This document shows, in pieces, positions 1-64,000 of a DNA stretch of 64,000 nucleotides. The stretch covers positions 26,350,001 through 26,414,000 of the forward strand of contig NC_135825.1 in assembly GCF_964213995.1 (NCBI RefSeq). Direction: 5' to 3'. A program made the position numbers and the translations under genes. Positions within the stretch are counted from its first letter, which is position 1, and each line of letters opens with the position of its first letter. The notes under the pieces were generated by a model. That model searched no databases. It saw nothing but the letters and a program-made list of their open reading frames with translations, and was not told the DNA's origin. The stretch comes from Mustelus asterias (lineage: Eukaryota).

Positions 1-482
1 TGATGAGACAGATGAGCTATTTTGATTTAGTCTGAGATGGGTGGCCCACTAAGAGTCCCAGCTGCAGCCTGCCAAAGCTCATTACGTGTCCGGCTGGTCA
101 GTTTATGTAACCACCACAGCTAAACCTGAATTAATCCTCACAGTACGAAGTGAGTACCCTAGCAACGGCCTGCTTAATTTGTGGAATATTATAATTCATC
201 ACTGCTTGGGCTACTAGAGGTCATTCCATACAATTTATTGATGAAGAAACAATGTGAAAATTCCCTATGAATTAAAAAAGCAGTGAAATTCTAATTGCTA
301 GCGAAGTGACAGAGTTGACGAAGGAAGCATGCAGGCTGGGGTTTGAACTCCCACACTTTAGTTTGCAATCTAATGATTATCATTGACTAATGGACAGGAC
401 AGAGCAGCGTACCTTGTATTCTCAGTGAAAGGGAATGTTGGCTATTCATGACCCCTGTTTAAAATTAGTGTCAAGTCCTGGT

Positions 483-713
483 ATTGGATTTGAACACAGT
501 AAGAGTTTTAACAACACCAGGTTAAAGTCCAACAGGTTTATTTGGTAGCAAATGCCATTAGCTTTCGGAGCCCTGCTCCTTCATCAGATGGAGTGGATAT
601 CCACTAGTGGCATTTGCTACCAAATAAACCTGTTGGACTTTAACCTGGTGTTGTTAAAACTCTTACTGTGTTTACCCCAGTCCAACGCTGGCATCTCCAC
701 ATTGGATTTGAAC
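483..713. mobile_element. Short palindromic Penelope-like element remnant (inverted terminal sequence) with 13-bp flanking direct repeat
   Basis: ~493-560 is a near-perfect reverse complement of ~604-672. ATTGGATTTGAAC occurs at 483-495 and 701-713. The same terminal sequence borders the GIY-YIG-bearing element at 17726-18416. Confidence 0.75.
555..591 (-). ncRNA. Minimal type I hammerhead ribozyme in a Penelope terminus
   Basis: Minus strand reads CCAT-CTGATGA-A-GGAGC-AGG-GCTCC-GAAA-GC-TA-ATGG: canonical CUGAUGA/GAAA core, 5-bp stem II, stem I CCAT/ATGG, palindromic AGCT in place of a normal stem III. Confidence 0.75.
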
Positions 714-827
714 CCAGAGCTTCTTGTCTACTGGTAGGGACGATACCACTGAGCCCCAAGACCTCAATTCATCTTTAGTAATATAGTATAATATTGCATA
801 GTAGTTGAATAGTTTCTAGGATACTAT

Positions 828-1933
828 GGGGGCAAATTTACCATTTTTTTCCCTAAGTGCTGTGCAGACTTGAAACTGGGAGAGTTTCAGATCCGTCTTT
901 TGGTTGTGTTTTCAGGCTCCCCCCGCCTCCCTCCCCCATACACACTCTGGCTGCAAAAGTTTGAGCAAGTCTGTTGCTTGCTGCAGAAGCCTGTGGGTGG
1001 GGCTTAATGCGCAAAAAATCCTACAGAGGGAAGTAGTGCGTATGCGCAGGCCTCTGATGCTGCACATGCATATTAGCAGTAGCAGGGGTTTGACAGAAAA
1101 GAGAGAGCTGTCAGGCCCCTGCTCGTGCAGGCTGCCTGAAGCAGCTCCCCCCCCCCCTGCAATCGTGGGGTCCCGTGGCCTGAGATACAGCCCCCGCTGA
1201 TCCTTCCCCGCCGCCCAGATCAATTGTGGACCCCCCTTCCCGCACCGATCGCAGACAAGCCACCATGCCCCCATCGATCTCTGCAGAGTGACAGCGGGTC
1301 CGATGAAGCCCGCTGCTACACTGCAGAGATCATTGGGGGGGCGGGTCTCCCTCCCTCCCTCCCTCCCTCCCCCCACTGATCTCTGCAGTGTGGCAGCGGG
1401 CCTCATCCCCCCCATTAGCCCCTCCCCATTAGCCCCGCCCCATTGGCTCTGCCCCCACCAGCCCCTCCCCATATGCCTCACCTCCTGGCACTGCCCGGTG
1501 GCATTGCCAAGGTGCCCAGTGAGCACTGCCCAGGTGCCAGGGTGGCAGTGCCCAAGGTGCACCCCACCTTGCCCTCAGCCTCCCTGGGGGGCCACATTCG
1601 CCTCTGGATCCACCGGCGAGACCAAGTCGACTGCTGCCCATTCATGGGGAGCATGTCTATTCCTCGCCGGTGAGAACCTTTCCGGCGAAGTCATAAAGGA
1701 GCCGAGCCTGGACGATTGAGCGCCGGGTCGCTAAGCAGGTGTAAAACAGCATTAAAATAAATTTACATAAATTGACCTGCCACTCGCCCATTTCCAGTGA
1801 GAGGCTGACCACGCCGGAAATCCGGCGCTCGTAAAATGGCGCCGATCGTGATCACCGGTGCCAATCGCGCTAAGCGTTTTACGCCCCACTTTACCACCGA
1901 AAACAGGTGCAACGCTATGGTAAAATCGCCCCC
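828..1933. mobile_element. Non-autonomous PIF/Harbinger-type DNA transposon (MITE)
   Basis: TIRs GGGGGCAAATTTACCAT ... ATGGTAAAATCGCCCCC; 3-bp TSD TAT (825-827, 1934-1936); GC-rich non-coding interior. Confidence 0.8.
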
Positions 1934-2908
1934 TATGTTACAAAAATACAATTCTAATTATATATAGCAACAAAATGTACATAATTGTAAGCAGAATTTT
2001 AATTAAGTACAGTTTTTCTGTAAGGTTCATGGCATGGCAATAAATTAGGGATATGTTGCAGCTATATTGTGAATAAATGTTGTACCTTTCGCTTCTCTTT
2101 GCTTTATCCCAGACTGGCTATTTATTCAGTCAGACACTTCGAGAATTTAACTAATTCACCTTTGTAAATTTTTCAATGCTTCTGGCCTCAGCTGCTCTGC
2201 ATTGCATGTGACTTTTAGAAATCCCTGAACAAATTAGTATAATGTGCATTGGTGTCCATTATTTTGACATCTACAGTAATCTGATAGCTTTCCTCAGCAA
2301 ATACTGTAATTTGCTTGAATGGGACATGACAGCTGTAGCCGGAGGGACTAAGCAATGATTTATATTTAGTTAATTAACATGGGATTATAAACAAACCTTT
2401 GTCGCCTTCGAACTTCAGTTAAGTAAGTACATTGGGTTTGTCCGTAGACAAAGATTGCTTCGAAAGCAGGAAACCCTAAATTTGTCAGTGCTGCATGCAA
2501 AGTCTTTTGTTTCAATATGTCCGTCATATCATCTCTCCAGTGAAGGAAGCAGTAGAACCAGTCAGTATCACATCAGCTGTTCCTGACAACTGCTAAATCA
2601 AATGTCAATCTCAGACCGGTTAATAATCTCCATAAAGGTTAATATGGAAAATCAATTTTTCAGATTTCGAGCATGGAAAATTCTAATACATTCTAGTGCA
2701 GAAACAACAGTCAGTGCTGTATTGGTGAGATGATAAGCCAGCTAAATTGACTTTAAAATGAACAAATACTTTGTGGTTGTGGAAATAGGTGAAGTCTTGA
2801 ACCTCCTGAGACATGAACATCAAACATTGTTTTTCGATTCACATTTTAGTGATATTTGAATGCTAAGGTTTAACTAGTTTGTACCGGGAGGAATTGTATG
2901 AATGAGGT

Positions 2909-3231
2909 TAGAATCATAGAATCCCTACAGTTCAGAAGGAGGCCATTCGGCCCATCGAGTCTGCACTGACCACAATTCCATCCAGGCCCTAATCCCGTAA
3001 CCCCACATATTTACCCTGATAATCCCCCTGACACTAGGGTCAATTTAGCATGGCTAATCAACCTAACTTGCACACCTTTGGACTGTGGGAGGAAACTGGA
3101 GCACCGGAGGAAACCCACACAGACACGGGGAGAATGTGCAAACTCCACACAGGCAATGACCCGAGGCCGGAATTGAACCCGGGTCCCTGGCGCTATGAGG
3201 CAGCAGTGCTAACTATTGTGCCACCGTGCCC
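2909..3231 (-). mobile_element. HE1-type V-SINE (tRNA-derived), near full length
   Basis: Minus strand has the GGCACGGTGGCACA head, A/B boxes, V-domain GGGTTTCCTCCGGTGCTCCAGTTTCCTCCCACAGTCC and a GATTCTAT-type tail; many copies in the window. Confidence 0.85.
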
Positions 3232-3426
3232 CCATTACAGGAAAGTGTTGAATCAAATTGGAAGTTAAAGAAAGTTCTGTTCCTCTCTAACAAAATTCCC
3301 ATTTGTCTCTTTTACTTTGGTCATCTCCATTGCTTTCAGTTCACTTCCCATGTTTGATCAGGGGCAGGATTTTGTATTTTGGGCTGGGGCCCTGATTACA
3401 GGATCATGTGCAGGTTTAGACCCCAC

Positions 3427-3553
3427 GGGTAGGAATTTCCAGCCATGCTCACCCCAAAACCAGAAAATCCCGCCCGAGGTCAACGGACCTTTCCATAGCC
3501 CGCCCCTCACCTGCTACGATTCTCGTGGTGGGTGGAACAGGAAAACTGCCCCC
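3427..3553. mobile_element. Small (~125 bp) MITE
   Basis: Imperfect TIRs GGGTAGGAATTTCC / GGAAAACTGCCC; related inverted copy at ~49784-49908. Confidence 0.5.
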
Positions 3554-4061
3554 CCCCCCCCCCCCCCACCCCACCCGTTCCTCCCTCCCAAATGTGTTGG
3601 GAACAATCACCTGGCTATGATTTTATCTTAAGAGGCCATTTTGTTGCCAGAGGGCACATTGCTGTCCAATTAACAATGACAGGTTCACTCTCCAAACTTG
3701 CGGGCCAATAGGAGGCCATCCAGCGCTGAATGGACCATCGCAGGTAAGGGACAGGGAGGTCGTCTCTATCCTGTGTTCTCAGCAACTTTGGACAAATTTG
3801 AAATAAAAAGTGGCCACAACTGCCTGGCCACCATTATGGAGGGGAAACCCTTCCACAAGACAGCCTGTGGCTGCAGATGCAGGTATGTGGGGTTTGGTGG
3901 AGAGCGGACAATCTGCCTGGAATACTGGCTTCTCACATCCCCGCACCCCTGCTCACCTGCTGCTGGAAAGTTGCCACCAGACAGTTGCCATGCTGCCGAC
4001 AGCATGGGTGGTAGTTGGGAACTGCAGGTGTTGCAAAGTTGGGTAGTGTAATCGTAGATTG

Positions 4062-4240
4062 TTAGGTTGATTGGCCATGCTAAAAATTGTCCTTAGTGTC
4101 CTGAGATGCGTAGGTTAGAGGGATTAGTGGGTAAATATGTAGGGATATGGGGGTAGGGCCTGGGTGGGATTGTGGTCGGTGCAGACTCGATGGGCCAAAT
4201 GGCCTCTTTCTGCGCTGTAGGGTTTCTATGATTCTATGAT
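4062..4240 (+). mobile_element. HE1-type SINE, 3' half
   Basis: GTTAGGTTGATTGGCCATGCTAAA...GCAGACTCGATGGGCCAAATGGCCTC...TTCTATGATTCTATGATT. Confidence 0.8.
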
Positions 4241-4429
4241 TGGGAGGTAGGAAGTTAGAATTTGGTGTTTGTAAAATTGTAAAATGCTCGGAGGAGTAAG
4301 CATTGTGCGGTCCCTTTAAAAGGTCGTGCTTTTTCTGTGCTTGGAGATTTAATTTGCAAGTACATAGAGAGGCCCAAAATGAAATATTAGAATCAAAGGC
4401 CAAGCAGCAGTTTTTACCAAGACAACAGG

Positions 4430-5153
4430 CTTTTGAATTTAGCCAATCACGCTTGGCAAAGGTCTGTTTCGGGCGCTACAGTTTCTGAAGAGGTAACGTC
4501 AAAGTTTCCAATGGCTCTCTAATTCAGATCGGTAGTGGGGAGGGGGGAGGGGGTGGGGGGGGTCGGGGGGGGGGGGAGCCTCCATCATTCTCTGGTCGGG
4601 GGGAGGGAGGTCAGATGGTTCTCTGGTGGAGGGGGAGGGGAGGAGGGAGACGGGCCAGATCGCTCTCTGGTGGGGCGGGGGGAGAGGAGGAGGAGGGAAG
4701 TGGGCCAGATGGATCTCTGATGGGGGGGGCAGGGGCGGGGGGGTCCGCTGCCACTCTGTGGGCAATCGGTGGGGGGGAAGGGGGTCAGGGGTCACAATCG
4801 GTCTGGGTAGCAGGGGGGATGGGTAGATAAGTGGGACAGTTATGTTGTGGGGTGGGGCGATATCTGTGGGGGGGGGCATCGCTCCCAGGCTGCTTTATCC
4901 ACTTTTTGTGGCTCGGGAGTGATGCAACAGGGGAGCGTTTTTCAATTTATTTTTCACTGCACATGCGCAGTTGAAGGCTCCGATCGGAGCAGCAGTGTTT
5001 CGGGCGTGATAAGCCCCCCTCACAGCGCAATTCAGACTTGCTACTTTTTTTTCAGGCTAAGTGCGTATGGAGGCACCTGAGAACAGGTTTCCAAGTCAGA
5101 TCTGAATTGCGCCCCGATTCAGCACTTAGAATTAAAATGGTAAAATAGCCCCC
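4430..5153. mobile_element. Harbinger-type MITE, right part only
   Basis: Ends in ATGGTAAAATAGCCCCC and shares subterminal sequence with the elements at 27638-29448 and 38561-39804; G-rich interior; left TIR not found. Confidence 0.6.
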
Positions 5154-5154
5154 T

Positions 5155-5793
5155 TAGATACCAAAAACCTATTAAATTTAATTCTGATGGTTTTGACAAC
5201 CTAGGATCAATCCTATTGTGGGAATCGATATGTCATCACGGGTATAAAAGAAGGGGGCAGTGGGACAAAGAAAAAAGAGCAACTGCCACCTGCAAGAGCT
5301 AACAGCTCTCAAGAGGGAATTGCTGGTTCTCATAGCTTCATCTACATCTTAGAGAAAGCACTATCTAGATAGCAAAGGTACCAAAGAAGAAATAAGTTCC
5401 AGACAGAAGAATCAACAGAGAAAGATCAGAATATTTCAGAAGACACAAAACCTGATTGTAATTTAGAGAGTGACTAAATTCTATTTTGTTAATGAGTAGG
5501 ATTTGTATTTATTTGAACAGAATTCCATTAGAATCGGGAATAGTTAATAGTTAGAAGGGGTTTATTTGGTTTGTTAATAGTTTAGTTAATTTGTTCACTG
5601 TTAGCTAAATAAATTGTTATGTGTTGATTTTAGAGAAAGCATCAGGGATTTATTTTTATTTAATCACTAGAAGTTGCTGAAGAGCAGGTCACATCACTTC
5701 ACACACACCTTTTACAGATTATAGGGCGAGATACTCCTCTTTAGGTGCTTCGGTGTTAGTTCTGAGTGGGGGAATCGCCTCCACTTTATAACA
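5155..5793 (+). mobile_element. Possible old solo-LTR-like sequence
   Basis: TATAAAA near 5243, AATAAA near 5608, ends ...TATAACA. No clear 5' end or TSD. Confidence 0.3.
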
Positions 5794-6389
5794 AGGGCCC
5801 AGTCAGCCTCTGATTCATAGCCTTTATTTGCCTTTTAAGACTGTCTGCTACTTGCAGGTGGGCAGCCACTCCACCCCCAATCAGGCCTCTGGCAAAATGG
5901 CCAAGAGGTTGGCTGGCATGCCAGCTGATGGCACAAAATTATGCACCCACTTGTCTCCATTCCCACCCCCCATATTGGGGTGAAAATTCCAGCTATCCAC
6001 AAACTCCCTTTCACGGCGACCTCTCTTCTCTCAGCGACTGTCTCCAGCTCTGCCTTATTCAACGGGGATTCCAACTAAAATTTCATCTTTTGGATCCGCC
6101 CAAGATTGCAGGTGTCTCCATGATATTCCTTGAACCACTGATCTCTCTGCATCCTGGGATTCAGGTTCACTGTCACATGCACTCTATCGATCTTTCTCTT
6201 CAGTAACACTGACCCATCATTCTAAAACTGTCCTGCTCTACACTTCCATTTCACCCTTTGTCTCATCTGTTCTTTTAACAAAATAAATATTTGCTTCCTT
6301 TCAGATGTCAGGGATCATGAGCTCCAGCAAGTCTTGGATACCAAAGGCCCTCCCTGACTCTTCTTATCCTTCTGAAATAAAAGGAAATC

Positions 6390-6622
6390 TGAAATTAAAA
6401 CAGAAAATGCTGGAAAGATTCAGCAGGCCTGGCAGCATCTGTGGAGAAGGAAACAGAGTTAATGTTTTGAGTCCGTATAACTCTTCAAGAAACTGCTGAG
6501 TCTTTCCAACATTGCCCCACCCCTGAACATGCATAAAGTCTATCACATTTCTTACCATGACCAGTTCTAACAAAAGGCTATGCTCAGCTCTCCACAGATT
6601 CTGCCTGACCTACTGAGCATTT
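6390..6622. mobile_element. Degenerate Penelope-terminus-derived repeat with inverted arms
   Basis: AAATGCTGGAAAGATTCAGCAGGCCTGGCAGCATCTGTGGAG matches the terminus of the element at 60238-62025; a partial inverted arm lies at ~6585-6622. Confidence 0.5.
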
Positions 6623-6624
6623 AA

Positions 6625-6790
6625 GTATAGGAGCAGGATAAGGCCATTCGGCCCTTTGAGCCTGCTCCGCCATTCATTATTATCCCAGCTGATCATCCAA
6701 CTCAATAGCCTGATCCTTGCCTTCCCCCACCCCCCATATATTTTGATCCCTTTCATTCGAAGAGCTATATCTAACTCCTTCTGGAAAACA
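6625..6790 (-). mobile_element. CR1-type LINE 3' tail fragment
   Basis: ATAGGAGCAGG...GGCCATTCGGCCCTTTGAGCCTGCTCCGCCATTC is the reverse complement of the CR1 3' UTR seen at ~26930-27000. Confidence 0.7.
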
Positions 6791-6837
6791 TAATCTTACA
6801 ATAAAAGTTCAAAGGTGGTGGGTGACCTTATTGAATT

Positions 6838-9257
6838 AGGGTGAAAATTGGAGAGAATCATGTCACTATTTGAGTGAGCTCCCAGCCGCAATTATACGGC
6901 ACTTAGAAAAAAAGGGCCCAGATGTGATTCTTGCCAGTAGGGGGAGGGGTGGAGCCGTTCTCGCCGGGAAGCCAGCTGCTGAGTTCTAGAGCCACCATTG
7001 CATGGGCATCCCAATCACCCAGTGCACTGTGTATACAGTATACTGGGAGATCTATCACTCCCCCAGACATCATCCTCCTCTGCATCGCTGCCACGGACAT
7101 CACTCTCTCCCTGCTGATCGCGGCTTTGGGCTTCCCTCTTGATTGCCACTCTTCAATCACTGAGTCCCACATCCCCAATTGCCGCCCCAACCAATCCCCC
7201 TCCCGCCCCCCCCCCCCCCCCCCCCCGATGCAGAATACCCCCATTCCCTCCACCCTACAGAGCTTCCCCAGCGTCCCCCCGTTATGGCGCCACCCCTGTC
7301 ATGGGCCTTCCCCTTTTAGGCCCTGCCCCGTCAGGCCCTGCTACCTTGACAAGGTGGGCAGTGCCAGGGTGCCAAGCTGGCACTGCCCAAGGGGTACTGC
7401 CCAGTCATGCCACGACCATCTTCAATGGCGAGGCCATCACATCTGATTCACATTGGTGGAGACCATTCATGATTCTTGCTGTTGAGGACCTCAACCAATG
7501 AGCAGGTAAGGGGAAGTGAGCCTGGCTGATAGCATTCAGGACTCACTAATTATATTTAAATTAACTAATGAATATTTTGCTGGCAATTCAGTGCCGGTTA
7601 CGTCTTGAGAGACAAAAAACCAGGCATGAACCTGATTTTCTACTGCTCACTCGATCTTACCAGCTTGCCATTTTGATTGACCAGTCGAACAAGCTGATAA
7701 AATTGCCCCCTAAGTGCCAAACGAGTGAGAATATGGGAGAGAATGGCACCGGTTTTTTGGGTGAGCTGTAAGTCGTAATCTTGTGGCACTTAGTGCAAAT
7801 AGAGTGCCAGAATGTGATTCTCACCAATGGGTGGGTCCCCCCTCCCACACTGCCAATAACCTCCTGCCGGTCTGCACCCTCCCACCCTCCCCACGGACAT
7901 CACCACCCCCTCCCCCCCCGACACCGATTGCCCCCGTCTGCAGAGTTCCCTCCCTCCCACCTCCATCGCCACCCTGGCAGAGTGCAGAGTTCCCTATCTC
8001 CCATCCCTGTGGATCTCCCCTTCTTTTCTCCCTCTGTCATAGCTTCTGACAGTCAAAGGACTGTCACATTCATGAGGGGGATTTCCCAACTGCACAGCTG
8101 TTCACTCAGGCCCATTGTTTTAACACTGCATATATTTCAAGTCTTTAAGCCTTCAGAGAAAGTTTAGAGTCTTTGAAATACCTTCAACACCTTTGAAAGC
8201 CTTTGTTTCACTTCAATTTCAGTCCAGCCCCTTTATCTCCCCTAAGATTGACAGCTTAATGGTTTTTACTCAGCACACGTTCAGCTGCGCTTATTTACTT
8301 CTTCCTTCCTGCTTGTGTGCATCTGAAGCACTCCACCCCCACAATTGTTCTTAACCATAATGATTATAAACATTCTAAGCCTGATTGACAGCTATGGTTT
8401 CTTCAAAGGGGTTTAGTAGTTCAACTTCACTTTTGCAGAATGCTTATTCCCTTAGAAGAAGGGAAAGTGAACAGCTGTGGAGATGGGAATACCCGCCCCC
8501 TTCACCCCCCCCCCCCCCGCTGGTGAATGTGACTGTCTTGTGACAGTCAGAGGACATCAAAGGGACCTGCTCAAACCTGCAGCTTCTGAGAGAGAGAAAG
8601 GAAAATCCCTGATGCAGAATGAAGTGCTGCTGTGATTTACAAACTGGCCAGGTGACCAGGGAGCATGGCGATTAAAGTGACCAGGCCACTTCAAATTTTT
8701 CACAGATGACAGGCAGAAATGAAGATATTGAGCAGAGAGTTGCCTGAAATCACTATGCCAAGGGAAATCTTCAGATCTCCCAGGGCTAGAGGGGCAGTCC
8801 AGCTTCAGGACCCCCATCCCAGAGGACAGTGGCAAGATCACTCTGTTGCCCCCCCAGCCCAAGACCACCCAGCCCCAGAACATTTAGGGGACCCTTACTC
8901 TGCAGGGATAGAGGGCACATGGGCACTGGACTTACCTCCCTGACCCCCCAACATGCCAGGCCCACCATTGTCAGGACCTGAACCAAAGCTGGCCTGGTGC
9001 ACATGGGAGGTGGGTGAATAGCAGGAGGGAACTGAATAAGCTTCAAGCCCACTAATGATATTTAGAAGAGACAATTTGTATAATTACTGGGTTCCCACAC
9101 ACTCTGGCTGGGAACCCGATTGGGGCCATTGGGTGGGCCGGGAGTATCGCAATGGGCTTTGTACCCGGCGCAAAACCTGTTTTTCCCCCGACGCCCAAAA
9201 TTCTTCGGTCCAACACAATTCCTGCCAGGAGCTAGGGGGCCCAGAGTACTTCCCCCC
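6838..9257. mobile_element. Two adjacent degenerate Harbinger-type MITEs (~6838-7710 and ~7711-9257)
   Basis: TIR-like ends GATAAAATTGCCCCC (~7696-7710) and GAGTACTTCCCCCC (~9244-9257). They share GGCACTTAG and GGCAGTGCCAGGG blocks with 828-1933. There is an internal inverted repeat, ~8040-8105 vs ~8465-8550. Confidence 0.5.
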
Positions 9258-10095
9258 TACATTGAGGCTTGCATATTGCATAAATCTTTCATAAGTGTCA
9301 TTCTTATTTCCTTTAACATTTCCTGTCACGCTTATTAGTAAGCATCTATTATAAAATTCAATATATTGATCCACTGCAAACATTGTCATGGGAGATCTGA
9401 CAATTCAATATTAAACATTCAAACCCTGATGTTACTGACAATAAATGTATAAATAAATTAAAGAGAAGTTTTGGCAAATAAAATATGTATTAATACCAGT
9501 GATACCAGTGACTCTATTCAATAGGCTTGTTTGATGCCAGCTGAATTATTTTGTTTGAAGAATGGCACCCAAAAACCTCCTTTATGTCATTGACAGAGAA
9601 TTCCATAAAAACCATCCGGAGATGCTTTGGTGGTCTGGAATTCTGTAATAATAAGTGGATGATGATGTAAAGAGTATGATAACAGGCATGTCTCGATTCG
9701 TCAAAAATAAATGAAAATAAAAGCGTAATGTGGTTTTACTACACCAGTGATTATTTTAACATGAGACACACTGGAGACAGAACAGTGACTGTAAAAACTT
9801 TAGTATGCACACATAAAGTAGATCATCATTGTAATTGGATCCAGCACTTCATTTCCAAGTACACATCCATTACTACTTTAAAAGAATACTTTCCGTTTGT
9901 CCTGTCACTCCCTATGAAACTAAAGAGTTGTTAAACAATCTCCAAAACAATCTGGACCACCATTCAAATCAGCAGAGACAAATGAAGCACCCAGTTAAAA
10001 TCTCAGAAGTTGTGAGTAATCTTACCAGGAGGATTTCATTGCTCTATTAGTCATAACATTGAGTGCAGATGACATTGAGCAACAGTAAAACACAT

Positions 10096-10340
10096 TGTGG
10101 TGGACCTCAGTTGTGCCTTTGTCCTATATGGACCACCGTTGTGTGTGTTTGTCATACCTGGACACATCCCCTTCCAGTTTGGTTCCTCCCCTCAGCACCT
10201 AGTATAAAGGTGGCTGTCTCCTCCCCCTTGTTCAGTCCAGGTCGGTTAATTGTTGGGATCTGCTCCTGATTCTGTTGTGAATAAAAGCCTACACTTATAT
10301 TGGCATATCGGTAGTCTTTCGCCTTATTGATAGCGCATCA
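10096..10340 (+). repeat. 5' LTR
   Basis: TGTGGTGG...GCGCATCA; TATAAA 10203-10208, Inr-like TCAGT 10232-10236, AATAAA 10280-10285. Confidence 0.96.
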
Positions 10341-10341
10341 A

Positions 10342-10356
10342 TTTTATTCACAACAG
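10342..10356 (+). promoter_or_regulatory. Non-tRNA primer-binding-site position, complementary to the element's own LTR
   Basis: TTTTATTCACAACAG is the exact reverse complement of CTGTTGTGAATAAAA (10272-10286); no TGG-initiated tRNA PBS follows the LTR. Confidence 0.75.
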
Positions 10357-10364
10357 TTACTAGT

Positions 10365-10697
10365 ATGGAGCAGTTTCTAAAACCCGACAAGTTAGCATTA
10401 GACCCTCAAGAGGTTGGAGCCTCTGATAAATTTGATCATTGGTTGGACTGCTTCGAAGCATTCGTCGACACCGCTACGGCCATCGACACCGACGCTGCTA
10501 AACTCCACGTGCTCCGCGCCCGGGTAAGCGAAACTGTCTATGGAATCTTCCGGGACGCTGCTACATACGCGGACGCTATCGAACTCCTAAAAGGGCAGTT
10601 CCGAAAGAGCCCTAACGTGGTTTACGCCAGACACCTCCTAACTACCCGCAAACAGCAGCCAGGAGAATCGTGCGCCCAATTTCTGCGCGCCCTGTGA
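10365..10697 (+). CDS. gag: Gypsy Gag N-terminal part, ended by an in-frame TGA (same frame as the downstream ORF)
   Basis: Gag capsid-like sequence (ARHLLTTRKQQPGES). After TGA 10695-10697 the frame stays open (VLARACDC...LIRDAYVAGI...IQQRLLE) into the 10851 ORF; offset 486 = 162 codons. Confidence 0.85.
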   Translation: MEQFLKPDKLALDPQEVGASDKFDHWLDCFEAFVDTATAIDTDAAKLHVLRARVSETVYGIFRDAATYADAIELLKGQFRKSPNVVYARHLLTTRKQQPGESCAQFLRAL

Positions 10698-10850
10698 GTC
10701 CTCGCCCGAGCATGCGACTGTAAGGCTGTTTCAGCAGCTCAGAACACGGAGGATCTGATCCGCGACGCCTACGTTGCGGGCATTGAGTCTACATACATCC
10801 AGCAGCGTCTGCTGGAACAAGATGACCTAGACCTCCGGAAAACGGCCACG

Positions 10851-13800
10851 ATGGCTGAAACGTTAGAAGCAGCCTCCCATAATCTCAGATCTTACCTTGG
10901 ATCCCGTTCCACCGACGGCTCCACTGCGACGGCTGCTCCAGCAGGGCCCAAATGTTACTTTTGTGGCCTCCCTAAGCACCCTCGGCGTCACTGCCCGGCA
11001 AAGGACGCGATTTGCTCCGGATGCGGTAAGCTAGGCCACTTTGTTAAAGTCTGCAGAGCAAAGCCGCTTCTGAAGACTCGTGGAGCCATGTGTGCTCCGA
11101 GGGCGCGGCCATCTTTGATGCAGGCGGCGGCTGCGCGCGAATCGCCATCTTGGATGCGGTCACCGGAAGTGCGGGAATCGCCATCTTTGATGCGGTCACC
11201 GGAAGTGCGGGAGTCGCCATCTTTGAGACTGGCATCAAGGCAAGCTGAGCAGGAAGCTTCATCCGTGACGTCATCAGACGGCGACGAAGATGGATTCTTC
11301 TTTAATTCAACAGTGGCATCGATTTGCCTGGACCAGTCGCAGCCACATCAACTCTCCAAGTCCATAATGGAGATCAAGGTAAATGGTTATGCAGAAAACT
11401 GCCTGTTCGACTGTGGGAGCACGGAAAGTTTTATACACCCTCGCACAGTGCGTCAATATGCCCTTCCCGTGCGACCCTGGAGCCAGACCATCTCCATGGC
11501 CTCGAATTCTCACTCAGTGGAGGTCCTCGGGTGCTGCTTGGTGACGCTGACGGTACAGGGCACAGTCTACGAGCGTTTTCGGCTCCTCGTGCTGCCGCGA
11601 CTCTGCGCAGCTGTACTGCTGGGGTTAGATTTCCTCAGCCATCATAGAAGCGTCATCCTGCAGTACGATGGCCCTTATCCCCCGCTCTCCGTCTGCAAGG
11701 CGCCGTCACGGCAGCGCCCCTCGCGCACCACCTGCAGTCTCTCGACCCTCAAGATCACCCCCCCCCCATTATTTGATAACCTAACCCCGGATTGTAGGCC
11801 TATAGCCACCAAGAGTAGGCGCTATAGTGCGGATGACCGGGCCTTCATTCGGTCCGAGGTACAACGTTTGCTCCAGGAAGGGATTATCCAGGCCAGCACC
11901 AGCCCCTGGAGGGCGCAAGTGGTCGTAGTTAAATCGGGGGAGAAACACCGCATGGTGATTGACTACAGCCAGACCATAAACAGGTATACCCAACTAGATG
12001 CATATCCTCTTCCCCGTATCGTGGACATAGTCAACCACATCGCGCACTATAGGGTTTTTTCAACGATCGATTTGAAATCGGCTTACCACCAGCTCCCTAT
12101 CCGCTCGGAGGATCGCCCATACACTGCCTTTGAGGCGGATGGCCGCCTCTACCAGTTCCTCCGAGTCCCCTTTGGTGTCACCAATGGGGTCTCAGTCTTC
12201 CAACGGGCCATGGATCAAATGGTGGACCAGCACGGACTACGGTCCACTTTCCCGTATCTGGATAACGTCACCATCTGCGGCCATGACCTGCAGGACCATG
12301 ATGCCAACCTACAAAAATTCCTTCGTACGGCCACTCTCCTGAACCTCACATACAATGAGGCGAAGTGTGTTTTCCGGACACGCCGCCTCGCCATCCTTGG
12401 GTACGTGATAGAAAATGGTGTCCTTGGCCCCGACCCAGCCCGTATGCGTCCCCTTATGCAGCTTCCCCTCCCTACTACCCTCAAAGCACTGAGGAGATGC
12501 CTGGGCTTCTTCTCCTATTATACCCAGTGGGTTCCCCGTTACGCAGATAAAGCCCGTCCGCTCCTAAAATCGACCTCTTTTCCCCTGGCGGAGGAAGCCT
12601 GTCGGGCCTTCGATGACATCAAAGCGGACATCGCGAAGGCCGCGATGCACGCTGTGGACGAATCCATCCCATTCCAAGTGGAAAGTGATGCGTCTGACTT
12701 TGCCCTAGCTGCCACCCTTAACCAGAGGGGCCGTCCGGTGGCCTTCTTTTCCCGGACCTTACAAGGCCCTGAGATTCGACACTCCTCGGTCGAGAAGGAG
12801 GCCCAGGCCATCGTGGAAGCCGTCCGGCACTGGCGCCATTATCTTGCGGGCCAACGATTCACCTTAATTACGGACCAGCGGTCAGTTGCCTTCCTGTTTA
12901 ACACCAGGCAAAAGGGCAAGATTAAGAATGACAAGATCTTGCGGTGGAGGATTGAGCTCTCCACCTACAGATATGACATCATGTACCGGCCTGGGAAGCT
13001 CAATGAGCCCCCAGACGCCCTGTCCCGTGGATCATGTGCCAGTGCCCAACTAGACCAGCTACAGTCCCTCCATAACGACCTCTGTCACCCGGGTGTCACC
13101 AGATTTTTCCATTTTGTCAAGTCCCGTAACCTGCCCTTCTCCCTTGAGGAAGTCCGGACGATTACCAGGCAATGCAGGGTCTGCGCTGAGTGCAAACCGC
13201 AGTTCTACCGGCCAGGTAGGGCGCACCTTGTAAAGGCCACTCGCGCGTTCGAGCGCCTTAGCGTTGATTTTAAAGGCCCCCTCCCCTCCTCTAACCGCAA
13301 TGTTTATTTCCTGAATATCATTGACGAATACTCACGTTTCCCTTTTGCCTTCCCCTGCTCGGACATGACCACGGCTACAGTGATTCGGACCCTGAACAAG
13401 CTCTTCACTCTGTTCGGCTTCCCAGCCTATATTCATAGCGACCGTGGGTCCTCTTTCATGAGTGACGAGCTGAGGCAGTACCTGCTCGCCAAAGGCGTTG
13501 CCTCCAGCCGCACCACTAGCTATAACCCCAGGGGCAATGGTCAAGTAGAGCGGGAGAACGCAACCGTCTGGAAGGCCGTTCTATTAGCGTTACGGTCTAG
13601 GGGCCTTCCAGTCAGCCGTTGGCAAGACGTCCTTCCGGACGCATTACATTCCATTAGGTCACTCTTGTGCACAGCGACCAATACGACCCCTCACGAGCGG
13701 ATGTTTTCATTTCCCAGGAAGTCCTCCTCGGGTACTTCGCTCCCGGATTGGCTGATGTCCCCGGGACCCGTCCTGCTTCGGAAGCATGTCCGGACCCATA

Positions 13801-14330
13801 AGGCAGATCCCTTGGTCGAGGAGGTCCAATTGCTCCATGCTAATCCCCAATATGCTTATGTAGCGTACCCTGATGGGCGGGAGGACACGGTTTCTGTCCG
13901 TGACTTGGCACCCGCGGGTGCCCCGGAGGTCACCACGTCCTTCCGCCCCACGGTCCCTGGTGTCGTCCATTCGGAGACTGCTACGCCTCTTCCTCCCTCA
14001 GTCCCTGTCCCCAATGTAGTGTGCCCAGAGCCTGTTGCAGCCCCCCACCCCCCAGCTCCGGTTCCCACTGTTCCCCATACGCCACCAGGGCCACTGCTCA
14101 TTCCTCTCGCCCCTGTGTACAACTCGCTTGAGTCGCCGGAGCCGTCGCCACGCAGTACCCGACGACTGGACGGGACGACGGATCGGTCCGCTTCACACCA
14201 CCCAGCGCCTTCTCTCGACGCTCACTGTACGGAGCCTGGGCCGACATCGCTCCCTGCTCGGACGACTCTGCGACCTGCACTACGACGATCGCGACGACGG
14301 ATCAAGCCACCGGTTCGTCTGGACTTGTGA
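10851..14330 (+). CDS. pol: Gypsy Gag C-terminus plus Pol polyprotein (2 CCHC knuckles, protease, RT, RNase H, integrase)
   Basis: CYFCGLPKHPRRHC and CSGCGKLGHFVKVC knuckles; protease LFDCGS; RT IDLKSAYHQ, VPFG, YLDN; RNase H SDASDFALAA, EKEA; integrase HHCC and D(FKGP)-D(RG)-E(RENA). Confidence 0.95.
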   Translation: MAETLEAASHNLRSYLGSRSTDGSTATAAPAGPKCYFCGLPKHPRRHCPAKDAICSGCGKLGHFVKVCRAKPLLKTRGAMCAPRARPSLMQAAAARESPSWMRSPEVRESPSLMRSPEVRESPSLRLASRQAEQEASSVTSSDGDEDGFFFNSTVASICLDQSQPHQLSKSIMEIKVNGYAENCLFDCGSTESFIHPRTVRQYALPVRPWSQTISMASNSHSVEVLGCCLVTLTVQGTVYERFRLLVLPRLCAAVLLGLDFLSHHRSVILQYDGPYPPLSVCKAPSRQRPSRTTCSLSTLKITPPPLFDNLTPDCRPIATKSRRYSADDRAFIRSEVQRLLQEGIIQASTSPWRAQVVVVKSGEKHRMVIDYSQTINRYTQLDAYPLPRIVDIVNHIAHYRVFSTIDLKSAYHQLPIRSEDRPYTAFEADGRLYQFLRVPFGVTNGVSVFQRAMDQMVDQHGLRSTFPYLDNVTICGHDLQDHDANLQKFLRTATLLNLTYNEAKCVFRTRRLAILGYVIENGVLGPDPARMRPLMQLPLPTTLKALRRCLGFFSYYTQWVPRYADKARPLLKSTSFPLAEEACRAFDDIKADIAKAAMHAVDESIPFQVESDASDFALAATLNQRGRPVAFFSRTLQGPEIRHSSVEKEAQAIVEAVRHWRHYLAGQRFTLITDQRSVAFLFNTRQKGKIKNDKILRWRIELSTYRYDIMYRPGKLNEPPDALSRGSCASAQLDQLQSLHNDLCHPGVTRFFHFVKSRNLPFSLEEVRTITRQCRVCAECKPQFYRPGRAHLVKATRAFERLSVDFKGPLPSSNRNVYFLNIIDEYSRFPFAFPCSDMTTATVIRTLNKLFTLFGFPAYIHSDRGSSFMSDELRQYLLAKGVASSRTTSYNPRGNGQVERENATVWKAVLLALRSRGLPVSRWQDVLPDALHSIRSLLCTATNTTPHERMFSFPRKSSSGTSLPDWLMSPGPVLLRKHVRTHKADPLVEEVQLLHANPQYAYVAYPDGREDTVSVRDLAPAGAPEVTTSFRPTVPGVVHSETATPLPPSVPVPNVVCPEPVAAPHPPAPVPTVPHTPPGPLLIPLAPVYNSLESPEPSPRSTRRLDGTTDRSASHHPAPSLDAHCTEPGPTSLPARTTLRPALRRSRRRIKPPVRLDL
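11136..11226 (+). repeat. 36-bp in-frame tandem repeat (~2.5 copies) in the gag-protease linker
   Basis: Encodes RESPSWMRSPEV / RESPSLMRSPEV / RESPSL. Confidence 0.9.
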
Positions 14331-14364
14331 TATTGTTTCCGCTTCACCCCCGTGTTGTTTTTTT

Positions 14365-14380
14365 AAAAGGAAGGGGTGAA
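14365..14380 (+). promoter_or_regulatory. Polypurine tract
   Basis: AAAAGGAAGGGGTGAA immediately before the 3' LTR. Confidence 0.85.
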
Positions 14381-14625
14381 TGTGGTGGACCTCAGTTGTG
14401 CCTTTGTCCTATATGGACCACCGTTGTGTGTGTTTGTCATACCTGGACACATCCCCTTCCAGTTTGGTTCCTCCCCTCAGCACCTAGTATAAAGGTGGCT
14501 GTCTCCTCCCCCTTGTTCAGTCCAGGTCGGTTAATTGTTGGGATCTGCTCCTGATTCTGTTGTGAATAAAAGCCTACACTTATATTGGCATATCGGTAGT
14601 CTTTCGCCTTATTGATAGCGCATCA
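14381..14625 (+). repeat. 3' LTR
   Basis: Copy of 10096-10340; no differences found by eye. Confidence 0.96.
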
Positions 14626-15319
14626 CACATCTAATTGGCTGAACGGGTAATGTAGATATTCATGGAAACACTCGAAAAGAATAGACATTTCAGGACCATC
14701 TGCACTTAACATCAAACAAATAATAAATATTGATGCATCTAAACTTCTTATAGCTTTACATTATTTTTCAAAATCTCTTTGTCATCACAGGCCATGGTGT
14801 ACCAGTTTTTTCTAACGTTAAAGAGTTTGAAAAGAATCGCTACTTGTCAACAGCAACACTCAGGATGCCTCTGACATATGCCGGCAGACCAGAAGGATGT
14901 GTGAACAAAAACACTACTTCCGATCTGTCAAGGTTCCAGTGAATAATTCAGCCCATATTGGTAGATTTCAAAGCACTGTACAGCCTTTTATTAATAATTG
15001 ACAGATTAAGGCGACCAAACACTTCAGTTCATAAACCATCCTGGAGGCAAGTGGAGAGTTTACTAATCCTTTATGTTTGGATGTAACATTGCTCTTATTG
15101 ATTCGAAGATTGCATTTTTTGTTCAAAGTTATACTCTTGTCCAGCACATGTACTGCATTAAACAAAATGCAGAAATGCAGAAACAGCCCCACATTTAAAA
15201 GGAGGATGTGTGATAGACAACAGTCATACTCAAAATCAATTGATCTCCCAAGCTTTTACAAATGCAAAATCAAGACAAAGAGTTGCCTTCAGGTAAAATA
15301 GTGTTTGAGTGTATATCCT

Positions 15320-16890
15320 GACTTAATTATCTCCTCCACCTTTGATGCATAGTCCCCATTAGAACTAGCACTGTTTCACAGCTTTGTCATACTCTCCAAT
15401 ATGGCTCTCATCTCTGCTCCCTGAAATCCAAATGGTGCAGACCTCAATGGATAACGGAAAACCCATTCATCGCAGGTGGACCATATGAATCACTATCAGG
15501 TCCTGCTTTCATCCCAAACTGCTCAATATTTCAAGATCACCTTAGCACTCATGCATTTCTTTGTTAATAAGGTTGAGATGATACAATCAGTTTCCTCTGT
15601 CTCTTCTCTACTTTCCCGTAGCCCCCCAGACCAAACTTCCTCAGATTTCTCCCGTGTCCTATTCTGATCTCTCACCTTTCTCCATTCCTCTCCCATCTCT
15701 CCTTATATCAGCTCTGAGCTCATCTTGTCCTAGAGACCCATTGTTTGTTGCCTTGACATCATTCACATCAAATTGCTGACCACTGGACGTCCCTTCAGGC
15801 TGCTATGTTAGACAATGTTGTTAATGACCTTCTCGCCTCAGGTACTGTCTATCATTCCTTTATATCTGCTGTCATTTGTCATAAAATACATCCTTGACTC
15901 TTCCATTATTTCAAACAAACACTGCTCCATCTACAAATTTCCTTTCTTCTCTTAAGTCTTTGAATGTGTTGTGGTTTTTGCAGAATTCCGTCTTGAATCT
16001 TTCCAATCAGATTTCCATCCCACAACAATGCCCAAGTGTTTTCTTATCAAAGGCACAAGTAGCGTCCGATGTGACTTTGAGAAAATTAAACTCTCTTGCC
16101 TCATCCGCCACAACATGTCCGATGCCTTTAACTCGGCTGAACGTCCCACCATAACATCATGCAGCTGGATGGAACCAAACATGCCTGGTTCCAGTCTTAC
16201 CTATCCTGACACTGCTCGAAATAACTTCTCTTACAGTTCCTGTACTATTATTTCCAGTGTTGCCCAAGGCTCTATCCCTGGCCCCTCCTTTTTCTCATCT
16301 ACATGTTGTCCCTCGGCAACATCAGGCAAAAATACAAAGGCAATTTCCACACGTATACTACTTACTTCATCACAATCTCCCTAGATCTCTCCACGGTCTC
16401 TAAATTGTTAAGACTGCTCCTCCTATGGGTTGACCAGAAATTTTGTCCCATTAAATCTCCATTCCCTAGCCAACAACTCCACCTGCCTCCCTGTCCTCAA
16501 ACTAGAGTTACATTCAACACTGAAGTGAATTTCTGACCACAAACCCATACCATCAGTAAGACTGCCTATTTCAATCTCCATAACAACTCATGACTCTGCA
16601 CACTTCAGTTCATCTGCTGCTGAAGCCCTCACCTCGGATTTTGTTGCTTCTAGTCTTGGAAACCTGGCTGGTCTCCCACATTAAACTCTCCATAAACTTG
16701 ATGCCATCCAAAACTTTGCTCAATGTGTCCTAACTCGCATCATGTCCAATACACTCATCACCCTTGTGTTTACTTATCTACATTTGCAGTTAAGCAAATC
16801 CTTGATATTAAAATGTTCATTCTAGTTTCACATCCCTCTGTAGTCTTATTCTTCCTTATTTCTGTAATATTCTCCAGCCGTGCAACCCTC
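15320..16890 (+). mobile_element. Heavily decayed L2-like LINE (RT region)
   Basis: Remnant RT motifs: ESFQSDF(H)P, DAFNS, and AQGSIPGP followed after a frameshift by FLIYMLSLGNI (~16255-16325); pyrimidine-rich composition typical of L2. Confidence 0.6.
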
Positions 16891-17326
16891 TGGAGTGGTG
16901 TAGTCACTGGATTAGTAACTCAGAGACCCAGTATAATACTCTGTGGTCCTGGGTTTGAATCCTGCCACGGCAGATGGTGAAATTTGATTTTTTTTAAAAA
17001 TCATCGAATCATAGAATCTCTACAGTGCAGAAGAAGGCCATTTGGTCCATTGAGTCTGCACTGACTCTTGGACAGAGCATCTTATTTGAAATTAGAAGTC
17101 TAATGATGACCATTAAACTATTGTTGATTGTGGTAAAAACCCACCTGGCTCACTAATGTCCTTCAGGGAAGAAAATCTGGCCAACACTTGATTCCAGAGC
17201 AAAAGCAATGTGGCTGACCCTTCACTGCCCATTGAAATGCTACTCATTTCAGGGTGGTTAGGGATGGGAATAAATGCTGGCCTAGCTAGTGATTTCCACA
17301 TCCCATGAATGAATAGACAAAAAAAA
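16890..17326 (+). mobile_element. SacSINE1/DeuSINE-like SINE containing a small HE1 tail fragment (~17007-17085, minus)
   Basis: tRNA-like head (GTCACTGGATTAGTAAC...GGGTTTGAATCC), central CTAATGATGACCAT...AAAAACCCACCTGGCTCACTAATGTCCTTCAGGGAAG, tail AGGGATGGGAATAAATGCTGGCC...CCCATGAATGAAT. Confidence 0.65.
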
Positions 17327-17725
17327 TCTACACTCTTGTCAAGGAGAGTTGGTAGTGTAGGCTCAGGTTCTGGGAGCTTGGGTTCAAATCCCACCGTGGC
17401 ATCTTTGTAGAATTAAAATTAATTTAATTCAATTTAATTCAACAGCTGAACACTAAAGTTGTGGAATTTCCTCTGTTGCCGTATCTCTCTTTGCTGCCTT
17501 AAAATGCTCCGAAATACCTACCAACCTATGCCCTAATATCTCCTTATGTGGCTCATGTGATGGATTTTGTTTGATAACATGCCTGTCAAATATTTGTGGC
17601 CATTTTCTGATTCTTTTACGGGCTGCGGATGTTGCTGGCTAGACCTGCATCTATTGCTCAGTCCCAATTTCCCTTGAGAAGATGCCTTCTTGAACTGTTG
17701 CAATCCATGTGGTGTAGATACATCC

Positions 17726-18416
17726 TGATGTGGAGATGCCGGCGTTGGACTGGGGTAAACACAGTAAGAAGTTTAACAACACCAGGTTAAAGGCCAACAG
17801 GTTTATTTGGTAGCAAATGCCACTAGCTTTCGGAGCACTGCCCCTTCGTTAAGTGGAGTGGAGAAATGCTCACAAACAGGGCATACAGAGACACAAACTC
17901 AATTTACAGAATAATGATTGGAATGCAGTCTTTACAGGTAATCAAGTCTTAAAGGTACAAACAATGTGAATGGAGGGAGCATTAAGCACAGGTTAAAGAG
18001 ATGTGTATTGTCTCCAGACAGGACAGCCAGTAAGATTCTGCAAGTCCAGACAAGCTGTGGGGGTTACAGATAGTGTGACATGAACCCAAGATCCCGGATG
18101 AGGCCGTCCTCATGTGTGCGGAACTTGGCTATCAGTTTCTGCTCAGCGACTCTGCGCTGTCGTGTGTTGTGAAGGCCGCCTTGGAGAACGCTTACGTGAA
18201 GATCAGAGGCCGAATGCCCGTGACCGCTGAAGTGCTCCCCAACAGGAAGAGAACAGTTTTGCCTGGTGATTGTCGAGCGGTGTTCATTCATCCGTTGTCA
18301 TAGCGTCTGCATGGTCTCCCCAATGTACCATGCCTCGGGAAAACATGCAGACGCTACGACAACGGATGAATGAACACCGCTCGACAATCACCAGGCAAGA
18401 GTGTTCTCTTCCTGTT
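17726..18416 (-). mobile_element. 5'-truncated Penelope-like retroelement with an inverted segment
   Basis: Minus-strand C-terminal GIY-YIG peptide TLRQRMNEHRS...PVGEHF...VLQGGL...AEQKLIAKF (18064-18340); inverted copy of part of it at ~18342-18416; terminal repeat with a mutated hammerhead at ~17820-17856. Confidence 0.8.
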
Positions 18417-18815
18417 TCTTCTGGCTGCCTTATCATCAATTGTTGCCAACAACCTAGATAAGTTGAACAACAGCCCAACACGATTATACTCACAGACCAG
18501 TGGGAGTGGCTCAATATTGAGGTCCTCAATATTGACTCCAGATGCATGAAGTCTTATACCTTCAGCTAAAACCAGGACTTAATATCCCCTCTGACTCTTT
18601 ATCCACCTATATCTGCCCTGCCCATTTAAAACCTCCTTGAAGATATGTTTTAAAGTTGATTCTCTCCTCCATTCTGGGAATGAGGAAATTGTTCTTAAAG
18701 CACTAATAACATTCTAAATAACATGAGTGCTAAAAGCATTCAACAACAAATTGCTGGTTCTCAGATTAGAGACAATCATCTAACTCCCTGGAGTGGGTTA
18801 TAGATCCAAAGAAGT

Positions 18816-18955
18816 GCTGGTTAGATTGGCCATGGTAAATGTATGGGGTTACGGGGATCGGGAGGAGGGGAGGGCCTGAGTGGGATGCTCTTTCAAAGAG
18901 TCGGTGCAGACTCGATGGGACAAATGGCCTCCTTCTGCACTGTTTGAATTCTATG
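18816..18955 (+). mobile_element. HE1-type SINE 3' fragment
   Basis: GTCGGTGCAGACTCGATGGGACAAATGGCCTCCTTCTGCACTG tail. Confidence 0.7.
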
Positions 18956-19775
18956 GCTCTGGTAGTGAAACAGTAGCAAAGTATTCTCTGGGCAAAAGGC
19001 AGGCAGCTGGTAAAAAGGCCAAATGGCACAAGTTTCATTTGAGGGTGAGAAAAGGTTGCAATTTTAACTCAGAGTAAAAGGTTGAAGTGAGCATGCTGAA
19101 AAAGAATAAGAACAGATGGGGAAAAGAGACTGCAAAATAATGGTGCACCAGGCACAGTCTAAACATTCAACCCGAGAGATTGGGTGCAAGAGGGCTGAGA
19201 GAACATAAAAGAGGAAAACAACACAAGTAAACTTGTGAAACACAAGTTCAATTGAAAACCTACCCTAACTGAAGGAAAAGGAAAAGGAACTTGGCCGACC
19301 ATCTCTGAACTTATTTTGTGCACAATGTTGTCAAAGATCAGAGCATGCACCAACAGAGGATAATACAAAGTTGCAGAGCCACCAAGTGACTAGACACAGT
19401 CATTACAATGTGTACAAGGAGAATTCTTGCTTTTAACATAGGCATTTAAAATGGGAAACATTAACCCATGTGTGGAAGTGTGACTATGAAACAGGCACAC
19501 TCAAAGTGAGATGTCACCGATGGGATGTATAAGATTTTAATTTCACGTATTTATATATACTGTCAGCTCAGTGGCAAATGTGCCACTGTTATTGGTTCTG
19601 AACTCCCCCGGCTGCTTCAGTCATTATAACCCATTTTGTGACAATTCCAAATTAACATTGTCTGTTCAATGCTTCCTTTCATCTTCCTCAACCTCTTGTC
19701 CCATGTACTGGTCCTTATGTATGTAGGGCCATGAGAGGAATTCTAGGTGTTTCCACTCTTGAAACGAGCGCTAAC

Positions 19776-20053
19776 CATAGAATTCCTCCAGTGCAGAAAG
19801 AGGCCATTCGGCCCATCGAGTCTGCACCGACTCTCTGGAAGAGCATCTTCCCCAACCCCCTTCCCCATTCTATCTCTGTAACCCTGCACATTTACCATGG
19901 CTAATCCACCTAATCAACACATCTTTGGATACTAAACAGCAATTTAGCATTCCTAATCCACCCAACCTACACACCTTTGGCACTAAGGGGCAATTTAGCA
20001 AATCCACCTGTTTGGACTGTGGGAGGAAACCGGAGTACCCAAAGGAAACCCAT
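19776..20053 (-). mobile_element. HE1-type SINE, head-truncated
   Basis: Reverse-complement tail and V-domain (GGACTGTGGGAGGAAACCGGAG). Confidence 0.75.
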
Positions 20054-20517
20054 CACAATTGTCTTTCTTGGATCTTTGATATAAGTGTTGCTTCTTTTCC
20101 AAAGCATATTCTTCTTGATTTTTGCTTTCATCCTGGAAGCTCCCAGTATTCCCCTCTGTCAGTATCCTTTACTTATTGACTGTTCTCATGTTCCCAATGA
20201 AAATCCTCATGCTCTGTAACACTAACATTTGTACTTTCATGTTTGTTCATGAGGAAAGAGATTACATTTCTTTGTCAAGGAAAAAGGGCATCAAATATTT
20301 GTTTAATAAATCTATGAAGCATTGTTTCACACATGTTACAGATTTATGTTATGTTGCAGACATATGTTAGCCTAGAATAATCCCAGAACAAATCATTCAG
20401 GACATTTGTGTCCTTGTCAAGTGATAGCCTGTGGGAGAGTCAGTGGAATCACTGCTACTCTGACGGATCAGTTTCTGTACAACTTGTGCTCACTCAAATA
20501 AGGTCAAAGAGCATGTT

Positions 20518-20866
20518 CATAGAATCATAGAATCCTTACAGCGCAGAAGGAGGCCATTTGGCCCATTGAGTCTGCACCGTCTCTCTGACAGAGTATCTTA
20601 TCCTAGGTCCTCTCCCCACTCTATCCCCATAACCCCACACATTTCCCATGTTTAATCCACACTTATTTGGGCACTAAGGGACAATTTAGCATGGCCAATC
20701 CATCTAAATTGCACACCTTTGGACTGTGGGAGGAAACTGGATCGTCCGGAGGAAACCCACACACACACGAGGAGAATCACACAGAAAGTCACTCAAAGCC
20801 GGAATTCAACCTGGGTCCCTGGAGCTGTGAGGCAGCAATGCTAACCACTGTGCTACTGTGTCACCC
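20518..20866 (-). mobile_element. HE1-type SINE
   Basis: Full head-to-tail match to the other copies. Confidence 0.8.
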
Positions 20867-20953
20867 CTATGGGTCCCGTTAAGGTCTTGTGATTGTGGGT
20901 GAGAAATTGTAGGCCGAAACAATTACACCAAAGGCTACAAAGTATCTCAGTAG

Positions 20954-21300
20954 ATAGAATCATAGAAACCCTACAGTGCAGAAAGTGGCCATCTGGCCCA
21001 TTGAGTCTGCACCAACCACAATCCCACCCAGACCCTACCCCTATATCCCTACACATTTACCTGCTAATCCGTCTAACCTTCGCATCTCAGGACACTAAGG
21101 GGCAATTTTTAGTATGGCCAATCAACCTAACTTGCACATCTTTGGACTGTGGGAGGAAACCGGAGCACCCGGAGGAAACCCACGCAGACACGAGGAGAAT
21201 GTGCAAACTCCACACAGACAGTGACCCAAGCCGGGAATCGAACCCAGGTCCCTGGAGCTGTGAAACAGCAGTGCTAACCACTATGCTACCGTGCCACCCC
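20954..21300 (-). mobile_element. HE1-type SINE, well preserved
   Basis: Full head-to-tail match; explains most of ORF 20893-21579. Confidence 0.85.
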
Positions 21301-21611
21301 GGTATAATAAGGCACAAGCACAAAAGGAAACAAGATGAAAGGTACCAAACATCCTCCATCAGCTCACACCAATCTACGTGCGGGTTCCTTCAAATCTGCC
21401 TTGGCAAGCTTGGGCCCCCATTTTCTAGGACACAGTGCAATGCCAGTGAAAATGGTGACATGCACAACAGAATTACATTGTGTAACACCCATTTGGATGG
21501 ATCCAACATGAACTGGCAGAGGCTTTCAGCACCCTTGAAAATTGATCAAATCCTCATAGTTCCCGGGACCTGGGTTTGATTCCGAGCTTGGGTCACTGTG
21601 TGTGTGGGTCA

Positions 21612-22228
21612 CTGGATCACTGTCTAGAATACAAGAGCAAGGATGTATTTCTAAGACTGTATAAGGCTCTGGTCAGACCCCATTTGGAGTATTGTGAGCA
21701 GTTTTGGGCCCCGTATCTAAGGAAGGATGTGCTGGCCTTGGAAAGGGTCCAGAGGAGGTTCACAATAATGATCGCTGAAATGAAGAACTTGTCGCATGAG
21801 GAACGGTTGAGGACTCTGGGTCTGTACTCGTTGGAGTTTAGAAGGATGAGGGGAGATCTTATTGAAACTTACAGGATACTGCAAGGCCTGGATAGAATGG
21901 ATGTGGAGAGGATGTTTCCACTAGTAGGAAAAAATAGAACCAGAGGGCATAATCTCAGGCTAAAGGGAAGATCCTTTAAAACAAAGATGAGGAGGAATTT
22001 TTTCAGCCAGCGAGTGGTGAATCTGTGAAGCTCTTTGCCACAGAAGGCTGTGGAGGGCAGGTCATTAAGTGTCTTTAAGAGATAGATAGGTTCTTGATTA
22101 ATAAGCGGATCGGGGTTATGGGGAAAAGGCAAGAGAATGGGGATGAGAAAAATATCAGCCATGATTGTATGGCGGAGCAGACTCGATGGGCCGAATGGCC
22201 TAATTCTGCTCCTATGTCTTATGGTCTT
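21612..22228 (+). mobile_element. CR1-type LINE 3' fragment inserted into an HE1 SINE (~21560-22498)
   Basis: LYKALVRPHLEYCEQFWAP...LERVQRRFT...RGDLIE...TRGHNL...FFSQRVVNL; SINE head precedes it and the SINE body resumes at ~22240. Confidence 0.88.
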
Positions 22229-23740
22229 TTGATCTTATGGTGTGGAGTTTCCACGTTCTCCCCGTATCTGCGTAGGTTTCCTCTGGGTGCTCCAGTTTCC
22301 TCCCACACTCCAATGATATGCAGGTTAGGTGGATTGGCCTTGTTAAATTACCCCTCAGTGTCCCAAGATGAGTAGGTTAGAATAATTAGCCACGGTAAAT
22401 ATGTGGGTTTACAGGGATAGGGCAAGGGAGTGGGCCTGGGTAAGATTCTCTGTCCGAGTCAGTGCAGAATAGATGGGCCGAATGACCTCCTTCAATGTTC
22501 CCGGTAACAGCAGGACTGAGGAGCCAAGGCATAAGAAACTCGGAGTGAGGGTGGTGTGGAATGGGGAGAGCTGTCATTCAAACTACATCAAGTGAAAAAT
22601 TTACAAAGAAGAAATGCTTACTTGTCACTGAACTGAACACAGACTCAAGGGACTGTGTCTTCAGCTGGTGCTGTTAAAAGGGGATGTGGCTTGACCGGCA
22701 GTGTGCCATGCCACTCAACTTCTCCCCTCATTTGACCACTGGCTGCTTTTTGCAGCTGGGACAATAGGTTCCTGCTGCAGCTTATGGAAATGGTAGGGTC
22801 ATACTTTTTCATACAGTCAGCCATAAGTGTATCCACTTCACCGCTGACCGCAAGTTCCAGGCCATTGTTTCTTCCTGAATTTTAACCCCAAAAGCAGCAG
22901 GTTTGAATCCCGATTTAACCCACCCAACAGAGACAGGACCAGGGCTTAGGGGTGACAGGTGACCAATCGTGCACAGGAGATGGGTTGACAAATTAATTAT
23001 TATAATGAAGCTGCATGCCTCATCCTTATCCAGCATTTCAAATTTAACTCTGGCCTGAACTAACTTAAATTCAACTGTAGACGGTCCCAGTTTTGTACAT
23101 CTAATTTTCATGCTGGCTAATACATTGTCCAACTAAACCAGCAGTGTTTGAACCAAACACATGATGAAATCAGTACTCTGATTATGATGTGGAGCACTCA
23201 GATTAGGCATTGCTGCTGATGCCATAGCTAAGAGTGGCAAGGAACCAGCAGGCCTGTGTTCAAATTGCCTTAGCAGCTATCCACTCAAATCTTAGTACCA
23301 CCTTCAAGTAACATGAATGCATGTAGGAGCAGGAGCAATAATTGTTGTCGTATACAATGCAACCCTTAAAATTCTGTACTATTATATTCTAGTTAATTTT
23401 CTCCGGGTTTCCTCCGGGTGCTCTGGTTTCCTCTGAAAGATATGCTGGTTAGGTGCATTGGCCATGCTAAATTCTCCCTCAGTGTACCCGGACACCAGAG
23501 TGTAGCGACATAATAAATAGGACATTCAGTCCTTTTTTCAATTCTGACATTCAAATAGATCATGACTGATGTATCTCAATATCTTTAACCTGCTTTTGAT
23601 CTACAGCCCTTGATACGTTTGCCCAACAAAAGTCTATCAATCTCAGTCTTGTTAGGTTATCTAACAAGAGCAGAAACCCCAAAGTATGTTGTAAAGCCCA
23701 AATATACCCCAACAGTTTTTCTATTTTGGCATTAGTGTGA

Positions 23741-24032
23741 GGCGGCACAGTGATAGCACTGTTGCCTCACAGCACCAGGGACCTGGGTTTGATTTCTGGC
23801 TTAGGTCACTGTCTGTGTGGAGTCTGCATGTTCTCCCTGTGTCTGTGTGGGTTTCCTCCGGGTGCTCCGCTTCCCTCCCACAGTCAGAAAGACATGCTGG
23901 TTAGGTGCATTGCCATGCTAAATTCTCCCTCATGTACCCGAACAGGCGCCAGAGTGTGGCGACGAGGGAATTTTCACAGTACCTTTATTGCAGTATTAAT
24001 GTAAGCCTACTTGTGACACCAATAAATAAACT
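23741..24032 (+). mobile_element. V-SINE with alternative tail (...ATGTAAGCCTACTTGTGACAC-AATAAATAAA)
   Basis: HE1-like head and V-domain followed by a different 3' tail. Confidence 0.8.
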
Positions 24033-24111
24033 TAACCTAAAACATAAACTTCCCTTCAATCTTTGTGATTTATCGACTCAACTTCTAACTAGATTGATGC
24101 ATAATGCTAAA

Positions 24112-24370
24112 GTTTCTTTATTAGTGTCACAAGTAGGCTTCCATCAACACTGCAATGGAGTTACTTTGAAAATCCCCCAGTTGCCACACTCCGACACCTG
24201 TTCGGGTACACTGAGGGACAGTTTAGCATGGCCATGCACCTAACCAGCATGTCTTTCGGATTGTGGGAGGAAACCGGAACACCCGAAGGAAACTCACGCA
24301 GACACGGGGAGAACGTGCAGACTCCGTACAGACAGTGACCCAAGCCGGGAATTGAACCCGGGTCCCTGGC
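24112..24370 (-). mobile_element. V-SINE with alternative tail, inverted relative to 23741-24032
   Basis: Reverse complement of the neighbouring copy. Confidence 0.8.
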
Positions 24371-25663
24371 CCTGCTTTCTGAGCTTGATTATTTCATACT
24401 TGTCATCTAATCTGTCAGTTAAACGTTATTATTTTAGCGATTCTACCAGGCTATTTTCTAAATGAACCTTGATCTGGTGGGTTCAACTGAAGCTTTAACT
24501 TGCATGATCATTGTGAGTGTGTAGAATATTTTACAGACCATTTACTGGTATGAACACTTTAATAAGCATGCACTATGATCTCTGGTAGTCAAGGTTTATA
24601 TATAAGCAAGTTCTGTCATTATATCTGGAGAACCTTTTCCGCAAATATTATATTTTATTGGAGCAATCTGCTTCTAAATGAGCATGAGTCACGCATTTTG
24701 AGTAATTATGCGTGCTTATCTGTGGTGAGAACACACAAACCTCGCTAGTCAACTGATGGAAGAGTTGTATGAAATGTACAACTGGTTTTTCCATTTGAGT
24801 AAGAATCCACAGTGGAAGAAATAAAGCAAGTATTGAAGAAATTAATGAGGGAGGCAGTAAATGTTGATTCATGTCCCGGCACACTCCATTCTGTTCTAAC
24901 GCAAGGCCACCCAAATTCTAAAATAAGCCCAGATGTGCCAAAGCAACATAAAGAAGAGTGCTTGTGTGCGTTATACATTTGAGCGATGTGATGTGAGATA
25001 GGAGCACGGTGTACCTTATTTACTCAGTTTGTTGACTTAGCCACAGAAGAAGCCCATATCCTTCGTGAAAGGAGCAAATGGACATGGTTCAAAGTCAATA
25101 GTTAAAGGAGCATCTTGCTGGTGATGTTTTGCTTCTCAGCACTGATGTCAATGCATCCACTCAGTTCTCAAAATGATTGGCAGCGCACGACTTCAAGGTT
25201 TTTAAACAGCACAGTGGGAAAACTACAGCAGAAATTCAGTTTGCAAAGACAACAAGCTGACCAGGCTTGAAAACAAACTAAACTCATCAGCTGGAAAAAT
25301 ACATTCTCACTTCATCTGAGATGTTGACGTTCTCCAAGGGAATCCCTTTGGCCAGTGTTGCTGGAATGTGTCCGTTTTTGTATCATATGCATTACATAGA
25401 GAACCCACAGAGCTCTTAAAAGCCGCTCTGTTGTTCGAGCAGCTACAGCTTTGCTGAGATAAGTCACATTCATTCATTCATTTGCACCAGTGATTAACTT
25501 GAAAATATTAAATCCTACAATTAATTCTCTATTTGGTTTGATTGTAACCACTTCTGTTTGTTTTACATTTAAGTGGTTACCTGAAAGAAGTGTTCCCAAC
25601 CGATTTTAAAATTTCATTTTCCACATTGTTCCAGGCAAACTCTTCAGTTACTTGCCTTACTTT

Positions 25664-25676
25664 CCACTAGATGGCA
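25664..25676 (+). promoter_or_regulatory. Candidate CTCF site
   Basis: CCACTAGATGGCA matches the core consensus CCASYAGRKGGCR in apparently unique sequence; motif evidence only. Confidence 0.35.
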
Positions 25677-26366
25677 ATGCCAAACTATCAGAAGGGAGAA
25701 AGAAAATGAATGATTGGTAAAAAGTTTGGCAGCGACCCAGATCGTCAGGCATTGACAGCAGGAGCGTGTGACACAGCGAGTGACAATATTAGGGAGGGAA
25801 ACAGGAGAAAATGTTCAAGGGTGAATGTAAAGCCAAAAGAACAAAAAGGTTCTGAAAGTCACTGCAAACTAAACAGGGTCAATGTTTTCCATCCATTCAA
25901 GTTACACAGCAGATTTTGCGAGTGGCTTTGGGCACAAAGGGTGCAAAGTATTTTTGCACAACTCCAATTCAAGAAACACAATAATATTTTGTGTTTATAA
26001 AAGATGGGGAGGTATTGCTACCCTAACTCAATGCCAATCCGCATCAGAAAATTACAGAAGCACAAAGGGGCAGGGAGTCTAACTGAGATACAGGAAATCC
26101 TTTGAAGACAGTAAAGGTGGAAATGTAGAATGTATGTAATTCTGTAAGTCCGATAAACAGAGATGAAGCTTCAACAATGACCATAAACTTCCTATCTTCT
26201 TCTGCTTCACTCCTTACTTATTCAACGCTTGATAATTATATAATGGGTAGAATCTTGAGCCCACTCTCTCTGTACACGGGATTGGCAGTGTGGGATCAAA
26301 ATGTGGAGAGTTCAAAAAAAGTGTGAATCTCACTGGCAAGATTGCATTTTCCGATTTTGAGCTAAC

Positions 26367-26474
26367 CACACTGGCAGTGTGATGTGAAAGACACACTGGC
26401 AGTGTGATGTAGAAGGCACACTGGCAGTGTGATGTGAAAGGCACACTGGCAGTGTGATGTGGAAGGTACACTGG
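26367..26474. repeat. 25-bp tandem repeat with palindromic core CACACTG-G-CAGTGTG
   Basis: Cores at 26367, 26392, 26417, 26442, partial at 26467; another copy at 27028 beyond the CR1 insertion. Confidence 0.9.
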
Positions 26475-27020
26475 TCCCCTTATTTGCGGAAGGATGTACT
26501 GGCCTTGGAGGGAGTGCAGAGAAGGTTCACCAGGTTGATACCAGAGATGAGGGGGTTAGCTTATGAGGAGAGATTGAGTAGATTGGGCCTGTACTCGTTG
26601 GAGTTTAGAAGGCTGAGGGGAGATCTTATAGAGACATATCAGATAATGAAGGGGCCAGACAGGGTAGAAGCAGAGAGATTCTTTCCACTTAGAAAGGAAA
26701 CAAAAACTAGAGGGCACAGCCTCAAAACAAGGGGGAGTCAGTTTAGGACAGAGTTGAGGAGGAACTTCTTCTCTCAGAAGGTAGTGAATCCCTGGAATTC
26801 TCTGCCCATTGAAGCAGTGGAGGCTACCTCGTTAAATATGTTTAAGTCACAGGTAAATAGATTTCTGATCAATAAGGGAATTAAGGGTTATGGGGAGCAG
26901 GCGGGTAAGTGGAACTAAACCACTATCAGATCAGCCATGATCTTATTGAATGGCGGAGCAGGCTCGAGGGGCTAGATGGCCTACTCCTGTTCCTATTTCT
27001 TATGTTCTTATGTTCTTATG
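26472..27020 (+). mobile_element. CR1-type LINE 3' fragment
   Basis: WSPYLRKDVLALEGVQRRFTRLIP...TRGHSLK...FFSQKVVNPWN; 3' UTR and (TTCTTATG)n tail. Confidence 0.9.
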
Positions 27021-27637
27021 TGGAAGGCACACTGGCAGTGTGATATGGAAGGCACTGGGGAAGGGTGGGGATCTCATTTGAATGCATCAGCATATCATTA
27101 GCGAGCACTCACTCTGGATATTGAGGCTACACTAAATGCCATGCCAACGTTATTTACAACAGCTCTACCTGACCGTCAATCTGACAACTTCACCTTTGAG
27201 GGGGTTAGCCGAGGTGAGCGCTCAGACAGCCATTACTTCTCAGGCAATCTAAAACTTAAAGGGAACCAGGGAGAATGCTGGGGACACAGAGAGGTGCAGC
27301 TCAGGGCCGGGCGTGAGGATCACTGTCACCATCCAGTGGGGGGGTTGTTGGGGGGACTGTGTGTGGGTCACTCAGAGGCCTTACCTTTCCTTCATATCGG
27401 GCCACCTGTTGCCTATTTACTGGTTAATCCCATCGAGATGTGAGTATCTGTGCTGGAGCTCGGTGTGGGTGACAGCTGAGACGCTTTTCCCATGATTGGG
27501 TCTGAAAAGTCCCCCTCGGAGCTGCTCGAATCTGGTTGGTCCAGGGGCGTGAGGATGGTCCAGCCTGTTTGGCTGTTTTACCTGCAAGAGTAAGGAGATG
27601 GCATTAGTGCATTACAGGGGATAAAGGAAACGACATT

Positions 27638-29448
27638 GGGCCCGATTTTACCAAAGGTTCGCGCCCGTTTTCAGGCGTGAAATCGCGGTAAATTCAGGCA
27701 TCGGGCCTTTGACGCGATCTGCACCCGAATCCGAGCAGATCGCGGCTTTACCAACACCCGATTTGGGCGCTGATCCGGTCCACGCCTGACGATTTAAATG
27801 TATTAGCATGCATTTAAATCGATTTAATGAACTGCCCGCCCAACTCTATCGCCAAACCCAACTTTACCACCGCGCGGCCCAATCCGGATCCGCTCTTTTA
27901 GCGACCTGCTAAATAAAAGTCGGAAGCCGGCACTACCTCAGTGAGGGTTGGCGAGGAGGTAGATGCATGGCGTCCGAAAGCTCTCCGGTACTTACGGGTG
28001 TCTTGTAGTCACAGCCATTCCGCCGTCCCGGGTCGGTGGCTCTGCAAGTGTGTGGGGGGGAGGGGGGGAGGATGGATCTCTGGTTGGGGGGAGGATGGAT
28101 CTCTGGTGGGGGGGAGGAGGGGGGAGGATGGATCTCTGGTTGGGGGGCAGGATGGATCTCTGGTTGGGGGGGAAGGAGGAGGGGGAGGATGGATCTCTGG
28201 TTGGGGGAGAGGAGAGGGGGAGGATGGATCTCTGGTTGGGGGGGAGGATGGATCTCTGGTTGGGGGGGAAGGAGGAGGGGGAGGATGGATCTCTGGTTGG
28301 GGGAGAGGAGGGGGGAGGATGGATCTCTGGTTGGGGGGGGTGAGAGGGGGAGGATGGATCTCTGATTGGGGGTGGAGGGGGGGGAGGGTGGATCTCTGGT
28401 TGAGGGGGGAGGTGGGGGGGGGGAGGGTGGATCTCTGGTTGAGGGGGGGAGGATGGATCTCTGGTTGGGGGGGAGGTGGGGGGGGAGGATGGATCTCTGG
28501 TTGGGGGGGAGGAGGGGGGAGGATGGATCCCTGGTTGGGGGTGGGGGGAGGAGGGGGGGAGGATGGATCTCTGGTTGGGGGCGGAGGACGTAAACCATTC
28601 CAGGCACATAAACCATTCATTATCTTTACTGTTGAAGGATAGGAATTAAAACATTTGAATGTTTTAATTCCTGTCCTTTAACAGTAAAAAGCATCTCTTT
28701 TCAAAATATTGTTACACTTTAGAAAGTTAATAAACTAATTTTTCTGCATAAACTACCATTACATTCATTTGATCTAAAATATTAAACTGTCTACGTTATT
28801 CCTAGATGTTCCTGGGACTAGAAATTTCTTCTAAAGAACTGTTGCTTCATGATATATGCTACAAGTGCTGGGTTTGTTATTTTTTATTTTACAATATGTT
28901 GATGGGGAGACGTCTTTGTGACAACAGGAATGAACAGACACTCACAATGATATGGATGTACTTTGTTCTGTGTGGTCGAAGATTCTCAGAAATGCACATT
29001 TTATTTTTCACTTGAGGCCTGCAAGTTGACACAATCAGCCCAAAATAACCCAAGCAGCTCACAATCATTACTGAGACAAAAGTAGACAGTTGAAATAGAT
29101 GCGAGTGTAATCTTTCGACAAAAGCTTTGAATAGCGTTATCAGATTGTTAGGACAATATTTTCTCTAACAACAGCAGGTATAATTATTGCCAACTGTTCC
29201 ATGTGTCAGAGAGATGCTCTCTCTGCTTTTTACTTTCCCGCCTGGGCGCGTTGCTTCAGATTTTTTTTCGAACTGCGCATGCGCAGTTCAGAGCTCCGAT
29301 CGTTCCGGCAGCGCTAAGCCCCGCCCACTGCGCGGATCGGACCGGAGCCGGCAAAAAGCGTATGGGCGCGCTGCAAAGAGGATTCTGGGTTCAGATCTGT
29401 ATTATGCCCGGATCCGGCCCTTAGACTCCAAATGGTAAAATTGGGCCC
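27638..29448. mobile_element. Harbinger-type MITE with G-rich minisatellite and AT-rich cargo
   Basis: TIRs GGGCCCGATTTTACCA / TGGTAAAATTGGGCCC; TSD ATT (27635-27637, 29449-29451). Confidence 0.85.
28060..28582 (+). repeat. G-rich minisatellite (GGAGGATGGATCTCTGGTTGGGG plus variable G/A tract, ~16 units)
   Basis: Directly visible; G-quadruplex-prone. Confidence 0.92.
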
Positions 29449-29686
29449 ATTGATTACTCACTTGAGGCTGAAGGAATGACAGCATGTTTTGAGGGTTCTA
29501 ACATTTGTCTGCAGCCCTCACTTCACTATCAGTGCAGTCATGCTCTTCCTTCACCCCAGCCAGAACGAGGACTCTCTCATCAAATGGCATGAGTATTCTG
29601 AACTCCAGCATTACTCCGGCTGGGTGTGCTTGCTCACACTTGTTGAAGTTGAGTTTATCCTGCAATGACACAGGTAGGGAGGGTGT

Positions 29687-30353
29687 AGAGTCATAGAGTC
29701 ATAGAGGTTTATAGCATGGAAACAGGCCCTTAGGCCCAATTTGTCCATGCCACTTTTTTTTAAACCCCTAAGCTAGTCCCAATTGCCCGCATTTGGCCCA
29801 TATCCCTCTACACCCATCTTACCCATGTAACTCTCTAAATGCTTTTTAAAAGACAAAATTGTACCCGTCTCTACTACTACCTCTGGCAGCTTGGTTCAGA
29901 CACTCACCACCCTCTGTGTGAAAAAATTGCCCCTCTGGACACTTTTGTATCTCTCCCCTCTCATCTTAAACCTATGCCCTCTAGTTTTAGACTCCCCTGC
30001 CTTTGGGAAAAGATATTGACTATGTAGCTGATCTATGCCCCTTCTTATTTTATAGACCTCTATAAGATCACCCCTCAGCCTTCTACGCTCCAGAGAAAAA
30101 AGTCCCAGTCTATCCAGCCTCTCCTTATAATTCAAACCATCAAATCCCGGTAACATCCTAGTAAATCTTTTCTGCACTCTTTCTAGTTTAATAATATCCT
30201 TTCTATAATAGGGTGACCAGAACTGTACATAGTATTCCAAGTGTGGCCTTACCAATGTCTTGTACAACTTCAACAAGACGTCCCAACTCCTGTATTCAAT
30301 GTTCTGACTGATGAAACCAAGCATGCTGAATGCCTTCTTCACCACTCTGTCCA
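29687..30353 (-). mobile_element. CR1-type LINE 3' fragment
   Basis: ORF 29896-30345 (LYKTLVRPHLEY...RGDLIEVYKI...TRGHRFK); same subfamily as 48087-49485 and 62183-62640. Confidence 0.9.
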
Positions 30354-31829
30354 GTGGTAGATGGGAGTGTTGACATTTAAGATGGTGATTGTAATGACTT
30401 TAACGAGGTGGACCTGTTGGAATATGAACTCCCTGGTTGATGCTGTCCAATCCCCGGAGCCTTGCAGAGGTACATAATGTGGAGTATCTGGGTTACCGGC
30501 ACTCAGGGTGTATACTCTGTACTGGGAAATACCTGTCTGAGTATTAATAACACTTGTAAATAAAGTTGGATTTGGTGGAGAGACACCAGCCTTGTGGGAG
30601 TTATTTCAGTGATGAGGTGTGGTAGGCATGGATCTGGAGTGGGAGCTGGAGTGTGAGAAGATTGCCAGTGAGTAGGGGGGAACATGGTTATTGGGGGAGG
30701 GGGAGGAAGGTCTCCTGACAGATATTGGCGAAGGCTGAAGTGGCTGGGTGAGAGGTGAAGTTGGAGGTGTGAGGGGTCCAGAAAAAGACTGCATGAGGCT
30801 CACTTAATCTGGCAGGGTTCATTTTCTTACGACACTGCTGCTTCATCCTCTGTTGTAGCGAATTGGCACTCACAAGGGCGGTCATTGCATCCCAGGCGGT
30901 GGTGGTGACCTTGGTGGGAGGCCTTCCCCAGGAGCAGGATAGAGTGCATTCTGCCTCTGCTATACTCCATCCAGCACTCTGATGAGGGCTCCTTCCGAGA
31001 ATCAAGATGTGGGCCGGGATACTCCGGAGCCGTCGGCTGGATTCACTTAATTTTTCCCGCCCGAACCGACACATTGTCAAATTCTGATAAGATCGTCCCC
31101 CCCTAAGAATTATGACAAATCTGTGTCGGAAGACCTACAGCAGATGATCATGGGGTGAAACGCTGCTATAAATACATTACACTGCGGTGTTCTCGTAATG
31201 AACACATTGAGAGTGAGAGAAACTAGGAAAGTAACATCTCATGCTGTGTTTGTTGCATCTGATGTTAGCAGTGTTCCAACAGCATGAAAACTAGCTGGCA
31301 AAATTAGATATTTAATAAAACTGAATCAATTGCAAACGTTTTGCTCTTAAAAGAAAGGATAAGTAAGAATAAACCCATCAATAGCTTTCTATCTGTTTAG
31401 TTCCTTTGCCCCCCTGTTTCTCTCCTGTGTTCTATTACTTACAGCTGTCAGCTTTGAATAACCACATTTTATTTGTGTGACCATAAGCATTGTAAAAAAA
31501 GAAAGAGAAGATTGTAGTATTCGACTGATGTTTTACTGGAAGATAAAACACACAGGCCCAACTTTAAGTTGGATTGAGCAGTGTACATGGAGCACTAGTG
31601 GACTGAAAATTGCAATGGATAATTTACTGCTGCCATAACCTGGCATTTTGACCACAGTTATCTTGGAAGAGTGGCTTGTGTGCCCTGCCATCCTCAGTGA
31701 TGACTCTTTTAACATGTAAACAGGTATCCTGTGCCATACGCAGGACCCTCATTTCAATTTGGAAGAAAAAAAATAAGCAGAGTGTTTATTTCCCCACAAC
31801 TTATGCTTTATTCATATAATTTTATGAGT

Positions 31830-32402
31830 ACATAGAAACATAGAAAATAGGAGCAGGAGGAGGCCATTCGCCCCTTCAAGCCGGCTCCAACATTTATTAT
31901 GATCATGGCTGATTATCCAACTCACCTTCGCCCCATATCCTTTGATTCCCTTTGCCTCAAGTGCTATATCTAATGCCTCTTGTAAACATTCAAAGTTTTG
32001 GACTCAACTACTTCCTGTGGTAGCAAATTCCATAGGTTGACCACTGTCTGGGTGACAACATTTCTCCTCATTTCTGTCCTAAACCGTCTACCCTGTATCT
32101 TCAGACTCTGACCGCTGGTTCTGGACATCCCCACCATCAGGAACATCCTTCCTGCATCTACCCTGTTTAGTCCTGCTAGAATGTTATAGGTTTCAAGACA
32201 TCTCCCCTCATTCTTCTGAACTCCAGAGGAAAAAGATCCTCATATGCCAATCCTGCCATCCCAGGAATCAGTCTGGTAAACCTTCTCTACACTCCCTCTA
32301 GAGCAAGAACATCCTTCCGCAGATAAGGAGACTATTCCAGGTGTGGTCTCACCAAGGCCCTGTGTAATTGTAGCAAGACATCCTTGCTCCTGTACTCGAA
32401 TC
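31830..32402 (-). mobile_element. Decayed CR1-type LINE 3' fragment
   Basis: CATAGAAACATAGAAAATAGGAGCAGG tail; minus strand encodes a LVRPHLE-like remnant (~32335-32360). Confidence 0.75.
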
Positions 32403-33087
32403 ACATCACATCAAGGTTGACATTACATAAGGTGCAGACCAAAGCAGTTTCTTCCAAAGTTTCAATGTTACTCACTACACTTGCAATTACAATTAACATC
32501 ATACTCACGATCTGAGCAGAGTTTGGGTGATACTGCACATTCGGTCCATTCCTTTATCTTTGCAGCTCTTCACCTTCTCTTTGCGTTGAATGATCACCAT
32601 CTTCACATAGCTTGAAGTTCTCTCTCCCTATTCAAACATTCAGCCTGCAGATTCTTTTCCAAAGCAACACTTTTGTCATAGCTCAGTAAGTTTATTATCT
32701 GATTGCGAGTGATTCAAGCTTCTCACAAGCTGATTTCACTTTTCCTCTCTGCAGGTTATATAACTTTTCCAATTCGTACAAAGCCTGGATCACTTGTGCA
32801 CAAAAGTCAGGATTCATTTTCATTGTACGTTGGTTAAGAATGTAAGGCCTAGCACCTCCTAAACAGCCCAAATTGGAATTTTCTTCCCCTCTGACCCCAC
32901 CATTTTTGCTGGTGGCTGTGCCATTAGTGCCCCTGAAATAACTCCTCAGAGGTCGGTGTCCCTTCACCAGATTCCCTTTATTTACAAACTATATTCCATT
33001 CCTAAAAGTGCTTCTGGCACAAAGTCAGAATCTGGAGTGCCAGTAGCCCTGACACTCCTCAATATATACACAAGTGACACTCCCTGA

Positions 33088-33340
33088 TTTATTTTGATTT
33101 GATTTGATTTATTATTGCCATATGTATTAACACACAGTGAAAAGTATTGCTTCTTGTGCGCGATACAGACAAAGCATACCATTCATAGAGAAGGAAAGGA
33201 GAGAGTGCAGAATGTAATGTTACAGTCATAGCTAGGATGTGGAGAAAGATCAACTTAATGCAATCCATTCAAAAGTCGGATGGCAGCAGGGAAGAAGCTG
33301 TTCTTGAGTCGGTTGGTATTTGACTTCAGGCTTGTGTATC
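33088..33340 (-). mobile_element. Rex1/Babar-type LINE 3' end
   Basis: RYTSLKSNTNRLKNSFFPAAIRLLN C-terminal motif; AATAAATCAAATCAAAT tail; sister copy at 63735-63995. Confidence 0.7.
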
Positions 33341-33774
33341 TTGGGCAGGCTATCATTACCTCAATCAGGGAGCTCATATTCCAAAAGGCCCATCTCATTG
33401 AGCTCGTTGAAGTCATTACACGCCCATGTACAAATGACGAAGAAATTGGGGGCACAGGTCCTCAAAGGGTTTTCATTTTGTTGCCTGGCATATCATTGCC
33501 TCCCGGGGCTACTATGCAGAAGGTGGTGCAAGGCCCAGGACAATGCTCCAAGGTAGACGCACAGACGTTGGAGAGATTGGGTGAGATTTTCTGGCCTCCC
33601 TGTCGTGTGTTTGTCATGGTGGGAGGCAGAACGCCATTCACCAGTGGTGGGATCTTCTGGTCCCGCTGCTGCCAAAGGGATTTCCCCTTGAACCCACCCC
33701 ATACTGCTGAAAAATCTGCACTGGGAGTATGCAGTTGGCAGGCCTGGAAATTCCACCGGCAGACAGCTCCAGCC

Positions 33775-34110
33775 AATATATTAGAATGGTTGGAGAATTG
33801 GTTAAAGGACAAAAAATAGGGAATATGAATAGAAACATAGAAACTAGAAGCAGGAGTAGGCCATTCGGCCCTTCGAGCCTGCTCCGCCATTCATTTTGAT
33901 CGTGGCTGAATATCAAATTCAATATCTTGATCCCCCCTTCGCCCCATATCCCTTGATCCTTTTAGCCCCAGAGATATATTTAGTTTCATCTTGAAATCAG
34001 ACAACGTTTTTGCCTCAATGAATAGATCATTTTCAGGTGGGTAGGCTGTTACAATTGGTGTGCCACAAGGATAAGTGCTGGGTCGCAGTCATTTGCATTG
34101 TATATTTAGC
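33775..34110. mobile_element. CR1 RT remnant (+) interrupted by a CR1 3' tail (-, ~33826-34020)
   Basis: ILEWLENWLKDKK on the left and VTIGVPQG on the right flank an inverted tail sequence. Confidence 0.6.
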
Positions 34111-37100
34111 ACCCAAAGGGATTTTAATACTCGCACTGGATGGCTTCCTTTTGTTGATAGGAATTGGCCGAGTGATGTCATGCCGGCGTGAATAACTATT
34201 GGTTTTCAAAAGAGAAAACCAGTCATGGTGACCACTCTGGGGCCGCAGGAGCACCTGGAGGCCTCAGGCTGGGCACCTGGAGGTTCCCCCTAGGGACACT
34301 GCTGGGTGCACTGCCGAGTGGGCAGTGTCAAATGGATACATGAAGGGGCAGTGCCAAGGGAGCTCTAGCGGGGGGTAACCTTCCCCATTGAGTGGGGGTT
34401 CCACTCTTGTGTGACGGGAGGGGAGAGGGGAAAGCCCTAATGACAACACTGAGGGGGCGGGGGAGGGGTGATGGGGAGAGGGGAGAGGCCCCCAATAACA
34501 GCTCAGGCAGGTGCTGTCCCGATGTTAGCATTGTGGAGGGGGGGTACCCCAAAGCTTGCGGGGGTGGGGGGGGAGGGGGTCCCAATCCCATTTTGGGGAC
34601 AGGAGAGTTACATGCAACTTTGGGATGGGGCACCCTTTAAAAATGGTGCACAGATCTCAGAATCCCAGTTTTGCTGTTGTGGTTAGGCACCCCCCCCCTC
34701 CCCCCCCCCCACACACACACACACACACAAGCTGGCTGTGAGATCCTCACCAGCAATTTGAAATTGCACAGGGTGCTGTTTAATCGGGTGAGTTTCACAC
34801 AGCTTTGCTCCCCATGATCCAGCACTCTGTGCAATTTGGGGAAAATGCCAAGCATTTTTCCTCTTGGAGGTTAAGGAGAATTGTCCCATGTACATACTGG
34901 TTGGATGTGGCCTCCTGCTGAGTGACCTCTCCTCTTTGCATCTCCTCCCACTTCTAGCAGTGTGTCCAGCTCTATGTTGCCTCTGTTCATCTATTCATTG
35001 TCTAAGTCATGCTGTATTCCAAGTGGAATGCCTATTTCTGCACACATGCCTGGTTTATGCAGAACCCTTGAGGCCAGGACCAAGTCCTTCAGCGCCTACC
35101 ACCCCATTCCCTGGACACTCTCACAGCTGTAAAAACCTCATGAAAGAACCAAACACTCATACAATCACAGCAACATCCAATGGAAATCAATCAGCAACTT
35201 AGCCGAAAATAGTTGGTGATTCCTGTAAATGACACTGCCGGTGTAGGAGGGTGCGCAGTGTCAGGGATGGGGGGAAAGGGTCCTTCCCATTGCTGACATG
35301 TGTTCAGTTGGTTTTACCTGTAGCACTGGGCTCCAAAATAGTAGTTTTAACACTAAATCAATGTTATGGAAGGATACGCGTGCAACACAGGCACAATTTT
35401 GGATCTCTCAGGCCACTTTGAGCACCCAAAAAATGAAAGCTGCAGTTGTGAAACTTGCGCCAAGTATCTATGTGTAACAACATTTGGGTTTTGGAGTTGT
35501 GAGATTTTCTTTCTATCTCCAAAATGCGAGCATCAATGCAATTTACACTGTATTAACACCATCATGCTCTTTGTCACATTTTTCTCTTTTTGTCAATCAA
35601 TGTTATATACCTTTGAATGAATCTTTTAACACATGGGAGTAATTGTGTGCCCCAGTATAAAATGGGTGATAACAAATCAACAGCTTATATTCCATCTCTC
35701 CCAGTTTTTACTTCTAGTGATTTTTGAACAAATGAAACGGTTCATTTGCTCCTGGCATAAATGATACACAATCCTGCTAATTAATGTATTTCACTAACTG
35801 CAATTTGTCCTTCAGAACCAGAACAATGCACAACTTTCATCAGAGTCTTATGAGTGATTCTTACAATAATCAACCAACAAGGTCTTTTCAGAGCTGTTTA
35901 TAGACATTACACGTTTTGCTTTTGCCGCTCTTTGTCCTTCCTGCCGCTGTTTAATTTTAGCCAAATATGTTCATTACTTTAGATTTGTAAGAACTATTTC
36001 CTCCCTCTTGACATCAGCTTATTCAAGTTTGCACTCTGCAAAGGGAGATGCTGCAAAAGATGCAACTGCTGGATTATTGAAAAGAAGGTCCATTCATAGA
36101 AGCTGATGTTGGATCACGAAGGAATAAACGATTTAATAAAAATCCCAAATTGTAACAGCATAGAAGAACCATGAGATCCCAAAAATAATGCATCTCATTC
36201 TAGGTGCGATGACAGGTGGCATACTGCATATCTACCATCAAAACATCCCTTGGGAGACAATTTTATTGCATTACAAAGTAAATACCGCTTCCCTAGCAGA
36301 TGGCATCAATTGATTAGGCATTCTCTTGAGCTTTGTGTGTTCTGTTGTTTGAGTGTATGCTAAAATTTTTCGATTACGCTGCAGGGACCTGTGTTAACCA
36401 AGCCTACCAGTGCCCATGTTAATGAAGATCTATTCTAATTAATCACATCTGCCAAAAAAAACTCTGACATTTGTCTTAACCTTTCTTCAAACCTAGTCAA
36501 TTTTAATGTTAAAAAAAAAGATTTTCTTTCACAAAAAGCGCACAAGAATTGGTTAGCTCATTCTTAAAAGATTTTTAAGCGCAAGATGTAATTTACAAAT
36601 TTTCTGTCATATAAATGTTGGTCTATCTCAGTGCACTGCTAAAGGGAAAATGTTAAAAGAAAGATTCAGTAATATAACAGGAAACACAAGCAGCCAATTT
36701 ACACTTTATTATTTACCAGTAGCTTGTAGGAAATGAGCTAAGAATTGTTATTTTTCCCCATCACCCTTCAAAAGACAAAAGTTTCCCAAGTTCACCATGT
36801 TTCTTTCTTGCTCTCATTATGTTTTACAGCCCATTTTTCTCTCTTCCTTTTATTTTCTGTCTGAGAATTTACCAATAATGATGTCTATCCTCCAGCATCT
36901 TAGCTTCCAATGCCTTCCTTTGTATCTTTGTTCATGCACTGACCACAATTTCTGTTTTCCTCCTCTATTCAGATGTTTGACCGTTCTGTTTTATGGGAAT
37001 GATTTATAAATATGTTAGCATTTACTCAGTGATTATCTGCCTCTCCTGCGATGATGGTAAAAGAATGGTTATTCACATATTCAGTGGTCTGCAACCTCCA

Positions 37101-38276
37101 AGGCATGACATTAAATGCTTAGGCCTACAAGTGGAGTTCCAGGTGAGCCTGTGTGAGTTGGCTGGATATAATGTGCCAGAGAGAAAGCAGGAAGCATTTG
37201 TGATTCAAAGATTATATGTTCCTTTCAGATTGTTCTGAGCTAACTGACAAATAGGAGCCCTGTCTGCTTTCATCTGGCGTGGATGTGCTACAGAGGAAGT
37301 TAATTGGTTGATTTATATCGGGATTCATGGGAATCTGAAACAGGGGTTCAAAGAAGCAGCTGAATGGTATTAATTCAATGGCTTCTCTGTCTTTGTAATC
37401 GTCATCCAGCGAAATGAACATTGGAACATAGCCAGAGTTTGTAGTAGAGGTAGCCAATTTTCCTGTCGCCTGTTCAGCATCTGTCTACTCATCAAGAGAT
37501 AGCAATAGAAATTACCCTGCTTGAGATCATATTGATGCTTCAAGATCTATATGAATTGATGGTTCTGATCTTTGATGCAATCACAATTCTTTTCCCAGCT
37601 AAAGGAACTCGACTTGTAAAGATTCCCTCAAATAGTGAGTTTGCGGAGAGCTCAATTAGATGGCTGTTGGGATGAAATTCATCTTGGGTGGGAGCTTGAA
37701 AGGGGGACGATAAATAGGCAGCTTGGTTCGTGCGTTCCTCAATTAAATTTTCAATTGAAGTCTCATTATTGACCCGTTAAGTCTGAATTAAGATAAGTCT
37801 TTCAATTCACGGGGCACTGGTATCAGCACTGGGGAAAGTGAGAGTTGTATCATCGGGGTAGTCTTCCCCTGAACTGTACGGGGACCAGTGTTGTGGTGAG
37901 TCGTATAACTAGGATGGTAGAGATAGCTTTAAACTAAAAAGTGGGGGAGGAGCGATAAAGCAAGGGAAGAATGTCAAATTAAACAGAGAGGACAAGGCAA
38001 GAAATCAAGGTAGCAATAAGAGAAATTATAATCATTGTCAGGCAGGAAGGGACAGAATGCACAAACTTAAGAGTACACCAAATGATAAGGCTAGAGGTTG
38101 CAAAAATAATAAAATGACAGCATTAAAAGAGCTCTATTTGAATGCACACAACATTTGCAACAAAGCAGCTGAATTGATGTCACAATTAAAGTAAATGATC
38201 TAATTGCAATTATGGAGACATGATCATAGGTTGACCAAGGCTGGGAACTGAATGTTCAAGGATATTCAACATTAGG

Positions 38277-39875
38277 GTGACATGGTGGCACAGTGATTAT
38301 CACTGTTGCCTCACAGCATGAAGAGCCTGGGTTCAATTTTGGCCTTGGGCCTGTGTGGAGTCTGCACATTCTCCCTGTGTCTGTGTGCGTTTCTTCTGGG
38401 TCATCCAGTTACTTCCCAGCCCAAAGATGTGCAGATTAGGTGGAGTGGCCATGCTAAATTGCCCTTTATTGTTCCATGATGTGTGGGTTAGATTGATTAG
38501 CCATGGTAAATGTATAGGATTACAGGGATAGGGTGGGGGAGAGGGCCTAGGTGAGATACTGGGCCTGATTTTAACAAAACTTCGCGCCCGTTTCTGGGCG
38601 CAAAATCGCGGTAAAGTTGAGCGTCGGGCCTATACTGCGATCTGCACCCGATTCCAAGCAGATCGCGGCTTTACCGACACCTGATTCAGGCACGGGTCCA
38701 GCGCACGCCCGATGATTTAAATGCATTTGCGCTGCGTTAAATGCGTCTGCGCTGTTACCGACCTGCAAAATAAAAGTCTGAAGTCACCGCTGCAGCCTCC
38801 GAAGAGCGGGGTCAGAGACTGCAACGACTCTCTGACCCAGGTCATCCTCTGGTTGGGGCGGGAGAGGGGTGGGAGGGGGAGAGGGGGTGTGACGTCTCAT
38901 TCCCTGGGGGGGAGGGTGGGAGGGGAGCGGGTGTGACATCTCATCTCCTGGGGGGGTGCGAGGGGTGTGAGGGGAGGGGGTATGACTGATCATCCCCTGG
39001 GGGGAGTGGAGAGGGGGTGTGATGTCTCATCCTCTGGGGGGGGTTGGGAGGGGAGGGGGTGTGACCGATCATCCCCTGGGGGGGGAGGAGAGGGGGTGTG
39101 ACCGATCATCCCCTGAGGGGGGATGGGGAGGGGGGGTAGAGACGGGGTGTGACATCTCATCCTCTGGTTGGGGGGGGTTCCACTGCGTGTCTGCGGCCGA
39201 TCCCTCCTGGCACCATCACTGGTACACTACCTGCCACAGATTGCTCTTCCCTGCAGGTGCGAGAGAGCGAGAGAGATGGCTGTGGCTGGTAGTGTCCCCA
39301 GTGATGGTGCCAGGAGGGATCGGCCACAGACAGGCAGCGGAACCCCCCCTGACCAGAGGATGATCCATCACACCCCCTCTCCTCCTCCTCCGCCCCCCCA
39401 ACCCCCCCCCTCCCCAACCAGGGGATGATCGGTCACACCCCATCTCCCGCCCCCCCCCCCCGAGTGGATGATACGTCACACTCCGTCTCCACCCACCCCC
39501 CCCAGGGGAAGATCGGTCACACCCCCTCCCCTCCCCCCCCCCCGACCAGAGGATGACCATCAGAGAGCCACTCTCTCCGCTTTCTGCTTTTTATTTCGCG
39601 CCCGGCCGCAATGTCAGATTTTTTTCGAACTGCGCATGCGCAGCTCAGAGCTCCAATTGGTTCGCCAGCGCTAAGCCCCCCCACAGCGTGGATTGGGCCA
39701 GAGCTGGCAAAACGTGTATGGGCGCGCTGGAAAGAGAATTCCAGGCGCGGATCTATTTGACGCCCAGATCCGGCACTTAGACTCAAAATGGTAAAATTCC
39801 CCCCACTGTGTCAGAGAGTTGGTGTAGACTCGATGGGCCAAATGGCCTCCCTCTGCACTATAGGGATTCTATGAT
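38277..39875 (+). mobile_element. HE1-type SINE split by the MITE at 38561-39804
   Basis: Head and body at 38277-38560; tail resumes at 39808-39875. Confidence 0.8.
38561..39804. mobile_element. Harbinger-type MITE with internal foldback
   Basis: TIRs GGGCCTGATTTTAACA / TGGTAAAATTCCCCCC; TSD ACT (38558-38560, 39805-39807); same family as 27638-29448. Confidence 0.85.
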
Positions 39876-40024
39876 CATTTAAGAAGAATAGGCAAAAAGG
39901 AAAAGGAGGTGGTGTTAATAAAGTATGGGATCGGAACATTAGTGAGAGAGGAGTTTAGATCAGAACATCAAGATGTAAAATTAGTTTATGTGGAGGTAAG
40001 AAATGTAAAATTAGTTTATGTGGA

Positions 40025-40335
40025 GGCACGGTGGCACAGTGGTTAGCACTGCTGCCTCACAACTCCAGGGACCCGGGTTCGATTCCCAGCTTGGGTCACT
40101 GTATGTGTGGAGTCTGCACGTTCTCCTCGTATCAGAGTGGGTTTCCTCTGAATGCTCCGGTTTCCTCCCACAGTCCAAAGATGTGTGCGTTAGGCGGATT
40201 GGCCATGCTAAATTGCCCCTTAATTTCAGGGGGACTAACTAGGGTAAATGTATGGGTTATGGGGATAGAGCCTGGAAGTGATTGTGGTCAGTGCAGACTC
40301 AATGGGTCGAATGGCCTCCTCTGCACTTAATGATT
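40025..40335 (+). mobile_element. HE1-type SINE
   Basis: GGCACGGTGGCACAGTGGTTAGCACTGCTGCCTCACA head, B box GGTTCGATTCC, V-domain, tail. Confidence 0.85.
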
Positions 40336-40407
40336 CAAAAAATAGCAAGGGCAGTAAACATTAGTAGGAATTGTTTAAAGGCCACCAACAGAGGGGACAG
40401 TATAAAT

Positions 40408-40700
40408 TGCCCCAGCGAATACCTTGACCAATTAGAGTCAAGCCGCCTGATTTAAATTTCAAACAATGCTTTGCAGTTAACTGTCAGTCACCTCAACTAG
40501 TGTATCATCCATAATAATGCCTCTATCAATCAGAGTCCACTTACTAATTAATCAGCAGTCCCTCCTCATACAGTCCAAATTTGTTGATTTCCCTTACATT
40601 GAATTCTTACGAATGTCCTAATGAGTGCAAGAGGAAAGATTTCAACAAAAAATGTTTTTTTCAGCAATACTCAAGTTTTGTTCTACCAAGTGATGATTTC
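40408..40700 (+). mobile_element. Probable non-autonomous Penelope-like terminal repeat with a decayed hammerhead
   Basis: TGTC-CTAATGA-GTGCAAGAG-GAAA-GATTTC-AACA (~40614-40647) resembles a mutated CUGAUGA..GAAA..UC motif. Confidence 0.4.
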
Positions 40701-41086
40701 TACTTAGTTGAAAGAAAGATTTGAATGAATTAATCACAGAGCAGAACTATTAATCCATAAAAATGCATGAAGTAACAACAACATGATCTCAAGCAAGGCC
40801 ATGGATTGATAGAAAGATGTTTCAACATTTGTAAATTTTATGCAGGATTTCTTTTTGAGAAGAGCGAGAGAGAGGAAGTTGGCTTTGTAAAGAGGGTTTA
40901 AACATTACTGTTTGCAGGGCACAACTAAGGCTGGAAACAATTGGAAGATTGAGTTAGATCACGATAGAGGCAATCGTGACCAGACGATGCCAGGCTGGAA
41001 TTTTAACAATGTGCAGATTCCTGAAGGAAGGTAAAACTGAGGGAGGTGAAAGATTCTGTAGCATTTATATTCTGGAGATACTAAAC

Positions 41087-41426
41087 TAGCACTGCTACCT
41101 TGCAGCGCCAGGGACCTGGGTTGATTCCAGCCTTGGTTGAATGTTTGTGTCGAGTTTGCACATTCACCCCATATCTGTGTGTGTTTCCTCCGGGTGCTCC
41201 AGTTTCCTCCCGTACTCCAGAGATTCAGGTTAGCTGAATTGGCCATGCTAAATTGCTCCTTAGTGTCCCAAGATGTGTAGGTTGGGGGATTAGTAGGGTA
41301 AATGCGTGGGGTTACGGGGTTAGGGCTAGAGGTGAGCCTGGGTAAGATGCTCTGTCAGAGAGTCAGTGCAGACTCAATGGGCCGAATGGCCTCCTTCTGC
41401 ACTGTAGGGATTCTATGATTCTATGA
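41087..41426 (+). mobile_element. HE1-type SINE
   Basis: V-domain and (GATTCTAT)n tail. Confidence 0.8.
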
Positions 41427-41638
41427 CTAGAGACTGTGCAATGAGCGTTAATGGCTGGATACTTTGGATCAACAAGGATAATGAAACAAAAGCAAAATAT
41501 TGCAAACACCATTGAATTAATGCTGGACTAAATAACAAGTATGTGACTGAAGTTCTGTTTAGAAATAAAGTAGAAATAAGAGGGCAGATATTCCTTTTTT
41601 GCACCTGGGTATTAAACAATTACCTGTGTGGAATGTAT

Positions 41639-41861
41639 ATAGAACATAGAACAGTACAGCACAGTACAGGCCCTTCGGCCCTTGATGTTGTGCCGAGCTT
41701 TGTCCGAAACCAAGATCAAGCTATCCCACTCCCTATCATTCTGGTGTGCTCCATGTACCTATCCAATAACCGCTTGAAAGTTCCTAAAGTGTCCGACTCC
41801 ACTATCAAAGCAGGCAGTCTATTCCGCACCCCAACCACTCTCTGAGTAAAGAACCTTCCTC
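41639..41861 (-). mobile_element. CR1-type LINE 3' tail
   Basis: ATAGAACATAGAACAGTACAGCACAG...; flanked by a GTAT duplication; tail resembles that of 55861-56628. Confidence 0.75.
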
Positions 41862-42640
41862 GTATGGAGGATAATTAGGCGAGTTTCATTGTGGACAATG
41901 GGCAAGGTTTATTGAGTCCATTCGATATGGACACAAACCCTATAATGGCCACTAAATCTCATGACAGGCCAAAAATGGGAATTACTCTGTGAGATTTCAG
42001 AATGCGATCTTCCCTGGCCTTCCCCGATGACCCGATCAGGTTCATGCCCAGAAAAGACGTGGACCTAATTTGCATATATTTGAATCCATTAGATTATTTT
42101 TAGCATGGTTAACATCGCGTCTTCAGACCTCACTGAATTTTCCTATCTGTCAGCGTGATGTCACATGGGCGTGAATTACGACTGCTTTTTAAAAATGGGA
42201 ACCAGGCGTCATGATCTCTGAGCGGGAATAAGGAGGTGAGTGCCCCTCTCCATCTTATACCAGGGTGCACAAGGGGACAGTCGAGTGGTTGGTTCAAGGG
42301 TATTGGTGGATGGGGAGGTGGATGTTGGGGATGAGGGGGAGTGGTTGCTGGCCTCCTGCGGGATGGAGTTAGTGGCTGGTGTGTGTTGTCCTGAAGTCTT
42401 CAGCCTGTCAGTCTTAAAATCCCTTCACAGCCAGAATGAATGTAGATGCTTTTTGCTTTCACAGCACCTCACTGGCCTGATAAGAGGACAGGTGCTCCTT
42501 TTTTGCACCTGGGTGTTAAACAAATACCTGTGTGGAATGTATGGCAGATAATTAGACGGGTTTCATTGTGGACAATGGGTGGAGTTTATTTGGTCCATTA
42601 GCCATGGGCACGAATCCCATAATGGCCACTAAATCTCACG

Positions 42641-42915
42641 ATGTGCTTCTGCTGCCTCCACAGGTCTGCTGGGGCCCTACAGTACAGTTCCCAGAGGGTC
42701 TCCCGCATCATCGTTGTCTGCTGTGCCCAACATAACGTAGCGCAGCATCAGGGTAATGTCCTTGATGAGGAAATCAGGAGGACCAGAACATTTCCTCTGA
42801 GGAGGACAACCAGGAGAGAATGGAGGGAGATGCTGAAGAGGAGCGGGAGGATAGAGGCCAGGTAAAGGCAGGGGTTCACAAGGGCAGGAGGACCAGGGAC
42901 GACCTCATTGCTTCA
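42641..42915 (+). pseudogene. Harbinger (HARBI1-like DDE) transposase C-terminal remnant
   Basis: MCFCCLHRSAGALQYSSQRVSRIIVVCCAQHNVA resembles the FRCLDRSGGALQYSP..V..II.ACC.LHN motif, followed by an acidic tail. Confidence 0.75.
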
Positions 42916-44632
42916 TGCTTCGCACACTAGGACCATTATGTCCTCTGGCAGTTCTACAACCCCAACTCCTCAAGACCTTTGTGGCCCCCTCCTTGACCAT
43001 GGAGGATGCCACTACAGAAACAAGGTGCTGGGCCTGGGGAGTCCTTGTGCATGCTTAGCCTGTCAATACAGGAGGGTGATGATGACTGATAGTGAGGAGA
43101 GCTCTGATGCCCCTCAGGTTTTGTTTCTGTCTGACTCCTGTCTGTTTATGACCAGCGCACTGTCTCACGGGCTCATGTGCGAGTGAGGGCGTGGGCCACA
43201 TCCTTTTGTCCCATAGGCCTAGAGGGAGAAAATAGACTAAGTCTAGGGTTCACTGATTAAGGGCAAGGTCATTCCAGAATGTATATTACTCTTCATTTGA
43301 GTGGACCTTACCATTCACCTTACATTGAGAAAAAGCTGCATTCAGATAGGTTGAGGACTTATCCCAGTGGGACGAGGGTCAAAGAGAGTGAGGCCTTAAG
43401 GTTGTGAACAACAAGAGGTTTTAATAAGGTGACTTGTGCTTTTGGGAGAATTGATTTTGAGCTCCAGTTATCGGTGTCTAACTTCACCCCTGCCCACTCT
43501 GTGCCCCTAAAACTCCTTCATGTTTCAAGCCCTCCCACTTTGTCTAAGTGTATTCCCAGGGATGCACTTCAGAAGTGGATGTGGCCTGCAACTTTCCATG
43601 CCCTGTTACCTGAGAGCCCCTTGGAAGACATCCTCTCAAGCGCCTGGCTCTGGAGCGACCCAGCTGACTTGGGGTGGCACTGATGTTGTCAGGTTACCCT
43701 GTTCTGCCTGCTGCCTCTGAAAAGCCCCAATATCAGGAAGGCGGGGGGGGGGATACAGAAAAGCTTGTCACTCCCAGAGTCTCCTGGGTGCAAGGCCCTG
43801 GGAAGGACTCCAGCCCTTCCTCCTCCCTTTGGGTGCTCATGGGCCCCAGGTTACTCCACGGGACAAAAGGGCAGCTGGAGCTCCATATGCATCGACTCCA
43901 TCTGGCATTGCCAGTCCTGGAGGCCTGCCAGTGTCTGTAGCATGATGTCGAAACCCTAAGCAATGGCCCTCTGTGTCTGGACCAAGATCTTGATGCCCTC
44001 AGCCATGGTCCTCAGAGACTGAGCCATGCCTTGGAGTACACCAGTCATGGCTCCAATGTCTTGCCCCAGGCTTTCCGCTGCGGACACCATCCATGTGAAC
44101 CCTCGCCTTTGCCTGGCCTCTATCCCCTGGCTCCTCTTCAGTGTCTTCTTCCATTCCCTCCTGGTTGTCCTCATCAGAGGAAATATTCCAGTCCTCCTGA
44201 TTTTCTTCATCGAGGACATTACCTTGATGCTGCGCTAATGTACAGCAGGCAGCAATGATGCGGGAGACCCTCTGGGAACTGTACTGTGGGGCCCCAGCAG
44301 ACCTGTGTAGGCAGCACTGTTTCTGTGTTGGCTTGGGTGCCATGCAATGCCAGGAGAATCCCCTGTGACAGAAGGCTTTAGGACTCATCCATTCGGCCTT
44401 GCAGTTGCAGGAATGTCGCTGACACCCCCTCCTGGTATTCCCAGCCCTGCCTTTGCATCTCCAGTAGCTGAGGGACGAATGTGACCAGAGGCACAGCACC
44501 TGGCTGGGGTACAGTGGTGTCCTGGGAACCAGTAGATCTCTGACTATCTGATGCCTGGGACATTCCAATCTCTACCTGATGTGCATCAGAAACTGTGTGG
44601 TGCTCACTAAAGAGTGACTCAGAAGCCTGTCT

Positions 44633-44725
44633 GCTAAGATTGCTGTAACAGTTGGTGTTGTTAAAACTGTTACTGTGTTTACCCCAGTCCAACGCCGGCA
44701 TCTCCACATCATGGCTAAGATTGCT
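44633..44725 (+). mobile_element. Tiny Penelope terminal fragment with 12-bp TSD
   Basis: Insert 44645-44713 matches 645-703; GCTAAGATTGCT at 44633-44644 and 44714-44725. Confidence 0.75.
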
Positions 44726-45024
44726 CACAGAGGTGTGTGTCTCTGCAATGGTGAAGGGTGGTGGGTGAGACCTGGGATGCTTCTACACTGTCCTCCTCGG
44801 GGATCTTCTCCGAGGTGCTGTCGAGGGTGGCTGGTGGGGCTCTGTTCATTGATGGCTGAGGTTCATTGATTGATGTTCCTGCAAGGCAAGGGATAAGGCT
44901 TTAGTACAAGGCCTGGTCAAAGGTTTAGACAATAAATAACTCGCTTGGGAATGGTCATCTAGATGTAGGTACAATGAATCCTCCCTGTCAATGCAGGCTA
45001 ACCTCACAGTCAGTGCAGGCTAAC

Positions 45025-45650
45025 CTCACAGTCAGTGGAGGCTAATATCACAGTCGGTGCAGGCACATTCCTTGTCCCCCCCGCTACAAGCTCTGCAGTC
45101 CTTTCCTCAAAAGGTGCCAGAATCCTCAACTCAGACATTCCACCACCTCTTTTCTCTCTTTCGTACCAGCCATGAGTTATCTTCCCCTGCAGGGGACACA
45201 CAAGGTGATATTGTGACCTCGATGCCTGACAGCTCGGAGGCCAAGGACATTGGCCTAGGCAGGGAGGGGTTTTGATGAGGATTACTGGGAGGTTTGAGGA
45301 TGATGCAGGGAGGTCGGGTGCTGGGAACCTGCGAGGTGGTAGCACGTGGGCTCAAAATGACAACCTGGGGGTGACGGAAGGGTCAAATGCCAAGGGGCAA
45401 CAGGGGCACTCACGCTTGCAGATTGTAGGATATCATTCATCTTTTCTGACATTGAACACCTGTCCTCTTTATCAGGCTTCTTGCACTGGTCACCTCTGCC
45501 ACCATCTCCCAGGTAGGGTTCGTCACCTTGCTGGGGGTGTGGGGTCTCCTTCCAATCCAAGGGTAGATCGTCGCCCACCTCCCCTCCAATGCATTCAGTA
45601 GTCGAGTAAATGCCCCCTTTGAGAATCTGTGCTGGTTTTCTGGCTGCCAT
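45025..45650 (-). pseudogene. Harbinger Myb/SANT-like DNA-binding protein remnant, first two exons
   Basis: ATG at 45650 (MAARK), then, with frameshifts, PTWEMVAEVTSARSLIKRTGVQCQK; donor GTGAGT at 45413; acceptor CAG at 45189-45187, then GKITHGWYEREKRGGGMSELRILAPFEERTAEL. Confidence 0.65.
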
Positions 45651-46184
45651 TCTCCTGTATAGAATGAGAGTGAGTGCTGTGGAACTGTTTGAATGCAATG
45701 CCCCCTTGATTGAAATGCTCAGATGACCCCCCGGGGCAGGTGAATCAGACGCTTTGTGCCTCAGGTTTGGCATTTATCACGTGGAGGAAATTTGTTTTTC
45801 CAAAGTGCCTAAAGTTGTTATTCTGATCCCACCATGGCACCAGCGGGAATCACACCGATCTTCAAGCCGGAAATGACACTTTGTCATTTTTTCCAGAAAA
45901 TCCCGCCCAACGTTCTTTACCCCAATATCCTTCCATATCCATAACATCTGTCATTATTTGGGATTGTGGCTAGTGCAGACTCGATGGGCCGAATGGCCTC
46001 TTTCTGTGCTGTCGGGTTTCTATGATTTAAAACTCAAATGCCAAAGGGGAGAACTCGCTGTAATGTTTCTTCTAATAGAAAAATATTTGAAGGCACAAGG
46101 AAGAGCTTATTGAAGGACAAGTTCTATAAAATATCCTACCCCATAACGGCTTTTTTCCATTGAACCCTCATTACAGGAGGGGAG

Positions 46185-46508
46185 GGGTAACATGGTGGCC
46201 CAGTGGTTACCACTGCTGCCTCACAGCTCAGGGGACCCGGGTTCAATTCCGGCTTCGGGTCACTGTCTGTGTGTAGTTTGCATGTTCTCCCCGTGTCTGC
46301 TTGGGTTTCCTCCGGGTGCTCCGGTTTCTTCCCACAGTCCAAAGGTGTGCGGGTTAGGTTGATTGGCCATGCTAAATTGCTCCTTTGTGCCAGCGGGACT
46401 AGCTAGGGTAAATGCATGGGGTTATGGGGATAGGGTGGAATTGTGATCGGTGCGGACTTGATGGGCCAAATGCCCTCTTTCTACACTGTAGGATTCTATG
46501 ATTCTATG
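46185..46508 (+). mobile_element. HE1-type SINE
   Basis: Head, V-domain and tail present. Confidence 0.85.
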
Positions 46509-47261
46509 TCACACAAGGAAACAGGTTAAACAAATTGCCACTAATGCACAAAGGTGACAGAACATATTTTAAATGGCTGACAACGATCTCCTTACATTTC
46601 CATAGTTTTGAAGTGTATACAAGGAGCAGGCAGATTCAGAAGTACCATCTGGGTACACCTTTCGCATTTTCTTGATCAATTCCCAGTCTTTAAGCAGTGT
46701 ATTCAGTCTTTGTGTCTTTCAGCTCAACTTGCTGCATATTAATGAGGCAGAATCAAAGAAGCAGCCAAGGCTCTTCAATAAGCAACAGTTTTTGAGCTGG
46801 CAATGTGCTGAAACTGTTTACAGACTAGCGTAACAGGCACCACTGAAATAATGATGGTAATAATTATTGCCCAGTTTTTTCTTTTTATTGGAACAGAATG
46901 TTTCTTAAGTATTTCCCTTGGGAATCTCACTTCTCTGTGAGTTTTATCCATGAGAGTTAGATGCTGTCATTGCGGTTTCCCATTTATGGCCACATTTTGG
47001 CAGGCACATCGCACAGCTACAAAAGCTGATCTCTACTTGTATATATGCGACATGAATAAGATTCTGTCCTCACTACGCTGGCCCAACAAATCATATGATT
47101 CCCATTTCCATTTGTAAAAATAGAATTGGAATGTCAAATTTGATGGTTTGAGAATGAAGAGTTGTCAGGTGCACCCAAACCTCGAACTAACGTTACTAAT
47201 GTACTGAGTAATGCATATAACATCTTCAGACTATGGAAGAAGATTTCCTCTGCATTAAATA

Positions 47262-47556
47262 GGGGCGGCACGGTGGCACAGTGGTTAGCATTGCTGCCTC
47301 ACAGCTCCAGGGACCCGAGTTCAATTCTGAACGTGGATGACTGTCTACGTGGCATTTGCACGTTCTCCCCATGTCTGCGTGGGTTTCCTCTGGGTACTCC
47401 AGTTTCCTCCCACGGTCCAAAAGATGTGCTGGTTGGGTGCATTGGCCATGCTAAATTCTCCTTAAATTTACCCGAACAGGCGCTGGAGTGTGGTGACCAG
47501 GGGATTTTCACGGTAACTTTATTGCAGTGTTAATGTAAGCCTACTTGTGACACTAA
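47262..47556 (+). mobile_element. V-SINE with alternative tail
   Basis: Same structure as 23741-24032. Confidence 0.8.
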
Positions 47557-47905
47557 TTTAAAAAAAACAGCTGCCAGCAAGAACGGAGAAATTGGTGCTC
47601 AGCCAAAACACCATTCGCTGCAGTGGGACTGGAGAATCCCAGCCGCGGGCAAGGTTGGAAAACCCCGGCCACGAGCAATGTCACGACCTGCTGAAAATCC
47701 ATCTCTTTGGCTCCTGCAGTAATCCTGAAATAATCAATAACCCTGACTCCAGTTATTGAATCCACTTGGAATGATAACACCTTCCTCACCAATGCTGCAG
47801 TACATATCTTTTCCTTAGTTGAACCAGACACATGAAATATGGAGTATTCCTTTGTTTATGATCTGTATTAGTGCACTATTTTCTTTAACTATAATTTTTT
47901 CTTGA

Positions 47906-47975
47906 GTGTATGTGTGTGTGTGTGTGTGCACGTGTGCGTGCATGCGTGTGTGTATGTGTGTGTGTTTGTGTGTGC
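47906..47975 (+). repeat. Imperfect (TG)n microsatellite
   Basis: Directly visible. Confidence 0.85.
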
Positions 47976-48086
47976 TGCATGAATGATGTAGTGTTAAACT
48001 TTTGGGGTGTGAATGTGTGAATAAATAATCCTCTTTATTTGAACACACAAAAGCTTGCTGCTGGTTATCCAAATTGAATAATTTGG

Positions 48087-49485
48087 AAAAAGCCTGGGAA
48101 CTACAGGCCAGTGAGCCTCACATCTGTAGTGGGTAAATTGTTGGAAGGTATTTTGAGAAACAGGATCTACAGGCATTCAGAGACTCAAGGACTGATTAGG
48201 GACAGTCAGCATGGCTTTGTGAGTGGAAAATCATGTCTCACAAATTTGATTGAGTTTTTTGAAGGGGTAACCAAGAAGGTAGATGAGGGCAGTGCAGTTG
48301 ATGTTGTCTACATGGACTTTGACAAGATACCGCATGGTAGGTTGTTGCATAAGGTTAAATCTCACGGGATCCAGGGTGAGGTATCTAAATGGATACAAAA
48401 TTGGCTCCTTGACAGAAGCCAGAGGGTGGTTGTAGAGGGTTGTTTTTCAAACTGGAGGCCTGTGACCAGCGGTGTGCCTCAGGGATCGGTGCTGGGTCCA
48501 CTGTTATTTGTCATTTATATTAATGATTTGGATGAGAATATAGGAGGCCTGGTTAGTAAGTTTGCAGATGACACTAAGATTGGTGGCATAGTGGACAGTG
48601 AAGAAAGTTATCTCCAATTGCAACGGGATCTTGATCAATTGGGCCAGTGGGCTGACGAATGGCAGATGGAGTTTAATTTGGACAAATGCGAGGTGATGCA
48701 TTTTGGTAGATTGAACCAGGGTAGGACTTACTCAGTTAATGGTAGGGTGTTGGGGAGAGTTACAGAACAAAGAGATCTAGGGGTACATGTTCATAGCTCC
48801 TTGAAAGTGGAGTCACAGGTGGACAGAATGGTGAAGAAGGCATTCGGCATGTTTGGTTTCATCGGTCAGAACATTGAATACAGGAGTTGGCATGTCTTGT
48901 TGAAATTGTACAAGACATTGGTAAGGCCTTGGAATACTGTGTGCAATTCTGGTCACCCTATTATAGAAAGGATGTTATTAAACCAGAAAGAGTGCAGAAA
49001 AGATTTACTAGGATGCTACCAGGACTTGATGGATTGAGTTATAAGGAGAGGCTGGATAGACTGGGACCTTTCTCTCTGGAGTGTAGGAGGCTGAGGGGTG
49101 ATCTTATAGAGGTCTATAAAATAATGAGGGGCACAGATCAGCTAGATAGTCAAGATATTTTCCCAAAGATAGGGGAGTCTAAAACTAGAGGGCATAGGTT
49201 TAAGGTGAGGGGGGAGAAATACAAAAGTGTCCAGAGGGGCAATCTTTCTCACAGAGGGTGGTGAGTGTCTGGAACAAGCTGCCAGAGGTAGTAGTAGAGG
49301 CGGATACAATTTTGTCTTTTAAAAAGCATTTAGAGAGTTACATGGGTATGATGGGTATAGAGGGATATGGGCCAAATGCGGGCAATTGGGATTAGCTTAG
49401 GGGTTTTAAAAAAAAAGGGCGGCATGGACAAGTTGGGCCGAAGGGTCTGTTTCCATGCTGTAAACCTCTATGATTCTATGACTCT
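48087..49485 (+). mobile_element. 5'-truncated CR1/HER1-type LINE with RT domain, frameshifted
   Basis: PGNYRPVSLTSVVGKLLE, QHGF, GVPQGSVLGPLLF, FADD, DKCEVMHFG; frameshift after LVRP (~48928); 3' UTR with CTATGA-type tail. Confidence 0.95.
48111..49037 (+). pseudogene. CR1 ORF2 reverse transcriptase fragment
   Basis: 308-aa ORF with non-LTR RT motifs; no endonuclease domain; the true C-terminus continues in another frame (ORF 48887-49264). Confidence 0.9.
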
Positions 49486-50947
49486 AATACACACTAAGGG
49501 ATTAAGAAACATATGCATTTTCCTTTTCAAAAACCACACTAATTATGGACAGTAATGGAAGGGAATTGGGGATTCAGTTCTCTTTCGTGCCTATCCGTAA
49601 CAGAATACAAACAATATTCCTGTCATTAATAAGACTCGAATATGAATTGAATGTCAGAAATCCTGATGGTGTAGGAGAGACATATTTTTCTACATCTTAT
49701 GATCTTCCATTAATCATCAGTTAAAACTGAAAGTATGAAACTGGATTCCATTATTTTCAGCAATTGGCATCGCAGGCCTTCTCTGGAATTTTCTTGTCCC
49801 GTCCGCCATGGGAATCGTTGTGGGCAGGACATGGACCATGCAAAGGTCCATTGACCTTGGGCAGGATTTTCCGATTTTGGGGAAAATGCAGCTGGAAAAT
49901 CCCGTCCCTTAAATCTGGATTTTGACTGCTGGTTTGAGTTGCACTGGCATGGCCTGAGGAAGTTGATAAAGTATCTAGTCCTCTGCAGTGGGTGTCCAAT
50001 GACTTTAACTCCCTTGCTACATCTATTTGGGCCCTGCCAGTCTCCGAATTGAACCTAGTGAAGGTTCTAGCTGATCAGTGGGCAGTAGTGGGATATTGGA
50101 TGGTAAAACGTTGCTGTCTGGGACCCGATGAAGTGGCTCCCACAAGTCAGATAAGTGGTTCAGAGGGAGATCAAGAGGGCACTGGAGTTGGGCTAGTGGA
50201 TGGGCACCTGGAGAGAAGAAGCCAAAGCCCGGGTTAAAATTGCAGTTGGGTCCTGATCTGAATATTGACTTCCTGCCACAAAGTGTCCTCCTTGCTTGCT
50301 CAAAGAAGGAATTTTAAAATTACATGAGAAGATAGTAGGGTCAGGAGAGCTACATTTTTGCGGCCATTTTAACTGTCTGCTACCTGGTCTCTGACAGTCG
50401 TCTGATGAGGAAGGAAACTAACTAGGGGAAAGTGGCAGATGGAGATTGCAGGCATCAATTTTTTTCATCTGTTCTCTTTCCTGAATGATGAAGGTCAAAC
50501 CACTTTGGAATTTTAAAGTTCAAATTGTATTGTGAAGTGCCCTAAGCCATTCAGTGTTCTGCCAAATGTGGTTAACTGAATCCTGACATCCTGACTGTGG
50601 CCAACTAGTGTCAAGGATTTGAGTCATTAGGAAAGATCGGAAAAATTGAATTTTTCAGCTTGGAAAGGAAGCAGCTGAGAGGGGTGATCTTATCATAGAG
50701 ATATATGATAGTAAATGGCATAGAAAATGTTAATCTGGAACACTACTCTGAATTCGACAAGGGGACATAATTTAAAACTACTAAGTTATTCTTCATGGAG
50801 ATTGCAGTCAATACTTAGAAGGTATTTCCAAATGAAGCTTTAGAGATCAAAACTCTGCAATCATTGTAAGATGTAGCAATGGGCTGGACAGTGATATTTT
50901 TATGGGTGGATGAATTAAGATAAGCGATATGGGGCAGAACCCTTTCA

Positions 50948-51200
50948 AAGTTTATTTATTAGTGTCACAAGTAGGCTTACATTAACACTGCAATGAAATT
51001 ACTGTGGAAATCCCCGAGCCGCCACACTCCAGCTGCCGTTTGGGTAGACTGAGAGACAGTTTAGCATGGCCAATGCAGCTAACCAGCACGTCTTTCGGAC
51101 TGTGAGAGGAAACAGGAGCACCCGGTGGAAACCCATGCAGACACGGGGAGAACGGTGGGAATCAAACCCAGGTCCCTAGCACTGTGAGGCAGCAATGCTC
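50948..51200 (-). mobile_element. V-SINE with alternative tail
   Basis: TTTATTTATTAGTGTCACAAGTAGGCTTACAT... reverse-complement tail plus V-domain. Confidence 0.75.
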
Positions 51201-53569
51201 AGCCGCTGAGGGCGGTGAGATTTTCTGCTCCTGCTGCAGTGAATGGAGATCTGGCTGGACACCTAGTTCTCCATCCTCGCTTGCAGCAACAGAGGGCCCT
51301 GAACGCGGTAAGATTGCGTCCATGGTCTTTCACATACATTAGATCTGGTGATCCTGTGATCTTAATTATACTAGTTAATATCAAAATGTTGTTTGGAGTA
51401 GAATTTCAGCTGGCTAAATTTGTAAATGAGCCTTGCAATCGACTGATAATGAAATCGCCAATGAAAACTTGAGATGTCAAAGCATGCTAGAATACATTGG
51501 AAACTGAATTTTAACCAATCAATCTCAAGTGGCTCAGAGATGATACATTTCTGGCAGAAATATGTGTAATAAGTCTGATTAAGTATTTGTGTAAATGAGT
51601 GGGAGGTATTATGTTCACTTTGCACATCTTTAAATTCTGAAAATAATTAATTTTAATTGAGTCAGCCCCATAATGAGCTCAAGTGGTATTTAATCATTGT
51701 GCTCGACAGTCTTGGGCAATGTAAAGCTGAGGGTATTGCTATTGGCATTACGTTGGGGATTTTCACGGTAACTTTATTGCGGGTTAATGTAAGCCTACTT
51801 GTGACACTAATAAATAAACTTAAACATTGCTGCCAATGGTATTATGTGATGAGCATGCAATAAAATTACTTGTCAATGGCTTGATTTCATCATTTGAGAT
51901 TAATACCAGTGAATAAATATATATTTTTAAACTTCTGGAATTTTGTTTAACAGTGGGCCATTATAGGTATTTAGCTGGTAAATGAAGTAATTATGTCACC
52001 AAAACTGGTGTGTTGCATGACTTAACTGGATTGTTCATACTCAAGAAATAATTGAATGGCAGTTTTATGGAAAATTTGTTTTTCACATGTATACAGCAAA
52101 TGATAAGTTCATTTTTCTCATATATGCACAGGATAAACAGGATAAGTTTTGCACTGTCTTGAATACAATAAAAGGAAATGACTAGCAACTGATTGAAAAA
52201 GGTAGGGCTAAATGTGGAAGTGTTGGATGAAGTGGCGGGAGTAACTTCAATGTTTTGAACCTGAGATGGTGCTTTTGGATTGATGGTGAGTTTCTTCACA
52301 GTAATACGGTGGCTCTCTGGGTTTTGAAATACATTTTAAGATATGTACACAAGATGGCACTAGTGGTCTACTGTACAGAAATGTATCCAGCTATTTGTAG
52401 TGTAAAAGGTTTGCTGCTTTACTGGTCTTGGAATTCTCTCTCTTTGTTTAAATCTATGGGCCATAACTTGTGAAGACTTGTGGAGGATGAAACTTTAGTG
52501 GAAGCAGAAAAATGTGCAATAAGTGAATTGGTTGACCATTACATACACTTTCTACTGAAGGTGGCTGCGTCTCTAATGAGCATCCAATTCACTGTTGTAC
52601 ATTTGATCCAATTCCTTTAAAGTGAGTATTCAGGCTTGATAGACACTGCTGTAAAGGCTGGGATGAGCTAAAATGTCCATCACAAACATTTTGAAGGTTT
52701 GAAGGGTCCTTACTCCTCAACCTACTTTGGAGATATTTTGAAATGTCTTTCTTCTGTAGTCAACTATTTTATCACCTGCCATTGTGCCATTTGATATTGG
52801 GCTGCCATTCTGACATGGAGCAATGGTTTACCCATTTTGAAAGTACTCTGCACTGTCCTCTGCTCTAACCTGCATACAGCCATGTCTATTGTAGCCACCG
52901 CACTGCCATTAATTGTCCAAGTCACAAGTGCATTGTACATCTATGCTATAAGGCTGTTACAATGAGACCCCAGGCTACAATAAGCCTCCAGTGAAAATCT
53001 GTGTGATTAAACGGATCAAGTGGAAATTTTGATTTAATTTTGTGGATTGTCACATCAAGTTAGCCGTGAACAGAGGCATCAAGCAGGTCATTGATACATT
53101 GCTTGGTCAAATTAACAAATTAATTTACTTTCCTTTTGGATAGTTGGGGGTCGCAAGTCAAATATTTCAGTTTCGCAGAATGACAGGATTCCTAAAATAT
53201 CAAAGAGTGATAGATTGCATCCATATGGCTATAGGTGTTACCTTGATATATTTATTTATAAACTGGATCTAGAGTAAAGGATTCCAATCTCTTAATGTGC
53301 AAGTCCTGGCTCAGATCACTCAAAAACAACTACTTGCACTTGTATAACACTTATCACATCGCTAAATGACGCAAGAACAATTCACAAAGGTGCAATTGGA
53401 TAACAGAATGGTGGTGAGAGACTGGGAGAAGAGTTGTTAATAAGTTGAAGTAGAGGGTGGGAGAGAACTGGAATAATAGCACGGTAACAAAGGCATGATG
53501 AGGGTTTCAGCACTGGGTGGACTGATTGGAGTCATGGCTAAAACAAAGGAAGCTGGCTTTGTTTGTTGG

Positions 53570-54510
53570 AGGCCAATCACCTAAGTCCTAGGAGATCACT
53601 CGAGGAAATCCTAGGCCTAACCATCCTTAGCTGCTTTATCAATGATCAGAAGTTGGGATATTCACCGTTGATTGCACAATATTCTCCAGTATGTGCAACT
53701 TTTCAGATATCGAAACAGTTTGTGTCCATATGCAGCAACCCGTGGATAACATTCAGGCTGGGCTGATAAGCAGCAAGTCACATTCAAGCTATAGAAATGT
53801 CAGGCAATGACCATCTTCAACAGGAGATAATCTAACCATCTCCCCTAGATGTTCAATGAAATTACCATCTCTGAATCCCCTACTATCAACATCCTGGGGA
53901 CTACTATAGATCAGGAACTGAACTGGACCAGCCTTATAAATACTGTGGCTACACGAGCGGGTCAGAAACGGGGACTTCTGAGGCAAATAACTCACCTCGT
54001 CTCCCCAAAGCCTGTCAACAAGTCAGGAGGATTAATGCAGTTTCAACGACACTCAGTAAGTTTAATCTCATCGAGGACCAAGCAGCCCATTTGATAGACA
54101 CCTTACCCACTAGTCTAAACTGTCACACATATCACTGATGCACAGAGGCAGCAATGTGTATTATATACAAGCCTCAATGCCGCAAATCACCAAGGCTCAT
54201 TCAACAGCACTTTCCAAACCCCATGACCTTTATGAACCAGAAGGACAAGAGCTGCAGATGCATGGAAACATCACCATCTACAAGTTCCCCTCTAAACCAC
54301 ACACCAGTCTAATTTGGAACTATATTGCTTTCAGATCACTGTCATTGGATCAAAGTCCGGGACCTTGCTTCCTAACAGCACATGGGTAGGCACGCCAGAT
54401 GGACTGCAGAGGTTCAAGAAATCAACTCACCACCACCTTTTAAGGGCAATTAGGGACAGGTAATAAATGTTGACTTTGACGCTCATATCCCCCCAAAGAA
54501 AAAAAAATCC
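53570..54510 (+). mobile_element. Decayed CR1/L2-group LINE 3' part sharing its tail with the SacSINE1-like element
   Basis: ILGLTILSCFIND and INILGTTIDQELNWTS remnants; tail AAGGGCAATTAGGGACAGGTAATAAATG resembles 17252-17280. Confidence 0.65.
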
Positions 54511-55314
54511 CAAGCACTAAAATAAAATTGTAATCACTTCCTACGCAGTTATTGTACTTGTTCCTTCAGAATAACCTTTGATTGCTTTATTGGGAGTCTT
54601 TTCAAACTTCTATTTTGATAAGATGCACCAACTGTAAAATTGGTATTTTAGGGTCTGGCTTTTGCTAAGTTTACGAACACTGAAGAATGCATCGTGAAAA
54701 GAATACTTTTTAATTATAGTGATTTTAATGTACAGTTCAGAGAAAAACATGAGAATTTAATAGCCTTCTGCAGTTTTTTAAGAACATCTCACATGCTGTG
54801 ATACTGGCAATTTCTCAACAATTTGTTAGAACAAATATCCATAGCTATCATAAAAAAGAAACACTTGGAGCTATACTTTTAGTTATGCCAATTTTAGCAA
54901 AAATGTAAATAGTGCTATTAATGGAAAACATCAAATGATCAATTCATATTCAGTGCTGCTCTTTGTGTTCCTTATCCTTAAGAAATTGGTTGTCAAAAAT
55001 TAGCAACAACCATCAAACAAAGCTGTTTTGAGATTGTTAAGAGTTCATTAAGGTTACTAATAATGTGTACAGCATTCTGCACCTGCACAGCCATCCACAA
55101 GTGAGTCATTTAATCATTTTCAGACCCAGAGTTGGAGGAAGCTGAAGATTTGAGAATATCAGCACAAAGTAACAAAATTAAATAACATACTTTTCCTTGT
55201 TAGCTAATGGGAACCTTGGGGGTAGTGTGCTGACTGCTTCACAACGTCAGTGGCTGTGAAGGTTAGATTGCACTTACTTTGATGCCAGAGAGCCATGCAG
55301 AGCACCCACAAGGA

Positions 55315-55684
55315 TATAGATTTCATACAGTGCAGAAGGAGGCCATTCGCCCATCGAGTCTGCACCGACCACAATCCCACTCAGGCCCTATCCCCACAAC
55401 CCCATGCATTTACCCTAGCTAGCCCTCCTGACACTAAGGGGCAATTTAGCATGAACAATCCATGTAACCCGCATATCTTTGGACTATGGGAGGAAACCGG
55501 AGCACCCCGCAAGAAACCCACGCAGACACGGGGAGAATGTGCAAACTCCACACAGACACTCACTCAAACTGGGAATCGAACCCGGGTCCCTGGCACTGTG
55601 AGGCAGCAGTGCTAACTGTTTTTGACTAACTGGATTTTCACTGTGCCACCGTGTCGCCCACACCACTGTGCCACCATGTTGCCC
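55315..55684 (-). mobile_element. HE1-type SINE with duplicated head segment
   Basis: Tail, V-domain and two CACTGTGCCACC head copies. Confidence 0.8.
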
Positions 55685-55860
55685 ATTGTACATCTCAGTC
55701 AGTGCACTGTTGGCAGTTGGCAGAATCTTCCGGTCCTACTTTTATCAATGGGGTTTCCCATTGATACTACCTCACACTGCCGGGAAACATGCGGAGGAAG
55801 TGCACCATCAGCAGGACCAGAAAATCTCGCCGGCACGAAGAGCCAGAAGATCGCTTAGGT

Positions 55861-56628
55861 GATTCACTTTGGAAGGAGTAACAGGATTACAGAGTACCGG
55901 GGTAATGGTAAGATACTTGGTAGCGTGGATGAGCAGAGAGATCTCGGTGTCCATGTACATAGATCTGAAAGTTGGCAACCAGGTTGATAGGGTTGTTAAG
56001 AAGGCTTACGGAGTGTTAGCTTTTATTGGTAGAGGGATTGAGTTTCGGAGCCAGGAGGTCATGTTGCAGCTGTACAAAACTCTGGTGCTGCCGCACTTGG
56101 AGTATTGTGTCCTGTTCTGGTCGACGCATTATAGGAAGGATGTGGAAGCATTGGAAAGGGTGCAGAGGAGATTTACCAGGATGTTGCCTGGTACGGTGGG
56201 AAGGTCTTATGAGGAAAGGCTGAGGGACTTGAGGTTATTTTCGTTAGAGAGAAGAAGGTTAAGAGGTGACTTAATAGAGGCATACAAGATGATCAGAGGA
56301 TTAGCTAGGGTGGATAGTGAGAGCCTTTTTCCTCGATGGTGATAGCTAGCACAAGGGGGCATAGCTTTAAATTGAGGGGTGATAGATATAGGACAGATGT
56401 CAGAGGTAGGTTCTTCACTCAGAGAGTAGTAACGGCGTGGAATGCCCTGCGTGCAGCAGTAGTGGACTCGCCAACAATAAGGGCATTTAAATGGCCATTG
56501 GATATACATATGGATGATTTTGGAATAGTGTAGGTTAGATGGGCTTTAGATTGGTTCCACTGGTCGGCGCAACATCGAGGGCCGAAGGGCCTGTACTACG
56601 CTGTAATGTTCTATGTTCTATGTTCTAT
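55861..56628 (+). mobile_element. CR1-type LINE 3' fragment
   Basis: VVKKAYGVLAFI...LYKTLVLPHLEYC...RGDLIEAYK...TRGHSFK; (ATGTTCT)n tail. Confidence 0.9.
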
Positions 56629-57331
56629 CGCACCCATATTGTCTAACTCTACTGCAAATCAATCTTATATCTCCCAAGAAGCAGTTTCGAAAAGGGGCTC
56701 TGCCCAGGCTTGAATGCCTGCACTGTTACTACTAGAACGTCTGAATTTCTATACCAATGCCGAGAAGAGTAATAGATCTCTGCGCATCAATCGCATTGTG
56801 GAAGTCACCTCTGCGGATAAGTGAATTATCCAGCTTCAGGCTTCAGCTGTTTAACTTCTGTAAGGAATACAACATTGGGACTTTGATTCTGGGCTCCAGC
56901 CTCACGTGAAACAAGTTACTCTGCGGTCTTTGTCCCACAAAACTTTCTTTCTCTATCCCTCTCTTTTATTCCATGAGTGAAAAGGTGGCTTCATTGCTAC
57001 ACTCCTCTTGCATTTGGACGTATGCAGATAAAGTAACTCTGAGTTTATTGTATCCTGAGTTTGCTTTGGGTTTATTGCTAGAAATTGGATCACACTAAAA
57101 CTGAGGGGTTGGAAATATCCCACAGCTTATAAGGGGGAAAACCAACCTCAAAACATCTTTCTGTTTATAGACGGGTGGTGACAGAAGAAATTAGAGCTGT
57201 TTAAATTAAATCCACTCCTGTCTGTAACAATTTCCATGTGTCAGTTGTTGTGATGTCCTCTTAATAGAATTTCCTTTTGGAAAGTGTACGACTGGATTAA
57301 TGAGTGCCTAACCAGCTAGGAGCTTCTGGAT

Positions 57332-57625
57332 GGCGACACGGTGGCACAGTGATTAGCACTACTGCCTGACAGTGCCAGGGACCCGGGCTTGATTCCCGGC
57401 TTGGGTCACTGTCTGTGCGGAGTCTACACGTTCTCCCCGTGTCTGTGTGGGTTTCCCCCAGGTTCTCCGGTTTCCTCCCACAGTCCGAAAGACGTGCTGG
57501 TTAGGTGCTAAATTCTCCCTCAATGTACCCGAACAGGTACCAGAGTGTGGCAACTAGGGGATTTTCACAGTAACTTCACTGCAGCGTTAATGTAAGTCTA
57601 CTTGTGACACTAATACATAAATAAC
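57332..57625 (+). mobile_element. V-SINE with alternative tail
   Basis: Same structure as 23741-24032. Confidence 0.8.
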
Positions 57626-60600
57626 AAAAAAAATGCTCTCCTTGTTTTAGAAGTTTTTTGTTGGGTGTTTAAAGATTAGTGTTCGCTGCCAGTTGTGGTG
57701 GTAGCTAACTGATCTGAAATGAGTTCCCAATGGCTGTTCCTGCTTCACTCCATACATGCTGTGGCTGGAGGACAGCTCCTCATATTGCTCTCTGATGTGT
57801 CTGAGCAGTGGTCATGTACACGGTTTTGGAGTCCCTCCCTCATAGTTGTCTGTAATTAATTCTTCATGTGAACCAAAGGTGGCTGTAACTACATCAATGG
57901 AATTTGGACCACAAGAATCTCAGAAGCAGTAGCATCTTAATTAATGAAGTAAAGAAAGAACTTGTCTTTTATAGTGCTTTCTTCCATTTTTGGATTGGCT
58001 CAAAGCCATTCACTTTTGAAGTGCGGTTGCTGTTGTTAGGCAACGGGGCAGCACATTTCCCACAGCAGAGTCCCACAAACAGCAGTGGAATAATGGGCAG
58101 AATCGTCTGGACATAGTTCCTGCCAGAACAGCAGGCCGGTTTCAGTTTGGGAACTCGATTTCTGACTGCGCAGGCTTTGCCAAGACGCTTCCTCAGAAGA
58201 AGGGGATTAACATTTCATCTCTGGGCTCCCCAGCCAATCGGGGCGGGTACGAGAGATGATGCATCCATTCTGTTAAAGGAAGGTATCTCTTTCAAGAGAC
58301 CACAACATGCCCTTCACCGCGCACTTGGATTTTGAGGCTGCAGCGATCACAAGAATGGAAGGGAGATCTGGGCAGGCTGCCCCCTTCCCCCACTGCTGAA
58401 CCACCCCCCTCTTCCTACCAGCCCACAAATCCCCCCTCCTCACCCCCCCCTCCACCCCCACCCCCACCACATCCTACCCCACCACAGATCTCTTTTTATT
58501 CTTACCTGGAGATCCTGCTGCGGGATGTGAGAGATTTCAATGACAGGAACCTCTCTGAATGATGGGGGAAAGAGGACAACCTGTTCAAGCAAGCAGGCAT
58601 AGATGTGAATGGCAAAGAAAGCCATTTCAAAGAAGGTCCAAACATGTGCATGTTACATGTGGCCATGCTAAGTTGCCCCTGAGTGTCCCAGGTTTTGTAG
58701 GTAAGGTGGATTAGGGATTATGGGGATCGGGCAAGAGAACGGTGGTGGGGCGGTGGTGGGGAGTGAGTGTAATAGGTCTTCAGAGGCAGAAGTCCCAAAA
58801 TCCTTTGATTTACAATTCTAACAGCAGTACACAAAGTGCTGGTAGTTAGCAGTCTATCTCTGGGGGTGTCAGAAGAACTGGCACTCCCAGTTAAATACAA
58901 GGCAAAGACTCCCTGATTGGCTCATCATTTGGAGCCTTAATTAGGGAGCTCATACTCCAATAGACCAACCCCAATGGCCTGATTGATGTCACTACACTGA
59001 GATTCTGAGTCGCTACACACTATGAAAGCCAACAACAGAGGTATTAGGTATTGTCCCTCCAGCTTGGAGACAGTGCATCAAGAGGATGCAGGCGCTCAGG
59101 AGGGCAGGAAAGGTGAGTGGCATAACACTTACAGGTTCCAAGTCCCGCACTCTGATTTGCCCAGCATTCTCCTGCACAACATGCCTCAGGCCAACACGCC
59201 ACAGCAGGCACCTCACATCCCCAGCACCCTCAGCCTATTGCCCTCTTGCACCCATGCTTCACAGTCATCCTTCGTGAAAGGTGACCCTCCCTCTTCACTC
59301 GGGCAGTTATGAACACTGACACCACTTTGCGTTTTCTTCTAAGAAGAGAAGAGAGCACCTGATTTGGAAAGAGGCAGAGACAGAAAGGGAGGTGTGGAGT
59401 GGCTGGGGAAATGCTCTTTAATGACATGTACCTTGTCAGCAACTGACAGTGCAATGGTGTGGTCTTGCCCCACCTCAGAAAGGGAAGGTAGAGCTGGATA
59501 AGCTGATCCCATGCTGTGTTGAAGGCTGGCAGCAAGGAAGTACAGCTGATGGTGATATGCAAGGCTGGTGAAGTGTCAGCCATCACCTGCCAAATAATAA
59601 TAGCACTTCCTGAGAGGAGTGTCTTGAATAGTAGTCTCTCACCTGGTCATGACTGGGATCTTTTAGAGCAACTGATCAAAGGTTTCTGAGCTTGTCGGTT
59701 GCACTGAAGAAGCTGCTCCAACTGCGCATTCACCTCAGTGACTCTGACGAGGTGCAGCCACAACATGAAACCTGTGTATTGTTGAGGAAGAAAGAATCCA
59801 AGGTTAAAAGGTCACAATTGCCTTTTTGTTTGTATTCCCACCAGGCCCAGAAAACACCGGAAGAAGTTCAGATGATGTGGAAGACATAGACTTTCTTTGT
59901 GGGTCCCAGAAGAGCACACCTATGGATCTGAAAAAGAAATGGACCTTGCAGGCTTTAGATGGGTTTCCTAACCAGTTGCTCAGTGAGCCCAAGTGATGAA
60001 GCCACAGTGGCTCCTCGACAAGCAAGCAATCTGGTTGATTTTAATGGTAGTTTTTTAAAAATTTCTCCCTGTATATTGATTGCTTTTGCTCCTTGTGCCT
60101 TTTGCTTTATGGTTCTGGAACTTAGCAGTTGTTCACTTTTCCATCTCAGGGTGGAACTTTGTGATCTATGGATTTAACAGCAATAAGAGGCCCAGAAGAG
60201 GGTAAAGTATAAATCAATCACTGTTATTTTACCAAAAGGGAAAACGCTGGAAAATCTCAGCAGGTCTGGCAGCATCTATAAGGAGAGAAAAGAGCTGACG
60301 TTTCGAGTCCAGATGACCCTTTACCAAAGCTAAAAGGCATAGGAAGTGGGAGATATTTATACTGCAGGGTGAGGGCATGAAAGATGAGTCATAGCCATAG
60401 AAACCAGGGGAAAATACGGTTAATTGCTGTCCACAAAGAGAATAAAGGGCGCAAATGGCAGAGAAACTGTAAGCTGTGAGAAATGAAGATGTGGGGGGAG
60501 GGGGGCTGGAAAAGATGGGACAGAGGTAGGATGTAGAAAAGGGGAAGCAGGGGAAGAAAAGGTAAGGGAAGGGGGATGAAGTAGGGGGAAAGAGTGGGTG

Positions 60601-61218
60601 GGGGGAAGAAAATTGAAGAAAGACAATAAAGAAATATAAGGTAGAGAACAGTTAAATATTAAATAAAATAGAATGAAAGCAAAGGGGGCCGAGGTGGGAT
60701 AGTCTCTCAGCTCCTTTGTCTCCGTCGCATTTTTTCCAATGATGCCACTTTCCAAAGTGGGGCTTCTAATGTGTGCTCCTTTTTCCTCAACTGTGGATTC
60801 CCACCTACAGTTGTCGACAGGGCCCTCAACAGCGTGCAGTCCATCTCCCGCACCATGACCCTCACCCCCCCCTCCCTCCCAGAACAAGGATCGAGTCCCC
60901 CTTGTTCTCACATTTCACCCCACCAGCCTCCACTTGTAAAGCATAATCCTCCGCCATTTTCACCAACTCCAGCGTGATACCACCACCAAACACATCTTCC
61001 CTTCACTCCCTCTGTCAGCATTCCACAGAGACTGTTGCCTCTGGGATAACCTAGTCCACTTCTGTACTACACCCAACATCTCTTCCGTCACTCATGGCAC
61101 CTTTCCATGCAATCGCAGAAGGTGTAACACCTGTCCCTTTACCTCTTCTATGCTCACCATCCAAGTTCCAAAATATTCATTCCAGGTTAAGTAGTGTTTC
61201 ACTTGCACCTCTTTCAAT

Positions 61219-61512
61219 TTGGTCTATTGTATTCGCTGCTCCCAATGTGGCCTCCTCTATATCTGGGAAACCAAGCGTAGACTGGGTGATCACTTTACTG
61301 AGCACCTTCGGTCTGTGCGCAATCAGGAAGCTGACCTTCCAGTTGCTTGCGAGTTTAACAGACGATCCTGCTCCCATGCCCACATGTCTGTCCTTGACTT
61401 GCTGCAATGTTCCAGTGAAGCTCAACGCAAACTGGAGAAACAGCATCCCATCTTCCGGCTGGGCACTTTACAACCTTCCGGTCTCAACATCAAATTCAAC
61501 AACTTCAGATGA
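61219..61512 (+). pseudogene. Penelope GIY-YIG endonuclease remnant
   Basis: VYCI...YI(W)ET...R..EH motif; the YIG glycine is mutated and there are upstream stops. Confidence 0.8.
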
Positions 61513-61888
61513 TTTGCTCTACCCCACCTCAGCCCTCTTTGTTTTCACTCTGTTTTATTTAATTTTTTACTGTTCTCTACCTTTTATTTCTTTATTGGCT
61601 TTCTTCGTTTTTCTTCCCACCACTCTTTCCCTCTGCTTCATCCCCCTTCCCTTATCTTTTCTTCCCCTGCTTCCCCTTTTCTTCATTCTACCTCTGTCCC
61701 ATCTCCCCCCCACCTCCCCCGACATCTTCATTTTTCACAGTTACCGTTTCTCTGCCGTTGGGCGATTCGCACCCTTTATTTTCTCTGTGGACAGCTATTA
61801 GCAGTCTTTTCCCCTGGTTGACTCATCTTTCATGCCCTCACCCTGCAGTATATAATGCAGTATATATTTCCCACTTTCTATGCCTTTT

Positions 61889-61927
61889 AGCTTTGACAAA
61901 GGATCATCTGGACTCGAAACATCAGCT
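61889..61927 (+). ncRNA. Minimal hammerhead ribozyme variant with U3-A8 core (second copy 60293-60331, minus)
   Basis: AGCT-TTGACAA-A-GGATC-ATCTG-GACTC-GAAA-CATC-AGCT; the inverted copy reads AGCT-TTGGTAA-A-GGGTC-ATCTG-GACTC-GAAA-CGTC-AGCT. Confidence 0.55.
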
Positions 61928-62182
61928 CTTTTCTCTCCTTACAGATGCTGCCAGACCTGCTGAGATTTTTCAGTGTTTTCCCCTTTGGTTTCAGATTCCA
62001 GCATCTGCAGTCATTTGCTTTTATATACTGTTATTTTATATTGTCTTCTGGTTCACATTCAGTTTCCCAAATAAACCATTAAAAATACTTGCTTTTAGAC
62101 TTCAAATCTAAAATACAGGAATAATTATTTTTAAAAACTGGTTTCTCTGCAGGGCTTTTATGACTTTTTCCCCCTTCAAATA

Positions 62183-62640
62183 TTGCTACTGGGGCTTGAT
62201 GGTTTGAGTTATAAGGAGAGGCTGGATAGACTGGGGCTTTTTTCCTTGGAGCTTAAGAGTCTGAGGGGTGATCTTATAGCGGTCTATAAAATAATGAGGG
62301 GCATAGATAAGGTAAATAGTCAACATCTTTTCCTAAAGGTAGGGGAGTCTAAAACTAGAGGGCATAGGTTTAAGATGAGAGGGGAAAGATACAAAAGGGT
62401 CCAGGGGGGCAATTTTTTCACTCAGATGGTGGCGAGTGTCTGGAACGAGTTGCCAGAGGCAGTATTAGAGGTGACAATTTTGTCTTTTAAAATGTATTTA
62501 GACTGTTACATAGGTGAGATGGGTACAGAGGGATATGGGCCAAATGCGGGCAATTGGAACTAGCTTAGTGGTAACTACTGGGCGGCATGGACATGTTGGA
62601 CCGAAGGTCCTGTTACCATGCTGTAAACCTCTATGACTCT
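62183..62640 (+). mobile_element. CR1-type LINE 3' fragment
   Basis: GLSYKERLDRLGLFSLE...RGDLI...TRGHRFK; tail as at 49440-49485. Confidence 0.9.
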
Positions 62641-62889
62641 AAGTATTTATCTTGAATATTAATGCTATAAATTCTAATTGTGCATGTGCTAAAGTTAACA
62701 ACCTCCATATTTAGATGGGTTTTCTCGTATGTCGTGAATAACTCTGAAATTGCATTATATTCATGACCTCCAGAAGCAAAATTCTTCAGTGCGTCAGGCT
62801 CAAGTGATAAAACTGGTGTGAAGCTCTCCAGTGTCACAGGTCAGTTCTCACTCCAGAGTTTGAGCCTCTTAAACCTATAATCAATGAGT

Positions 62890-63735
62890 GGGCATGGTTT
62901 ACTCCGGCGGAGCAGGAACACTTAGTGTTGGCAAGACCAGCTGCACAGATCCCTTTTTGAAGAGCGCTCTGGTCAGAACAAATAATAAACCTTCTCCCCA
63001 GTACCACAGTTCTCCCCCCACCTCCCATGATCACTGCCAGCATTCCCGCCTCCCCCAACAATGATTAACACCAGCAACCCCCACCCCACAAAGGTCATAG
63101 GTGGCATCACAACCCCCCCTCAACCCTCTCACCTGATCATCACTGGCATTCAACACCATCCCCCCCCCCCCCCCCCCCCAAATCATTGCAGGCAACCCCC
63201 TTACCCCATGCCTGATCATTGCTGGCATCCACCCTCCCCAATCCCACCACAATCATCGCTAGCATCCCTAACCCCCCTCCTCAGTGCTCGCTTTCTCTCT
63301 CCCCCCTCACCATAAATAAATGACCACGCATAGTTACCCCAATAGGACATGCTCCTGGCATTGCTGTCTGGCGCTGGCCGGCAAAGGTTGGCATTCTCAG
63401 GCTGGTAGTGCCAACCTGACAGTGCCAGCCTGTACTAGGGAACAGTGCCAGGGCACTGCCTGGCCATGTACCTGTCCCCCGGGGGCTATATTTACCTTTT
63501 CGCACCCCCCCCGCCGCCCCCCGAAGGGATCTCCTCAACAGGTTTAAATTCTTAAAAACCTGTCAAGAATCTTGCCGATTTGATGTCACGTCAGTGAGGT
63601 ATGGCTTTACCGTGAAAGGGGATAATGTGGCGAGGGGACTACTTAATCATATTCAAATTTATTAAAATGTAATTAAGATCAGGTTCGTGCCCATTATGGG
63701 AGTGAGCCTGATTACATCATTGGTGAGGGCCGTTG
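62890..63735. mobile_element. Degenerate Harbinger-type MITE remnant
   Basis: C-rich GATCA-containing minisatellite and GGCA/TGCC blocks as in the other MITEs; termini unclear. Confidence 0.4.
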
Positions 63736-63995
63736 GAAAAAGATACAAAAGTCTGAGATCACGTACCAACCAACTCAAGAGTAGCTTCTTCTCTGCTGCC
63801 ACCAGACCCTGAGTGGACCTACCTTGCATTAAGTTAATCTTTCTCTACACCGTAGCTATGACTGTAACACTCCATTCTCCACTCTCTCCTTTCCTTCTCT
63901 ATGTACGGTATGCTTTGTCTGTGTAGCGTGCAAGAACCAATATTTTTCACTGTATACTAATACACGTGACAACAATAAATCAAATCAAATCAAAT
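63735..63995 (+). mobile_element. Rex1/Babar-type LINE 3' end
   Basis: RYKSLRSRTNQLKSSFFSAATRPL followed by a 3' UTR ending AATAAATCAAATCAAATCAAAT. Confidence 0.72.
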
Positions 63996-64000
63996 GCCAG

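Follow-up and report, generated by a model that had tools for sequence, protein, structure and literature searches.

Probable self-priming of reverse transcription in a Ty3/gypsy clade without a chromodomain, represented by an element of Mustelus asterias

Reverse transcription of a Ty3/gypsy retrotransposon in Mustelus asterias is probably primed by a fragment of the element's own RNA, the first ~53 nt of the transcript, released by a cut in cis, with the primer binding site (PBS) pairing to an arm in the R region of the element's own long terminal repeat (LTR). The element lies within a 64,000-nucleotide stretch of M. asterias DNA, here called the window. A preliminary description of the window had proposed self-priming by LTR-derived RNA, and the proposal is supported, at the level of sequence, by covariation across families and by insertions that carry the predicted primer-cDNA junction. 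About 40 such aberrant insertions are the new evidence presented here.

Anatomy of the element and its leader

The complete insertion occupies 10096-14625, and its LTRs, polypurine tract, 5-bp target duplication, and the order protease-reverse transcriptase (RT)-RNase H-integrase are all present. The features are as follows.

10091..10095, + strand: left target-site duplication, CACAT
10096..10340, + strand: 5' LTR, 245 bp, TG...CA, identical to the 3' LTR
10203..10210, + strand: TATA box, TATAAAGG, conserved in sister subfamilies at 67-81 nt before the arm
10232..10238, + strand: initiator, TCAGTCC; A10234 is the likely transcription start and likely primer 5' end
10272..10286, + strand: primer arm in R, pairing with 10342-10356 and holding AATAAA at 10280-10285
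10283..10287, + strand: putative RNA cut, most likely at 10286/10287 (AAAA/GCC), from minus-strand ends in L287, L294, L297, L339, and L303
10287..10336, + strand: second helix, beginning at the base after the arm and stacking on the main duplex (prediction only)
10341, + strand: single spacer base, A, between the LTR CA and the primer site
10342..10356, + strand: PBS, TTTTATTCACAACAG, complementary to the element's own arm and without TGG
10365..14330, + strand: single gag-protease-RT-RNase H-integrase frame
10953..11054, + strand: two CCHC zinc knuckles, CX2CX4HX4C
11370..11642, + strand: aspartic protease (Pfam)
11931..12410, + strand: RT core, with YLDN replacing YxDD
12591..12968, + strand: RNase H, the usual four acidic residues present as read by eye
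13056..13529, + strand: integrase zinc finger and core, with neither GPY/F motif nor chromodomain downstream
14365..14380, + strand: polypurine tract, AAAAGGAAGGGG, plus TGAA, adjoining the 3' LTR
14381..14625, + strand: 3' LTR, identical to the 5' LTR
14626..14630, + strand: right target-site duplication, CACAT

As first described, the PBS at 10342-10356 is a perfect 15-nt reverse complement of LTR positions 10272-10286 and begins a single base (A10341) past the 5' LTR, and no TGG tRNA-type site follows the LTR; the gag ATG already stands 8 nt past the duplex end. The 15-bp duplex extends on neither side. Its arm contains AATAAA, a feature absent from the preliminary description, and the AATAAA of the 3' LTR has no downstream complement. 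Fold prediction gave the local hairpin a probability of 0.97. Because the local fold energy alone is unremarkable (z score of −1.8) and the window contains four other perfect inverted repeats of at least 15 nt within 100 nt, the argument against chance rests on relatives.

All same-genome subfamilies shown have TATAAAG followed 31 nt later by TCAGT, 67 to 81 nt before the arm. Most outside relatives lack a visible TATA box, and some sister subfamilies carry an initiator-like CCAGTTC just upstream of the arm. A transcription start near 10234, predicted before the insertion stops were tallied, is supported by retention of the TATA box and initiator in sister subfamilies and by four insertions whose primer copies stop there. 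This start-site evidence also upholds the suggestion that the primer arm would lie ~38 nt into the transcript, unlike the arrangement in Tf1.

Copies of the LTR-PBS junction numbered 578 in the genome (search allowing at most one mismatch), all 40 scored matches to the element's first 405 bases were 100% identical, and the window Gypsy family is young. The frame of the window copy has one stop (codon 111, 10695-10697), which is private to it (found in 0 of 30 other copies); copies appear to vary by insertions and deletions downstream of the gag start. The nearest named proteins belong to sharks and rays (76 to 82%), followed by a sea anemone and a nematode, and coral proteins are among the cluster members. 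At the RT active site (12255-12275) the motif reads YLDN, the second Asp being replaced by N in 93 of 120 homologs and retained as D in 26; a keyword literature search for the YLDN/YxDN motif found no paper. Three 36-bp tandem repeats lie in the 3' part of gag (11108-11226). The window also holds long inverted repeats unrelated to the element, at 18241-18416 (80-nt arms, 94% complementary, spaced by 16 nt), 526-639, and 39203-39317.

Pairing across relatives

Relatives were collected as 140 loci (L031 to L170), some drawn from contigs of metagenomes and genomes, the others representing diverged subfamilies of the same genome. Seventy-eight were usable, with a gag match starting within 25 residues and 200 nt of upstream sequence, and several copies of some families are included. 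Covariation between the two 15-mers, the check named in the preliminary description, was borne out across families. Using a threshold of at least 12 pairs with one internal mismatch allowed, pairing was kept with different sequences in 71 of 78 loci (26 of 29 from outside, 45 of 49 from other subfamilies of the same genome), versus 0 of 234 shuffles. L077 was scored as a miss, its gag having been mislocated, though separate inspection revealed 15 pairs. The end of an LTR is set by the start point of minus-strand priming; among loci with at least 12 pairs, the duplex started at CA+1 in 22 outside loci and 42 same-genome loci.

Twenty-nine representatives chosen for having the duplex (19 outside, 10 same-genome) were compared with one another. 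Pairing of each arm with its own PBS spanned 12 to 18 nt, versus a cross-family mean of 4.4, and 16 of 812 cross pairs reached 11. Duplex columns 3 to 12 each contained two to four Watson-Crick pair types, and the three junction pairs were always A-T. The primer site began with TTT in every representative, the arm almost always terminated in TAAA(A) followed by GCC or ACC, and neither TGG nor space for another primer site was present ahead of gag. AATAAA or ATTAAA lay inside the arm in 23 of the 29, including all 10 from the same genome, and GTTAAA or TTTAAA replaced it in the other six; L031 and L039 carry a separate, unpaired poly(A) hexamer in the loop. At finer scale, L035 and L047 differ at 8 of 820 sites, two of which form a compensated arm/PBS pair, with the arm change in both L035 LTRs. 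Within the window family, two single-base PBS variants were found, both uncompensated in the arm; a search for compensated variation at two PBS positions found none, the second position being without variants.

The helix predicted to begin right after the arm is weak in the window family and clear in many relatives, occurring in 16 of 19 outside representatives (shuffle mean, 6.5; 0 of 2,000 shuffles). A contiguous second helix was found in 1 of 10 same-genome representatives, where it is not enriched. The predicted folds showed no third duplex with the leader, as would belong to the three-duplex "pretzel" around the PBS in the Tf1/sushi group. One relative, L102 (about 380-460), has a 13- to 14-pair duplex of different sequence without the CA+1/TTT start.

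The element falls outside the tRNA-primed class, its primer site and those of its relatives starting with TTT in 29/29 representatives. A control Gypsy family in the same genome (L251 to L270) has a TGG primer site, which stands four T's past the LTR. The control family is abundant and young and has long, repeat-rich LTRs. With respect to half-tRNA priming, by an internal tRNA segment, the longest match of the window PBS to host tRNAs was 7 nt, in a comparison that covered 72 tRNA genes of only 7 isotypes. Loci L111 to L120 are animal-clade elements in contigs filed as bacterial metagenome-assembled genomes, a placement that most likely reflects host contamination. A search of viral contigs found no relatives of the element, and a protein atlas search returned generic RT clusters only.

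Aberrant insertions and the route of priming

If arm RNA is the primer, later synthesis should sometimes copy past the 15 paired bases and leave a footprint. The footprint searched for ran from the LTR end through A and the PBS into sequence complementary to the bases preceding the arm. An exact search returned 18 matches, 14 of them aberrant window-family insertions, all 14 with perfect 5-bp target duplications, and 4 of them ordinary leaders of another subfamily. Allowing two mismatches added five further aberrant insertions; 21 matches at this setting lacked the junction, and all 12 of those examined were ordinary LTRs. By-products in the window family number 19, versus 578 normal junctions. 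One sister group gave 12 matches, 11 of them distinct (L301 and L302 share flanks and were counted once), and another gave 12, comprising 11 aberrant insertions and one converted leader. Many aberrant insertions are palindromes in which the LTR and A are followed by an inverted LTR reaching base 1, the product that self-folding of plus-strand strong-stop DNA should give.

Two classes of insertion are informative about the primer. Those of the first class begin at the U5 end, fold back, and run through the spacer into the PBS and mirrored LTR. Read in reverse, L287, L294, L297, and L339 consist of a solo LTR and the first 25 to 30 nt of minus-strand cDNA inserted at the 3' edge of the arm; in L303 the same edge is joined to an internal site, which is a misdirected first strand transfer. 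L287, L294, L297, L339, L284, L332, and L355 all begin at the U5 end and lack any plus-sense arm for fold-back, so a primer that had stayed joined to the cDNA would be the simplest template for the PBS copy they carry. The second class consists of primer copies that stop early. Four of them, drawn from three subfamilies (L289, L300, L307, and L338), break off no more than two bases from the initiator A and switch to the internal region; three of the four then run on in the plus sense, resembling a second transfer that went astray.

Junctions were assigned by eye, each carries 1 to 9 nt of microhomology that blurs its position, and the tallies are small: minus-strand ends fell at LTR positions 188 to 192 (10283-10287) in 5 of 10 mappable cases (the other five near 233, 212, 203, 180, and 162), and early stops fell at the initiator A in 4 of 10 (L286, L311, L312, L317, L322, and L351 stop or skip elsewhere). 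Rough P values were 5e-5 for the minus-end clustering under a uniform expectation, 0.001 to 0.02 when only microhomology sites were considered, and 4e-4 to 0.002 for the initiator stops. The minus-end tally omits L299, L309, and L318, in which the LTR part begins in U3 and is joined to internal sequence, and L305, L306, L310, L313, L314, L316, and L319, in which the left side is lost. A jump to the 5' terminus of another RNA molecule that had not been cut could also produce a stop at the initiator A. L321 (leader) and L037 (4652-4670) are otherwise ordinary elements in which the sequence just past the PBS has become complementary to that preceding the arm, as though the upstream part of the primer had been copied there; in L321 one PBS position does not pair with the arm of the same element.

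Read most economically, the primer would be a capped fragment, 10234-10286; from sequence comparisons we infer its start, its cut, and the use of the 5' over the 3' copy. Transcription would begin at ~10234, as TATA/initiator conservation and the four insertion stops suggest. The arm at 10272-10286 would fold onto 10342-10356 over a 55-nt loop, a predicted fold with observed complementarity and covariation. Cleavage of the RNA would follow at the 3' edge of the arm (10283-10287), as five minus-strand ends suggest; the cutter is somewhat more probably than otherwise the element's own RNase H, by analogy with Tf1. RT would extend the new 3' end across A10341 into U5 and halt at the cut after ~55 nt, and genomic insertions show the resulting arm-T-U5 junction directly. 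This short cDNA would transfer to the 3' R with no other homology than the stretch from the cut to the poly(A) site, ~19 nt if the site lies near 10305 as predicted. Plus-strand synthesis would copy the primer, at times to its 5' end, and the plus-strand end, complementary to its own R, could fold back to give palindromic by-products. Quite possibly the duplex also hides the 5' AATAAA, with less premature polyadenylation as a side benefit.

The strongest competitor to this 5' fragment, itself unlikely, is the 3' copy of R, which might anneal to the PBS from the far end of genomic RNA or from a second or short transcript, be cut or trimmed after AATAAAA, and be extended. Since the R copies are identical, covariation and the primer-cDNA junction fit such a primer equally well, and the 38 nt upstream of the arm would provide good homology for the first strand transfer. 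L319, which runs on via U3 and the polypurine tract into the internal region, is compatible with either transfer to the 3' R or a 3'-R primer. If the 5' arm were free, however, cDNA should reach 10234, yet half of the mappable ends lie at the arm edge; the four early stops at the initiator would not be expected from a 3'-R primer, which does not end there; and the local hairpin, given its predicted probability, would form before an RNA end could anneal. A Tf1-type geometry, in which transcription starts at the first base of the arm (10272) and the 15-mer is the whole primer, has been published for Tf1 and Tj1 (in the available parts of PMC7175516 and PMC4600332). The CCAGTTC right before the arm in some sister subfamilies agrees with it, and it may hold for TATA-less invertebrate families, most outside relatives being without a TATA box. 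For the window family it is highly improbable, given the TATAAAG and TCAGT at 31-nt spacing well upstream of the arm in all same-genome subfamilies shown and the four insertions that stop at the initiator A.

The chance is smaller still that the duplex mainly masks the 5' poly(A) signal while a tRNA half, another host RNA, or a protein serves as primer. The frequent AATAAA/ATTAAA in the arm, universal among the same-genome representatives, fits masking, as does a complement found solely downstream of the 5' LTR, where occlusion needs it. Masking would leave unexplained the six arms with GTTAAA or TTTAAA and the unpaired loop hexamer of L031 and L039; it does not require a fixed CA+1 start, and the U5-led insertions join arm sequence directly to the first cDNA base. 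Nor would any one host RNA fit a PBS that varies by family together with its own LTR. Least probable of all is that the aberrant insertions are assembly chimeras or slips of DNA replication at a quasi-palindrome. Fold-back chimeras do form at inverted repeats, and the insertions are known from the genome assembly alone. Against this stand their precise TG...CA ends with 5-bp duplications, in all 14 of the exact set and in L300, L307, L332, and L339, the lack of host flank in the mirrored part of the insertions examined, and their spread over many contigs and diverged subfamilies. Priming by the 5' fragment remains the preferred reading.

Clade placement and known priming systems

The protein of the window element has two CCHC knuckles and no chromodomain by Pfam, in agreement with the preliminary description. 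The Chromo domain had no match in this protein or in three homologs, with L277 matching as a positive control, and no chromodomain was found among the 120 homologs listed. The GP[YF] pattern occurred in 0 of 120 clade homologs, and a slightly wider pattern occurred in 87 of 120 proteins of the chromovirus set. In trees built from 39 and 26 of 68 extracted RT rows, the clade formed one long-branched RT-RNase H group with support of 100/100. The preliminary description had called for placement of the RT in a phylogeny; on an unrooted tree the approximately unbiased (AU) test rejected grouping with fungal and vertebrate chromoviruses (P = 0.009), and a position sister to all chromoviruses was not rejected (P = 0.16). 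The chromovirus references were a fungal-type chromodomain element from viral contigs and its homologs, a set without Tf1 and sushi-ichi themselves, because the search for chromoviruses in the same genome gave only weak matches of other clades. The clade would work like Tf1 yet is not a member of the Tf1/sushi group.

Two other sets of loci were observed in passing. L277 (about 935-1180) is a chromodomain element in which a 9-nt LTR segment, identified by eye 35 nt after the TATA box, is complementary to the PBS; this complement lies near the expected start site, unlike that of the clade studied here. Loci L171 to L190 are decayed elements with integrase seemingly before RT, among which fragments L180 and L188 look retroviral. 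We take the label "Gmr1-like" to apply to these loci, and the label "Mag-like" is likewise presumed.

Self-priming has reportedly been proposed, in Repbase notes, for Drosophila Invader elements. Tf1 primes with an 11-nt fragment from the very start of its transcript, freed by an RNase H cut, according to the available part of PMC7175516. Self-priming is called a common feature of the chromodomain-bearing Tf1/sushi group in the portions available of bioRxiv 10.1101/2022.12.06.519325 and PMC4600332, and the experimental proof in this cited literature, as far as it was accessible, is for fission-yeast (Schizosaccharomyces pombe) Tf1 only. The window clade resembles Tf1 and Tf2 of S. pombe, Tj1 of S. 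japonicus, and Tf1/sushi elements, as those accessible texts portray them, in having no tRNA site and a PBS that pairs with an LTR-derived part of the transcript, in a primer that would be freed by a cut at the 3' end of the arm, and, by prediction, in extra helices beside the main duplex. It differs in that the arm measures 12 to 18 nt, would begin ~35 to 50 nt into the transcript, and usually contains a poly(A) hexamer, compared with the first 11 nt described for Tf1. Unlike Tf1/sushi elements, the clade also lacks both chromodomain and GPY/F motif, has two CCHC knuckles and mostly YxDN (93/120), and occupies a separate RT position.

Self-priming has further been predicted from PBS-LTR complementarity for the Tcn1 chromoviruses of non-seed plants and for TAR, Houba, and Osr-1 of Ty1/copia (PMC6317226, available part). 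Like the window clade, TAR is a self-priming candidate outside the chromoviruses; Tcn1 and TAR are plant lineages, one of them in another superfamily, and in that part of the source they are predictions without footprints. Skipper of dictyostelids and GalEa of fungi likewise have no TGG primer site, but in the available text of PMC5006619 and PMC6934838 Skipper carries a polypyrimidine stretch to which its LTR has no complementary segment and GalEa a hairpin within the internal region, both unlike the window element. Full-text searches of the openly available literature, with PMC3601003, PMC5443660, PMC2864245, PMC3670739, and PMC2774666 among the papers covered, found no description of self-priming in this clade.

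The clade may be Cigr-1 or a MolGy clade. Cigr-1 of Ciona, which we take to be a compact, single-frame element with 245-bp LTRs, presumably resembles the window element. The Cigr-1 clade of Ty3/gypsy has been reported from Ciona and also from molluscs and annelids (PMC6238403 and PMC8556966, in the parts available). The main text of either paper, so far as available, does not mention a PBS, and a search of one supplement from this MolGy/Cigr-1 pair gave no match.

We consider the chances about even that a large animal-wide clade, spanning corals, sea anemones, a nematode, and sharks and rays, evolved self-priming independently of Tf1/sushi, with a long capped 5' fragment as primer, the poly(A) signal at the 3' end of this fragment, a single duplex that both primes and silences the 5' poly(A) signal, and failed insertions that map start, cut, and joint to within a few bases. 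If true, a separate, abundant, and recently active animal clade with a different geometry would mean more than one origin for tRNA-free priming. Host control by tRNA fragments would also fail against such elements, and annotation tools that require a tRNA site would misjudge them. Aberrant insertions would offer a purely genomic route for mapping priming intermediates in elements beyond the reach of assays.
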